NCBI GenBank assembly: GCA_030695685.1 | Contig: JAUYPT010000060.1 | Coordinates: 1 to 33,175, forward strand | From: Nanobdellota archaeon | Lineage (GTDB): Archaea > Nanobdellota > Nanobdellia > Woesearchaeales > GW2011-AR9 | Reading direction: 5' to 3' | DNA: 33,175 nucleotides | Shown here: piece by piece, positions 1 to 33,175 of the stretch | Layout: each line of letters starts with the position of its first letter | How positions within the stretch are numbered: position 1 is the first letter of the stretch | Translations under genes and position numbers: made by a program | Notes under the pieces: generated by a model | The model's database searches: none | Told to the model about the DNA's origin: nothing | What the model saw: the letters and a program-made list of their open reading frames with translations, nothing else

Positions 1-346
1 TTACCAGTCCTTTCGCCTTTTTTGGGTCTTCCAGCTGTTCCACAATGGCAACTTTATAACCTCTCTTAATCAGCTTGCCAAGGTAAGGATCAAGCGCATG
101 ATAGGGAATACCTGCTAAAGGAGCCCGCTTTTCACCTTTGCCTCTGGCAGTCAATGTAATTTCTAATTCGCGAGAGGCAGTAATGGCATCCTCATAGAAC
201 ATTTCATAGAAATCACCCATGCGCAGCATAATGACACAATCGGGATGCTGCCGCTTGACGTCCTGGTATTGCTGCATTCCCGGTGTTAACTGCGCCGAAC
301 TAATCTTGAGGATACTTTCTTTGGAATTATGATTATTATCAGCCAT
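1..346 (-). CDS. mutS: DNA mismatch repair protein MutS, N-terminal fragment (gene runs off the window start)
   Basis: My own minus-strand translation from the ATG at 346..344 gives [115 protein letters not shown]. This matches the conserved MutS mismatch-binding N-domain pattern (TPxMxQY..K......[11 protein letters not shown]......L.I.LT.R.......AGIPYHA...Y...L...G.KVAI.EQ). It is absent from the ORF track because it is truncated by the window edge. Confidence 0.85.
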
Positions 347-401
347 TACCAATTTATGAAGTTATCTTTTTTTAAAGATTGTTGTAATATAGTTAAAACA
401 T

Positions 402-511
402 TAAATAATCAAACCTCAATTGCTTTAACTATATATGAAGGCGATAACAATTACTTTCTCTCAAGAAAGTTCGAAATGAAATAACAGAAAGTTTGATTAT
501 TTATCGCCTTC
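402..511. repeat. Nested, partly mutually exclusive inverted repeats in the mutS / cys-rich-ORF intergenic region
   Basis: taaataatcaaac (402-414) is the exact reverse complement of gtttgattattta (491-503). gaaggcgataa (437-447) is the exact reverse complement of ttatcgccttc (501-511). actttct (453-459) can pair with agaaagt at either 464-470 or 486-492. Confidence 0.4.
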
Positions 512-548
512 AGTAGATATAATCATAAATACCATAAACTAGCAAAAG

Positions 549-680
549 GGCTCTGTAGAAAATGTCCCGTTCGTGGCGCTTCCAAGAGAAGAGCATTGCT
601 CGGATTGAAGCGCAACCTTGCTGTCTGACGACTAGTTAACGGCACTCACTGGTGACATTCACGACATTTTCTACAGAGCC
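549..680. mobile_element. MITE-like non-autonomous element, copy 1 (132 bp, 18-bp perfect terminal inverted repeats, 9-bp target-site duplication)
   Basis: ggctctgtagaaaatgtc (549-566) is the exact reverse complement of gacattttctacagagcc (663-680). The element is flanked by the identical 9-mer tagcaaaag at 540-548 and 681-689. It has no ORF. The terminus GGCTCTGT is shared with the element at 29011..29172. Confidence 0.6.
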
Positions 681-694
681 TAGCAAAAGAAAAT

Positions 695-704
695 ATTTAT
701 ATAG
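695..704 (+). promoter_or_regulatory. Archaeal TATA-box-like element upstream of the ORF at 730
   Basis: atttatatag lies about 26-35 nt upstream of the ATG at 730. The same TTTATATA-type motif recurs at similar spacing before several other genes in the window. Confidence 0.45.
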
Positions 705-729
705 GTCTAAAAGTTAGTAAAATGATACG

Positions 730-1302
730 ATGGTCAGATTATCCAAAAAAGAGAGAACGGGGTATTTTATTATTTCTCTGCTGTTAATCCTTATTTTTGC
801 GGTCATTAGCGTTGTTGTTTTTGTGATGAATTCGACGCAGCAGATTGATGTTGTGGATGAAAAAGGAAACCTTGTCGGACAAGCTAGTATTTTTGTCATT
901 GGAAGGAGTTCTGGTATCAGTTATAAACAAACAGTACTCAATGCGGAATCTCTCACTGTATCCAAAGCCAATGGCGCTTCCTGTACAGACGGCAGTGATG
1001 CTGATGGCACTAAAAGTATACAATGTGCATCAAAATTATGTATTAATAGCATCTGCCGGCAGTCGAATATAGCTCAAGGCGGGCAATGCATGTGGACAGA
1101 TCAATGTCAAGCAGCACTTTATTGCCAAAAGCAGGGTAGTTCTACAAGCGGAACATGTGCACTACGGCTTTCCCCAGATAGTTTCTGCTCTTTCCAAGAA
1201 GACCAGTGTACGAGTGGGTATCACTGTGTCTTAAAAACCTGTGATGCCAGCGCGACGTGTGTAGCTATAGATTATCCCATCCCTGATTGCGGCGCTTATT
1301 AG
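730..1302 (+). CDS. Membrane-anchored cysteine-rich extracytoplasmic protein (hypothetical)
   Basis: 190-aa ORF with an N-terminal hydrophobic anchor (YFIISLLLILIFAVISVVVFVM). The C-terminal ~110 aa holds 14 Cys in reiterated C-x(3-6)-C-x(4)-C-x(6-10)-C units, e.g. GGQCMWTDQCQAALYCQKQGSSTSGTC and DSFCSFQEDQCTSGYHCVLKTC. A TATA-like box lies upstream. Confidence 0.6.
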   Translation: MVRLSKKERTGYFIISLLLILIFAVISVVVFVMNSTQQIDVVDEKGNLVGQASIFVIGRSSGISYKQTVLNAESLTVSKANGASCTDGSDADGTKSIQCASKLCINSICRQSNIAQGGQCMWTDQCQAALYCQKQGSSTSGTCALRLSPDSFCSFQEDQCTSGYHCVLKTCDASATCVAIDYPIPDCGAY

Positions 1303-1354
1303 AGAGATTTCTGAGGAGATATTTTAACCACTTAACAGTTAATATTTTAACAAT

Positions 1355-2599
1355 ATGTTTATAAAAAACAAGCTTATTGTGAGAATAATGGCAGTACTAG
1401 AATATAAAACACTTTCATTTCAGGAGCGGAAGGACCATCTTCTGATAACATTACTGCAATTATTCCAGACTAAAATTCCCCTGGAGGAACTGCGGCAGAT
1501 TGCACCATTTACAATTCCAACATTGCATTCTATCTGCTTTTCAACAGTCGATCAAGAAAAAGCAGCAGCAAAATTCTCCTTCCTGCTGACAAAATATTTT
1601 GACCAGCTGACGACACGATTAACGGGCAATAAGGCAACCTATATCCACCGCAATTCTGGCATACCCTTAATCGGCAATGTCGCCTTTGGGATTGTCTATC
1701 GCAATTCCTCAATCATTGAAATTAAGACCAACAATGCCTGCAATCTTGATTGCGTCTATTGTTCCATTTCCGAAGGCTTATCATCCACAAAAAATGATTT
1801 TGTCATTGAAAAAGATTATATGGTAGAAGAATTGCAGAAAGTAATCGATTTTGTTGCTGAACCTGTAGAAGTTCACATCGGCGTGCAAGGCGAGCCTTTT
1901 CTGTACGCAGACATGGAAGAATTGATTGCGGATATCCAACAGATGGATATGGTTCATACTATTTCTATTGACACCAATGGCACATTGCTAACGAAAGAAA
2001 AAATTGACCGTCTGGCTAAAAATAACAAGCTGCAATTAAATCTTTCATTAGATGCCATCGATGAAAAAGCAGCTCAAACGATAGCTGGTGTCAAAAATTA
2101 TAATGTTCTTCAGGTAAAAGAAATCATTGCCTCTGCTTCCCAAAAAATAAAAGTTATTGTCGCACCGGTGCTCACCTCCGGCTACAACGAAGAAGAAATG
2201 GAAAAAATCATTCTCTGGATTAAAACACTGCCTGTGCAGCCAATTTTGGGAATTCAAAATTTCCTGCGTTATAAAACTGGACGCAATCCAGCCAAGGAAA
2301 TTTCCTGGGATCAATTTTATTCCCTGATTGAAAAATTAGAACTGAAACATGATATCAAGCTCAAATTACATAAGGATGATTTTAAGATTACAGAAACAAA
2401 AGTGCTGCCAAAGCCATTTCAGGAAGGCGATGTGATTACGGCAACGATAAAATCAATTGATCGGTTTCCCCATTCCGTTATCGCTGTTGCTAAAAACAGG
2501 ACCATTTCTGTTCCCCATTGCGAATTTAAAATGAATAAAAGAATTAAAATCAACATTATGAGAGACAAGCATAATATTTTTGTGGGGAAGTTAGTATGA
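1355..2599 (+). CDS. Radical SAM protein with a C-terminal TRAM-like beta-barrel domain
   Basis: CxxxCxxC cluster motif in NNACNLDCVYCSISEG. The C-terminus (FQEGDVITATIKSIDRFPHSVIAVAKNRTISVP...RIKINIMRDKHNIFVGKLV) resembles a TRAM fold. The start could instead be the Met at 1388 (MAVLEYK). Confidence 0.8.
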   Translation: MFIKNKLIVRIMAVLEYKTLSFQERKDHLLITLLQLFQTKIPLEELRQIAPFTIPTLHSICFSTVDQEKAAAKFSFLLTKYFDQLTTRLTGNKATYIHRNSGIPLIGNVAFGIVYRNSSIIEIKTNNACNLDCVYCSISEGLSSTKNDFVIEKDYMVEELQKVIDFVAEPVEVHIGVQGEPFLYADMEELIADIQQMDMVHTISIDTNGTLLTKEKIDRLAKNNKLQLNLSLDAIDEKAAQTIAGVKNYNVLQVKEIIASASQKIKVIVAPVLTSGYNEEEMEKIILWIKTLPVQPILGIQNFLRYKTGRNPAKEISWDQFYSLIEKLELKHDIKLKLHKDDFKITETKVLPKPFQEGDVITATIKSIDRFPHSVIAVAKNRTISVPHCEFKMNKRIKINIMRDKHNIFVGKLV

Positions 2600-2627
2600 T
2601 AATGTACATTAATGTGAGTGATGAACA

Positions 2628-3734
2628 ATGCTGAATTTTAATTACCATAGCTTAAAATTGCTGCAGCCGTTAGGTGAAGTAAAATATAAATTCAATGATG
2701 ACCTATCTGCTTTTATTTTTCCTGTTATTTTTCGAAACAAACATAGCCTCGTTTACAGAAGCACTTCCACTACGGTGGATAAAATTAGGTGGCTCGAGAG
2801 CATACATAATTATCGGCGGCAGCTGCGCGGCCATCTTCGCTATCTAGGAGATAATATGATTACTATCGACAATGAAAAAATGAAGCTTCAATCTAATTTA
2901 GGGCTGCTTTTCACGGTTTCTGATTATAACCAGCTCTGTACTGCCAGGGATTGCCGAAATGTACTGCCCATCGATAGAACATTTACCTCGCAGGGACCGT
3001 TATTTGCTGTTGACAGTGAATCTCTTTATGGCATTATCAGGACTTCGTATGCGGAAGGGGACGATTTAAGTACCATATTAAGAGAAAAGCTCTCACTAAA
3101 AGATATTGCTGTAGTTACGCTGCAGATGGCCGATACCTTGGATGATCTCGCTGCTAAGGATATTGTGCATCGGGACATCAAGCCGGGAAATATAATGTAC
3201 GATTTTAAAACTAAAAAAGCAACCCTGATTGATTTTGGCTTAGCCTATAGCCCTGCGGAGCAGGAAAGCCCCTTTCTGTCACCGGATCTGCAAAACCTGC
3301 TGAACGAAAGGGAAGATATAGAAATGGGAAGAATTCTAGGCACGCCAGCGTACCTTTCGCCGGAACACGTTCGGGGTAATACTTCTCCGCAGTCAGATTT
3401 GTTTAGCTTTGGTTTAACATTGTATGATTTTATTGTAGGGCATAACCTCAGTTTTAAATTTGACCATCAAGATACATATGCGCTTTTTTGGTATTTGATA
3501 AATTACGAAACACCAGAAAAAAAGAAATTAATGGATGAGGTTAATCGCGCTGTGGACAGTTCATCTTTTCGGCGCCATTTTCTCCCCTGTTTAGAATCAA
3601 TCTTGGATCCCGAGCCGCAGAAAAGAGAAAGGGATTCTCTTCGTACTTGTGCAGAACGTTTTCTTCATGGAAAAGAAAGATCATGGACAGAAATAATGGG
3701 TTCGTGGCTTAATAAATTTTTTTCGTTTAATTAA
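2628..3734 (+). CDS. Hanks-type Ser/Thr protein kinase with an atypical N-lobe
   Basis: Catalytic loop VHRDIKPGNIM, DFG motif LIDFGLA, and activation-segment end GTPAYLSPEHV. No canonical GxGxxG loop is visible; the nearest candidate is LGEVKYKF. Confidence 0.8.
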   Translation: MLNFNYHSLKLLQPLGEVKYKFNDDLSAFIFPVIFRNKHSLVYRSTSTTVDKIRWLESIHNYRRQLRGHLRYLGDNMITIDNEKMKLQSNLGLLFTVSDYNQLCTARDCRNVLPIDRTFTSQGPLFAVDSESLYGIIRTSYAEGDDLSTILREKLSLKDIAVVTLQMADTLDDLAAKDIVHRDIKPGNIMYDFKTKKATLIDFGLAYSPAEQESPFLSPDLQNLLNEREDIEMGRILGTPAYLSPEHVRGNTSPQSDLFSFGLTLYDFIVGHNLSFKFDHQDTYALFWYLINYETPEKKKLMDEVNRAVDSSSFRRHFLPCLESILDPEPQKRERDSLRTCAERFLHGKERSWTEIMGSWLNKFFSFN

Positions 3735-4069
3735 TCTATTCCCATCATCTGTTCTAAATCGGAAAGAGTGTAATTTTCCTGTTCTTCTGGAGATATGTTT
3801 AGGTATTCCGCTAACCGTTGACCATAATCTTGTTCAGCGTTCTTAATAACAGAAGGTTGTGCTTCAAATCGCAATAAACTAAACGCTTCCTGATACATTC
3901 TCCATGTAGCACTCCTGATTTGCTCATCGCTGCAGTTTTCCAAGCACTTATTCTTCAGCGTTCTGGCTTTAGGATAGGCTATTCTATAGAGTTCAATCTG
4001 CTCTTTCCTTGTTGAAGGAAATTCCCGCAGTGTGCGGATACTTTCTGCCTGATATCTGTTCATGGTCAT
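3731..4069 (-). CDS. Hypothetical protein (112 aa)
   Basis: Clean ORF convergent with the kinase gene (4-nt stop overlap) and divergent from the 4145 ORF. No recognisable motifs. Confidence 0.5.
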   Translation of the reverse strand: MTMNRYQAESIRTLREFPSTRKEQIELYRIAYPKARTLKNKCLENCSDEQIRSATWRMYQEAFSLLRFEAQPSVIKNAEQDYGQRLAEYLNISPEEQENYTLSDLEQMMGID

Positions 4070-4144
4070 TTTACCACTGTAAAGTTACATTTATTTATAA
4101 AACTTACCCCAAAATTAATAAAATAACGAATTTCAGCCATTTCT

Positions 4145-5374
4145 ATGGGCTACCCTTACGACGGACTTATTCCAGCGGCAATTCTCTATAATAACCCCGG
4201 ATTAACGCGGGACGAATTTGCCCGGGCCATGCGGCCGGCGGCTATTTTTAGTTCTAAATACTGGGGCAGTCTGGAAGCTGTTGCCCGAGTTCTGCATCTT
4301 CGAGCGCACAATGGGCGTAATGATGATCTCCGCTCTTATTACATTGAAGAAAATAGAGATTTTGGGTATTTTCGCACCATGACGGACTGGGATTGGGAAG
4401 ATGAAACACTAACGGTTATTCAGCGAAATCATCGCACTTTTACTGAAGAAGAATTTACGTTTGTTGATTTTTCTCCACTTCAGGAAAAAAAATTTCTGTA
4501 TTCAGACTGGGCATATAGATATTGCACAGATGACGATGAGGAAGAACGTTTTCATGTTGTGGAGAAAGATCGCTTCCTTGCTCTTTTTGAGACAGATGAT
4601 GACGATGGAGGAAATAATCCTGTTGATTATAATAGCGTGATAATCAAGTCTGTCATGGAACAAATTGGTCCTGAATATGAAGATACGACAATCTCTCGGT
4701 ATCAGCAGCAGAAAATTCGTGTCATTCCATTTCAAGTCTATGTTGAAAAAATTAAAACATATGATTCACTGGATGATTTTTTTGAAGAATACCCTCATCT
4801 GCATCCAGTACAGCGCTTTGACTGGGCGCAGGAGAAAGGAAGATTGGAAACAGGCTTCGACTGTCCAGCGCTGCGATGGCACAGAAAGGATGATACCTAT
4901 TTTCTTGATCAAGAGCATGCCAAAAAAGTATTGAAAGATAATTATTTTAACAAAGAACAGATGCGGCGTTATCCCGGCGGCAGCTGGATTGATTTAATCC
5001 TGACAGCAGAAGCAGTCAAAACAGGATTTTGGAAAGTATTGGAGCGCAGCGGTTTACAGCATCTGGTAGAATTTTTTATAGCACATCCAGAAGTTGTTCA
5101 GGTCTATAATCAGGCGCGGTTTGACATGGATATTTCTTCCTTTGCACAGAAAAAAAATTTAACAAATAGTGAATTCTTACGCTGGCGATTAGAAAATAAT
5201 ACCATTCATGAAACGAATCCGGAGAGTTTACGAAAAACAATAAGTATGGAAATAGAAGAACTGCAAAAGATTGCTGCACATTATCATAAGATTAGCCTTG
5301 ATGTTGAATTCAAAACTGACTTTTCTGCAGAAGAAATTGAACGGTTTATAGAAATTGCAATAAAAAAAGATTAA
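4145..5374 (+). CDS. Hypothetical acidic protein (409 aa)
   Basis: Long uninterrupted ORF with Asp/Glu-rich runs (CTDDDEEERF, ETDDDDGGNN) and many aromatic residues. I recognise no family. Confidence 0.6.
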   Translation: MGYPYDGLIPAAILYNNPGLTRDEFARAMRPAAIFSSKYWGSLEAVARVLHLRAHNGRNDDLRSYYIEENRDFGYFRTMTDWDWEDETLTVIQRNHRTFTEEEFTFVDFSPLQEKKFLYSDWAYRYCTDDDEEERFHVVEKDRFLALFETDDDDGGNNPVDYNSVIIKSVMEQIGPEYEDTTISRYQQQKIRVIPFQVYVEKIKTYDSLDDFFEEYPHLHPVQRFDWAQEKGRLETGFDCPALRWHRKDDTYFLDQEHAKKVLKDNYFNKEQMRRYPGGSWIDLILTAEAVKTGFWKVLERSGLQHLVEFFIAHPEVVQVYNQARFDMDISSFAQKKNLTNSEFLRWRLENNTIHETNPESLRKTISMEIEELQKIAAHYHKISLDVEFKTDFSAEEIERFIEIAIKKD

Positions 5375-5721
5375 TCTGATTTTTTCCACGTATTATTTAT
5401 CAGATGGTATACATCACCGCCATCGGTGACAATGCCGTAGCCTGACACCGTAACATTATGACCTTCATCAACAATATCACCATGGCTGTCTCTAAAATAA
5501 TACCGTGGGGACACCTGATCACAATTGACACTGATATATCCTGTCTTACTGCTGCCTAAATCCTGATTGATTTTCTGCTCTAACTGAGCACAATAAGGAT
5601 TATAATTATTATCCAACGGCGAGCAAAGATTAATGACTAATGGAAATGATAAAATAGCCGTACCGGAGAAAAAACTAGCAAAAGCTCCGGAATAATCAAA
5701 TTTATTATCTGTCTTTGCCAT
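5371..5721 (-). CDS. Hypothetical small secreted or membrane-anchored protein (116 aa)
   Basis: N-terminal hydrophobic segment (GAFASFFSGTAILSFPLVINL) followed by a polar domain containing 3 Cys. Confidence 0.45.
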   Translation of the reverse strand: MAKTDNKFDYSGAFASFFSGTAILSFPLVINLCSPLDNNYNPYCAQLEQKINQDLGSSKTGYISVNCDQVSPRYYFRDSHGDIVDEGHNVTVSGYGIVTDGGDVYHLINNTWKKSD

Positions 5722-5772
5722 AAGTGCCGTACAACAACGAGGTGATTTAAAAATATTGTGTATGAATGTATC

Positions 5773-8646
5773 TTACACTGCAAGAATTCCCAAAACATAT
5801 TCTTTCAATTCTGCCGGCCAATCACGCTGAATATCTTCTTTATACTCTTTCATCTCCTGCAGGACATCCCTGCGCATATTGCCAAATTCTACTAAATGGA
5901 CGAGTTCTTCTTTCACATATACAGGAACATGCTTCAAATTCCAAACCTGCAGTTTCAATTTTTCCTTGTGTTCATCTTTCTCTTGCTCTTTCCGGCGCTG
6001 CAGGTCGTCCCAGAAGGAAACGTAGGAAAATTCTTCTTTTTTCTGTTTTAATTTTTGCTTCCCTTGTTTTAAATTGATATTGGCAATGACCATCTCATGC
6101 ATTCTTCTCAGGAATTCTTGCTTATCTTCCACTTTAATCACATCGCTGTAGCCGCTCATGATCAAATCAAATGCGAACGGGCTGGGAATGGTTGTCACTC
6201 TTTCTTCTACAGTCATGTCACCAGCATTGACTTTGCCGATGATTTCCTGTGCATGAGTATAATCCATTAAATCCTCTAACACTTCCCGCCGTGCTTCTTT
6301 CAGTATCGGAAATTGGTCGCTGATTCGTTTAACAGCATTAAACAAAATTTTGCTGCCGATCTGCATTCGTCCTGCTGTTTTTTTCCGCCCGGCATATTCC
6401 CGCAGAATCATTAATGATCTCGAAGCACAATGGCGGAAACGCCGCTGCAAGACTTCACTGTGCTCAATAGATTGTTCCAAGATATTCCGAAAATCTTCTG
6501 TTTTCAATAATTCAAATGCCCGCTTGGCTTGAAAAGTTTTTTCCGCGGCAAGATAAAATCCATTATCGGTAATGCCTACCTCTACATCCCGATGCTGTGA
6601 CCGCCCAATGACATAAGCCAATGATCTTGATAAACAATCATTCACCCGCCGCCCGAAAAGAGTATGAAAAATTGTATATGTTCTTCCTTTATCCGTATAG
6701 GTTTCAATGACTATTTTTTTATGAGAGGGAATAGAACTAAAATGATACTGTTCGTAAAAATAACGGTAGATGCTTTCCGCTGCTTTCTCATCAACATACA
6801 GAAACTGATGAAGAAACTGCAGAATTGCAGCTTCTGTTTCCTTCTTGTTAAATTTTTCTTCCATCAAAAAACGGAAGCGGTTGATTTCCATCGCTAAATC
6901 AAACGATAAGGGCAGCATTTCTGAGAACCAGCTGGGAACAGTCGGCGGCCGATTGACAGAAGAGCTTACCTGTGCGGTCATACCTCTGGCAAATTTAAAT
7001 AAATAAACATTCCCACCTAAGACAAAAACATCTCCAGGCCGTAATCGTTCCAGAAAACCTTCGTCAATTTTCCCGACAATTTGATCACCAATCTTAACAG
7101 TAATATAGGTTTCTTCCGGAATCGTGCCGATATTAGTCATGTAAATAACTCTCGCTAGTTTCCCTCTCTTGCCAATATTGCCGCTCTCCGGATCATACCA
7201 GATTCGGGCATAGACATGCCGCTCTTCCAACGAGACATATTCCCCAGAAAGGAATCTAATTACACCGAAGAAATTATCCCACTCTAAAGTATGATAACAA
7301 TAGCAGTTTTTGATCAGGTGAAAGAGCTCATAAATATTGATCACTTCATTGATGGCAATGCCGTAAATATGCTGGGATAAAACATCCAAGGGATTGCGGG
7401 GAATCTGAACTTTGTCAATTTTCTTTTCCACCGCCGATTTCAATAAGAGAGCGCATTCCACCAAATCATCCCGATCCATGACAATAATTCTGGCTTTCAC
7501 TTCCGAATGCAGCTGATGGCCTGCTCTTCCTGCTCTTTGCAGGAAGCGGGCAACAGATTTAGGGCTGCCCAGGCAAATCACTAAATCTACATACCCAATA
7601 TCAATGCCTAACTCTAATGATGTCGAAGAGACGACCACTTTCAGTTTGCCGTCACGCAAATCCTGTTCTGTTTTGAATCTATTTTCTTTTCCTAAACTGC
7701 CATGATGAGCGGCAATATTCTCTGTAGTGTAATGCTGGGGGAACATCTCTTTGAGATTGTGGACAACTCGTTCCGTCGCACTTCTCGTATTAGTAAAGAT
7801 TAATACTGTTTTGTGTTCCTGAATTAAACTATCCATCAGATCGTACATTTTCTGATGCTTAAGCATATATTCTGTTTCCACTAAACTGCGGACTGGGCTT
7901 AACACCTGCAAGTTCATTGATTTAATGAACTGGACATCAACAATATTACAATCTCGTTCCTCATCACCGGCATAACCGACTAAGTATTGGGCAATATCTT
8001 CCAATGGTGCAATGGTAGCACTTAACCCCACTCGAGACATCCCCGGTGATAACCTTTGTAATCGTTCCATGCTCAGATTGAGATGAACGCCTCTTTTATT
8101 ATCAGCCAAAGCATGAATTTCATCGACAATGAGCCATTGGACATTGGCAAGATACTCTTTAAATTTAGGAGAATTGATCATGATTGCCAATGATTCTGGT
8201 GTCGTAATCAGGATATGCGGCGAGTTTCGGCGCATCGCTGATTTTTCTGAGGCTGTTGTATCCCCCGTCCTGACGCCGACTCTGATGCCTAACTTTTTGT
8301 TGGCAATAGTTTCAATTTGCTCTAACGGCTCTTTGAGATTTTTCTGAATGTCATTGTTTAAAGCCTTTAATGGTGAAACGTAGACAGCATAGACTTTATT
8401 CTCTAAAGCTTGCTTTTCGGCAGAATCAACTAATTCGTTTAATACCGCAAGAAATCCGGTTAAGGTCTTGGTTGCGCCGGTCGGTGCGGAAATAAGAACG
8501 TTTTTTCTATTGTGAATTTCCATCACGCCATATAATTGCGGCAGCGAGAAGTCCTTGAATTTAGAGAAGAACCACTGGTTGATGAAAGGATGTAAAATAG
8601 CTTTAAGATGTACAGATTCGTAAGGATGCTCTATTTTGGTTATCAT
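5773..8646 (-). CDS. lhr: Lhr-type ATP-dependent SF2 helicase (DEAD/DEAH box, Lhr core plus C-terminal domain)
   Basis: 957 aa. Motif I is SAPTGATKT (variant), motif II VDEIH, motif III SAT, motif VI QRAGRAGH. The N-terminal FINQWFFSKFKDFSLPQ and the overall length are typical of Lhr. Confidence 0.9.
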   Translation of the reverse strand: MITKIEHPYESVHLKAILHPFINQWFFSKFKDFSLPQLYGVMEIHNRKNVLISAPTGATKTLTGFLAVLNELVDSAEKQALENKVYAVYVSPLKALNNDIQKNLKEPLEQIETIANKKLGIRVGVRTGDTTASEKSAMRRNSPHILITTPESLAIMINSPKFKEYLANVQWLIVDEIHALADNKRGVHLNLSMERLQRLSPGMSRVGLSATIAPLEDIAQYLVGYAGDEERDCNIVDVQFIKSMNLQVLSPVRSLVETEYMLKHQKMYDLMDSLIQEHKTVLIFTNTRSATERVVHNLKEMFPQHYTTENIAAHHGSLGKENRFKTEQDLRDGKLKVVVSSTSLELGIDIGYVDLVICLGSPKSVARFLQRAGRAGHQLHSEVKARIIVMDRDDLVECALLLKSAVEKKIDKVQIPRNPLDVLSQHIYGIAINEVINIYELFHLIKNCYCYHTLEWDNFFGVIRFLSGEYVSLEERHVYARIWYDPESGNIGKRGKLARVIYMTNIGTIPEETYITVKIGDQIVGKIDEGFLERLRPGDVFVLGGNVYLFKFARGMTAQVSSSVNRPPTVPSWFSEMLPLSFDLAMEINRFRFLMEEKFNKKETEAAILQFLHQFLYVDEKAAESIYRYFYEQYHFSSIPSHKKIVIETYTDKGRTYTIFHTLFGRRVNDCLSRSLAYVIGRSQHRDVEVGITDNGFYLAAEKTFQAKRAFELLKTEDFRNILEQSIEHSEVLQRRFRHCASRSLMILREYAGRKKTAGRMQIGSKILFNAVKRISDQFPILKEARREVLEDLMDYTHAQEIIGKVNAGDMTVEERVTTIPSPFAFDLIMSGYSDVIKVEDKQEFLRRMHEMVIANINLKQGKQKLKQKKEEFSYVSFWDDLQRRKEQEKDEHKEKLKLQVWNLKHVPVYVKEELVHLVEFGNMRRDVLQEMKEYKEDIQRDWPAELKEYVLGILAV

Positions 8647-8740
8647 ATTATCTAAACTATATATTTTACTAGACTTTATTTATAATAGTTATGGAAGGAA
8701 TTTTTATTCCGAAAGGTTTATTAATTTCTGTAAATTTAAA

Positions 8741-8861
8741 TCACCCACGACGGGATTTGAACCCGTAAGTCTTGGCAGACAAAAGGTTGTCTTACCTTCC
8801 CTTGAGTTCAAACCAAGGGATTTTAAGACCTCCAGCAATTCCTGATTATGCGATGTGGGCG
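8741..8861 (-). tRNA. tRNA-Leu(UAA) with a ~33-nt intron in the anticodon loop and a long variable arm
   Basis: Minus-strand read: GCCCACA TC GCAT AATCAGGAA TTGC .. GAGGT CTTAAAA [TCCCTTGGTTTGAACTCAAGGGAAGGTAAGACA] ACCTT TT GTCT GCCA AGAC TT ACGGG TTCAAAT CCCGT CGTGGGT G. It has a canonical T-arm (GTTCAAATC), G18G19 in the D-loop, C32-U33-UAA-A37, and a class-II variable stem-loop consistent with Leu. The intron (about 8788..8820) contains the hairpin CCCTTG/CAAGGG. Either the acceptor/D junction or the 26 region carries one extra or mismatched nucleotide, so the exact ends are +/-1. Confidence 0.75.
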
Positions 8862-8885
8862 CTTCTTAATTATTTTTAGAATTTG

Positions 8886-8894
8886 TTTATATAT
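8886..8894 (-). promoter_or_regulatory. TATA-box-like element upstream of tRNA-Leu
   Basis: tttatatat (near-palindromic, so it also reads as TATA-like on the minus strand) lies about 26-34 nt upstream of the tRNA 5' end. Confidence 0.4.
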
Positions 8895-8956
8895 CTTAGC
8901 TGAGGTTGACCAGTGCGGGAGTGGGTATAAGTTCATGATTATAATAAAAGTTGCTT

Positions 8957-9214
8957 TTAATCATATGCTCTTGCCCTTTTATCAATGTCAGAAACAAACA
9001 ATAAATTTCTATCATAAAAGAGAGAATATTGAATCCTATAATCACCTACTCTAACTCTAAAAACTTTTTCTTTACAATTAACAACCCTTTTTACATCTTT
9101 AGGAAAAGGATCTTCTTTCAACTTTTCTATTTCAGTTATTATTCTTTTAGCGACATCTTTTTCCGCTTTCTTAAGAAACTTTTTAGCAGTAGAAGAGAAA
9201 TCTACATCAAACAT
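8957..9214 (-). CDS. relE: RelE/ParE-family type II toxin (mRNA interferase)
   Basis: 85 aa. ...KKFLKKAEKDVAKRIITEIEKLKEDPFP...FRVRVGDYRIQYSLFYDRNLLFVSDIDKRARAY matches the archaeal RelE pattern (R.G.YR..Y.......I..I..R..AY). It sits 1 nt downstream of a small partner ORF. Confidence 0.8.
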   Translation of the reverse strand: MFDVDFSSTAKKFLKKAEKDVAKRIITEIEKLKEDPFPKDVKRVVNCKEKVFRVRVGDYRIQYSLFYDRNLLFVSDIDKRARAYD

Positions 9215-9215
9215 T

Positions 9216-9413
9216 TTAGAATCCTAATTCTTTTTTCAAGTCAGAAAAAGGGGTTGTTTTCCCTTCTTTTAGTTCTTTCATGCTTTGTTCAAACCTTTTG
9301 CTTTCTTCTGTGGTCATAATTGTATCTGGATCAAACATGTGTTTTTTAATAAAATCTAAATCTACTTTGATTGTTTTTAATTCTTCGAGTATCTGTTTTA
9401 CTTCTGTTGCCAT
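9216..9413 (-). CDS. Putative antitoxin partner of RelE
   Basis: 65-aa acidic/helical ORF immediately upstream of, and co-directional with, the RelE gene. This is the classic antitoxin-first two-gene layout. A TATA-like ttatataaag lies about 30 nt upstream on the minus strand. Confidence 0.6.
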   Translation of the reverse strand: MATEVKQILEELKTIKVDLDFIKKHMFDPDTIMTTEESKRFEQSMKELKEGKTTPFSDLKKELGF

Positions 9414-9581
9414 GGTATTATTCTCACCATTTAAACTTTATATAACTTTCGTTAGATTTTAGATTTTCTATTATGCAAAATATTGAGAACTTGAGTTATA
9501 GGGAGTTATATTCAATCAGAAGTCGGCCTACTAACACGCAAAAGAAAACTTTATAATCTAATTAATTTTGAATATAATATT

Positions 9582-10298
9582 ATGGAAGGAATAATCCTGA
9601 AAAAAGAAATGAAATCTCCCTCAACTTCCAAGCAATATAAATATTTAGGATTAATTACTGTTTTGTATATTACATTTCAACTTGTTTCAGATATTACTGC
9701 TGGAAAAATCGTCCAACTTGGAATCTTTAATGTTTCAGCAACCGTTCTTTACTTTCCTTTCACCTATATCATTGCTGATATTCTAACTGAAGTGTATGGC
9801 TATGCAAAAGCCAGAAGTGTTGTCTGGATGGTTCTGCTTAGTTCAGTAATTGCAGGTTTAATTTATTCAATTGTTGTTTTCCTTCCACCAGCAGTAGGAT
9901 TTGATGCCAATGATGCTTATGCAAGAGTTTTAGGACAAATCCCTCGTATTCTTGTTGGGGGTTGGATTGCCGTCTGGATTGGAGGTATATTAAACGATTA
10001 TATTCTCGCAAAAATGAAAATCTTGACTAAAGGAAAACATCTCTGGACAAGAACCATAGGCTCAACAATTGTAGGGGAGGGAGCAAATACTGTTTTATTT
10101 TATGTGATAGCACTTTATGCAATTATTCCTACAAATCTACTAATTGCTTCTATCCTTTCCGGTTGGTTCTTAAAAGTTGCAGTGGAAGTAATAATGACTC
10201 CAGTAACCTATAAAGTCATTGCAAAATTAAAGAAAGTTGAGGGAGAAGATTATTACGATACAGATACAGACTTTAATCCATTAATTATTAGACAATAG
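9582..10298 (+). CDS. yhhQ: YhhQ/VUT-family (DUF165) 7-deazapurine (queuosine/archaeosine precursor) transporter
   Basis: 238-aa polytopic membrane protein. YITFQLVSDITAGKIV...YFPFTYIIADILTEVYGYAKARSVVW is the characteristic YhhQ signature. Confidence 0.75.
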   Translation: MEGIILKKEMKSPSTSKQYKYLGLITVLYITFQLVSDITAGKIVQLGIFNVSATVLYFPFTYIIADILTEVYGYAKARSVVWMVLLSSVIAGLIYSIVVFLPPAVGFDANDAYARVLGQIPRILVGGWIAVWIGGILNDYILAKMKILTKGKHLWTRTIGSTIVGEGANTVLFYVIALYAIIPTNLLIASILSGWFLKVAVEVIMTPVTYKVIAKLKKVEGEDYYDTDTDFNPLIIRQ

Positions 10299-10446
10299 AC
10301 GTGCGCCTCATCAAGTTTGCCACTAACATCAGGACTTCTTCGGCTATGCATTGACCTCAACATAAAGTTGAGGGAGCATAACATCGTTAGTCGCAATTAG
10401 AAATTTTGCCCACAATTTATATAAAGCAAAGAACCAGCACTGATAT

Positions 10447-10899
10447 ATGGCACAAATTCCTTTTTACAAACAAGAAACTAATTACACTTGCGGAGCCGCT
10501 TCTATGAGAATGGCTCTGGAATTTTGCGGAATTAAAAAATCCGAAAAACAAGTCGCAAAATTGTTAGGCACAAACAAAGTAAGAGGCACTTGGCATAAGA
10601 ATTTTCCCATTATTGCAGAGAAATTTAGACTAAATCATATGTCTATGAGAAAGGCAACAATTAATGATTTACAGGAGTACCAAAAAAAGGGTTTTATTAT
10701 TATAATTTGCTACTTTTATCCTCAAGAAAAATTTGACCATTATTCTGTTTTGAAAAGAATTGATGATAAATATATTTACTTTTATGACCCTTTTTTTGGT
10801 GAAAATCACAACTACCTCTTGACTTATTTTAAGAAAATATGGAAATCTGATCTTCAGTATGATAATGAAAAATGCTGGTTCTTTGCAGTCAAAAAATAA
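10447..10899 (+). CDS. Stand-alone peptidase C39-like (papain-fold cysteine protease) domain protein
   Basis: 150 aa. Q..NYTCGAASMRMAL carries the candidate catalytic Cys, and FDHYSVLKRIDD the candidate catalytic His. The size matches a single C39_2-type domain. No ABC-transporter domain is attached. Confidence 0.65.
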   Translation: MAQIPFYKQETNYTCGAASMRMALEFCGIKKSEKQVAKLLGTNKVRGTWHKNFPIIAEKFRLNHMSMRKATINDLQEYQKKGFIIIICYFYPQEKFDHYSVLKRIDDKYIYFYDPFFGENHNYLLTYFKKIWKSDLQYDNEKCWFFAVKK

Positions 10900-10972
10900 T
10901 AGTGCCAAATCCCCAACTTCTTCGGCTCAGACCACGCTGCGATCTCACTTCGTTCGGAGAGTTTAACAAGAA

Positions 10973-11275
10973 CTATACTCTATTTTGACTAGTTATAATG
11001 TACTTTCCACCATACAATTCTATATCCTTATTCAATGCAAGTTGTTCAAACTCCAGCAATTTTGCTAGATCTTTATCTACAAGTTCAAATAAATGGGCAA
11101 TACCTGTCTCAATCACACTTCCATGCGGTGTACTTACCCGTACCATTGCAACAATTCCCTCATACTTAGCAGAACCTTCAATGTGTTCTACAATTCTACC
11201 ATATACACCTTCATGAGGTTCATTGAATATGTTCCTCACAAGTACGGGTATACCTATTTTTGTATCTGAGATCAT
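10973..11275 (-). CDS. Hypothetical protein (100 aa)
   Basis: Clean ORF with no recognisable motifs. The antisense ORF at 10998..11216 is shorter and is judged spurious. Confidence 0.45.
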   Translation of the reverse strand: MISDTKIGIPVLVRNIFNEPHEGVYGRIVEHIEGSAKYEGIVAMVRVSTPHGSVIETGIAHLFELVDKDLAKLLEFEQLALNKDIELYGGKYIITSQNRV

Positions 11276-11414
11276 AAATTAAAAATATAGGGGTCTCTTT
11301 ATAAGAATTGTGGCTTAATTTTCCAGTCCGAACTTCTCTGCTTTGCTCTTTTAACAAAGAGAGCACAACAGGAATTAGACTCAATAATTAAAAATTAAAA
11401 AACAAAAAAAATAC

Positions 11415-11687
11415 TCACTTCCTCTTATTCACATTAAACACAACAGCTTCGCCGGTTCGAGGATCGTATTCTTTGGCTAAGCCTTCCGCAGCGACAACGC
11501 CGCCGACAAAGGCAGCAGCCTTATCCGTTAAATCCTCAAGGCATTTTCGCTTATAATCGTCAACCGCACGGTTGATAGCAGTAGTTCGTGCCAGATTAGC
11601 ATCCTCAATATTTCCCTTCACAGTATAAATATTGCCTTCACCGTAGCAGATGTTTTCTTCTTCCAGCGATTCCACGAGCTGTGACAT
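11415..11687 (-). CDS. 5'-truncated duplicate of the LPP20-like lipoprotein gene (no signal peptide; possibly a pseudogene or a cytoplasmic paralog)
   Basis: The 90-aa ORF is identical to the C-terminal 90 aa of the 12620..13012 product except for K/T at one position. The reading frame upstream hits a stop at 11724-11726, immediately after the end of the 232-aa ORF. Confidence 0.5.
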   Translation of the reverse strand: MSQLVESLEEENICYGEGNIYTVKGNIEDANLARTTAINRAVDDYKRKCLEDLTDKAAAFVGGVVAAEGLAKEYDPRTGEAVVFNVNKRK

Positions 11688-11706
11688 CGTTGTTCTGCCG
11701 TAATCA
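11415..11706. repeat. 292-bp direct repeat, copy A (98.6% identical to 12620..12911)
   Basis: Base-by-base comparison shows 4 mismatches in 292 bp (11445 A/T, 11583 A/G, 11617 T/G, 11622 A/G) and no indels. Weaker similarity continues about 25 nt to the left of both copies. Confidence 0.9.
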
Positions 11707-11730
11707 CTAAATGGTGGTTTCGTCTAAAAA

Positions 11731-12429
11731 TTAAGGGGTGAGTGTTTTTGGTCCCAATAATCCTTTTAGTCTTGTGTAAACTTCTTGTAAAAAAGTCCTC
11801 GGAACTGAAGGAATTTCTATAGTTTGATCTTGATAAGGCAATAGAACTACTAGCATATCTCTACCTATTTTTTTACATATAACATCTCTTACTTCAGTTG
11901 CTTGTTTAGGGAGAGATGTATCACCTGCTAAATAATTAGCCAGAGATTGTGCTACATATATACCAACAATTTTAGTTTCAGGGCTGCCTCTAAGTACCAA
12001 CTCATTATGAATATATCTTTGGTGGTCTTTCTTTATTGTTAACATCTCTAATGGGGACATAATTTCTCCTTGATGCTCCTGAGCACATCTTGCTAATTCA
12101 TCTTTTTCCGTTGGGGTTCCAAGATCACCATATGAACAAACTCCTGCAGCAGAGATAACATCATCTGACGGGATTTGAAGAATAAATCCAATATTACCCA
12201 TAGTTGCAGTTCTATGAATCATCTGGCGCCCCCTAAGTTTTTCCCCTGCAGAATCCTCATCTAGGCGAGAGACGAGAGAACAAGAATAATAACGAGACTG
12301 ATCTTGCATAAGTGCAACTTTTTCTTCAAGATATTTTTGGCTATTCTTATCAATATCAAAAAGCCCATGAACTAGATAAATGAAATTTTCTCCATCTCTT
12401 TGCGGATCTGAAAGTATTTCCGAATACAT
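11731..12429 (-). CDS. Hypothetical protein (232 aa) bracketed by the 292-bp direct repeats
   Basis: Uninterrupted ORF that looks AT-richer than the flanking repeats. No confident family assignment. See the findings for a weak H..Y/F..NE[LIV] motif pattern. Confidence 0.6.
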   Translation of the reverse strand: MYSEILSDPQRDGENFIYLVHGLFDIDKNSQKYLEEKVALMQDQSRYYSCSLVSRLDEDSAGEKLRGRQMIHRTATMGNIGFILQIPSDDVISAAGVCSYGDLGTPTEKDELARCAQEHQGEIMSPLEMLTIKKDHQRYIHNELVLRGSPETKIVGIYVAQSLANYLAGDTSLPKQATEVRDVICKKIGRDMLVVLLPYQDQTIEIPSVPRTFLQEVYTRLKGLLGPKTLTP

Positions 12430-12619
12430 ATTAAAAATAAAACACTACCCATTTATAAATGTTCCTATAATTTACCACGGTTCAGTGATTACTAAGGATA
12501 AGCTCTGTAGAATTGCTTTTTAAATAATTTCCCTTCGGGACGTTGCACTAAAAATCAAGTCTTCCCTTTGGTCAGAGGAATATAACCGCGATTAAAAAAT
12601 AAAAAAAACAATAATCTAA

Positions 12620-12911
12620 TCACTTCCTCTTATTCACATTAAACACAACTGCTTCGCCGGTTCGAGGATCGTATTCTTTGGCTAAGCCTTCCGCAGCGAC
12701 AACGCCGCCGACAAAGGCAGCAGCCTTATCCGTTAAATCCTCAAGGCATTTTCGCTTATAATCGTCAACCGCACGGTTGATAGCAGTGGTTCGTGCCAGA
12801 TTAGCATCCTCAATATTTCCCGTCACGGTATAAATATTGCCTTCACCGTAGCAGATGTTTTCTTCTTCCAGCGATTCCACGAGCTGTGACATCGTTGTTC
12901 TGCCGTAATCA
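12620..12911. repeat. 292-bp direct repeat, copy B
   Basis: See copy A (11415..11706). Confidence 0.9.
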
Positions 12912-12997
12912 AATGTATTCTGCATGTTTGCACCAAAAGAAGCGCATCCCGGTGCTGCAATCAGTGCAGCTAAAGTATAGTTTTGTAATGCTTTCAT
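12620..12997 (-). CDS. Small secreted lipoprotein, LPP20-like (full-length copy)
   Basis: Signal peptide with a lipobox-like MKALQNYTLAALIAAPGC. The mature part, ICYGEGNIYTVTGNIEDANLARTTAINRAVDDYKRK, resembles the LPP20/FlgO-type pattern (G.G......A...A...A.R.A). I prefer the ATG at 12997 because GGAGGT lies 7 nt upstream of it; the ORF track's longer start is 13012. Confidence 0.65.
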   Translation of the reverse strand: MKALQNYTLAALIAAPGCASFGANMQNTFDYGRTTMSQLVESLEEENICYGEGNIYTVTGNIEDANLARTTAINRAVDDYKRKCLEDLTDKAAAFVGGVVAAEGLAKEYDPRTGEAVVFNVNKRK

Positions 12998-13108
12998 TGT
13001 AAATACCTCCATTCATCTCAGTTTTACATAAAAATGATGATTCCTCTTTTAAATGTTTCTGCCGTATTTCTAAATCCTTATATATACATTCTATCTCTTT
13101 AATGTTGT

Positions 13109-13405
13109 ATGAAAGAAATATTATTACAACTGATCATCATTGCCTATGCTTTTGATGGTATTATCGGCATCATTGCCTATTGGCCGACGATCAAAGACGT
13201 CTATTACAACAAGCCCAGCGCTAATAAAAGATCATACTTAATCTGGACTATCACTGGTGGAACAGCGTTGTTATATAGTATTTTTATTCTCTCTGATTTC
13301 CTGTTAAGAGTGCTCACAGCATTAAATTTTCTCGCTTGTGCTACCATCTACATTTTAAGTGTGAGAATAAAATCTAAGGATGCTAAAAAGCCAAAAAGCT
13401 TATAA
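13109..13405 (+). CDS. Small 3-TM membrane protein, PQ-loop/SemiSWEET-like
   Basis: 98 aa with three hydrophobic helices. IAYWPTIKDVYYNKPSANKRSYLIW resembles a PQ-loop motif (PQ replaced by PT). Confidence 0.5.
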   Translation: MKEILLQLIIIAYAFDGIIGIIAYWPTIKDVYYNKPSANKRSYLIWTITGGTALLYSIFILSDFLLRVLTALNFLACATIYILSVRIKSKDAKKPKSL

Positions 13406-13427
13406 AAAAAGTGCGTACATTTTAGAT

Positions 13428-13904
13428 ATGAAATTGATACAGCGCTTTTACAAAAATGGATTATCGAGAAAATACAATCAACTCTATCTAGATCATCTCG
13501 TCCAAAAAGCAGAAGTAAGCCAGCGGCGGGAATCAACAGTAACGCATCAGCACTACGATGGGAAAAGAAGGCATTGTATCGACCGTACAGGACGATACCA
13601 CAACGAGGAGTTTCAACGGGGGCCAAAATATTGGAAACCGCAGAAGCCGCAAAGAATACCAAATTCCATCCGCTCCTATGCTGAACTAACCGATGCCATC
13701 AATTCCATTGCTGCTGGTGATACAAATCGTACTGATTATAAAGGCGTTACCGGAATTAATTACGAGCGTCTAAAATTAGCGCAATCCTGGAAAGATAAAG
13801 GGAAGGAGTACACACTCTATAATATCATTTGTTTACGTTCTGAAGAAATAAAAGAAGAGCTTGGATTCGGAAAAGCACGCTTCGGCAAGGTATTCCACGA
13901 TTAA
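13428..13904 (+). CDS. Hypothetical basic protein
   Basis: The ORF track gives 13380..13904. The Met at 13428 avoids overlap with the preceding gene. The N-terminal half is low-complexity and K/R/Q/H-rich, so the coding status of that part is uncertain. The C-terminal half looks globular. Confidence 0.4.
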   Translation: MKLIQRFYKNGLSRKYNQLYLDHLVQKAEVSQRRESTVTHQHYDGKRRHCIDRTGRYHNEEFQRGPKYWKPQKPQRIPNSIRSYAELTDAINSIAAGDTNRTDYKGVTGINYERLKLAQSWKDKGKEYTLYNIICLRSEEIKEELGFGKARFGKVFHD

Positions 13905-14004
13905 GCTGCTTTGTTTGTAGAAGAACGATGCCGTTTCAGTTTATATAACTATTCCCGACCAAAACCGCAAACTATTTTAAACTAAAAAATATTCTCCATA
14001 ATCA

Positions 14005-14625
14005 ATGAAGCTTATTGTATTAGGGGCGCCAGGCAGCGGGAAAGGCACAGTAGCAGAACAATTACATCAGGAATTCAAGCTGTTCTCTCTTTCTGCCGGA
14101 GAATTGCTGCGGGAAGAAGTAGCCAAAAACACAACGTTAGGGAAAGAAATCAAGAAATATATGGAAAAAGGAAATCTTGTTCCCGATACGTTTGTCACGG
14201 AGATGGTTAAGCTGGAAGTCAAAACCAAAAAAGAGTACATACTTGACGGCTTCCCCCGCAGTGTCGAGCAGGCAAAAGCAATTGCAGATCTTAAGATTAC
14301 CAAAGTTATTTATTTAGACGTGCCGGAAAAGATAGTTATAGAAAGGCTATCAGGGCGGAGAATCTGTAAGGCTGGAAAACATACTTACCATCTCAAATAT
14401 CTTCCGCCCAAAAAGAAAGGTATCTGCGATAAAGACAAAACCAGATTAATTCAGCGCAAGGATGATTATCCGAAAGCAATACGAGAGCGGTTTAAGGTCT
14501 ATCATCACATAACCCAGCCGGTAATTCATTTTTATCAGCGTAAAAAAATACTGCAGAGAGTTGATGCCAGCCAATCACCGGAAAAAGTGTATGCTGCAGT
14601 GAAGAAGATTCTGAGGATGAAGTGA
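14005..14625 (+). CDS. adk: Adenylate kinase (long, bacterial-type with LID domain)
   Basis: P-loop LGAPGSGKGT, then ILDGFPRSVEQA. LID segment SGRRICKAGKHTYHLKYLPPKKKGICDKDKTRLIQRKDD. Confidence 0.9.
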   Translation: MKLIVLGAPGSGKGTVAEQLHQEFKLFSLSAGELLREEVAKNTTLGKEIKKYMEKGNLVPDTFVTEMVKLEVKTKKEYILDGFPRSVEQAKAIADLKITKVIYLDVPEKIVIERLSGRRICKAGKHTYHLKYLPPKKKGICDKDKTRLIQRKDDYPKAIRERFKVYHHITQPVIHFYQRKKILQRVDASQSPEKVYAAVKKILRMK

Positions 14626-14631
14626 ATAAAA

Positions 14632-15648
14632 ATGAATTTACAGGATTTACTCCAAACTAAACACAAAGAAATAATCTTCAAACAAAAAGACCAAGCAAGA
14701 ATGATACTTGCCTACCATACTTATGGAAATGGCATCTGTTTTGGAGGAATTAGACTCCTAGATTCAAAAGCCGGCGAAAAAGCGGTAAAAGACGCAGTAA
14801 GGTTAAGTGAAGCCATGACCTATAAACTTGCTTTCATTAATGCACCTTATGGCGGCTGCAAAGCTGTTGTTTTTGAACCGATTGCAGGAAAATCAGATCA
14901 ATTTTTACACGATATTGGAACTCTTATTGAAGAAGAAAAAGGAAGATTCATCCCTGCAATAGACTTTGGTTTTGAACCAGACGATGCAAAAATAATCAGA
15001 GAAACAACAAAGTATATTTTTGCGATTAAAGACTCGGAATTTGGGCAAAGTGGTGTAACCACAGCGTATGGTGTAGTTGAAGGTATAAAAGCAAGTTTGC
15101 ATCAAGCATATGGCTCAGACACAATCAAGGGAAAAAGTTTTGCAATACAAGGATTAGGCAGTGTAGGCAGTATTCTTGCACAAGAATTGATAACATTAGG
15201 TGGGATTGTATCTGTTTCTGATGTAGATGAAGCTAAATTAGATCCATTCAGAAATAGTGCCTCGATTGTCAGTCCAATTCAGATACCATATTTAGAGGTA
15301 GATGTTTTTGCACCCTGCGGACCTGCATATATTATTAATCAAAATTCTATTCCCAATTTGAGATGTCGAATTATTGCCGGCGGAGCAAATTGTCAATTGG
15401 AAGACGAAATAGCAGATGATCAACGATTGCAAGAAAAAGGAATTCTGATTGCTCCAGATTATGTCATTAATGCAGGCGGAGTGATGCAGGGCATCGAAGA
15501 ATTAACGGGAGGTCATCCTGAAAAGGCAATCCAAAGACTAGATTTAATTGCAGACAATTTAATGAGAATTTATGCCATTTCAAAACAACAAGGAAAAGGA
15601 ACGTATGCGGCAGCAAAAGAGATAGCATTATCCAAAATCAAAAATTGA
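14632..15648 (+). CDS. Glu/Leu/Phe/Val dehydrogenase family protein (short, LeuDH-like)
   Basis: 338 aa. Catalytic-Lys region PYGGCKAVV and Rossmann motif IQGLGSVGS. Substrate specificity cannot be read from the sequence. Confidence 0.75.
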   Translation: MNLQDLLQTKHKEIIFKQKDQARMILAYHTYGNGICFGGIRLLDSKAGEKAVKDAVRLSEAMTYKLAFINAPYGGCKAVVFEPIAGKSDQFLHDIGTLIEEEKGRFIPAIDFGFEPDDAKIIRETTKYIFAIKDSEFGQSGVTTAYGVVEGIKASLHQAYGSDTIKGKSFAIQGLGSVGSILAQELITLGGIVSVSDVDEAKLDPFRNSASIVSPIQIPYLEVDVFAPCGPAYIINQNSIPNLRCRIIAGGANCQLEDEIADDQRLQEKGILIAPDYVINAGGVMQGIEELTGGHPEKAIQRLDLIADNLMRIYAISKQQGKGTYAAAKEIALSKIKN

Positions 15649-15736
15649 CCTAAAATATAAGGTTAGTATTTTAAGATCAGGTTTAATTTATTCAGAAAGA
15701 AGCAAAATTAATAAATCATTACCTCTTCATTATAAT

Positions 15737-16717
15737 GTGGTAGCAGAAACGATAGTATCTTTAATGCTGGCGGCAGTCAGCTTATTTGCGTTAGTTAAAG
15801 GCGCTTCGTATTTAGTCGATGGCGCTTCTGACATCGCCAAATGGCTGAAAGTATCGCCAATGCTAGTGGGATTAACGGTTGTTGCTTTCGGCACATCACT
15901 GCCGGAATTAATGGTCAGTTTTTTTGGTGCTTTGAGCGGTAACAACGATCTTTCTTTAGGAAACATCATCGGCAGCAATATCTTTAATATTGCGTTGATC
16001 ATCGGTTTGTCCGCCTTATTCACAAAACTTGTCGTTGGTCCACGAACTGTGATGTATGAATTTCCCTTTCTCCTTGTCTCCAGCTTCATGCTGCTCATTT
16101 TAGGAAACGATATCTTTATTTTCAATAAAAATACATTTTCTTTAGGAAGGATCGATGGCATCATTTTCCTGATTATGTTCTCTTTTTTCCTGTACTATAT
16201 TTTCATCTCCATGCGCCATGACCAGAAAGAAGCAGCAAAAAAGACTGAAAAAGTACAGCATCAAAATCCCTTCTGGAAGAATTCACTTTTAATCATTGGC
16301 GGCCTTCTGGCGTTAGTCATTGGCGGGAAACTGTTTGTCGCTGCCGCACAAGATATCATCGCCGCCTTCGGCGTCAGCGAATTATTCATTGGCGTAACGC
16401 TTGCCGCAATAGGCACATCACTGCCGGAATTGGCAACCTCATTTGTCGCTGCACGAAAAAATGAAAGTGACATTGCCATCGGCAATATTGTTGGCAGCAA
16501 CATCTTTAACATTCTGCTTATTTTAGGTGTGGTCAGCCTGGCTAAACCTATACCTATAAGTACAATCACACTAGGCATTGACGGCATGGTGATGATTTTC
16601 GTCACGCTATTATTCTTAGTATTCGCCGCCAAAAATGGCTATATCCACAAAAAAGAAGGTTTTTTTCTGCTGGCAGCATACCTCCTCTACTTTGCCTATG
16701 TTCTCTGGAGACTATAA
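15737..16717 (+). CDS. Ca2+/cation antiporter (CaCA family, YrbG-like)
   Basis: Two alpha-repeats, each with GTSLPEL followed by GNI(I/V)GSNIFNI; about 10 TM segments. It appears to start at a GTG, because the ATG two nt upstream runs into a stop. Confidence 0.85.
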   Translation: MVAETIVSLMLAAVSLFALVKGASYLVDGASDIAKWLKVSPMLVGLTVVAFGTSLPELMVSFFGALSGNNDLSLGNIIGSNIFNIALIIGLSALFTKLVVGPRTVMYEFPFLLVSSFMLLILGNDIFIFNKNTFSLGRIDGIIFLIMFSFFLYYIFISMRHDQKEAAKKTEKVQHQNPFWKNSLLIIGGLLALVIGGKLFVAAAQDIIAAFGVSELFIGVTLAAIGTSLPELATSFVAARKNESDIAIGNIVGSNIFNILLILGVVSLAKPIPISTITLGIDGMVMIFVTLLFLVFAAKNGYIHKKEGFFLLAAYLLYFAYVLWRL

Positions 16718-16763
16718 TTAGAGAGATATATTTAAAATGAACAAAGAATCTCCCCCTTAAAAG

Positions 16764-18692
16764 ATGAAATACAAGAATTTTACGCTGGATCCGTTTCAGG
16801 AACAGGCCATTGAAGCTATTGAATCACGCTCTTCAGTTGTTGTTTCTGCGCCTACCGGCAGCGGCAAGACGTTGATTGCTGATTATATCGTTGAAAAGCA
16901 CAAAAATGACCCGCAGAAAATAATTTACACTGCTCCTATTAAAGCGCTTTCCAATCAGAAATACAAAGATTTCTCTCACGAATATGGGGAAGAAAATGTC
17001 GGCCTGATGACAGGAGATATCGTCATTAATCCTACGGCTAAAATTATTGTCATGACCACTGAAATTTACCGTAATATGGTCATCAGCAAGGATGAAAGCA
17101 TTCAAAATATTGCCTACGTTATCTTTGATGAAATTCACTATATTAATGATATTGAACGGGGCTATGTCTGGGAAGAATCGATCATTTACAGCCCGGAAAG
17201 CATCCGTTTTCTCTGCCTTTCGGCAACAATCCCCAATGCCGATGAATTCAGCAGCTGGATTCAGGCAATCAAAAAACATCCTGTCAAGACAATTGTATCA
17301 AGCTATCGCAATGTACCATTAGAACATGCTTTTTACGATCAGGAATTAGGGATAACAACATTAAAAGAAATTAAGTCTGCCCAGCAAGTGCCGCAGTACC
17401 GCGATGTTTTTCCGCGGCAGGGAAAAAAACAAAAAAGAACATTCCCCCAGCCGAGCCATCTTGATCTGATCAAAGAGCTGGGAGCAGAAAAACTGCCCTG
17501 CCTCTATTTCAGCTTTTCCCGAAAATCCTGCCAGATAAAAGCTCAGGAATTAGCGCGGCAGAATTTATTCCAGCGAAATCCAACCATCAGCCAGTTCTTT
17601 TCCACAACATTATCCCAGGCGCCAAGTGATGTTCAGAAGTTAAAATCAACATTAATGTTAAAAGAAACCCTGCCGCAAGGCATTGCCTTTCATCATGCTG
17701 GCCTGTTGCCGGTGATCAAGGAAGCAATTGAAGATCTTTTCGGCAAAGGTTTGATCAAGGTATTATATACGACGGAAACGTTTGCTGTCGGCATTAACAT
17801 GCCGGCAAAGACAGTCTGTTTCGACAGCTTGCGGAAATATGACGGCTTTAATTTCCGCTATTTGAATACGAAGGAATATTTTCAAATTGCCGGCAGGGCA
17901 GGAAGGAGAGGCATCGATACAGTTGGATATGTTGTCAGCGTTATTTTTCGGCCGACGTTTAGGTATGAAGAGATCAAAAGAATCACGACAAAAGATATCG
18001 AGCCGATAAAATCGCAATTTAAACTGTCTATCAATACGGTGCTTAATCTTATCAATCAGCACACGCCGGCAGAAATTGAGCAAATTCTGCGTTTAAGCTT
18101 TTTCTCGTATCAGAAATTCGGCAAAGATTATGCCAAAATCCCGACCAATGTTCTTCTTGCCCGCTACAGCAGCATTATCCGCAAGCTTACCAAGTATGAC
18201 TATGTTCAGGGCAATACGGTAACTGCAAAAGGCGTTTTCTCATCGAAAATCTTTGCTGATGAAATCAGCATTGGTGAAATCTTTGCCACTGATTTTGTCC
18301 ATCAGCTTGATGAATACCAGATACTGCTGCTGTTAGCAGCGCTGATCTATGAAAAAAGAGAAATGAACAAATTTACCCAGGAACATAAAAATGACCAGCT
18401 CAATAAGCTGAAAGCACTGCTTTCCCGGAATGACTACCTCAGCAAAGAAAAAAAATTCCTTGCCCTGCCGGAGATGACGACATTGATGTTCCCGATCTAT
18501 CATGGCAAAAGTTTCTTTGACTTATTGAGCAGCACGACATTATTGGAAGGCGATCTAATCCGTTTCTTCCTGCAGATTAAAGACAGGATCGGCCAGATTA
18601 AAAAGGCAACAGTGGATTATAAAGTAACCCAGAAGATGATCAACTGCCAGGGAATTATTGATAAAGCGTTAGAAGGAATTTATGTGGTCTAA
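16764..18692 (+). CDS. Ski2-like / HelY-like SF2 RNA helicase
   Basis: Motif I SAPTGSGKT, motif II FDEIH, motif III SAT, motif VI IAGRAGRRG, plus a C-terminal helical domain as in Ski2/Mtr4-type helicases. Confidence 0.85.
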   Translation: MKYKNFTLDPFQEQAIEAIESRSSVVVSAPTGSGKTLIADYIVEKHKNDPQKIIYTAPIKALSNQKYKDFSHEYGEENVGLMTGDIVINPTAKIIVMTTEIYRNMVISKDESIQNIAYVIFDEIHYINDIERGYVWEESIIYSPESIRFLCLSATIPNADEFSSWIQAIKKHPVKTIVSSYRNVPLEHAFYDQELGITTLKEIKSAQQVPQYRDVFPRQGKKQKRTFPQPSHLDLIKELGAEKLPCLYFSFSRKSCQIKAQELARQNLFQRNPTISQFFSTTLSQAPSDVQKLKSTLMLKETLPQGIAFHHAGLLPVIKEAIEDLFGKGLIKVLYTTETFAVGINMPAKTVCFDSLRKYDGFNFRYLNTKEYFQIAGRAGRRGIDTVGYVVSVIFRPTFRYEEIKRITTKDIEPIKSQFKLSINTVLNLINQHTPAEIEQILRLSFFSYQKFGKDYAKIPTNVLLARYSSIIRKLTKYDYVQGNTVTAKGVFSSKIFADEISIGEIFATDFVHQLDEYQILLLLAALIYEKREMNKFTQEHKNDQLNKLKALLSRNDYLSKEKKFLALPEMTTLMFPIYHGKSFFDLLSSTTLLEGDLIRFFLQIKDRIGQIKKATVDYKVTQKMINCQGIIDKALEGIYVV

Positions 18693-18694
18693 AT

Positions 18695-21600
18695 TCATTG
18701 CTTATTAAAATCATCAAGATATTCTTTAAAAAAGACATTAAATCTCTTATCATTATTCAATTTTTTCCTCAGCTTACTGAATGCTTTCAATTCAATCTGA
18801 CGGATGCGCTCTCGAGTTACCCCAAACTTAAGGGCAATCTCTTCCAGTGTTTCTTCATTCTGATGATAAAGGCCAAGGCGGTGGACAAGAGTATAATGTT
18901 CCTTGTCATTTAAATGCGTTAAGAAAGGAGTTAACATGGTATAAAATTCCTGGTACTCTAAAGAACCATAAATCCCTGCTTCAGCAGTATTATCTTTGAC
19001 AAACTCACCTAATGTTCCGTCATCAGATCCTGGAAGAGGATGATCAAAAGTGTTATATACTTCAGATTGACGGACAAGTTCCTTTGCTCTTCCAACATCA
19101 TTAGAAGTAAGATGTCGATGTTCTATATAATCAGTATTAACAAGTTCTGCTATCTGCCCATCCGTCGGCTCAGTGCCATGCTGCTGTAAAAATTTCTGCT
19201 GCACCCATCGAATTTTCTTTTCAGTTTCAAAAAGATGAACCGGCCGCCGGACAGTTGGGCCTTTATTAGCGATTGCTCTCATCATTCCCTGCCGTATCCA
19301 CCACGTTGCATAGGTCGAAAATTTAAAACCCCGGTCAGGATCAAATTTTGTCGCTGCCTTCATCATGCCGATGTTTCCTTCCTGAATTAAATCATCCATA
19401 GAAAGATGATTTTGTGGATATCGTTTCGCAACGCTTACTACTAAGCGCAGGTTTGCCTGGCACATTTTTTGTACTGCTTCTTTTCCTTGGTTAATAACCG
19501 GCCATAATTCCTGTTTTTGTGCTTCCGACAGAGGTAGAAAAGCTGCTACTGTCCGCTGATATTTTACATACGCAAGATGGTTTTTTTCTGTAGGAGTACC
19601 ATCTCGTTTTAAATCATGTGTAGGAACATGTATCAACAGAACATCATCAATGCTTAAAGGAATATTAAAACAAATGTTAGAGTTATAGTTATCGTACTCT
19701 GTCTCTTTATTGGCGAATTTAGTCCCTTCACGCTTTGCTTTCTTTTTCAGCGGCTTTGCCATGACAGCAGCAACTTTCTGCTGCAGATCTGCCTCCGTAG
19801 CAACATCAAGATAATAATATCTGAAACTGCTGTGCTTTCGCGAAGGTAATGGAAATTTCTTTAAAAGATACTGCAATTGGCTGGGCTTTACATCGAGCAG
19901 CTGGCATAAATGTGTCGTGTTTAAGTACACTCCTTGATGAAGATCAATAGCAGCAGCGCCGTCAGCAGGAGTCAAGATTGCCTTTCCCGCACGATCAAAA
20001 TAATACACATTTGATTTAGAACTTTGTTTTGCTGTTTCTGAAGCATCATACAAAATAGTTACAGGCAAGAGAAGATCTTCCGGCGTGTCAGAAGCAAGAA
20101 CATCTTCCCAGTTTCGTACAGCGTTCTCTAACTCTTCCTGCACTTTAATCTGAGCATATGCTACAAAACTGCCGTGACAATCAAAAGAATCGATTGCTTT
20201 TGCTAACCCAATGTTGCCCTGCTTAACAAGATCATCAATGGTCAGCGTGTGAGCTGTTCTATCACTATTTTCAATAATTTCCAGGACTAATGGCAGATGT
20301 GCAGAATATATATCCAGCCAGGCTGTCCGTCCTGCTTGTATGGTGATACCAAGCTCAACTTCTTCTTCCCTGCTTAACAGCGGAACCTCTCCTAACTTGG
20401 AGAAATAATAACCCAAAGAGTCAAAATCTTCTCTAACGGAATGATTTTTCCTTTCTTTTTTTCCTGTCGAGGAACGAGATCTTTTTTGTGGATGAGCATC
20501 AGCAATATCAACATTAGTAGGATCATTATTTAATTCATTTTGAGTTATAAGCGCATCGACACTAAGCACTTTTTCAGTTCCTTCTTGTGGAGATGAATAT
20601 TCAGGCATAATCTTTTTTTTCTCTATTTTTTTATAAACTGCTTCCTTTTTTGGCGGTGTCCGTCGCCATTCATTTATTGCCGCAATAATAGTGTTATCAA
20701 TAAAATAGAATGCTGCTGATCCTTGTTTCTTTTTTGTCAGGTGGTGCCGCTGAATATAGGTATATATCTGTTGACGGCCCACGCCAAATATCTCCTGCAG
20801 CGAATTTATGCCCACAAATGCGCCTTCGGTGAGATTAAGGCCATTACTGCCGTCGCCAGGAATAGTTTTCATTTCTCCATCCTTGGTAAAGTAATAATCG
20901 CTGGAATTAAATGCTCTTGCCTGAATTTTATTGGATGGAATATCTTTCTCTGGAAGTATGGAAGAAGGTACATCAACAATCGATTCTATACCAGAAACTG
21001 TTTTTTTTTCTTCAAGTGAAACAACATCATTCAAGGCAGGAATTTCAGTGCCAGAGGAAGATAATTGTTTGACAGGTAAACGTAGAGAAGTCGATTTTAA
21101 ACGTGCATTTTTTTTCCGTAACAAGTCAAGCGGTGATTCTTCCGCACCTTTCAAATAATCCTTTGTTCGTTGGAATCGGCCAGGAGATTTTACATAGATT
21201 TCAAGTATTCTCGAAAACCAGCTTTTGGAAAGGCCTACTTTCTGTCCAGCTTCTTCCTGCGTTGACTGTTCAAAAAGATAATATTCAATACCACGGCGGT
21301 ACCTCTCTGGAACTGTCTGCAAATCAGCCTTGATGCATGCTAACACTTCTTCCATAAAAAAAGGATCATTATTTTTTGCGTAGCCTTCATGGAGTAATTC
21401 CATAAATGTCCTTTTTTCCTGCTTATTAATTTTTGAATCCAGCGAAACATGATGTGAAAACAGAGAATGAGCGTAAAAATCAGCAAACTCTTCTTCTTTG
21501 TAACCTGTATCAATCCAATACTGCTGATAGGCAACAAAATCAGGTTCAGCGTGATGCTCCTGCCAATATTTCTCAGCAAAATTTCGAAGAATTTTTACTT

Positions 21601-23347
21601 TCTTCCGAGAATCACGATCTAATATATCCTCTCCTCGCAAATAATCAATCATTGATCCCCTAATACGATAAAATGCAAATGTCTCAAATTTGGCGCCATT
21701 TGATTCTGCCGGATTGTATTTTTTCAGCGCTTCCAACAAACCAATGTTGCCAGAGCTTACTAATTCTTCAAAAGGAACCGGATTAAAATCTTTAGCAATA
21801 GCTTTAATCTCCTTCAGTACTTTACCAGCAGTCTTCCGTATTCTTGCTTGATACCGCACAACAAGTGTTTCTTTTATTGCAGGGTCATGAGAATGGTAAT
21901 AATGCTGTGCCAAATCAGTCAACGAGAGTCTCTTTTCAGAAACTGCATCAGCTTCTTGTAGAACGGCTGCCGTATTTTCTTTCACAGCCGCAGCAGCAAT
22001 AATTGTTTCTAAAGGTTCTGAATCATTACTGTTTTTGATTACATCCTCTTTTTGCGCTGCCGAGTAGATAGCTTCAACTGTTGCAGGTATTTCCGCCTGT
22101 ATTTTTTTTATTTTTTTAGATTTTTTAAGTTCTGTGAGAGTAATATCATCAACAAAATAAAGTTTCTTACGCCCGTCCATGCGGAAAGGGATATTTCGAT
22201 TTTTAGCACGCTCATACGCTGCGGCAGGGTTAATACCCAATAATGTACCAATCGCTTCCTTGTCAAGGTACCTCGAATCTGGGATGGTATCAACAACAGA
22301 ATCAATAATTTCATTAAAAGGACCAGAAAGCCCCGCATTTAAATGCAGGGATGAATGACTTTCTGTTCCTTTTATGCAAGAAGGACTTTGTCCTTCTGCA
22401 CAGAAAGACTTAGTCTTTCTTGTGTCACAAAGTGCGGGAGTTAAGAAAGCGTCTCTTTTCAAGCCTCGCTCTTTAGAGCGAGGTGAGACGCTTTCCCGCA
22501 CTTTTATGACTTTTTGGGGATCATCTTTCTCCACAAGAGGTTTTTTCACAATAGACTCCAGGAGAGAAACAGTCTGCTCTGCGATGACTTCTTTCTGCGT
22601 TTTGCTCAGTGTAAAAACACCGTCATTAAAAACAACATTGGGAAAAAAGTAAATATTGCCGAGATCAATCTTATACCAGCGCTCGCCCCAAAGCGATTTT
22701 GAGGGAATTTTCTCCCGAGCAAGAATTTTCTCCACGTCTTTCCTGCTTTTGCCGCTGAGCTGCTGCAATTGATGTGTGGTAAGATAAGCACCATCTTCGA
22801 CAGGAATGTACTGCCAGGAAATCTCTTTCATCCTAACGAAAGATCCAGGAGAAGGAGTTTTTGTCATAGCAACAAAACAGAGTTTATCGACAGCATCAAA
22901 GATATTGCTATTATCAACAATGTCTAAGGCAAATTCTCCATCAAGACAGAAATACATTTCTTCTCCAACGCGTACTGTTTTCGCTAATTCTTTCTTTGCT
23001 GCGTAGTCTAAGACGTCCTTGCCGCGGCCGGGAGAAAGATCACCCATACTGCAAATCTGATCGCTGGAGAAATAAAACTGGCCGTTGGAAAATTCATCAA
23101 TATTAATATAACGCCTTTTTCTGGGAATACCATCTCCATCCACAATTGTATAGGGCATTCCTGCCAGCAGATCTAAAGAATAAGCATCGCCTTCCGAGAG
23201 CATTCCCGTTGCCTGTGCTTCCTCAAAGGTTATATCCGCAGCACGAAACAGAACAGGAAGATCCTTGCTGCGAAGATGCCGCTCACGGGAAAGATACTGT
23301 ACAAGATCATCAAGAGGTACATAGAGTTCCGTTTCTTTTGCTGTCAA
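18695..23347 (-). CDS. Giant multi-domain protein: three sigma-70-family modules interleaved with excisionase-type winged-HTH units
   Basis: Single uninterrupted 1,550-aa frame. The ORF-track start is a TTG (23347) preceded by a GGGGGG run about 11 nt upstream. The first in-frame ATG is codon 49 (about 23203). Module details are in the sub-features and findings. Confidence 0.85.
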   Translation of the reverse strand: MTAKETELYVPLDDLVQYLSRERHLRSKDLPVLFRAADITFEEAQATGMLSEGDAYSLDLLAGMPYTIVDGDGIPRKRRYINIDEFSNGQFYFSSDQICSMGDLSPGRGKDVLDYAAKKELAKTVRVGEEMYFCLDGEFALDIVDNSNIFDAVDKLCFVAMTKTPSPGSFVRMKEISWQYIPVEDGAYLTTHQLQQLSGKSRKDVEKILAREKIPSKSLWGERWYKIDLGNIYFFPNVVFNDGVFTLSKTQKEVIAEQTVSLLESIVKKPLVEKDDPQKVIKVRESVSPRSKERGLKRDAFLTPALCDTRKTKSFCAEGQSPSCIKGTESHSSLHLNAGLSGPFNEIIDSVVDTIPDSRYLDKEAIGTLLGINPAAAYERAKNRNIPFRMDGRKKLYFVDDITLTELKKSKKIKKIQAEIPATVEAIYSAAQKEDVIKNSNDSEPLETIIAAAAVKENTAAVLQEADAVSEKRLSLTDLAQHYYHSHDPAIKETLVVRYQARIRKTAGKVLKEIKAIAKDFNPVPFEELVSSGNIGLLEALKKYNPAESNGAKFETFAFYRIRGSMIDYLRGEDILDRDSRKKVKILRNFAEKYWQEHHAEPDFVAYQQYWIDTGYKEEEFADFYAHSLFSHHVSLDSKINKQEKRTFMELLHEGYAKNNDPFFMEEVLACIKADLQTVPERYRRGIEYYLFEQSTQEEAGQKVGLSKSWFSRILEIYVKSPGRFQRTKDYLKGAEESPLDLLRKKNARLKSTSLRLPVKQLSSSGTEIPALNDVVSLEEKKTVSGIESIVDVPSSILPEKDIPSNKIQARAFNSSDYYFTKDGEMKTIPGDGSNGLNLTEGAFVGINSLQEIFGVGRQQIYTYIQRHHLTKKKQGSAAFYFIDNTIIAAINEWRRTPPKKEAVYKKIEKKKIMPEYSSPQEGTEKVLSVDALITQNELNNDPTNVDIADAHPQKRSRSSTGKKERKNHSVREDFDSLGYYFSKLGEVPLLSREEEVELGITIQAGRTAWLDIYSAHLPLVLEIIENSDRTAHTLTIDDLVKQGNIGLAKAIDSFDCHGSFVAYAQIKVQEELENAVRNWEDVLASDTPEDLLLPVTILYDASETAKQSSKSNVYYFDRAGKAILTPADGAAAIDLHQGVYLNTTHLCQLLDVKPSQLQYLLKKFPLPSRKHSSFRYYYLDVATEADLQQKVAAVMAKPLKKKAKREGTKFANKETEYDNYNSNICFNIPLSIDDVLLIHVPTHDLKRDGTPTEKNHLAYVKYQRTVAAFLPLSEAQKQELWPVINQGKEAVQKMCQANLRLVVSVAKRYPQNHLSMDDLIQEGNIGMMKAATKFDPDRGFKFSTYATWWIRQGMMRAIANKGPTVRRPVHLFETEKKIRWVQQKFLQQHGTEPTDGQIAELVNTDYIEHRHLTSNDVGRAKELVRQSEVYNTFDHPLPGSDDGTLGEFVKDNTAEAGIYGSLEYQEFYTMLTPFLTHLNDKEHYTLVHRLGLYHQNEETLEEIALKFGVTRERIRQIELKAFSKLRKKLNNDKRFNVFFKEYLDDFNKQ
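18758..19573 (-). other. Sigma module C: complete RpoD-like sigma-70 (regions 1.2, 2, 3, 4), aa ~1259-1530 of the giant ORF
   Basis: NLRLVVSVAKRYPQNHLSMDDLIQEGNIGMMKAATKFDPDRGFKFSTYATWWIRQGMMRAIANKGPTVRRPVHLFE covers regions 2.1-2.4/3.0 and is very close to the RpoD consensus NLRLVVSIAKKY...DLIQEGNIGLMKAVDKF....G.KFSTYATWWIRQAI.R.IA...RTIR.PVH. TLEEIALKFGVTRERIRQIELKAFSKLRKKL is the region 4.2 HTH. Confidence 0.9.
20108..20422 (-). other. Sigma module B: region 1.2 plus region 2 only, aa ~976-1080
   Basis: LGYYFSKLGEVPLLSREEEVELG is region-1.2-like. HTLTIDDLVKQGNIGLAKAIDSFDCHGSFVAYAQIKV is region-2.1/2.2-like. I can see no region 4 after it. Confidence 0.65.
21194..21922 (-). other. Sigma module A: FliA/sigma-28-like (regions 2-4), aa ~476-718
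   Basis: FEELVSSGNIGLLEALKKYNPAESNGAKFETFAFYRIRGSMIDYLR resembles the FliA-type ...F.TYA..RIRGAM.DELR. LQTVPERYRRGIEYYLFEQSTQEEAGQKVGLSKSWFSRILE is a region-4-like HTH. Confidence 0.75.
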
Positions 23348-23403
23348 TCGTATTCAGCCCCCCAGCTGTGTTACTGCTTTGCAAACATCTAACCACTCCA
23401 TAA

Positions 23404-23892
23404 CTAGAAAGGATCTTCAAACTTCATTTCCAGCGTGCCTTCGCATTTCTTGAGCAATCCATAAATGCGTGTCCTTTCCGCGAGATCAGCAGCGGTTTCT
23501 TTTCCTGTAATATCCTCGCCTCTGCTCATGCCGCTCAATCCTGTTCCGAGAATACTGCCATTATTATCTATTCTCCAGTAATGGTCAGAATTTTCCTGCT
23601 GGCGTATCCAATAGACAGGTTGAGAATTAGAGTGAATTCGTGACCCTATTTCTATGTCACTATAACCATCATACAAATCAATATATGTCCCCTGCACTTT
23701 GCCGCACTGTTGATATTTTCCTGCTTGGCATCGATTCCCTTCGACAAAAACAGGATACATTTTCATCTCGCAGCCATTGACATACTGAACATAGGTATCG
23801 TTATCACCACAGCCACTTCTCGTAGATTTGACTACAGCACATGTCGCTGCTATTCCTACTGCTAATGTCATTACAGTCCTTTTGAGATCCAT
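23404..23892 (-). CDS. Hypothetical secreted protein
   Basis: Signal-peptide-like N-terminus MDLKRTVMTLAVGIAATCAVV, with several Cys in the mature part. I prefer the Met at 23892, one nt after the thrS stop, over the overlapping 23907 start in the ORF track. Confidence 0.55.
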   Translation of the reverse strand: MDLKRTVMTLAVGIAATCAVVKSTRSGCGDNDTYVQYVNGCEMKMYPVFVEGNRCQAGKYQQCGKVQGTYIDLYDGYSDIEIGSRIHSNSQPVYWIRQQENSDHYWRIDNNGSILGTGLSGMSRGEDITGKETAADLAERTRIYGLLKKCEGTLEMKFEDPF

Positions 23893-23893
23893 A

Positions 23894-25831
23894 TTAACCC
23901 CCCACAAAACTAATTCGCTTGCTGACTAATTTTGGCAATGGCAGCGTATCAAACGGCCTGCCTTTTGTTTTATCATCAATGATTGCAACAAGGTCGGTAA
24001 AACTCATCTTTAATTCTTCATTTTTTTCCCGGTCACGAACAACGAAACTTTTGCTATCATTATTTTTAAATGAGTGCATTTCATTATCACCAATAACTAA
24101 CGTATACGGCACCCACTCTAATGCTGCAGTGCGGATGCGTTTTCCGACGCCCTCTAAACGGTCATCAATGTCAACCCGAATATTCAATTCATTCAATTTT
24201 GCCGCTACCTGCTGGCAGTATTCAAAATGATTGTCTAACGATACAGGAATTAACCGCACCTGTGTTGGCGCTAACCATAACGGTAATGACGGAACCTTTC
24301 CCACCTTTTCTTCCATTGCCGCTTTTTCCAATAGCGCATAGATGATTCTTTCCACCGCACCGGAAGGTGAAAGGTGCAGAATTAAAGGATGGCGTTTCTT
24401 GCCTTCCTTGTCAACATAATTAATATCATAGCGTTCCGCATTTTCCACGTCAATCTGATCTGTCGTCAAAGCAGAACATTTATCTAACGCATCGACAAAA
24501 TTCCATTCGTATTTCATGCTGTAATAAAAGAAGCGTTCATTCCACATTTCCACCAATGCAGGTTTGCCCCATTCTTTCACTAAACTAGTGACAAAATCCT
24601 TATTTTGCTCCCAGAAATCTTTGGTCATCCGAATGGCAAATTCAAGATCATCCGGCAATTTCAATCCGATGCCTTCCTGCACTTCCTTCGCTAATTGAAA
24701 GCGGCGTTTCATTTCGCTTTTCGCCTGCGCTTCATCAGCGCAAAAGGCATGACAGTCCGGCATCGTAAACGACCGCAGGCGGCGTAATCCTGTTAATTCC
24801 CCATGCTGTTCCGCGCGGAAACTGTAGCGGGTTAATTCGTACAGCCAGACTGGCAAGTGCTTATAGGAAACTTGTGCGTCGTGCATTTCCAGAAATTGGC
24901 CGAAACAGGCAGCAAATCGCAAAAATACTTTTTTGTTAGGCGTTTGAATGGTGTATTGCCGTGCCGGAAAACGATTAAGATAGCTCTTCAATGAAGGATG
25001 TTCAAAATCATACATGATCGGCGATTCAATTTCCATCCCGCCATATTCTTTTGTTTTCTGAGTCACCCAGCGTTCGATCAATCCTTTGATAAACCGCCCT
25101 TTGGGATAGTACCGTAAATTACCGGGATCAGAGCCGGGCTCATAATCAACCAGTTCCAATTTCCGCATCAAATGGACATGCGGCGGCTCTTCGTTGGCAA
25201 CCCTACTTTTGGCCATTTCGTACGCTGCCAGCTTTTGCAGTCCGGACTGCTCTGTAAATTCAAAACCGTTAAATTTTTTCTTCTCCTTGTTGTAGGTCAA
25301 GGGATTTAATTTTCCTTTTCCATCGAGAATAAACCACTGTGACACTAACGTTTTTTCGGCTGCGAGCGCTTTGCTTTCGTCGCTCCCGTGTTTATGTTTA
25401 CTTTCCGCATCATCAACGCTGAATTCCCTGCTTAATTCTGATAAGGGATGGCCTTTACAGGAAATCGTAAACGATTTATACCAGCCAAACGGCGCCCGGG
25501 TAACACTATATTTTTCCGCCAGTATTTTTTCAGCATCTTTCAGAACCTCTTCGGCGATCTTAGGAGCTGCGAGAGTAGAGCTTAAATGAGCATACGGATA
25601 CAGTACAAGTGTTTTGGCATTAACCTGCTGGGCAATATTTTTGATTTCCTGCACATATTTTTGAACGACAGCAGCAGTGTTTTTTTCATCCCTTTTTTCG
25701 ACAGCCGTAAACACAACCAGGCATTCCTTGACTTTGTGCACTCCTTTATCAACGCTGTCATCAGCCCCCTTAAAAGCCTTCTTTTGAGCTGCAAATTCAA
25801 TGAAATCAGCGTGGATGGTCAGTATTTTCAT
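23894..25831 (-). CDS. thrS: Threonyl-tRNA synthetase, archaeal type with N-terminal DTD-like editing domain
   Basis: The N-terminus [13 protein letters not shown]...[16 protein letters not shown]...[25 protein letters not shown] matches the archaeal ThrRS editing domain (compare Pyrococcus ...YPFAHLSSELA...[23 protein letters not shown], from memory). A class II catalytic core and a C-terminal anticodon-binding domain follow. Confidence 0.92.
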   Translation of the reverse strand: [645 protein letters not shown]

Positions 25832-25856
25832 GGTATTTTGAAGGTGTAAAGAATGC

Positions 25857-25866
25857 TTATATAAAA
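25857..25866 (-). promoter_or_regulatory. TATA-box-like element for thrS
   Basis: On the minus strand, cttttttatataagc is centred about 30 nt upstream of the thrS ATG at 25831. Confidence 0.45.
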
Positions 25867-25935
25867 AAGAATCGGGTTTTTATCGATAATTATAGCTTAT
25901 TTTATTATTTTTTATTATTCATTATATCCACAATT

Positions 25936-25945
25936 TTTATATAAA
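25936..25945 (+). promoter_or_regulatory. TATA-box-like element for the ORF at 25966
   Basis: tttatataaa lies about 21-30 nt upstream of the ATG, in the divergent intergenic region shared with thrS. Confidence 0.45.
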
Positions 25946-25965
25946 ACCGTTTCTTTTGAAAGGTT

Positions 25966-26664
25966 ATGAGCATTTATGAAACGACTGTTCCTGCTGGAAC
26001 ATATTATAAAAAGCAGGATTTAGAGGGAACAGTCCTAGATTTAGAGCCATTAACAAAAATCATGTGCCTGAGCTATTACAGCCCTTCTAAAAATAGGGAA
26101 ATTTCGATTGAGGTTGATCTCTCTAAAAAAGAACTGAAAGCAGATAGTGGAGAGCTTCCGTACGAATTTCCAATCATCATTAAATCAATGCACAAAGTAG
26201 TCGTTGCATCAGCGCACAAATACGAACATGAATGGGGTTTACACACATATACTAAAATCGTTACATTTCTGGAGCATGCCAACAACATTCTGCCGCAAGA
26301 GCCGCTGGAGGATGAAACCAACTCTTATTTCTTATTTAATCCAGATTATACTCTCAGCCTTGAAGGACATCTCAATGATGAAAACGATGATTACTATGCC
26401 GAATGCAAACCAATTACATTGTGGACTTCTGACCATCGAAATAAACCCATTGCGATTTCGATTGAAAAATCGCTCTATCTATATACAGAGGGAGAAACAA
26501 TCACTGCAGAGCATTCTTATTTCTTTCCAGGAGAACAGGAGGCGCGGTATTCCCATTCCATTCGGGATCTTCCCAACGATGGAAAGAAATTGAAGCGAAT
26601 TCTCGAAGAGTACAAGCAGAAAATAGAAGAAAGTTTATTAGAAGTTCTTCTGCTGAAGGAGTAA
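25966..26664 (+). CDS. Hypothetical protein (232 aa)
   Basis: Clean ORF with a well-placed TATA-like box. I recognise no family. Confidence 0.55.
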   Translation: MSIYETTVPAGTYYKKQDLEGTVLDLEPLTKIMCLSYYSPSKNREISIEVDLSKKELKADSGELPYEFPIIIKSMHKVVVASAHKYEHEWGLHTYTKIVTFLEHANNILPQEPLEDETNSYFLFNPDYTLSLEGHLNDENDDYYAECKPITLWTSDHRNKPIAISIEKSLYLYTEGETITAEHSYFFPGEQEARYSHSIRDLPNDGKKLKRILEEYKQKIEESLLEVLLLKE

Positions 26665-26755
26665 TGTGTTCAGAAGGTTATTACATTTGTGATTCTAATG
26701 GATTGCAATCTCTAAACAAAAAAGTTCTTAAAGACGCAAAGTATCCTTATAAGAT

Positions 26756-27430
26756 ATGATTCTTGGAAAAAAAACAGCAAAAAAGATGAAAAAAGAAACA
26801 GTTGTTGTCTTCAGTGCTCATTCCGATGATTTTGTGATTGGAGCTGGCGGTACAATAGCCAATTATACCAAAGAAGGGAAGAAAGTTATTGTCATCGTCA
26901 TGTCCTATGGTGAAAAATCACATATCTGGCTGAAAAAGTCTATTGTCCAGAAAATGCGTTCCGCTGAAACGATGGAAGCCTGCAAATTATTGAAATGCAA
27001 AGCTCTTTTTTTTGACCTGCGTGAAGGAAATTTTCCGGAAGATTATGCTGCTACAAAAAGAGAACAGCAATTTCTCGACCTAATTCATTCTTTAAAACCA
27101 GTCAAAATATTTACGCACAGCAGTGAAGATCCTCATCCTGACCATCGTGCAACCCATGCCATAACATTAGACCTTTACGAAAAATTATCCTACAGGCCGG
27201 AAGTGTACATTTATTCCGTCTGGAATCCATTCTCATTTAAGACTATCTATCCGGCACTTTATAGTAATATTAGTACCACGTTGCGTCTAAAGCTGCAAGC
27301 GCTTAGAACGTTTCGCAGCCAGAAAATTCATCTTGCCTATCCTTTACTGTTGCTGCTGTTACGAGCGGTAAGAGATGGTTTTAAGATGAGAGGAGCAAGA
27401 TTCGCGGAGAAATTTTTCAGGATAAAATAA
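26756..27430 (+). CDS. PIG-L/LmbE-family N-acetylglucosaminyl deacetylase
   Basis: VVVFSAHSDDFVIGAGGTIA is a variant of the AHPDDE motif. SEDPHPDHRATH supplies the HPDH zinc ligands. Confidence 0.8.
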   Translation: MILGKKTAKKMKKETVVVFSAHSDDFVIGAGGTIANYTKEGKKVIVIVMSYGEKSHIWLKKSIVQKMRSAETMEACKLLKCKALFFDLREGNFPEDYAATKREQQFLDLIHSLKPVKIFTHSSEDPHPDHRATHAITLDLYEKLSYRPEVYIYSVWNPFSFKTIYPALYSNISTTLRLKLQALRTFRSQKIHLAYPLLLLLLRAVRDGFKMRGARFAEKFFRIK

Positions 27431-27459
27431 TTATCACAAACAGAAAAAATAAACTGCCT

Positions 27460-28620
27460 ATGAACCAAAAACCAAAACTGCTGCTGGTTGCAGATACGTA
27501 TTACCCTAAAGTAGATGGTACATTGCGGTTCATGGAAGAATTTATCAAACGCTCTTCCAAAATGTTTGATCTTACTTTGCTCGTGCCGCAGCTGGAACAA
27601 CAAAAACGTTCTCCCCGCAACTTTGCAATCACGTTTCTTGAGCCTTCAAGAATACTGCACATTTCCGGTTATCCATCCCTTAAATTATCGTTCCGCAATG
27701 TTAAAAACATTACCACAGCGATTAGAAATGCTGATCTTGTTTTCATTCAGGGGCCTGCTTTAATCAGTTATTTAAGTGTTTATTACGCACATAAATACCA
27801 TAAAAAAACAGTGTTTTATATGCACACAATCGCCTGGGAACTTTTGGAAAAATTCTTACCGCCATTACTCAACAAGATTCTGTTGAGAGTGATCAAACGG
27901 TTTTCGATCATGATGTATAACCTCTGTGATGAAATCTTTATCCCCTATCAGGATCTCAAAACACAGCTTGCCGCTGCCGGGGTAAAAACAACGATGACGG
28001 TTGCCCGATTAGGAGTTGATATTGAGAGGTTTTCCCCTACCAAAGATAAAATGGCAAGTAAAAAAAATATTGGCATTTCCCAGGACAAAAAAGTGATTGG
28101 CTATGTGGGAAGAATCTCCAAAGAAAAAAATATGGATGTTCTGCTTAATGCCTTCCTTAAACTGCCGCATCAGGAAGAGCTGCAGTTATTGATGGTTGGG
28201 GATGGACCTTCTGATCTCACGACAAAATTTAAAGCATTGCATAATTGCACCATTACCGGTTTCGTTTCCAATGTTCAGGATTATCTCAAAGCAATGGATA
28301 TTTTTGTCATGCCCAGTTTAACGGAAACAACATCATTGGCAACATTAGAAGCGATGTCCTGCGGTCTTCCTGTGATTGCATCCAAAGTAGGATTTATCAA
28401 ACACTATCTTATCAAAGACCATAATGGCCTTTTCTTTCCTCAAAGCAGTGCGCCGATTCTTGCACTGAAGATTGAAAAATTACTGCATGATGAAACAATA
28501 CGCCACAATTTAGGTAAAAATGCCCGGCGGATGGTTGCATATTCTTTCTCCTGGGAGAGATCAATCAACCGCATTAAAAGATTTCTGATGCATATTTATT
28601 TTCAGAAAGCAAAAAGGTAA
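27460..28620 (+). CDS. Glycosyltransferase family 4 (GT-B fold)
   Basis: 386 aa. The C-terminal signature FVMPSLTETTSLATLEAMSCGLPVIASKVG matches E(x7)E / EAM..G.PV. Confidence 0.85.
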   Translation: MNQKPKLLLVADTYYPKVDGTLRFMEEFIKRSSKMFDLTLLVPQLEQQKRSPRNFAITFLEPSRILHISGYPSLKLSFRNVKNITTAIRNADLVFIQGPALISYLSVYYAHKYHKKTVFYMHTIAWELLEKFLPPLLNKILLRVIKRFSIMMYNLCDEIFIPYQDLKTQLAAAGVKTTMTVARLGVDIERFSPTKDKMASKKNIGISQDKKVIGYVGRISKEKNMDVLLNAFLKLPHQEELQLLMVGDGPSDLTTKFKALHNCTITGFVSNVQDYLKAMDIFVMPSLTETTSLATLEAMSCGLPVIASKVGFIKHYLIKDHNGLFFPQSSAPILALKIEKLLHDETIRHNLGKNARRMVAYSFSWERSINRIKRFLMHIYFQKAKR

Positions 28621-28722
28621 ATGAATAAGAACAACTGTCCATAAATTTAACCAAAAACAGTAAAATCGTATATACCACATAGACAAAATGTTTAAAAACA
28701 ATTATAAAAAAAATTATCAGCT

Positions 28723-28959
28723 ATGGAAGACTATGATTATGAGTCTGACGAAGAAGAGGTTGAAAGCCCGATAGAGCAAGGTGGTTTATCCTCAACGGAA
28801 GAAGGCTTCATGAAAGGTTATCTCGATGAGGATAAAGTCAAGGAATGTTCTGAATGCGGGGCTGCTCTCCGCAATGGTGGAATTGCAAAAGAGATTGAAG
28901 GTGAAGAGCTGCATTTCTGTTCCCGGTCCTGTACGGAAGATTACAAAGAAAGCCTCTAG
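28723..28959 (+). CDS. Small acidic TRASH/zinc-ribbon-like protein
   Basis: 78 aa. CSECGAAL-x19-FCSRSC fits a C-x2-C ... C-x3-C metal-binding layout like TRASH/L24e-type fingers. The N-terminus is strongly acidic. Confidence 0.55.
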   Translation: MEDYDYESDEEEVESPIEQGGLSSTEEGFMKGYLDEDKVKECSECGAALRNGGIAKEIEGEELHFCSRSCTEDYKESL

Positions 28960-29010
28960 TCAAATAAGACTGAATAGAGAGAACTTATTTTACTTACATT
29001 AATTTCAGCC

Positions 29011-29172
29011 GGCTCTGTCCTAAATCTCACTACAATTCGGGTTGCCATCGGTTCGCACTCCCTTTTTTAATTTGATTGTTGACATTTCCCATAGGGCTTC
29101 CCCTTTGTCAACTTGATACCTCTCATGTAAGGTGCTCACAAATTGATGGCAACCTACATTTAGGACAGAGCC
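29011..29172. mobile_element. MITE-like non-autonomous element, copy 2 (162 bp, 15-bp perfect TIR, 9-bp target-site duplication)
   Basis: ggctctgtcctaaat (29011-29025) is the exact reverse complement of atttaggacagagcc (29158-29172). It is flanked by atttcagcc at 29002-29010 and 29173-29181. A second internal stem pairs ggttgccatc (29040-29049) with gatggcaacc (29145-29154). The right-end reverse complement GGCTCTGTCCTAAATGT matches copy 1's GGCTCTGTAGAAAATGT at 14 of 17 positions. Confidence 0.6.
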
Positions 29173-29247
29173 ATTTCAGCCATAAACTATATAAATAAGC
29201 CCCTTTTTAGCATTAGTTATTATCGTAATTATACGTAGTTAAACACG

Positions 29248-29967
29248 ATGGCAAAACAAACAGTAGAAACATTGGTAGAAGGCGGTAAAGCAACCGCTGC
29301 ACCCCCGCTTGGCCCAGCACTTGGCCCGACAGGTGTTAATATTGGGCGTGTTGTCAGTGAAATTAATGCTAAAACTGCAGGCCTTAAAGGAATGCAGGTT
29401 CCTGTCAAAGTTATTGTTGATACTCAAAGTAAAGAATTTTTAATTGAAATTGGAACACCTCCCGCAGCAGCCTTGCTTAAAAAAGAGGCAGGCGTAGAGA
29501 AAGGCGCTGGAAACCCTCTTGCTGAGAAAGTTGCTGATCTACTGATTGAACAAATTATTAAAGTAGCTAAAACAAAAGAAGATTCACTTCTGGGAAAGGG
29601 CCTTAAAGCAAAGGTAAAAGAAATTGTTGGAACCTGCCAGTCGATAGGAATTCTGATTGAAGGCATGACAGCGCAGGAAGCATTGAAAGCAATCGATAAT
29701 GGACAATTTGATGAAAAAATCCGCCTCGGAAGAACAGAATTAACTGCAGAAGAAAAAGCACGGGTAGAAGAAGAGCGGAAGAAACTTCAGGAAGCTATGG
29801 GTGCACGGCGTGCTGAGTTTGAAGCCAAAGCTAAAGTTATTATGAAAGAATTGGAAGGCAAGGAAAACAAGAAAATCAGGACTGCGATGGCAGAAGCTGG
29901 CATCCCTGTTCCAATCATTAATGAATTGGCGCCTGTTGAGAAAGCTGAAGAAGCAACGAAAAAATAA
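29248..29967 (+). CDS. rpl11: 50S ribosomal protein uL11 (archaeal type) with a long charged C-terminal extension
   Basis: VEGGKATAAPPLGPALGPTGVNIGRVVSEINAKTAGLKGMQVPVKVIVD is the archaeal L11 N-domain, followed by the RNA-binding C-domain. About 80 extra Lys/Glu/Ala-rich residues follow residue ~160. Confidence 0.9.
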   Translation: MAKQTVETLVEGGKATAAPPLGPALGPTGVNIGRVVSEINAKTAGLKGMQVPVKVIVDTQSKEFLIEIGTPPAAALLKKEAGVEKGAGNPLAEKVADLLIEQIIKVAKTKEDSLLGKGLKAKVKEIVGTCQSIGILIEGMTAQEALKAIDNGQFDEKIRLGRTELTAEEKARVEEERKKLQEAMGARRAEFEAKAKVIMKELEGKENKKIRTAMAEAGIPVPIINELAPVEKAEEATKK

Positions 29968-30022
29968 TTTTGATTTATTAAATTGTTGTTAGGCATAATC
30001 GGTTTCAGACGCAGAAAATAAA

Positions 30023-30034
30023 AATTTATAAATT
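30023..30034 (+). promoter_or_regulatory. TATA-box-like element for purB
   Basis: aatttataaatt lies about 21-32 nt upstream of the ATG at 30055. Confidence 0.45.
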
Positions 30035-30054
30035 AAAGAGTAAGATATGTTTAT

Positions 30055-31446
30055 ATGGATAAATTAGAAGCAATAAGTCCAATTGACGGCAGATACAGAA
30101 GATACACCGAACCATTAGCAGATATTTTTAGTGAAAAGGGACTAATCAAATTTAGAGTAAAAGTTGAAGGGGAATATTTACTATTTTTATCTGAACATCC
30201 ACAAATTGGAATAAGAGCATTTTCTGAGGAAGAAAAGAATCTTGTTAGAAAATTATATAATATCACTACAGAAGATGCTGGAATTGTTAAAGCAATTGAA
30301 GTGAAAGGTTATAAAAATATTAGACCAACAAATCACGATGTTAAAGCTGTAGAATATTTTATGAAAGATAGATTAAAAGGAACTTCGTTGGAAGATTCTT
30401 TAGAAGGAATACACTTTGCTCTAACTTCTGAAGATGTAAATAATCTTGCGTATGGATTAATGCTGTCTGATGGTATTGGCAAAGTCATCCTGCCAACAGC
30501 GCAAGAATTGTATGAAACAATTGAAGGGCTTGCGCAACAGCATAAAGATGTACCAATGTTGGCAAGAACACATGGACAACCAGCATCACCAACAACATTT
30601 GGTAAAGAGTTCAAAGTTTTTGCTTCAAGATTAAGAAGACAGTTAGACCAATTAGCAAATTATGACATTCTTGTCAAATTAAATGGAGCAACAGGCAATT
30701 ATGACGCTCACTATATTGCTTATCCAGAAGTAAATTGGATAGCTTTTACAAGAGACTTTGTTGAAAGGTTTAATGATGGAAGAAAAATAAGATTAAGACC
30801 TAATTTTATAACAACACAAATAGAACCACATGATACTTATGCGGAATTATTCGACAACTTGCGTAGATTAAACACTATTCTTATTGGTTTTGACCAAGAT
30901 ATGTGGAGATACATAAGCGACGATTGGATTAAGCAAAAACCTGTTGAAGGAGAAATTGGTTCTTCGACAATGCCTCATAAAGTAAATCCCATTGATTTTG
31001 AAAACAGTGAAGGTAATTTAGGGGTAGCAAATGCACTTTTTGGTTATTTTGCACTAAAATTACCTATATCAAGACTCCAAAGAGACTTATCAGATTCAAC
31101 AGTAGAAAGAAATTTTGGTGTCGCTTTAAGCCATAGCCTAATTGGGTATAAATCGGCACAAAAAGGTTTAAGCAAGATTGCTGTAAATGAGCAGAAAGTT
31201 GTAGAGGAATTAGAAAATCATCCAGAAGTCATATCAGAAGCGATTCAAACAGTTCTAAGAAGAGAAGGAGCAGAAATGCCATATGAAAAGCTAAAGGAAT
31301 TGACAAGAGGAAGGAAGATTACGAAGGATGACTTTAGAATATTTATTGAAGGGTTAAATGTTTCTGATCAAGTTAAAGGAGAATTAAAACATATTACACT
31401 TACGAATTATACAGGAATTGCTCGTCTTCTAGTAGAAAGTCAATAG
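30055..31446 (+). CDS. purB: Adenylosuccinate lyase
   Basis: Fumarate-lyase signature GSSTMPHKVNPIDFEN. The N-terminus AISPIDGRY and the length (463 aa) are typical of PurB. Confidence 0.92.
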   Translation: MDKLEAISPIDGRYRRYTEPLADIFSEKGLIKFRVKVEGEYLLFLSEHPQIGIRAFSEEEKNLVRKLYNITTEDAGIVKAIEVKGYKNIRPTNHDVKAVEYFMKDRLKGTSLEDSLEGIHFALTSEDVNNLAYGLMLSDGIGKVILPTAQELYETIEGLAQQHKDVPMLARTHGQPASPTTFGKEFKVFASRLRRQLDQLANYDILVKLNGATGNYDAHYIAYPEVNWIAFTRDFVERFNDGRKIRLRPNFITTQIEPHDTYAELFDNLRRLNTILIGFDQDMWRYISDDWIKQKPVEGEIGSSTMPHKVNPIDFENSEGNLGVANALFGYFALKLPISRLQRDLSDSTVERNFGVALSHSLIGYKSAQKGLSKIAVNEQKVVEELENHPEVISEAIQTVLRREGAEMPYEKLKELTRGRKITKDDFRIFIEGLNVSDQVKGELKHITLTNYTGIARLLVESQ

Positions 31447-31483
31447 CGCTCAAAAGGGATTACGCATAACAGCCTATTTAATA

Positions 31484-31723
31484 TTACTTCTTCTTCCCTA
31501 TCCGTGCGCCAATTCGGTCCAGTTCTTCAATTTCCGCTTTTTTAATCTGTAAAATTGCTTCTGATAAGCGCTCTACAGCCTGGCCAATCTTCCGAGTACT
31601 GCTCATTTGTCTCATCAGCAGGGCGATAATGACGATACATTCTACAAGCAGCAAGAAGATAATAAACGCCATCACCAACAGAATTTCAATTAAAGGAATA
31701 TCCACGCCGCCAACGATGACCAT
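31484..31723 (-). CDS. Hypothetical small single-pass membrane protein
   Basis: 79 aa with one long hydrophobic helix (LIEILLVMAFIIFLLLVECIVIIALL) and a charged helical tail. Confidence 0.45.
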   Translation of the reverse strand: MVIVGGVDIPLIEILLVMAFIIFLLLVECIVIIALLMRQMSSTRKIGQAVERLSEAILQIKKAEIEELDRIGARIGKKK

Positions 31724-31849
31724 AGCAAAAACAAAGAATTAAATGATTATAAAACTTTCTATAATAGAAATTTTTATATAGAATCACTTTCTGACCTAAA
31801 AATAAAGAATTTTATGAAGTGTATCTCATATTTCCTAAAGTGAATTACT

Positions 31850-33046
31850 ATGAAAATATTATTGAACGATGGTTTGGCGGAAGAAGGCGTAAAGATACTT
31901 TTAGAAGAAGGTTTAGAAGTGAGCAAAGAAAGATTAGATTCATCAGCACTCGCAAAATATATCCAAAACGTTGATGCATTAATAGTCAGAAGCGCTACCA
32001 AAGTTACAAGAGAGATTATCAAAAATGGTGCTCAAGGTAATCTTAAAATTATAGGAAGAGCTGGTGTTGGATACGATAATATAGATATAGAAGCTGCAAC
32101 TGAAAATGGCATTGTCGTAAAATTTGCACCTTATGGGAATACAAATTCAGCTGCAGAACTTGCACTCGGTCTAATGATAGCAACATCAAGGAATATTCCA
32201 CAAGCACATACATCTGCAATAAGTGGTATTTGGCAGAGACAACCTTTCTTCGGCATTGAAATAACCGGCAAAACATTAGGTATCATTGGCTGTGGAAGGG
32301 TTGGACAAAGGTTAAGCGAATTAGTAACTGGATTTCATATGGATGTTATTGGGTATGACAGCAGCATCGAGCATGTTAAGCTGCATTTTCCAACTTCAAA
32401 AATACGGTATTCATCGTTGGAAGAAGTCTTAACCAAGTCTCATTATATTAGTCTCCATACTGGTGGAAGCAAGACTTTAATTGGAGAACGAGAACTTTCT
32501 ATGATGAGAAAAGATGCGATCCTTATTAATACTTCCAGAGGTTCCAATGTTAACGAAAATGCATTATATACTGCATTAAAAAATGGCACCATTAAAAGTG
32601 CTGGTCTTGATGTTTATGAGGAAGAACCTGACATAGAAGGGACTGAATTTAAAAATAAATTAAGAGAACTTAAAAATGTTGTTTTGAGTATGCACTTAGG
32701 AGCATCAACAGAAGAAGCACAGAAAGAAACTGCCCGGGAAATTGCGACTGTGGTAAGTGATTACCTTAAAAAAGGAGATTTTTCAAATTCAGTTAATGCA
32801 GGAGAAACTATTGGATACGAAAAAAAACAAATCCATCCCTTATTTATATATCACAAAGACCTGCCTGGTGCTTTTGCTGCGATAGATCGTGTCCTTGCTG
32901 ATTATGGTGTTAATATAAGAGAGATCTCATCACGACAACTGGGAAATGGTTCTGCAATGGCTGTTTACTCTGTACATCAACCAATAACAGAAGAGGTTAT
33001 AAATTCTTTACAAAACCTTGATCTTGTTTTATCAACGAAGATATAA
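31850..33046 (+). CDS. serA: D-3-phosphoglycerate dehydrogenase with C-terminal ACT domain
   Basis: NAD motif GIIGCGRVGQ, D-2-hydroxyacid dehydrogenase motifs LINTSRG and HLGASTEEAQ, and an ACT-like tail HKDLPGAFAAIDRVLADYGVNIREIS. Confidence 0.88.
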   Translation: MKILLNDGLAEEGVKILLEEGLEVSKERLDSSALAKYIQNVDALIVRSATKVTREIIKNGAQGNLKIIGRAGVGYDNIDIEAATENGIVVKFAPYGNTNSAAELALGLMIATSRNIPQAHTSAISGIWQRQPFFGIEITGKTLGIIGCGRVGQRLSELVTGFHMDVIGYDSSIEHVKLHFPTSKIRYSSLEEVLTKSHYISLHTGGSKTLIGERELSMMRKDAILINTSRGSNVNENALYTALKNGTIKSAGLDVYEEEPDIEGTEFKNKLRELKNVVLSMHLGASTEEAQKETAREIATVVSDYLKKGDFSNSVNAGETIGYEKKQIHPLFIYHKDLPGAFAAIDRVLADYGVNIREISSRQLGNGSAMAVYSVHQPITEEVINSLQNLDLVLSTKI

Positions 33047-33049
33047 TTC

Positions 33050-33175
33050 TCAACGCAGTGTTACGTCAAACTCTCCCTGAATATAGATTTCACCTTGGCG
33101 GAAGATCGTTGTTTCCAGGATGTAATCGCCGGCATAGGTTTCAGGATCATAATCAAGCTGCTGGGCAAAGACAAA
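33050..33175 (-). CDS. C-terminal fragment of an unidentified ORF entering from beyond the window end
   Basis: My own translation of the minus strand gives ...FVFAQQLDYDPETYAGDYILETTIFRQGEIYIQGEFDVTLR*, with the stop at 33052..33050. A second frame is also open over most of this stretch, so the call is weak. Confidence 0.3.
   Translation of the reverse strand, partial: FVFAQQLDYDPETYAGDYILETTIFRQGEIYIQGEFDVTLR

What the first reader, a model, noticed from the sequence alone, without database searches (positions are those of the whole stretch)
18695..23347. Three bacterial-type sigma-70 modules fused in one 1,550-aa ORF inside an archaeal gene neighbourhood
One uninterrupted frame carries three separate sigma-70-family segments. 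(A) aa ~476-718 is FliA/sigma-28-like: GNIGLLEALKKYNP...KFETFAFYRIRGSMIDYLR plus a region-4 HTH QEEAGQKVGLSKSWFSRILE. (B) aa ~976-1080 has region 1.2/2 only: LGYYFSKLGEVPLLSREEEVELG ... DDLVKQGNIGLAKAIDSFD. (C) aa ~1259-1530 is a complete RpoD-like sigma: NLRLVVSVAKRY...[42 protein letters not shown]...RRPVH and TLEEIALKFGVTRERIRQIELKAFSKLRK. Everything around it is archaeal in type: ThrRS with the archaeal editing domain 50 nt-scale upstream in the same orientation, archaeal uL11, an intron-containing tRNA, and TATA-box promoters. Archaeal RNAP is recruited by TBP/TFB and has no known sigma-binding surface, so even one sigma is unexpected. A tandem three-sigma polyprotein with extra HTH units is not an architecture I can place. 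Possible roles, all speculative: a repurposed multivalent DNA-binding or promoter-melting protein, a factor that acts on a bacterial partner's RNAP, or a mobile-element or viral gene. I vaguely recall stand-alone sigma-like genes being remarked on in some DPANN bins but cannot verify that. The fused multi-sigma layout is the novelty claim.
Basis: partly seen in the sequence, partly recalled or inferred. Interest (0 to 1): 0.92.

Follow-up and report, generated by a model that had tools for sequence, protein, structure and literature searches.

The report
Triple sigma-factor fusion in DPANN archaeon
A small symbiotic-type archaeon (Woesearchaeota-like) carries a real, selectively maintained 1,550-residue gene that strings three different bacterial sigma-factor modules and at least four small DNA-binding units into one protein; sigma genes in such archaea were already reported, but this fusion has only one known relative.

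Summary
ORF 18695-23347(-) encodes 1,550 aa with three separate Sigma70_r2 hits, each above Pfam's cutoff. Module A (aa ~471-718) is a complete but divergent FliA/WhiG type. Module B (aa ~976-1080) has regions 1.2 and 2.1-2.2 only and has lost the DNA-melting residues. Module C (aa ~1260-1531) is a complete RpoD/SigA type that keeps almost all core-binding, -10 and -35 residues. Four paralogous HTH_17 units alternate with the modules.

The host is archaeal: DPANN-type ThrRS (70% identical to Woesearchaeota), archaeal uL11, an intron-containing tRNA-Leu and TATA boxes at -30.

It is not an assembly artefact. An independent contig (L005) has the same thrS-orf163-sigma-helicase order, though its protein lacks H2 and module A. 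dN/dS is 0.11-0.46, and codon usage matches the host.

A search of 1.84 billion representative proteins found only that one relative. Module C's nearest bacterial sigmas are 36-46% identical.

Sigma-70 genes in Woesearchaeota are already published (PMC8204110), so "a sigma in an archaeon" is not new. The heterologous multi-sigma fusion is new. Function is inferred: most likely a multi-headed DNA-binding regulator. An RNA polymerase partner is not excluded.

The parts
18695..23347 (-). Whole 1,550-aa multi-sigma ORF (TTG start, with a GGGGGG Shine-Dalgarno-like run 8-13 nt upstream)
   Evidence: orthologue P0002 begins at the aligned position
22808..23347 (-). N-terminal region aa 1-180. No family assignment. 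It is the most conserved part between the two orthologues (aa 11-70: 15-19 of 20 identical in sliding windows, mostly 17-19).
   Evidence: the AF2 model was poor (pLDDT 38)
22628..22807 (-). HTH_17-like unit H1 (aa ~181-240)
   Evidence: strand-helix-helix-strand-strand, pLDDT up to 82
21038..22480 (-). Cassette aa ~290-770 (unit H2 plus sigma module A), present here but absent from orthologue P0002
22118..22285 (-). HTH_17-like unit H2 (aa ~355-410)
   Evidence: (HTH_17 at 368-402, 18 bits)
21194..21937 (-). Sigma module A (aa ~471-718): complete but divergent FliA/WhiG-type (group 3) sigma with r2, r3 and r4
   Evidence: WhiG model 97.8 bits over model positions 18-250 of 270; PDB WhiG 6pfj, FliA
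20663..20914 (-). HTH_17-like unit H3 (aa ~812-895)
   Evidence: (HTH_17 at 850-876)
20108..20422 (-). Sigma module B (aa ~976-1080): region 1.2 plus regions 2.1-2.2 only. The positions equivalent to W433/W434/Q437/R441 are replaced. There is no r3 or r4.
   Evidence: AF2 pLDDT 81-94
19778..20014 (-). HTH_17/MerR-like unit H4 (aa ~1112-1190)
   Evidence: (MerR_1 at 1145-1179)
18755..19570 (-). Sigma module C (aa ~1260-1531): complete RpoD/SigA-type sigma (divergent 1.2, then r2, r3, r4) with canonical core-binding, -10, extended -10, sigma-finger and -35 residues
23404..23892 (-). orf167: a 162-aa Cys-rich protein with an N-terminal hydrophobic segment. It co-occurs with the sigma gene (70% identical in L005) and is absent from sigma-less relatives.
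   Evidence: no family or PDB hit
23894..25831 (-). thrS (archaeal/DPANN-type ThrRS), the likely first gene of the operon. Its TAA stop abuts the ATG of orf167.
25858..25865 (-). TTTATATA box 34 nt upstream of the thrS start codon, the putative archaeal promoter for thrS-orf167-sigma
16764..18692 (+). Convergent Ski2-like (DSHCT) helicase, the conserved far boundary of the variable island

Best explanation
Shown:
- This is a genuine, vertically maintained chromosomal gene of a Woesearchaeota-like DPANN archaeon.
- It forms a two-gene cassette (orf167 plus the sigma gene) between thrS and a convergent Ski2-like helicase.
- The protein is a chain: N-domain - H1 - [H2 - sigma A (FliA/WhiG type)] - [H3 - sigma B (r1.2-r2.2 stub)] - [H4 - sigma C (RpoD/SigA type)]. 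H1-H4 are paralogous excisionase-type HTH_17 units.

Inferred:
- It is probably transcribed from the archaeal TATA promoter of thrS.
- It probably acts inside the archaeal cell as a multi-headed, sequence-specific DNA-binding regulator or DNA-bridging protein.
- The sigma-2 and sigma-4 domains of modules A and C, together with the HTH_17 units, would each read a short DNA element.
- Module C would read TTGACA-like and TATAAT-like elements. It lacks the autoinhibitory region 1.1 (no Sigma70_r1_1 hit), so it could bind DNA without bacterial core RNA polymerase.
- Module B would serve as a structural or protein-contact domain.
- No bacterial core enzyme is assumed.
For: The ORF and its three r2 hits are real.

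The host is archaeal and DPANN:
- ThrRS is 70% identical to Woesearchaeota proteins.
- uL11 passes NF002232 (by recollection the archaeal-type L11 model) and fails the bacterial model.
- The contig has a tRNA with an intron and TATA boxes at -30.

There is independent confirmation. Contig L005, from another sample, shows the same gene order, and its orthologue is 55-61% identical.

The gene is under purifying selection: dN/dS is 0.22 for the N-terminus, 0.23 for B, and 0.18/0.25/0.11 for r2/r3/r4 of C. GC content and codon usage of every segment match host genes. No DNA-level repeats are present.

All recognised domains are DNA-binding folds. Foldseek matches the AF2 model to sigma-70 chains with probability 1.0.

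Module C is identical to E. coli sigma-70 at 16 of 19 functional positions, with one further conservative change (Y425F). The -35 readers TRERIRQ are also identical.

The thrS TATA box, the abutting stop/start codons and the G-rich ribosome-binding-like sites support an operon. The paper PMC8204110 reports sigma-70 genes alongside TBP/TFB/TFE in DPANN genomes.
Against: - Module C also keeps residues with no known role outside a bacterial holoenzyme: the core-binding helix 2.2 (D403, Q406, E407, N409, M413) and the region 3.2 "finger". The finger is 16 of 20 identical between the two orthologues, above the protein average. A pure DNA binder would be expected to let these drift, as module B has.
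- Sigma-70-type promoter-like sites are not enriched in the window: 42 found vs 52 +/- 6.4 expected, and 44 vs 41.5 +/- 6.5. No obvious target set is visible.
- No DNA binding, expression or partner has been shown.
- Module A is supported by this assembly alone.
Confidence: 0.42

Rival explanations
1. Module C, and perhaps module A, is still a working sigma factor for a bacterial-type core RNA polymerase that does not belong to the archaeon. The polymerase would belong, for example, to a bacterial partner or host cell to which this DPANN symbiont attaches. The protein would reprogram that cell's transcription, much as phage-encoded sigma factors do.
For: Module C retains the core-binding 2.2 helix, the -10 melting residues, the extended -10 readers H455/E458, the sigma-finger motif and the -35 readers. 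All are under purifying selection. Its nearest relatives are genuine housekeeping SigA genes in dnaG-sigA operons. No bacterial-type promoters are enriched in the archaeon's own DNA.
Against: - The 1,550-aa protein has no signal peptide or known export signal (sequence).
- By general knowledge, the known hosts of DPANN archaea are archaea.
- There is no evidence for a bacterial partner.
- The 1,250 residues in front of module C, with their HTH units, have no precedent in functional sigma factors.
Confidence: 0.17
2. The protein contacts the archaeon's own RNA polymerase. Sigma-2 would bind the Rpo1 clamp coiled-coil, the homologue of the bacterial beta-prime clamp helices. The protein would then act as an alternative or auxiliary initiation factor alongside TBP/TFB.
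For: - RNA-polymerase-contact residues are conserved although no bacterial polymerase is expected in this cell.
- The gene is a chromosomal operon member with host-like codon usage.
- Sigma genes recur in Woesearchaeota (PMC8204110).
Against: No sigma-archaeal polymerase interaction is known. Nothing in the window tests the idea. The family has only two members among about 15 billion proteins, which argues against a core transcription role.
Confidence: 0.1
3. The orf167-sigma pair is cargo of a mobile element, a virus remnant or a defence island (for example an MzaA-like anti-virus sigma), not a host regulator.
For: - The thrS-helicase interval is variable. Sigma-less relatives carry 9 or more unrelated, unannotated genes there.
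- The cassette evolves faster (61% identity) than its flanking genes (87% and 97%).
- MzaA and phage sigma profiles are among the hits.
- A ParE toxin gene lies elsewhere in the window.
Against: - The MzaA score of 270 bits is far below the 800-bit cutoff and reflects only generic sigma similarity. No MZA partner genes are present.
- No integrase, flanking repeats or att-like sites were found.
- There are no relatives in IMG/VR.
- Codon usage is host-like.
- The cassette has been in the same position in two lineages since they diverged (dS about 1).
Confidence: 0.12
4. It is an artefact: a chimeric assembly or bacterial contamination, hidden frameshifts that join separate genes, or a decaying pseudogene.
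For: Module A and unit H2 (aa ~290-770) are seen only in this assembly. Several database "multi-sigma" proteins turned out to be exact duplications or assembly chimeras.
Against: - An independent contig has the same junctions, with N-terminus, B and C in one frame.
- Archaeal genes flank the ORF on both sides.
- Composition and codon usage are uniform.
- There are no internal DNA repeats.
- The open frame runs 4.65 kb at 39% GC.
- dN/dS is well below 1.
Confidence: 0.04

Closest known systems
Bacterial primary/primary-like sigma factors (group 1/2: RpoD, SigA, RpoS)
   Same: Module C has regions 2, 3 and 4 above Pfam cutoffs. It aligns end to end with E. coli sigma-70 residues 379-602 and B. 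subtilis SigA. [11 protein letters not shown] and TRERIRQIE are identical, and H455 and E458 are kept. Foldseek probability is 1.0 to sigma-70 chains.
   Different: - Identity to any bacterial sigma is only 36-46%.
- It fails every RpoD/RpoS equivalog cutoff (for example 271 vs 555 bits).
- There is no region 1.1.
- Sigma-3 has an insertion of about 12 residues.
- It is the C-terminal fifth of a 1,550-aa protein.
- It is encoded in an archaeon with no known bacterial core polymerase.
FliA/WhiG (group 3, sigma-28) factors
   Same: Module A matches WhiG/FliA models over their full length (positions 18-250 of 270). It carries the group-3 motif F-E-T-F-A-x-x-R-I-R-G-x-M-I-D. Its best solved relatives are WhiG (6pfj) and FliA.
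   Different: It scores 91-98 bits, against subfamily and equivalog cutoffs of 190-343. Region 4 alone is below the Pfam cutoff (18 vs 24.1 bits). It sits internally in a fusion protein, and archaea have no bacterial flagellar regulon.
Sigma-70 family genes reported in DPANN archaea (fam00359 of Castelle et al. 2021, PMC8204110)
   Same: These are bacterial-type sigma genes in Woesearchaeota-type genomes, validated there by co-encoded archaeal markers. No anti-sigma factor was found and the function is unknown. The same situation applies here.
   Different: The paper describes them only as sigma-70 genes and mentions no fused multi-module architecture. I could not retrieve their sequences, so membership is untested. 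Module C's nearest relatives in the databases searched are bacterial.
Orthologue P0002 (1,066 aa, Logan SRR22388335 contig, locus L005)
   Same: It has the same N-domain, H1, H3, module B, H4 and module C, the same flanking genes, and 55-61% identity.
   Different: It lacks H2 and module A, so it carries two sigma modules instead of three.
MzaA (sigma factor of the MZA anti-phage system) and phage-encoded sigma factors (phrog_351)
   Same: They share generic sigma r2-r4 similarity (270 bits to NCBIfam MzaA, 189 bits in PADLOC, 301 bits to phrog_351).
   Different: The MzaA score is far below its cutoff (800). No MZA partner genes or phage genes are nearby, and nothing was found in IMG/VR.
Excisionase/MerR-type HTH_17 DNA-binding domains
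   Same: Units H1-H4 hit HTH_17 or MerR_1 and share the pattern G-x-Y-L...L...G...Y-F/Y-x-D. The predicted fold is strand-helix-helix-strand-strand.
   Different: The units are repeated at least 4 times in one chain and each is coupled to a sigma module. Individual units score below the Pfam cutoff.

Membership tests
Sigma-70 family (Pfam clan; TIGR02937 superfamily) | Region 2 (PF04542) above the gathering score | tested here: met
   A 39.3, B 26.8 and C 78 bits, against a cutoff of 24. TIGR02937 gives 68.4 bits for module A alone, against a cutoff of 42.9.
Sigma-70 family | Region 4 (PF04545) HTH above the gathering score | tested here: met
   C scores 41.6 bits (cutoff 24.1). A scores 18 bits, below cutoff. 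B has none.
Group 1/2 sigma (RpoD/SigA/RpoS equivalogs) | Passes the NCBIfam equivalog cutoff | tested here: not met
   Best scores are 271 vs 555 (RpoD), 260.6 vs 354 (RpoD_Cterm) and 260 vs 379-394 (RpoS).
Group 1/2 sigma | Canonical -10 and -35 recognition and core-binding residues | tested here: met
   Module C is identical to sigma-70 at 16 of 19 positions, with Y425F conservative and L402D and T440M changed. The -35 reading motif TRERIRQ (residues 583-589, including R584, E585, R588, Q589) is identical.
Group 1 sigma | N-terminal region 1.1 (PF03979) | tested here: not met
   There is no Sigma70_r1_1 hit in the whole protein at E <= 1.
Functional sigma factor | Binds bacterial core RNA polymerase and directs promoter-specific initiation | not testable with these tools
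   This needs biochemistry. The 33-kb window holds no RNA polymerase subunit gene of either type.
FliA/WhiG subfamily | Passes the TIGR02479 / NF004935 cutoffs | tested here: not met
   Module A alone scores 91.4 vs 189.6 and 97.8 vs 343, although coverage is full-length.
DPANN sigma-70 family (fam00359, PMC8204110) | Encoded on a contig with Woesearchaeota/DPANN marker genes | tested here: met
   The closest named ThrRS proteins are from Ca. Woesearchaeota (70% identity), followed by other DPANN. uL11 passes NF002232, which I recall to be the archaeal-type L11 model, and fails the bacterial one.
DPANN sigma-70 family (fam00359) | Sequence clusters with the published family members | not testable with these tools
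   The family identifier is not in the held supplements, so no sequences were available.
MZA anti-phage system (MzaA) | Passes the MzaA equivalog cutoff and has MzaB-E neighbours | tested here: not met
   The score is 270 vs 800. The only PADLOC hits among the 8 neighbouring ORFs are generic helicase hits on the Ski2-like helicase.
Sigma / anti-sigma pair | A co-transcribed anti-sigma factor with a recognisable anti-sigma domain | tested here: inconclusive
   orf167 co-occurs with the sigma gene. It has no family or PDB hit, and only about 5 residues precede its hydrophobic segment.
HTH_17 (PF12728) | Score above the gathering cutoff | tested here: inconclusive
   The whole protein scores 30.4 vs 27. 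Single units score 13.6-18.2 bits. Paralogy among the units is supported by pairwise BLAST down to 1.7e-10.

The most novel reading that the evidence does not exclude
Module C is an active sigma head that still engages an RNA polymerase. That polymerase would be either a bacterial partner cell's enzyme (a cross-domain transcription takeover by a DPANN symbiont) or the archaeon's own enzyme through the homologous clamp coiled-coil. The three-sigma, multi-HTH chain would then tether that polymerase to several promoter types at once. It would be the first sigma-dependent process tied to an archaeon.
Probability: 0.15. Interest if true: 0.9.

Novelty: new variant of a known kind. Interest (0 to 1): 0.62.

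Why it matters
Sigma factors are the defining initiation factors of bacterial RNA polymerase. Archaea use TBP, TFB and TFE instead. Sigma genes in DPANN genomes have been noted but never explained.

This locus gives an unusually informative case:
- Within one polypeptide, one sigma module has decayed at its DNA-melting positions. Another has kept nearly every residue needed for core binding and for -10/-35 recognition, under purifying selection. So something in or around this archaeon still selects for canonical sigma chemistry.
- The protein is easy to synthesise and to test against bacterial and archaeal polymerases and DNA. This makes the question "what do sigma factors do in archaea?" experimentally approachable.

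The caveat is rarity. With two members among about 15 billion proteins, it is a lineage curiosity rather than a general mechanism.

Tried and rejected
- **Full-length word-index search.** It returned only 3 hits because low-information words filled the candidate list. I repeated it with module C alone and with an exhaustive HMMER search.
- **GTDB genome scan with the whole protein.** I inferred the host from ThrRS names instead.
- **Look-up of the window's own protein.** It is not on record.
- **JGI metagenome scan with N-terminal motifs and IMG/VR scan.** Neither found relatives.
- **AF2 model of aa 1-290 from a 2-sequence alignment.** pLDDT was 38, which is unusable, so no fold search was run on it.
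- **PDB sequence searches.** The N-terminus gave nothing significant. orf167 gave only a 27-residue match to a 46-residue SUN1 fragment (E 0.007), judged spurious.
- **Apparent multi-sigma proteins in the top hits (P0244-P0251, P0351).** I rejected them as exact internal duplications or assembly chimeras of ordinary bacterial rpoD/rpoS. P0003 is a bacterial sigma with a long repeat tail, located in a dcw cluster.
- **MzaA/defence reading.** Rejected on score and context.
- **Sigma-70 promoter enrichment test.** Negative.
- **Self-BLAST of the whole protein.** It reported no off-diagonal hits. Aligning excised units was needed to see the HTH paralogy.
- **Paper searches.** The relative's sample accession and the phrases for fused sigma factors found nothing relevant. 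The published family identifier was not in the held supplements.
Full report

Yes. The ORF listing gives one uninterrupted frame at 18695..23347 on the - strand, 1,550 aa.

Pfam on the whole protein reports Sigma70_r2 with three stretches, plus Sigma70_r4, r1_2, r3 and HTH_17. I then scanned six consecutive pieces separately:
- aa 470-746: r2 39.3 bits (cutoff 24) and a sub-threshold r4 (18 bits).
- aa 975-1112: r1_2 38.6 bits and r2 26.8 bits, with nothing further.
- aa 1294-1550: r2 78, r3 32.5 and r4 41.6 bits.

NCBIfam places module A with WhiG/FliA. It scores 97.8 bits and covers model positions 18-250 of 270, but is below the equivalog cutoffs. The closest solved relatives of module A are WhiG 6pfj and FliA. 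Module C is placed with RpoD/SigA/RpoS at about 260-276 bits, also below the equivalog cutoffs.

**2. Is the context archaeal?**

Yes.
- ThrRS carries the archaeal editing domain and passes the NF003068 ThrRS equivalog model (803 bits, cutoff 484).
- uL11 passes NF002232 (206.6 bits, cutoff 162), by my recollection the archaeal-type L11 model, and fails the bacterial model (105.8 vs 141.85).
- ARAGORN run with its intron option finds tRNA-Leu(TAA) at c[8741..8861] with a 33-nt intron. The default run and Rfam missed it.
- TTTATATA/TTTATAAA boxes lie 30-34 nt upstream of the start codons of at least eight genes, thrS included. This is the pattern of archaeal, largely leaderless promoters.
- Sigma-70-type promoter-like sites are not enriched over shuffled sequence (42 vs 52 +/- 6.4, and 44 vs 41.5 +/- 6.5).
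- The closest named ThrRS proteins come from Candidatus Woesearchaeota (70% identity), followed by Micrarchaeota, Nanoarchaeota and Aenigmarchaeota.

The host is therefore a Woesearchaeota-like DPANN archaeon.

**3. Local anatomy**

The thrS stop codon abuts the ATG of a 162-aa Cys-rich ORF (23404-23892) that has an N-terminal hydrophobic segment. Fifty-six nucleotides later the sigma ORF starts with TTG. Both downstream genes are preceded by a GGGGG(G) run and have no TATA box, whereas thrS has one at -34. I infer a thrS-orf167-sigma operon driven by an archaeal promoter. The sigma ORF ends 2 nt from a convergent Ski2-like (DSHCT) helicase.

Aligning excised segments shows four paralogous HTH_17/excisionase-like units: H1 ~181-240, H2 ~355-410, H3 ~812-895 and H4 ~1112-1190. 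The architecture is therefore N-domain - H1 - [H2-A] - [H3-B] - [H4-C].

**4. Artefact or real gene?**

An independent 4.3-kb contig from another sample (L005) carries the thrS C-terminus (87% identical), an orf163 (70% identical to orf167), a 1,066-aa orthologue (P0002), and the end of the same helicase on the opposite strand. P0002 aligns with aa 1-275 and ~790-1550 of the window protein and lacks H2 plus module A.

Nei-Gojobori dN/dS between the two genes is 0.22 (N-terminus), 0.23 (B), and 0.18, 0.25 and 0.11 (r2, r3 and r4 of C). dS is about 1, so the values are rough but clearly below 1. All four segments have host-like GC content and RSCU correlations of 0.62-0.75, against 0.52-0.82 for host genes. 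There are no DNA-level repeats in the gene.

The gene is real, long resident and under purifying selection. Only the H2 + module A cassette rests on this single assembly.

**5. How rare is it?**

HMMER read all 1.84 billion cluster representatives, using aa 351-1550 as the query. Apart from the protein itself, only P0002 scores high (897 bits). The next hits are 225 bits or lower.

The hits with three matched stretches are exact internal duplications or assembly chimeras of ordinary bacterial rpoD/rpoS. One is an enterobacterial rpoS next to an nlpD-like LysM/M23 gene.

Module C's best relatives are bacterial SigA/RpoD proteins at 36-46% identity. The top two lie in dnaG-sigA operons. The GTDB, JGI metagenome and IMG/VR scans added nothing.

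In sigma-less Woesearchaeota relatives, the thrS-helicase interval holds other, unannotated genes. The cassette therefore sits in a variable island.

**6. Residue-level reading**

I used the HMMER alignment to E. coli sigma-70, in which M379 aligns with M1295, and a MAFFT alignment of the modules.

- **Module C.** It keeps D403, Q406, E407, N409 and M413 (core-binding helix 2.2). It keeps F427, T429, Y430, W433 and W434 (capture of the -10 non-template strand), with Y425 conservatively changed to F. It keeps R436, Q437 and R441, and H455 and E458 (extended -10). The -35 reading motif TRERIRQ is identical. Only L402 and T440 are non-conservatively changed. These functional assignments come from established sigma-70 literature as I recall it, not from a tool.
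- **Region 3.2 of module C.** This "finger" segment is 16 of 20 identical between the orthologues, above the protein-wide 61%.
- **Module A.** It shows the group-3 pattern (FETFAFYRIRGSMIDYLR).
- **Module B.** It keeps the GNIGL helix but has I/F and K at the W433/W434 positions, E at Q437, and no r3 or r4. Even so, it is conserved between the orthologues and folds confidently (pLDDT 81-94).

Foldseek matches the AF2 model of aa 771-1550 to sigma-70 chains in holoenzyme structures with probability 1.0.

**7. Mechanism**

Shown:
- A selectively maintained archaeal gene made only of DNA-binding-type domains.
- One canonical sigma head, one group-3 head and one degenerate sigma-2 stub.

Inferred, as the best explanation (confidence about 0.4): a multi-headed DNA-binding regulator or DNA-bridging protein that works without a bacterial core enzyme. 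Because region 1.1 is absent, autoinhibition of DNA binding would not apply.

The main difficulty is that residues whose only known role is in holoenzyme contacts are conserved (helix 2.2 and the finger). This keeps two rivals alive:
- Action on a bacterial-type polymerase belonging to a partner cell (about 0.17).
- Contact with the archaeal polymerase clamp (about 0.1).

A mobile-element or defence origin (about 0.12) is suggested only by the island position. It is contradicted by codon usage, by the lack of element hallmarks, by the sub-threshold MzaA score (270 vs 800) and by the absence of viral relatives. An artefact is unlikely (about 0.04).

**8. Comparison with what is known**

Castelle et al. 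2021 (PMC8204110) already reported sigma-70 genes in DPANN. They found them particularly prevalent in Woesearchaeota, excluded mis-binning, found no anti-sigma factors, and left the function unknown. So a sigma gene in such an archaeon is known.

What is not described is a chain of heterologous sigma modules interleaved with HTH_17 units. It does not appear in that paper, in a phrase search of the literature, or in the sequence databases beyond one orthologue.

I file it as a new variant of a known kind. It belongs to the sigma-70 superfamily by domain criteria. It fails the equivalog tests for RpoD, RpoS, FliA/WhiG and MzaA. Its functional membership, meaning that it binds core polymerase and directs initiation, cannot be tested here.

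**9. Verdict**

- Interest is 0.62. A transcription specialist would find a canonical sigma head maintained in an archaeon surprising, and it is easy to test in vitro. However, the family is tiny and its function is unproven.

Noticed in passing
window 8741-8861 (-): tRNA-Leu(TAA) with a 33-nt intron. It is found only when ARAGORN is run with its intron option. Default ARAGORN and Rfam at gathering threshold report no tRNA anywhere in the window.
   Followed up: partly
window 8957-9214 (-) and 9216-9413 (-): A ParE-family toxin (PF05016, 34.8 bits) with a 65-aa upstream partner that has no family hit. They lie in the AT-rich gap (GC about 0.31) beside the tRNA gene.
   Followed up: partly
window 29248-29967 (+): uL11 is 239 aa long. 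The NF002232 L11 model covers residues 1-158, and an 80-residue Lys/Glu-rich C-terminal extension follows. The gene is followed by purB and serA rather than by uL1/uL10.
   Followed up: no
window 14005-14625 (+): A bacterial-type adenylate kinase with a lid domain (TIGR01351, 231 bits) sits in the archaeal contig. This fits the bacterial-like gene content reported for DPANN.
   Followed up: no
window 16764-25831; loci L006, L008 and the ERZ27297570 contig: The interval between thrS and the Ski2-like helicase is a variable island among Woesearchaeota relatives. It holds 2 genes here and in L005, 9 unannotated genes in L006, and other genes (including a Polbeta nucleotidyltransferase and Pro_dh) in the ERZ27297570 contig; in L008 the genes downstream of thrS are also unrelated and unannotated, but no helicase was seen in the locus.
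   Followed up: partly
window 23167-23317 (-), aa 11-60 of the big protein: The most conserved stretch between the two orthologues (17-19 of 20 identical) is the unannotated N-terminus, not any sigma module. It has no Pfam or PDB hit, and the AF2 model is unusable.
   Followed up: partly
window 23404-23892 (-): orf167 is a Cys-rich small protein with an N-terminal hydrophobic segment. It is found only where the sigma gene is found (70% identical in L005, absent from L006-L008). It has no family assignment and is a possible partner of the sigma protein.
   Followed up: partly
protein P0284: A 447-aa protein made of two diverged copies of (sigma r4 - r1.2 - r2), which is a permuted repeat. Its origin is unknown. 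It is unrelated to this locus but is another odd sigma architecture.
   Followed up: no
loci L009 / L010, 8001-9305: An enterobacterial-type rpoS (downstream of an nlpD-like LysM/M23 gene) with an exact internal tandem duplication of regions 1.2-2, present in two NCBI assemblies.
   Followed up: no
window 3731-4145: The divergent gene pair 3731-4069(-) / 4145-5374(+) shares a short intergenic region. A TTTATAAA box faces each way, at -32 and -51 from the respective start codons.
   Followed up: no

Follow-up and report, generated by a model that had tools for sequence, protein, structure and literature searches.

A 1550-residue protein from a DPANN archaeal contig that combines repeated excisionase-like units with three sigma-70-family modules

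The window analysed here, a stretch of 33,175 nucleotides of DNA taken at its full length, carries on its minus strand (18695-23347) a giant open reading frame (ORF) of 1550 aa with a TTG start, whose product combines an array of winged helix-turn-helix (wHTH) units and three sigma-70-family modules on one chain (Table 1). On balance, and with modest confidence, we favor a joint reading in which the units are paralogous, a sigma gene was fused to an array gene, the chain was reshaped by one duplication and one insertion, and the units would anchor the sigma modules on DNA.

Archaeal transcription relies on TBP, TFB, and TFE together with a eukaryote-like polymerase, which leaves the role of the sigma-70 genes of DPANN archaea unexplained. 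Coupling of a dedicated family of predicted DNA-binding units to sigma genes, either as an overlapping neighbor or as a fusion, would be a first handle on what bacterial-type sigma factors do in archaea, and would make that role testable through the DNA bound by the units and the polymerase, if any, bound by the sigma modules. In Castelle et al. (2021, PMC8204110), sigma-70 genes are described as prevalent in Woesearchaeota. Such genes are already published; the architecture of the giant ORF and the unit family are unpublished.

Table 1. Features of the giant ORF and of other genes in the window, with residue numbers of the giant ORF product.
Feature	Residues	Nucleotides	Strand	Remarks
N-terminal head	1-85	23093..23347	-	acidic, pI 4.7
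U0b, possible degenerate fifth unit	86-140 (match ~92-136)	22928..23092	-	profile score marginal
Unit U1	166-240	22628..22852	-	wHTH core aa 186-233 (nt 22649-22792), basic
Palindromic repeat element	~278-345	22318..22503	-	translated in frame
Unit U2	346-412	22112..22312	-	wHTH core aa 359-407 (nt 22127-22273), then Lys-rich tail
Sigma module A	471-725	21173..21937	-	divergent FliA/WhiG-like regions 2-4
Unit U3 with predicted beta-hairpin lead-in	811-897	20657..20917	-	core aa 839-894 (nt 20666-20833), then Lys-rich tail
Sigma module B	976-1090	20078..20422	-	regions 1.2 and 2 only, net -13
Unit U4 with predicted beta-hairpin lead-in	1108-1194	19766..20026	-	core aa 1135-1189 (nt 19781-19945), then Lys-rich tail
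Sigma module C	1258-1550	18698..19576	-	regions 1.2-like, 2, 3, 4; complete, group-1/2-like
Conserved ~162-aa Cys-rich protein, N-terminal hydrophobic anchor		23404-23907	-	directly upstream of giant ORF
Archaeal-type ThrRS		23894-25831	-	upstream of giant ORF, strand shared
Archaeal-type ribosomal protein L11, C-terminal extension		29248..29967	+	taxonomic marker

The repeated units and their predicted fold

An earlier sequence-only reading of this DNA had picked out four segments of the giant ORF with a common pattern, interleaved with sigma modules. The peptides it quoted are all present in the minus-strand translation of 18695-23347, its unit positions were off by at most 1-2 residues, its nucleotide range (19778-22792) has the end of U4 and the start of U1 as its limits, and the interleaving with three sigma modules was borne out by domain search. 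Self-alignment, which it had named beforehand as a check, revealed significant internal repeats. In a self-BLAST of the giant ORF, aa 815-884 matched aa 1112-1181 with an E-value of 1.3e-9, and the other matches between units were U1 to U4 (3.6e-4), U1 to U3 (2e-3), and U2 to U4 (0.044). An HMM built only from U3 and U4 of both orthologs scored U1 at 13.6 bits and U2 at 8.7 bits, whereas none of 2000 shuffles of the remaining protein scored above 6.4 bits. The similarity thus exceeds chance, and these alignments indicate that the four segments are true paralogous copies of one unit of ~85 residues. The units have a pI of ~9, the Lys-rich tails after U2, U3, and U4 carry net charges of +3 to +6, and the linkers between units are 50-300 aa long. 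The predicted topology of U0b is wHTH-like, with a pLDDT of only 42-70. The N-terminal structure model of the giant ORF is partly confident (pLDDT 62.8 overall), and the head is predicted to adopt a beta-helix-helix...beta-beta fold with an insert (pLDDT 74-89 over aa 10-65). The array proteins P0005 and P0006, which have no sigma modules, also carry this head; a scan of GTDB genomes with the N-terminal domain of the giant ORF found no relative.

We assigned the fold class of the units by profile comparison and structure prediction. The whole giant ORF scored 30.4 bits, summed over units, against Pfam HTH_17 (PF12728, cutoff 27), and single units were all under that cutoff, at 12.6-14.6 bits for U2-U4 and with no match for U1. 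Alignment of the unit family with canonical HTH_17 repeats by hhalign gave 96.9% (E 1.6e-10). An exhaustive HMMER search with the unit profile among 1.84 billion proteins found 37 other proteins, 26 of which carry Pfam HTH_17; word-index protein searches gave very few relatives. The best score against MerR_1 was 20.2 bits for U4 (cutoff 21.6), and the units fall outside the classical MerR class (PF13411/PF00376), their wing being followed only by a 12-residue helix and a basic tail. In the AlphaFold model of U3 (pLDDT 92.1, pTM 0.80), a hairpin precedes a winged-helix fold of strand-helix-helix-strand-strand-helix order. Low-rmsd Foldseek matches to small proteins included Xis, BldC, RacA, pSK1 Par, phage excisionases, PrtN, and TorI, with rmsd values of 2.4-3.2 Å over ~50 residues and probabilities of 0.9-0.99; the E-values of the Xis, BldC, RacA, and phage excisionase matches were 0.03-0.4, none reaching 1e-3, and ArsR/SmtB-type repressors and TubR headed the PDB ranking by E-value. 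A PDB sequence search with the unit profile returned only a chance match to HP0242, and a PHROGs search gave nothing useful. The hhalign and Foldseek results support what the sequence-only reading had claimed, namely that the unit core is an excisionase/MerR-type (HTH_17-like) winged helix, as predicted from profiles and the U3 model.

BldC, Xis, RacA, and RdfS are small MerR-like/excisionase proteins that align on repeated sites. Head-to-tail DNA binding has been described for BldC and RdfS, and multimers of several HTH_17/excisionase-type proteins act on DNA with repeated sites (PMC5859096, PMC11963761). With members of this group (lambda-type and Pukovnik Xis, AlpA, TorI, PrtN, BldC, RacA, and RdfS) the units share a ~50-residue strand-helix-helix-wing core, the Y-[LV]-[ST] start, and the aromatic-x-[IL]-D wing end. 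Unlike excisionases, they carry an extra beta-hairpin at the N terminus in U3, U4, and the distant relatives, and a Lys-tailed helix at the C terminus; they are also covalently joined and fused to sigma modules, whereas excisionases are free monomers. Their long linkers contrast with the close head-to-tail arrangement of BldC and Xis. The window holds no integrase or recombinase among its genes and no att context, which sets the giant ORF apart from excisionases and recombination directionality factors as a class.

By analogy with these small proteins, the basic units and their tails would bind DNA at several sites, and multi-site binding would tether or position the sigma modules on particular DNA. 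It appears unlikely that the units instead act as protein-protein or autoinhibitory modules, whether by replacing region 1.1 or an anti-sigma factor or by recruiting archaeal transcription factors. Winged helices frequently mediate protein contacts, and both the head and module B are acidic like region 1.1. Such a role would also be consistent with the absence of anti-sigma factors from DPANN genomes stated in PMC8204110. However, U1-U4 are basic, Lys-rich tails follow three of them, and their closest relatives in sequence and fold are DNA-binding excisionase and MerR-like proteins.

Sigma modules, lead-ins, and the growth of the chain

The whole protein exceeded the cutoffs for Sigma70_r2 (133.5 bits), r4 (51.8 bits), r3 (27.5 bits), and r1_2 (34.9 bits), and with regions 2 and 4 over curated cutoffs it qualifies as a sigma-70-family member; the region 1.1 family had no match anywhere in the giant ORF. 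Against TIGR02937 (cutoff 42.9), module C scored 102.2 bits and module A 68.3 bits, whereas module B remained under the cutoff at 30.6 bits. Module C has intact -10, extended -10, and -35 motifs (FSTYATWWIRQ, RRPVHLFET, and VTRERIRQIE) and an intact region 2.2 motif, DLIQEGNIG, which we take to be the core-binding motif. Its regions 2-4 align with those of B. subtilis SigA (E 1e-51), with conservation of DLIQEGNIG, FSTYATWWIRQ, PVH..ET, and VTRERIRQIE, but its scores lie below every RpoD/SigA equivalog cutoff (RpoD_Cterm 225.7 vs 354; NF004208 234 vs 555). Unlike bacterial group 1/2 sigmas (SigA/RpoD/RpoS), module C lacks region 1.1, has an archaeal host, and is preceded by 1250 residues that comprise the units and two more sigma modules. 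In the joint reading, this module would provide -10, extended -10, and -35 recognition and polymerase contact, through residues that serve these functions in bacteria.

FliA/WhiG (sigma-28) models match module A best (98.7 bits) and its closest relatives in the database are FliA proteins of bacteria at ~30% identity, but its TIGR02479 score of 91.4 bits is far under the subfamily cutoff of 189.6, and in contrast to FliA/WhiG it is embedded in a larger protein. Module B has IK in place of the region 2.3 WW and is missing regions 3 and 4, and the count of about nine DNA-binding domains put forward in the sequence-only reading is therefore nominal. MzaA of the MZA anti-phage system, which is also a sigma-70-family protein with a long N-terminal extension, gave one of the best E-values for the giant ORF (NCBIfam, PADLOC). 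This match is confined to the sigma part (profile positions 447-706) and scored 234.3 bits against a cutoff of 800, and a PADLOC scan of five neighboring genes gave generic helicase matches or none; we rejected assignment to the MZA defense system on the low score and the lack of partner genes.

U3 and U4 open with lead-ins (aa 816-836 and 1113-1133) of the pattern YY[FL]-x7-[WI][IV]P-x2-G, whereas U2 has no recognizable lead-in. The description of these lead-ins as near-identical was overstated, as they share 8 of 21 residues, and the accompanying proposal that they derive from sigma region 1.2 fared poorly. In its full form, this proposal holds that the chain grew by repeated duplication of a [region-1.2-like motif + wHTH + sigma] cassette in which the lead-in is a degenerate region 1.2, a history that we judge very unlikely. 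The cassettes of modules B and C are indeed collinear paralogs (see below), aa 813-840 show local similarity to aa 975-1002, which include region 1.2 of module B (978-991), at an E-value of 0.03 in a tiny search space, and both lead-ins co-vary with region 1.2, all three reading YYF in the window but YYL in P0002. Against it, profile-profile comparison of the lead-in with region 1.2 gave a probability of 3.9%, and the HMM score of -0.9 bits was reached by 111 of 2000 shuffles (5.5%). The lead-in is predicted with high confidence to be a beta-hairpin in the AlphaFold model of U3, whereas sigma region 1.2 is helical; its family consensus is without the K-x-GE that region 1.2 shares; modules B and C each have their own region 1.2 downstream of a unit; and module A is of another sigma type. 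Because the lead-in accompanies the wHTH in sigma-less proteins (P0005, P0006, P0007, and P0016), we count it as part of the ~85-residue unit and, on these profiles and the model, regard it as a unit element rather than a relic of region 1.2. Another reading, in which the lead-in would be module C's region 1.2 and U4 an inserted 'non-conserved region', was rejected, since module C carries a separate region-1.2-like stretch beside region 2.

Growth by cassette duplication nevertheless holds in part. Residues 811-1090 and 1108-1365 align collinearly over lead-in, wHTH, spacer, region 1.2, and region 2 (Smith-Waterman score 184, null 33 ± 5), and because of this collinearity we regard one cassette duplication as real, with only the module B and module C cassettes appearing as duplicates of each other. 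Module A does not fit such a scheme, as it is FliA-like and is missing, together with U2, from P0002, the only ortholog of the giant ORF, whose flanking genes are identical in kind. The segment absent from P0002 spans ~510 residues and consists of the palindromic repeat, which lies at its 5' edge, U2, and module A. The repeat folds with an MFE of -90.2 kcal/mol (z -10.2), and an Rfam search with it matched no family. In the joint reading, a [unit + spacer + region 1.2 + region 2] cassette was duplicated in tandem long ago, which placed a truncated, acidic module B before the complete module C, and a lineage-specific insertion added [palindromic repeat + U2 + FliA-like module A]. The protein is thus under active remodeling, having undergone duplication, received a second sigma type, and absorbed a mobile repeat.

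Archaeal origin, split and fused genes, and possible roles

The L11 protein encoded in the window scored 206.6 bits against NF002232 (cutoff 162), in our reading the model for archaeal-type L11, and failed against the bacterial L11 model (105.8 bits, cutoff 141.85). Among PDB entries, the best matches were to chains that their depositors named 'L11P', presumably from archaeal ribosomes. Including the extension, the protein is 73% identical to its counterpart in 'Candidatus Nanoarchaeia archaeon SMAG_U8134', a MAG that also encodes the unit protein P0007, and the gene for P0005 adjoins one for an L18e-type ribosomal protein (Pfam PF17135, 120 aa), a kind that we take to be archaeal. These markers indicate that the contig is archaeal, a point missed in the sequence-only reading, and comes from a Nanoarchaeia/Woesearchaeota-like lineage of the DPANN, which are tiny symbiotic archaea. 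We rejected a bacterial intracellular symbiont of the Chlamydia/Legionella kind as host on the archaeal L11, ThrRS, and L18e genes and the match to a Nanoarchaeia MAG. With a sigma-70-family gene on the same contig as archaeal L11 and ThrRS, the giant ORF takes its place among DPANN sigma-70 genes. Like the genes of fam00359 (PMC8204110), it is Woesearchaeota/Nanoarchaeia-like and has no known anti-sigma partner; the accessible sections of that paper report the presence of such genes and do not describe a three-module chain, a unit array, or pairing or fusion of the two.

The unit family, whose proteins carry one or several units, likewise belongs to DPANN (Nanoarchaeia/Woesearchaeota-like) archaea, although the L004 and L005 contigs may be archaeal or bacterial. 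The gene for P0006 (head and three units) shares an ATGA overlap with a sigma gene of 631 aa, and that for P0022 overlaps a 639-aa sigma gene; in both contigs, the multi-unit gene lies directly upstream of the long sigma-70-family gene. Sigma adjacency was found in 2 of 5 informative neighborhoods and was absent for P0007, P0010, and P0014. From these overlapping pairs in related contigs, the giant ORF is best read as a fusion in which a sigma gene and the array gene before it became one chain in the lineage of the window. Fused unit-sigma proteins are rare, with only two among 5.8 billion clusters. The order of the Cys-rich protein and ThrRS genes upstream of the giant ORF is kept in L001, and the Lhr helicase of the L014 contig is 63% identical to that of the window. 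Tandem HTH_17 proteins (P0013 and P0015) resemble the giant ORF in carrying several excisionase-type wHTH domains per chain but differ in that these are tightly packed canonical HTH_17 repeats without the hairpin and without sigma modules. A 1225-aa sigma protein, P0003, was rejected as a relative, as it is a bacterial protein from a cell-wall gene cluster with a different type of repeat.

No archaeon is known to have a bacterial core polymerase, which counts against the joint reading. It seems clearly improbable that a DPANN lineage took over bacterial sigma-70 modules by coupling them, as overlapping genes at first and as a fusion later, to its own hairpin-wHTH units, for use on the archaeal polymerase or as an effector that captures the polymerase of a bacterial partner; on the archaeal polymerase, sigma region 2 would sit on the homologous clamp coiled-coil, and either form, if true, would extend transcription control across the divide between bacteria and archaea in a new way. 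We give very little credence to the effector form taken by itself, in which the whole protein or pieces of it would be delivered into a bacterial partner or prey and would use module C, module A, or both to capture the bacterial core polymerase as phage sigma factors do, with the wHTH units steering it to selected DNA. Retention of the bacterial -10/-35 motifs and DLIQEGNIG in an archaeal protein is consistent with it, as is the lack of enrichment of sigma-70-type promoter matches in the window (42 vs 52 ± 6.4 and 44 vs 41.5 ± 6.5), a result that also counts against the joint reading. However, neither a signal peptide nor secretion genes were observed, the idea is wholly inferential, and the DPANN episymbionts described to date live on other archaea (PMC8204110). 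Finally, it is scarcely credible that the 4.6-kb ORF arose by chimeric assembly or is a pseudogene in decay: it comes from a single metagenomic contig, contains a repeat element, and encodes a protein that diverges faster than the products of neighboring genes, but its 1550 codons, including the 510 of the extra segment, run without a stop, its folded units are conserved whereas its linkers are not (42-75% identity between orthologs in the units, 16-29% in the spacers), and the order head-U1-U3-B-U4-C is found between matching flanking genes in an independent sample, Logan SRR22388335.

The repeated winged-helix units

Earlier inspection of the sequence had proposed that at least four segments of the giant ORF share one winged helix-turn-helix (wHTH) pattern, and the peptides quoted were all found in the protein, at most 1–2 residues displaced. 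Comparison of the giant ORF with itself aligned residues 815–884 with 1112–1181 (E 1.3e-9), and aligned the units, here U1–U4, at E-values of 3.6e-4 (U1 vs U4), 2e-3 (U1 vs U3), and 0.044 (U2 vs U4). With a profile built from U3 and U4 of both orthologs alone, U1 scored 13.6 bits and U2 scored 8.7, whereas the highest-scoring of 2000 shuffles of the remaining ~1370 residues gave 6.4 bits. These E-values, together with profile scores above every shuffle, therefore establish that the four units are homologous and bear out the proposed repeats. An extra candidate unit at residues ~92–136 had a marginal profile score. Pfam HTH_17 scores were weak for single units (12.6–14.6 bits for U2–U4) and reached 30.4 bits when summed over the giant ORF (cutoff 27), and MerR_1 scored 20.2 bits on U4 (cutoff 21.6). 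When 1.84 billion representative proteins were searched exhaustively with HMMER, the unit profile matched 39 of them at E ≤ 1e-3; with the window protein and its ortholog set aside, 26 of the 37 contained HTH_17. In the suggested HMM–HMM comparison, the unit family matched canonical HTH_17 repeats with 96.9% probability (E 1.6e-10).

Structure prediction by AlphaFold2 from a 21-sequence alignment likewise yielded the anticipated winged helix for U3 (pLDDT 92.1, pTM 0.80), with the order β-hairpin (the lead-in), short helix, strand, helix, helix, two-strand wing, and C-terminal helix. Foldseek returned no match to this model at E ≤ 1e-3, as expected because the core is ~50 residues. The lowest PDB E-values were for ArsR/SmtB-type repressors and TubR; low-rmsd matches among small PDB proteins were Pukovnik Xis, BldC, RacA, and pSK1 Par, and the viral library gave phage excisionases, PrtN, TorI, and MerR-like HTH proteins (small-protein rmsd 2.4–3.2 Å, probability mostly 0.9–0.99). 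The units have a pI of ~9, with Lys-rich tails of net charge +3 to +6 after U2, U3, and U4. All four units, U1–U4, are basic winged helices belonging to a DNA-binding family, and they are genetically coupled to sigma modules.

The three sigma modules were delimited by scanning pieces of the giant ORF one by one. Its Pfam content is three Sigma70_r2 domains, two region-4 domains, one region 1.2 (residues 976–1007), and one region 3. Module B has IK in place of the region 2.3 WW, lacks regions 3 and 4, and is strongly acidic. Module C retains DLIQEGNIG, which we take to bind the core, together with the motifs for melting and the −10 (FSTYATWWIRQ), the extended −10 (RRPVHLFET), and the −35 (VTRERIRQIE).

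Features of the giant ORF and the window
Feature	Position	Strand	Description
Giant ORF	18695–23347	−	1550 aa, TTG start
Module A	aa ~471–725		regions 2–4; top match FliA/WhiG, 98.7 bits, under all cutoffs
Module B	aa 976–1090		regions 1.2 + 2 only
Module C	aa 1258–1550		complete, group-1/2-like; RpoD_Cterm 225.7 bits (cutoff 354)
Palindromic element	22318–22503	−	~185 nt, four hairpins, read in frame within giant ORF
Cys-rich protein	23404–23907; contig L001 466–954	− (window)	~162 aa, N-terminal hydrophobic anchor, between ThrRS and giant gene
Helicase	16764–18692	+	Hel308/Ski2-like, DSHCT (NUC185) C-terminal domain, convergent with giant ORF
Direct repeat	11390–11689; 12595–12894		300 nt, 96% identical
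ORF between repeats	11731–12429	−	232 aa
PIG-L deacetylase and GT4 glycosyltransferase	26756–28620	+	adjacent
L11	29248–29967	+	239 aa
MAG L11	contig L008 10505–11254		249 aa

Lead-ins and assembly of the chain

The lead-ins of U3 and U4 had been called near-identical, which is too strong for 8 of 21 shared residues, and had been said to resemble sigma region 1.2 of module B; no lead-in was detectable at U1 or U2. The U3 lead-in is modelled as a hairpin (pLDDT ~90); sigma region 1.2 is helical. The lead-in, YY[FL]-x7-[WI][IV]P-x2-G...[IL][DN][LF]-x2-G[AV]Y[LV], is also joined to the wHTH in P0005, P0006, P0007, and P0016, the best non-self profile matches, all of which are without a sigma domain. 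When the lead-ins were compared with region 1.2 sequences at profile level, the probability was 3.9%; 5.5% of shuffles reached the score of the HMM match to region 1.2, and module C has a region-1.2-like stretch of its own directly ahead of its region 2. Because of the predicted hairpin, the presence of the lead-in in sigma-less proteins, the poor region 1.2 match, and module C's own stretch, the lead-in is part of the wHTH unit and not a sigma relic. YYF occurs at both lead-ins (residues 818–820 and 1115–1117) and in region 1.2 of module B (980–982), and YYL at all three positions in P0002, so that the three sites co-vary.

P0002 (1066 aa) was the only ortholog of the giant ORF found among 5.8 billion clusters. 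It is flanked, as in the window, by ThrRS (a fragment, 87% identical), the Cys-rich protein (70%), and the helicase C-terminus (97%), and consists of the acidic N-terminal head, U1, U3, B, U4, and C. Residues ~276–785 of the window protein, comprising the palindromic repeat element, U2, and module A, are absent; the nearest relatives of module A are bacterial FliA proteins (~30% identity). Residues 811–1090 and 1108–1365 can be aligned in the same order over their whole span, which starts at the lead-in and includes region 2 (Smith-Waterman 184, null 33 ± 5), and thus B and C derive from a single old cassette duplication common to both orthologs. The proposed growth by duplication of a lead-in, wHTH, and sigma cassette therefore holds for B and C, although without a lead-in derived from region 1.2. 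Identity between the orthologs is 42–75% in folded parts and 16–29% in spacers. The giant protein is only ~60% identical overall (module C 70%), compared to 87% for the ThrRS fragment and 97% for the helicase end, and the sigma fusion therefore diverges much faster than the flanking genes.

The palindromic element has an MFE of −90.2 kcal/mol (z −10.2) and matches no Rfam family. Its 22-nt core was found on 47 metagenome contigs, several from groundwater datasets, to judge by their record names; 38 of 41 fully flanked copies lie outside any long open frame and therefore seem to be intergenic. The element looks like a MITE/REP-type repeat of the lineage that is now and then absorbed into coding sequence; Rickettsia palindromic elements are repeats known to enter coding sequence. 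A stretch of ~58 nt of it is identical within an unrelated epimerase-like gene (P0004, contig L002).

Pairing with sigma genes and a proposed mechanism

Unit arrays also occur beside separate sigma genes. P0006 (819 aa, head and three units, no Pfam match) overlaps a 631-aa sigma-70 gene (L004 4193–6088) by ATGA at its end, and the multi-unit P0022 (416 aa) overlaps a 639-aa sigma-70 gene (L014 7217–9136) on a contig whose Lhr helicase is 63% identical to the window's. The sigma proteins encoded by these two genes are related from end to end, their N-terminal extensions of ~350 residues included; the extension has helix-rich repeats of its own, and the unit profile found no unit in it. P0010 is followed downstream by another unit-bearing protein. 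No sigma gene was found in the gene neighbourhoods of P0007 or P0014, and the contigs of P0005 and P0016 are too short for this tally. For the giant ORF, the best reading is that an array gene has become fused to a sigma gene.

Speculatively, basic parts of the protein might be masked by the acidic head and by module B, in the manner of region 1.1 in bacterial sigma factors. By analogy with BldC, Xis, RacA, and RdfS, which assemble on repeated DNA sites (PMC5859096, PMC11963761), the units would bind DNA at several sites and thereby position the sigma modules. The window showed no enrichment of sigma-70-type promoter matches. Previous work had established the fold and the sigma family, and also that DPANN genomes contain sigma-70 genes; judging from the literature searched, what is new is the family of hairpin-wHTH units, the coupling of this family to archaeal sigma genes, and the three-module fused architecture with its assembly. 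P0003 (L062 10001–13678; 1225 aa), an unrelated bacterial sigma factor in a cell-wall/division gene cluster, is a further giant sigma with reiterated HTH modules; by eye, it has several partial region 4.2 copies (for example EEVGKKFNVTRERTRQIEN) and region-4-like repeats in its C-terminal half.

The archaeal host and neighbouring genes

The host organism is archaeal. The window L11 passes NF002232, presumably the archaeal-type model (206.6 bits, cutoff 162), and falls under the bacterial L11 cutoff (105.8 vs 141.85); its top PDB matches are chains named 'L11P' (135–178 bits, compared to ≤95 bits for other L11 chains), which we take to be from archaeal ribosomes. ThrRS has an archaea-specific editing domain (archaeal-type model, 803 bits). 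P0007 is encoded in the Candidatus Nanoarchaeia archaeon isolate SMAG_U8134 MAG, whose L11 shares 73% identity with that of the window over 234 residues, C-terminal extension included, and P0005 adjoins an L18e-type ribosomal protein gene (PF17135, 120 aa) that we assume to be archaeal. Both L11 proteins share an unusual C-terminal extension of ~80 residues; archaeal-type PDB chains have ~160 aa. According to Castelle et al. (2021; PMC8204110), sigma-70 genes are prevalent in Woesearchaeota, mis-binning is ruled out, no anti-sigma factors were found for DPANN sigma-70, and its mechanism is given as not known.

The Cys-rich protein has no family match. Its gene has a 14-nt overlap with that of ThrRS and stops 56 nt short of the giant ORF, so the three genes may be co-transcribed. 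The helicase, whose C-terminal end is kept beside the ortholog in L001, carries a domain familiar from eukaryotic Mtr4/Ski2. The direct repeat brackets an ORF with no family in Pfam or NCBIfam, and the two may form a mobile or duplicated cassette. The PIG-L and GT4 arrangement resembles the bacillithiol/mycothiol-type bshB-bshA pair of bacteria, a pair that one would not expect DPANN archaea to have.
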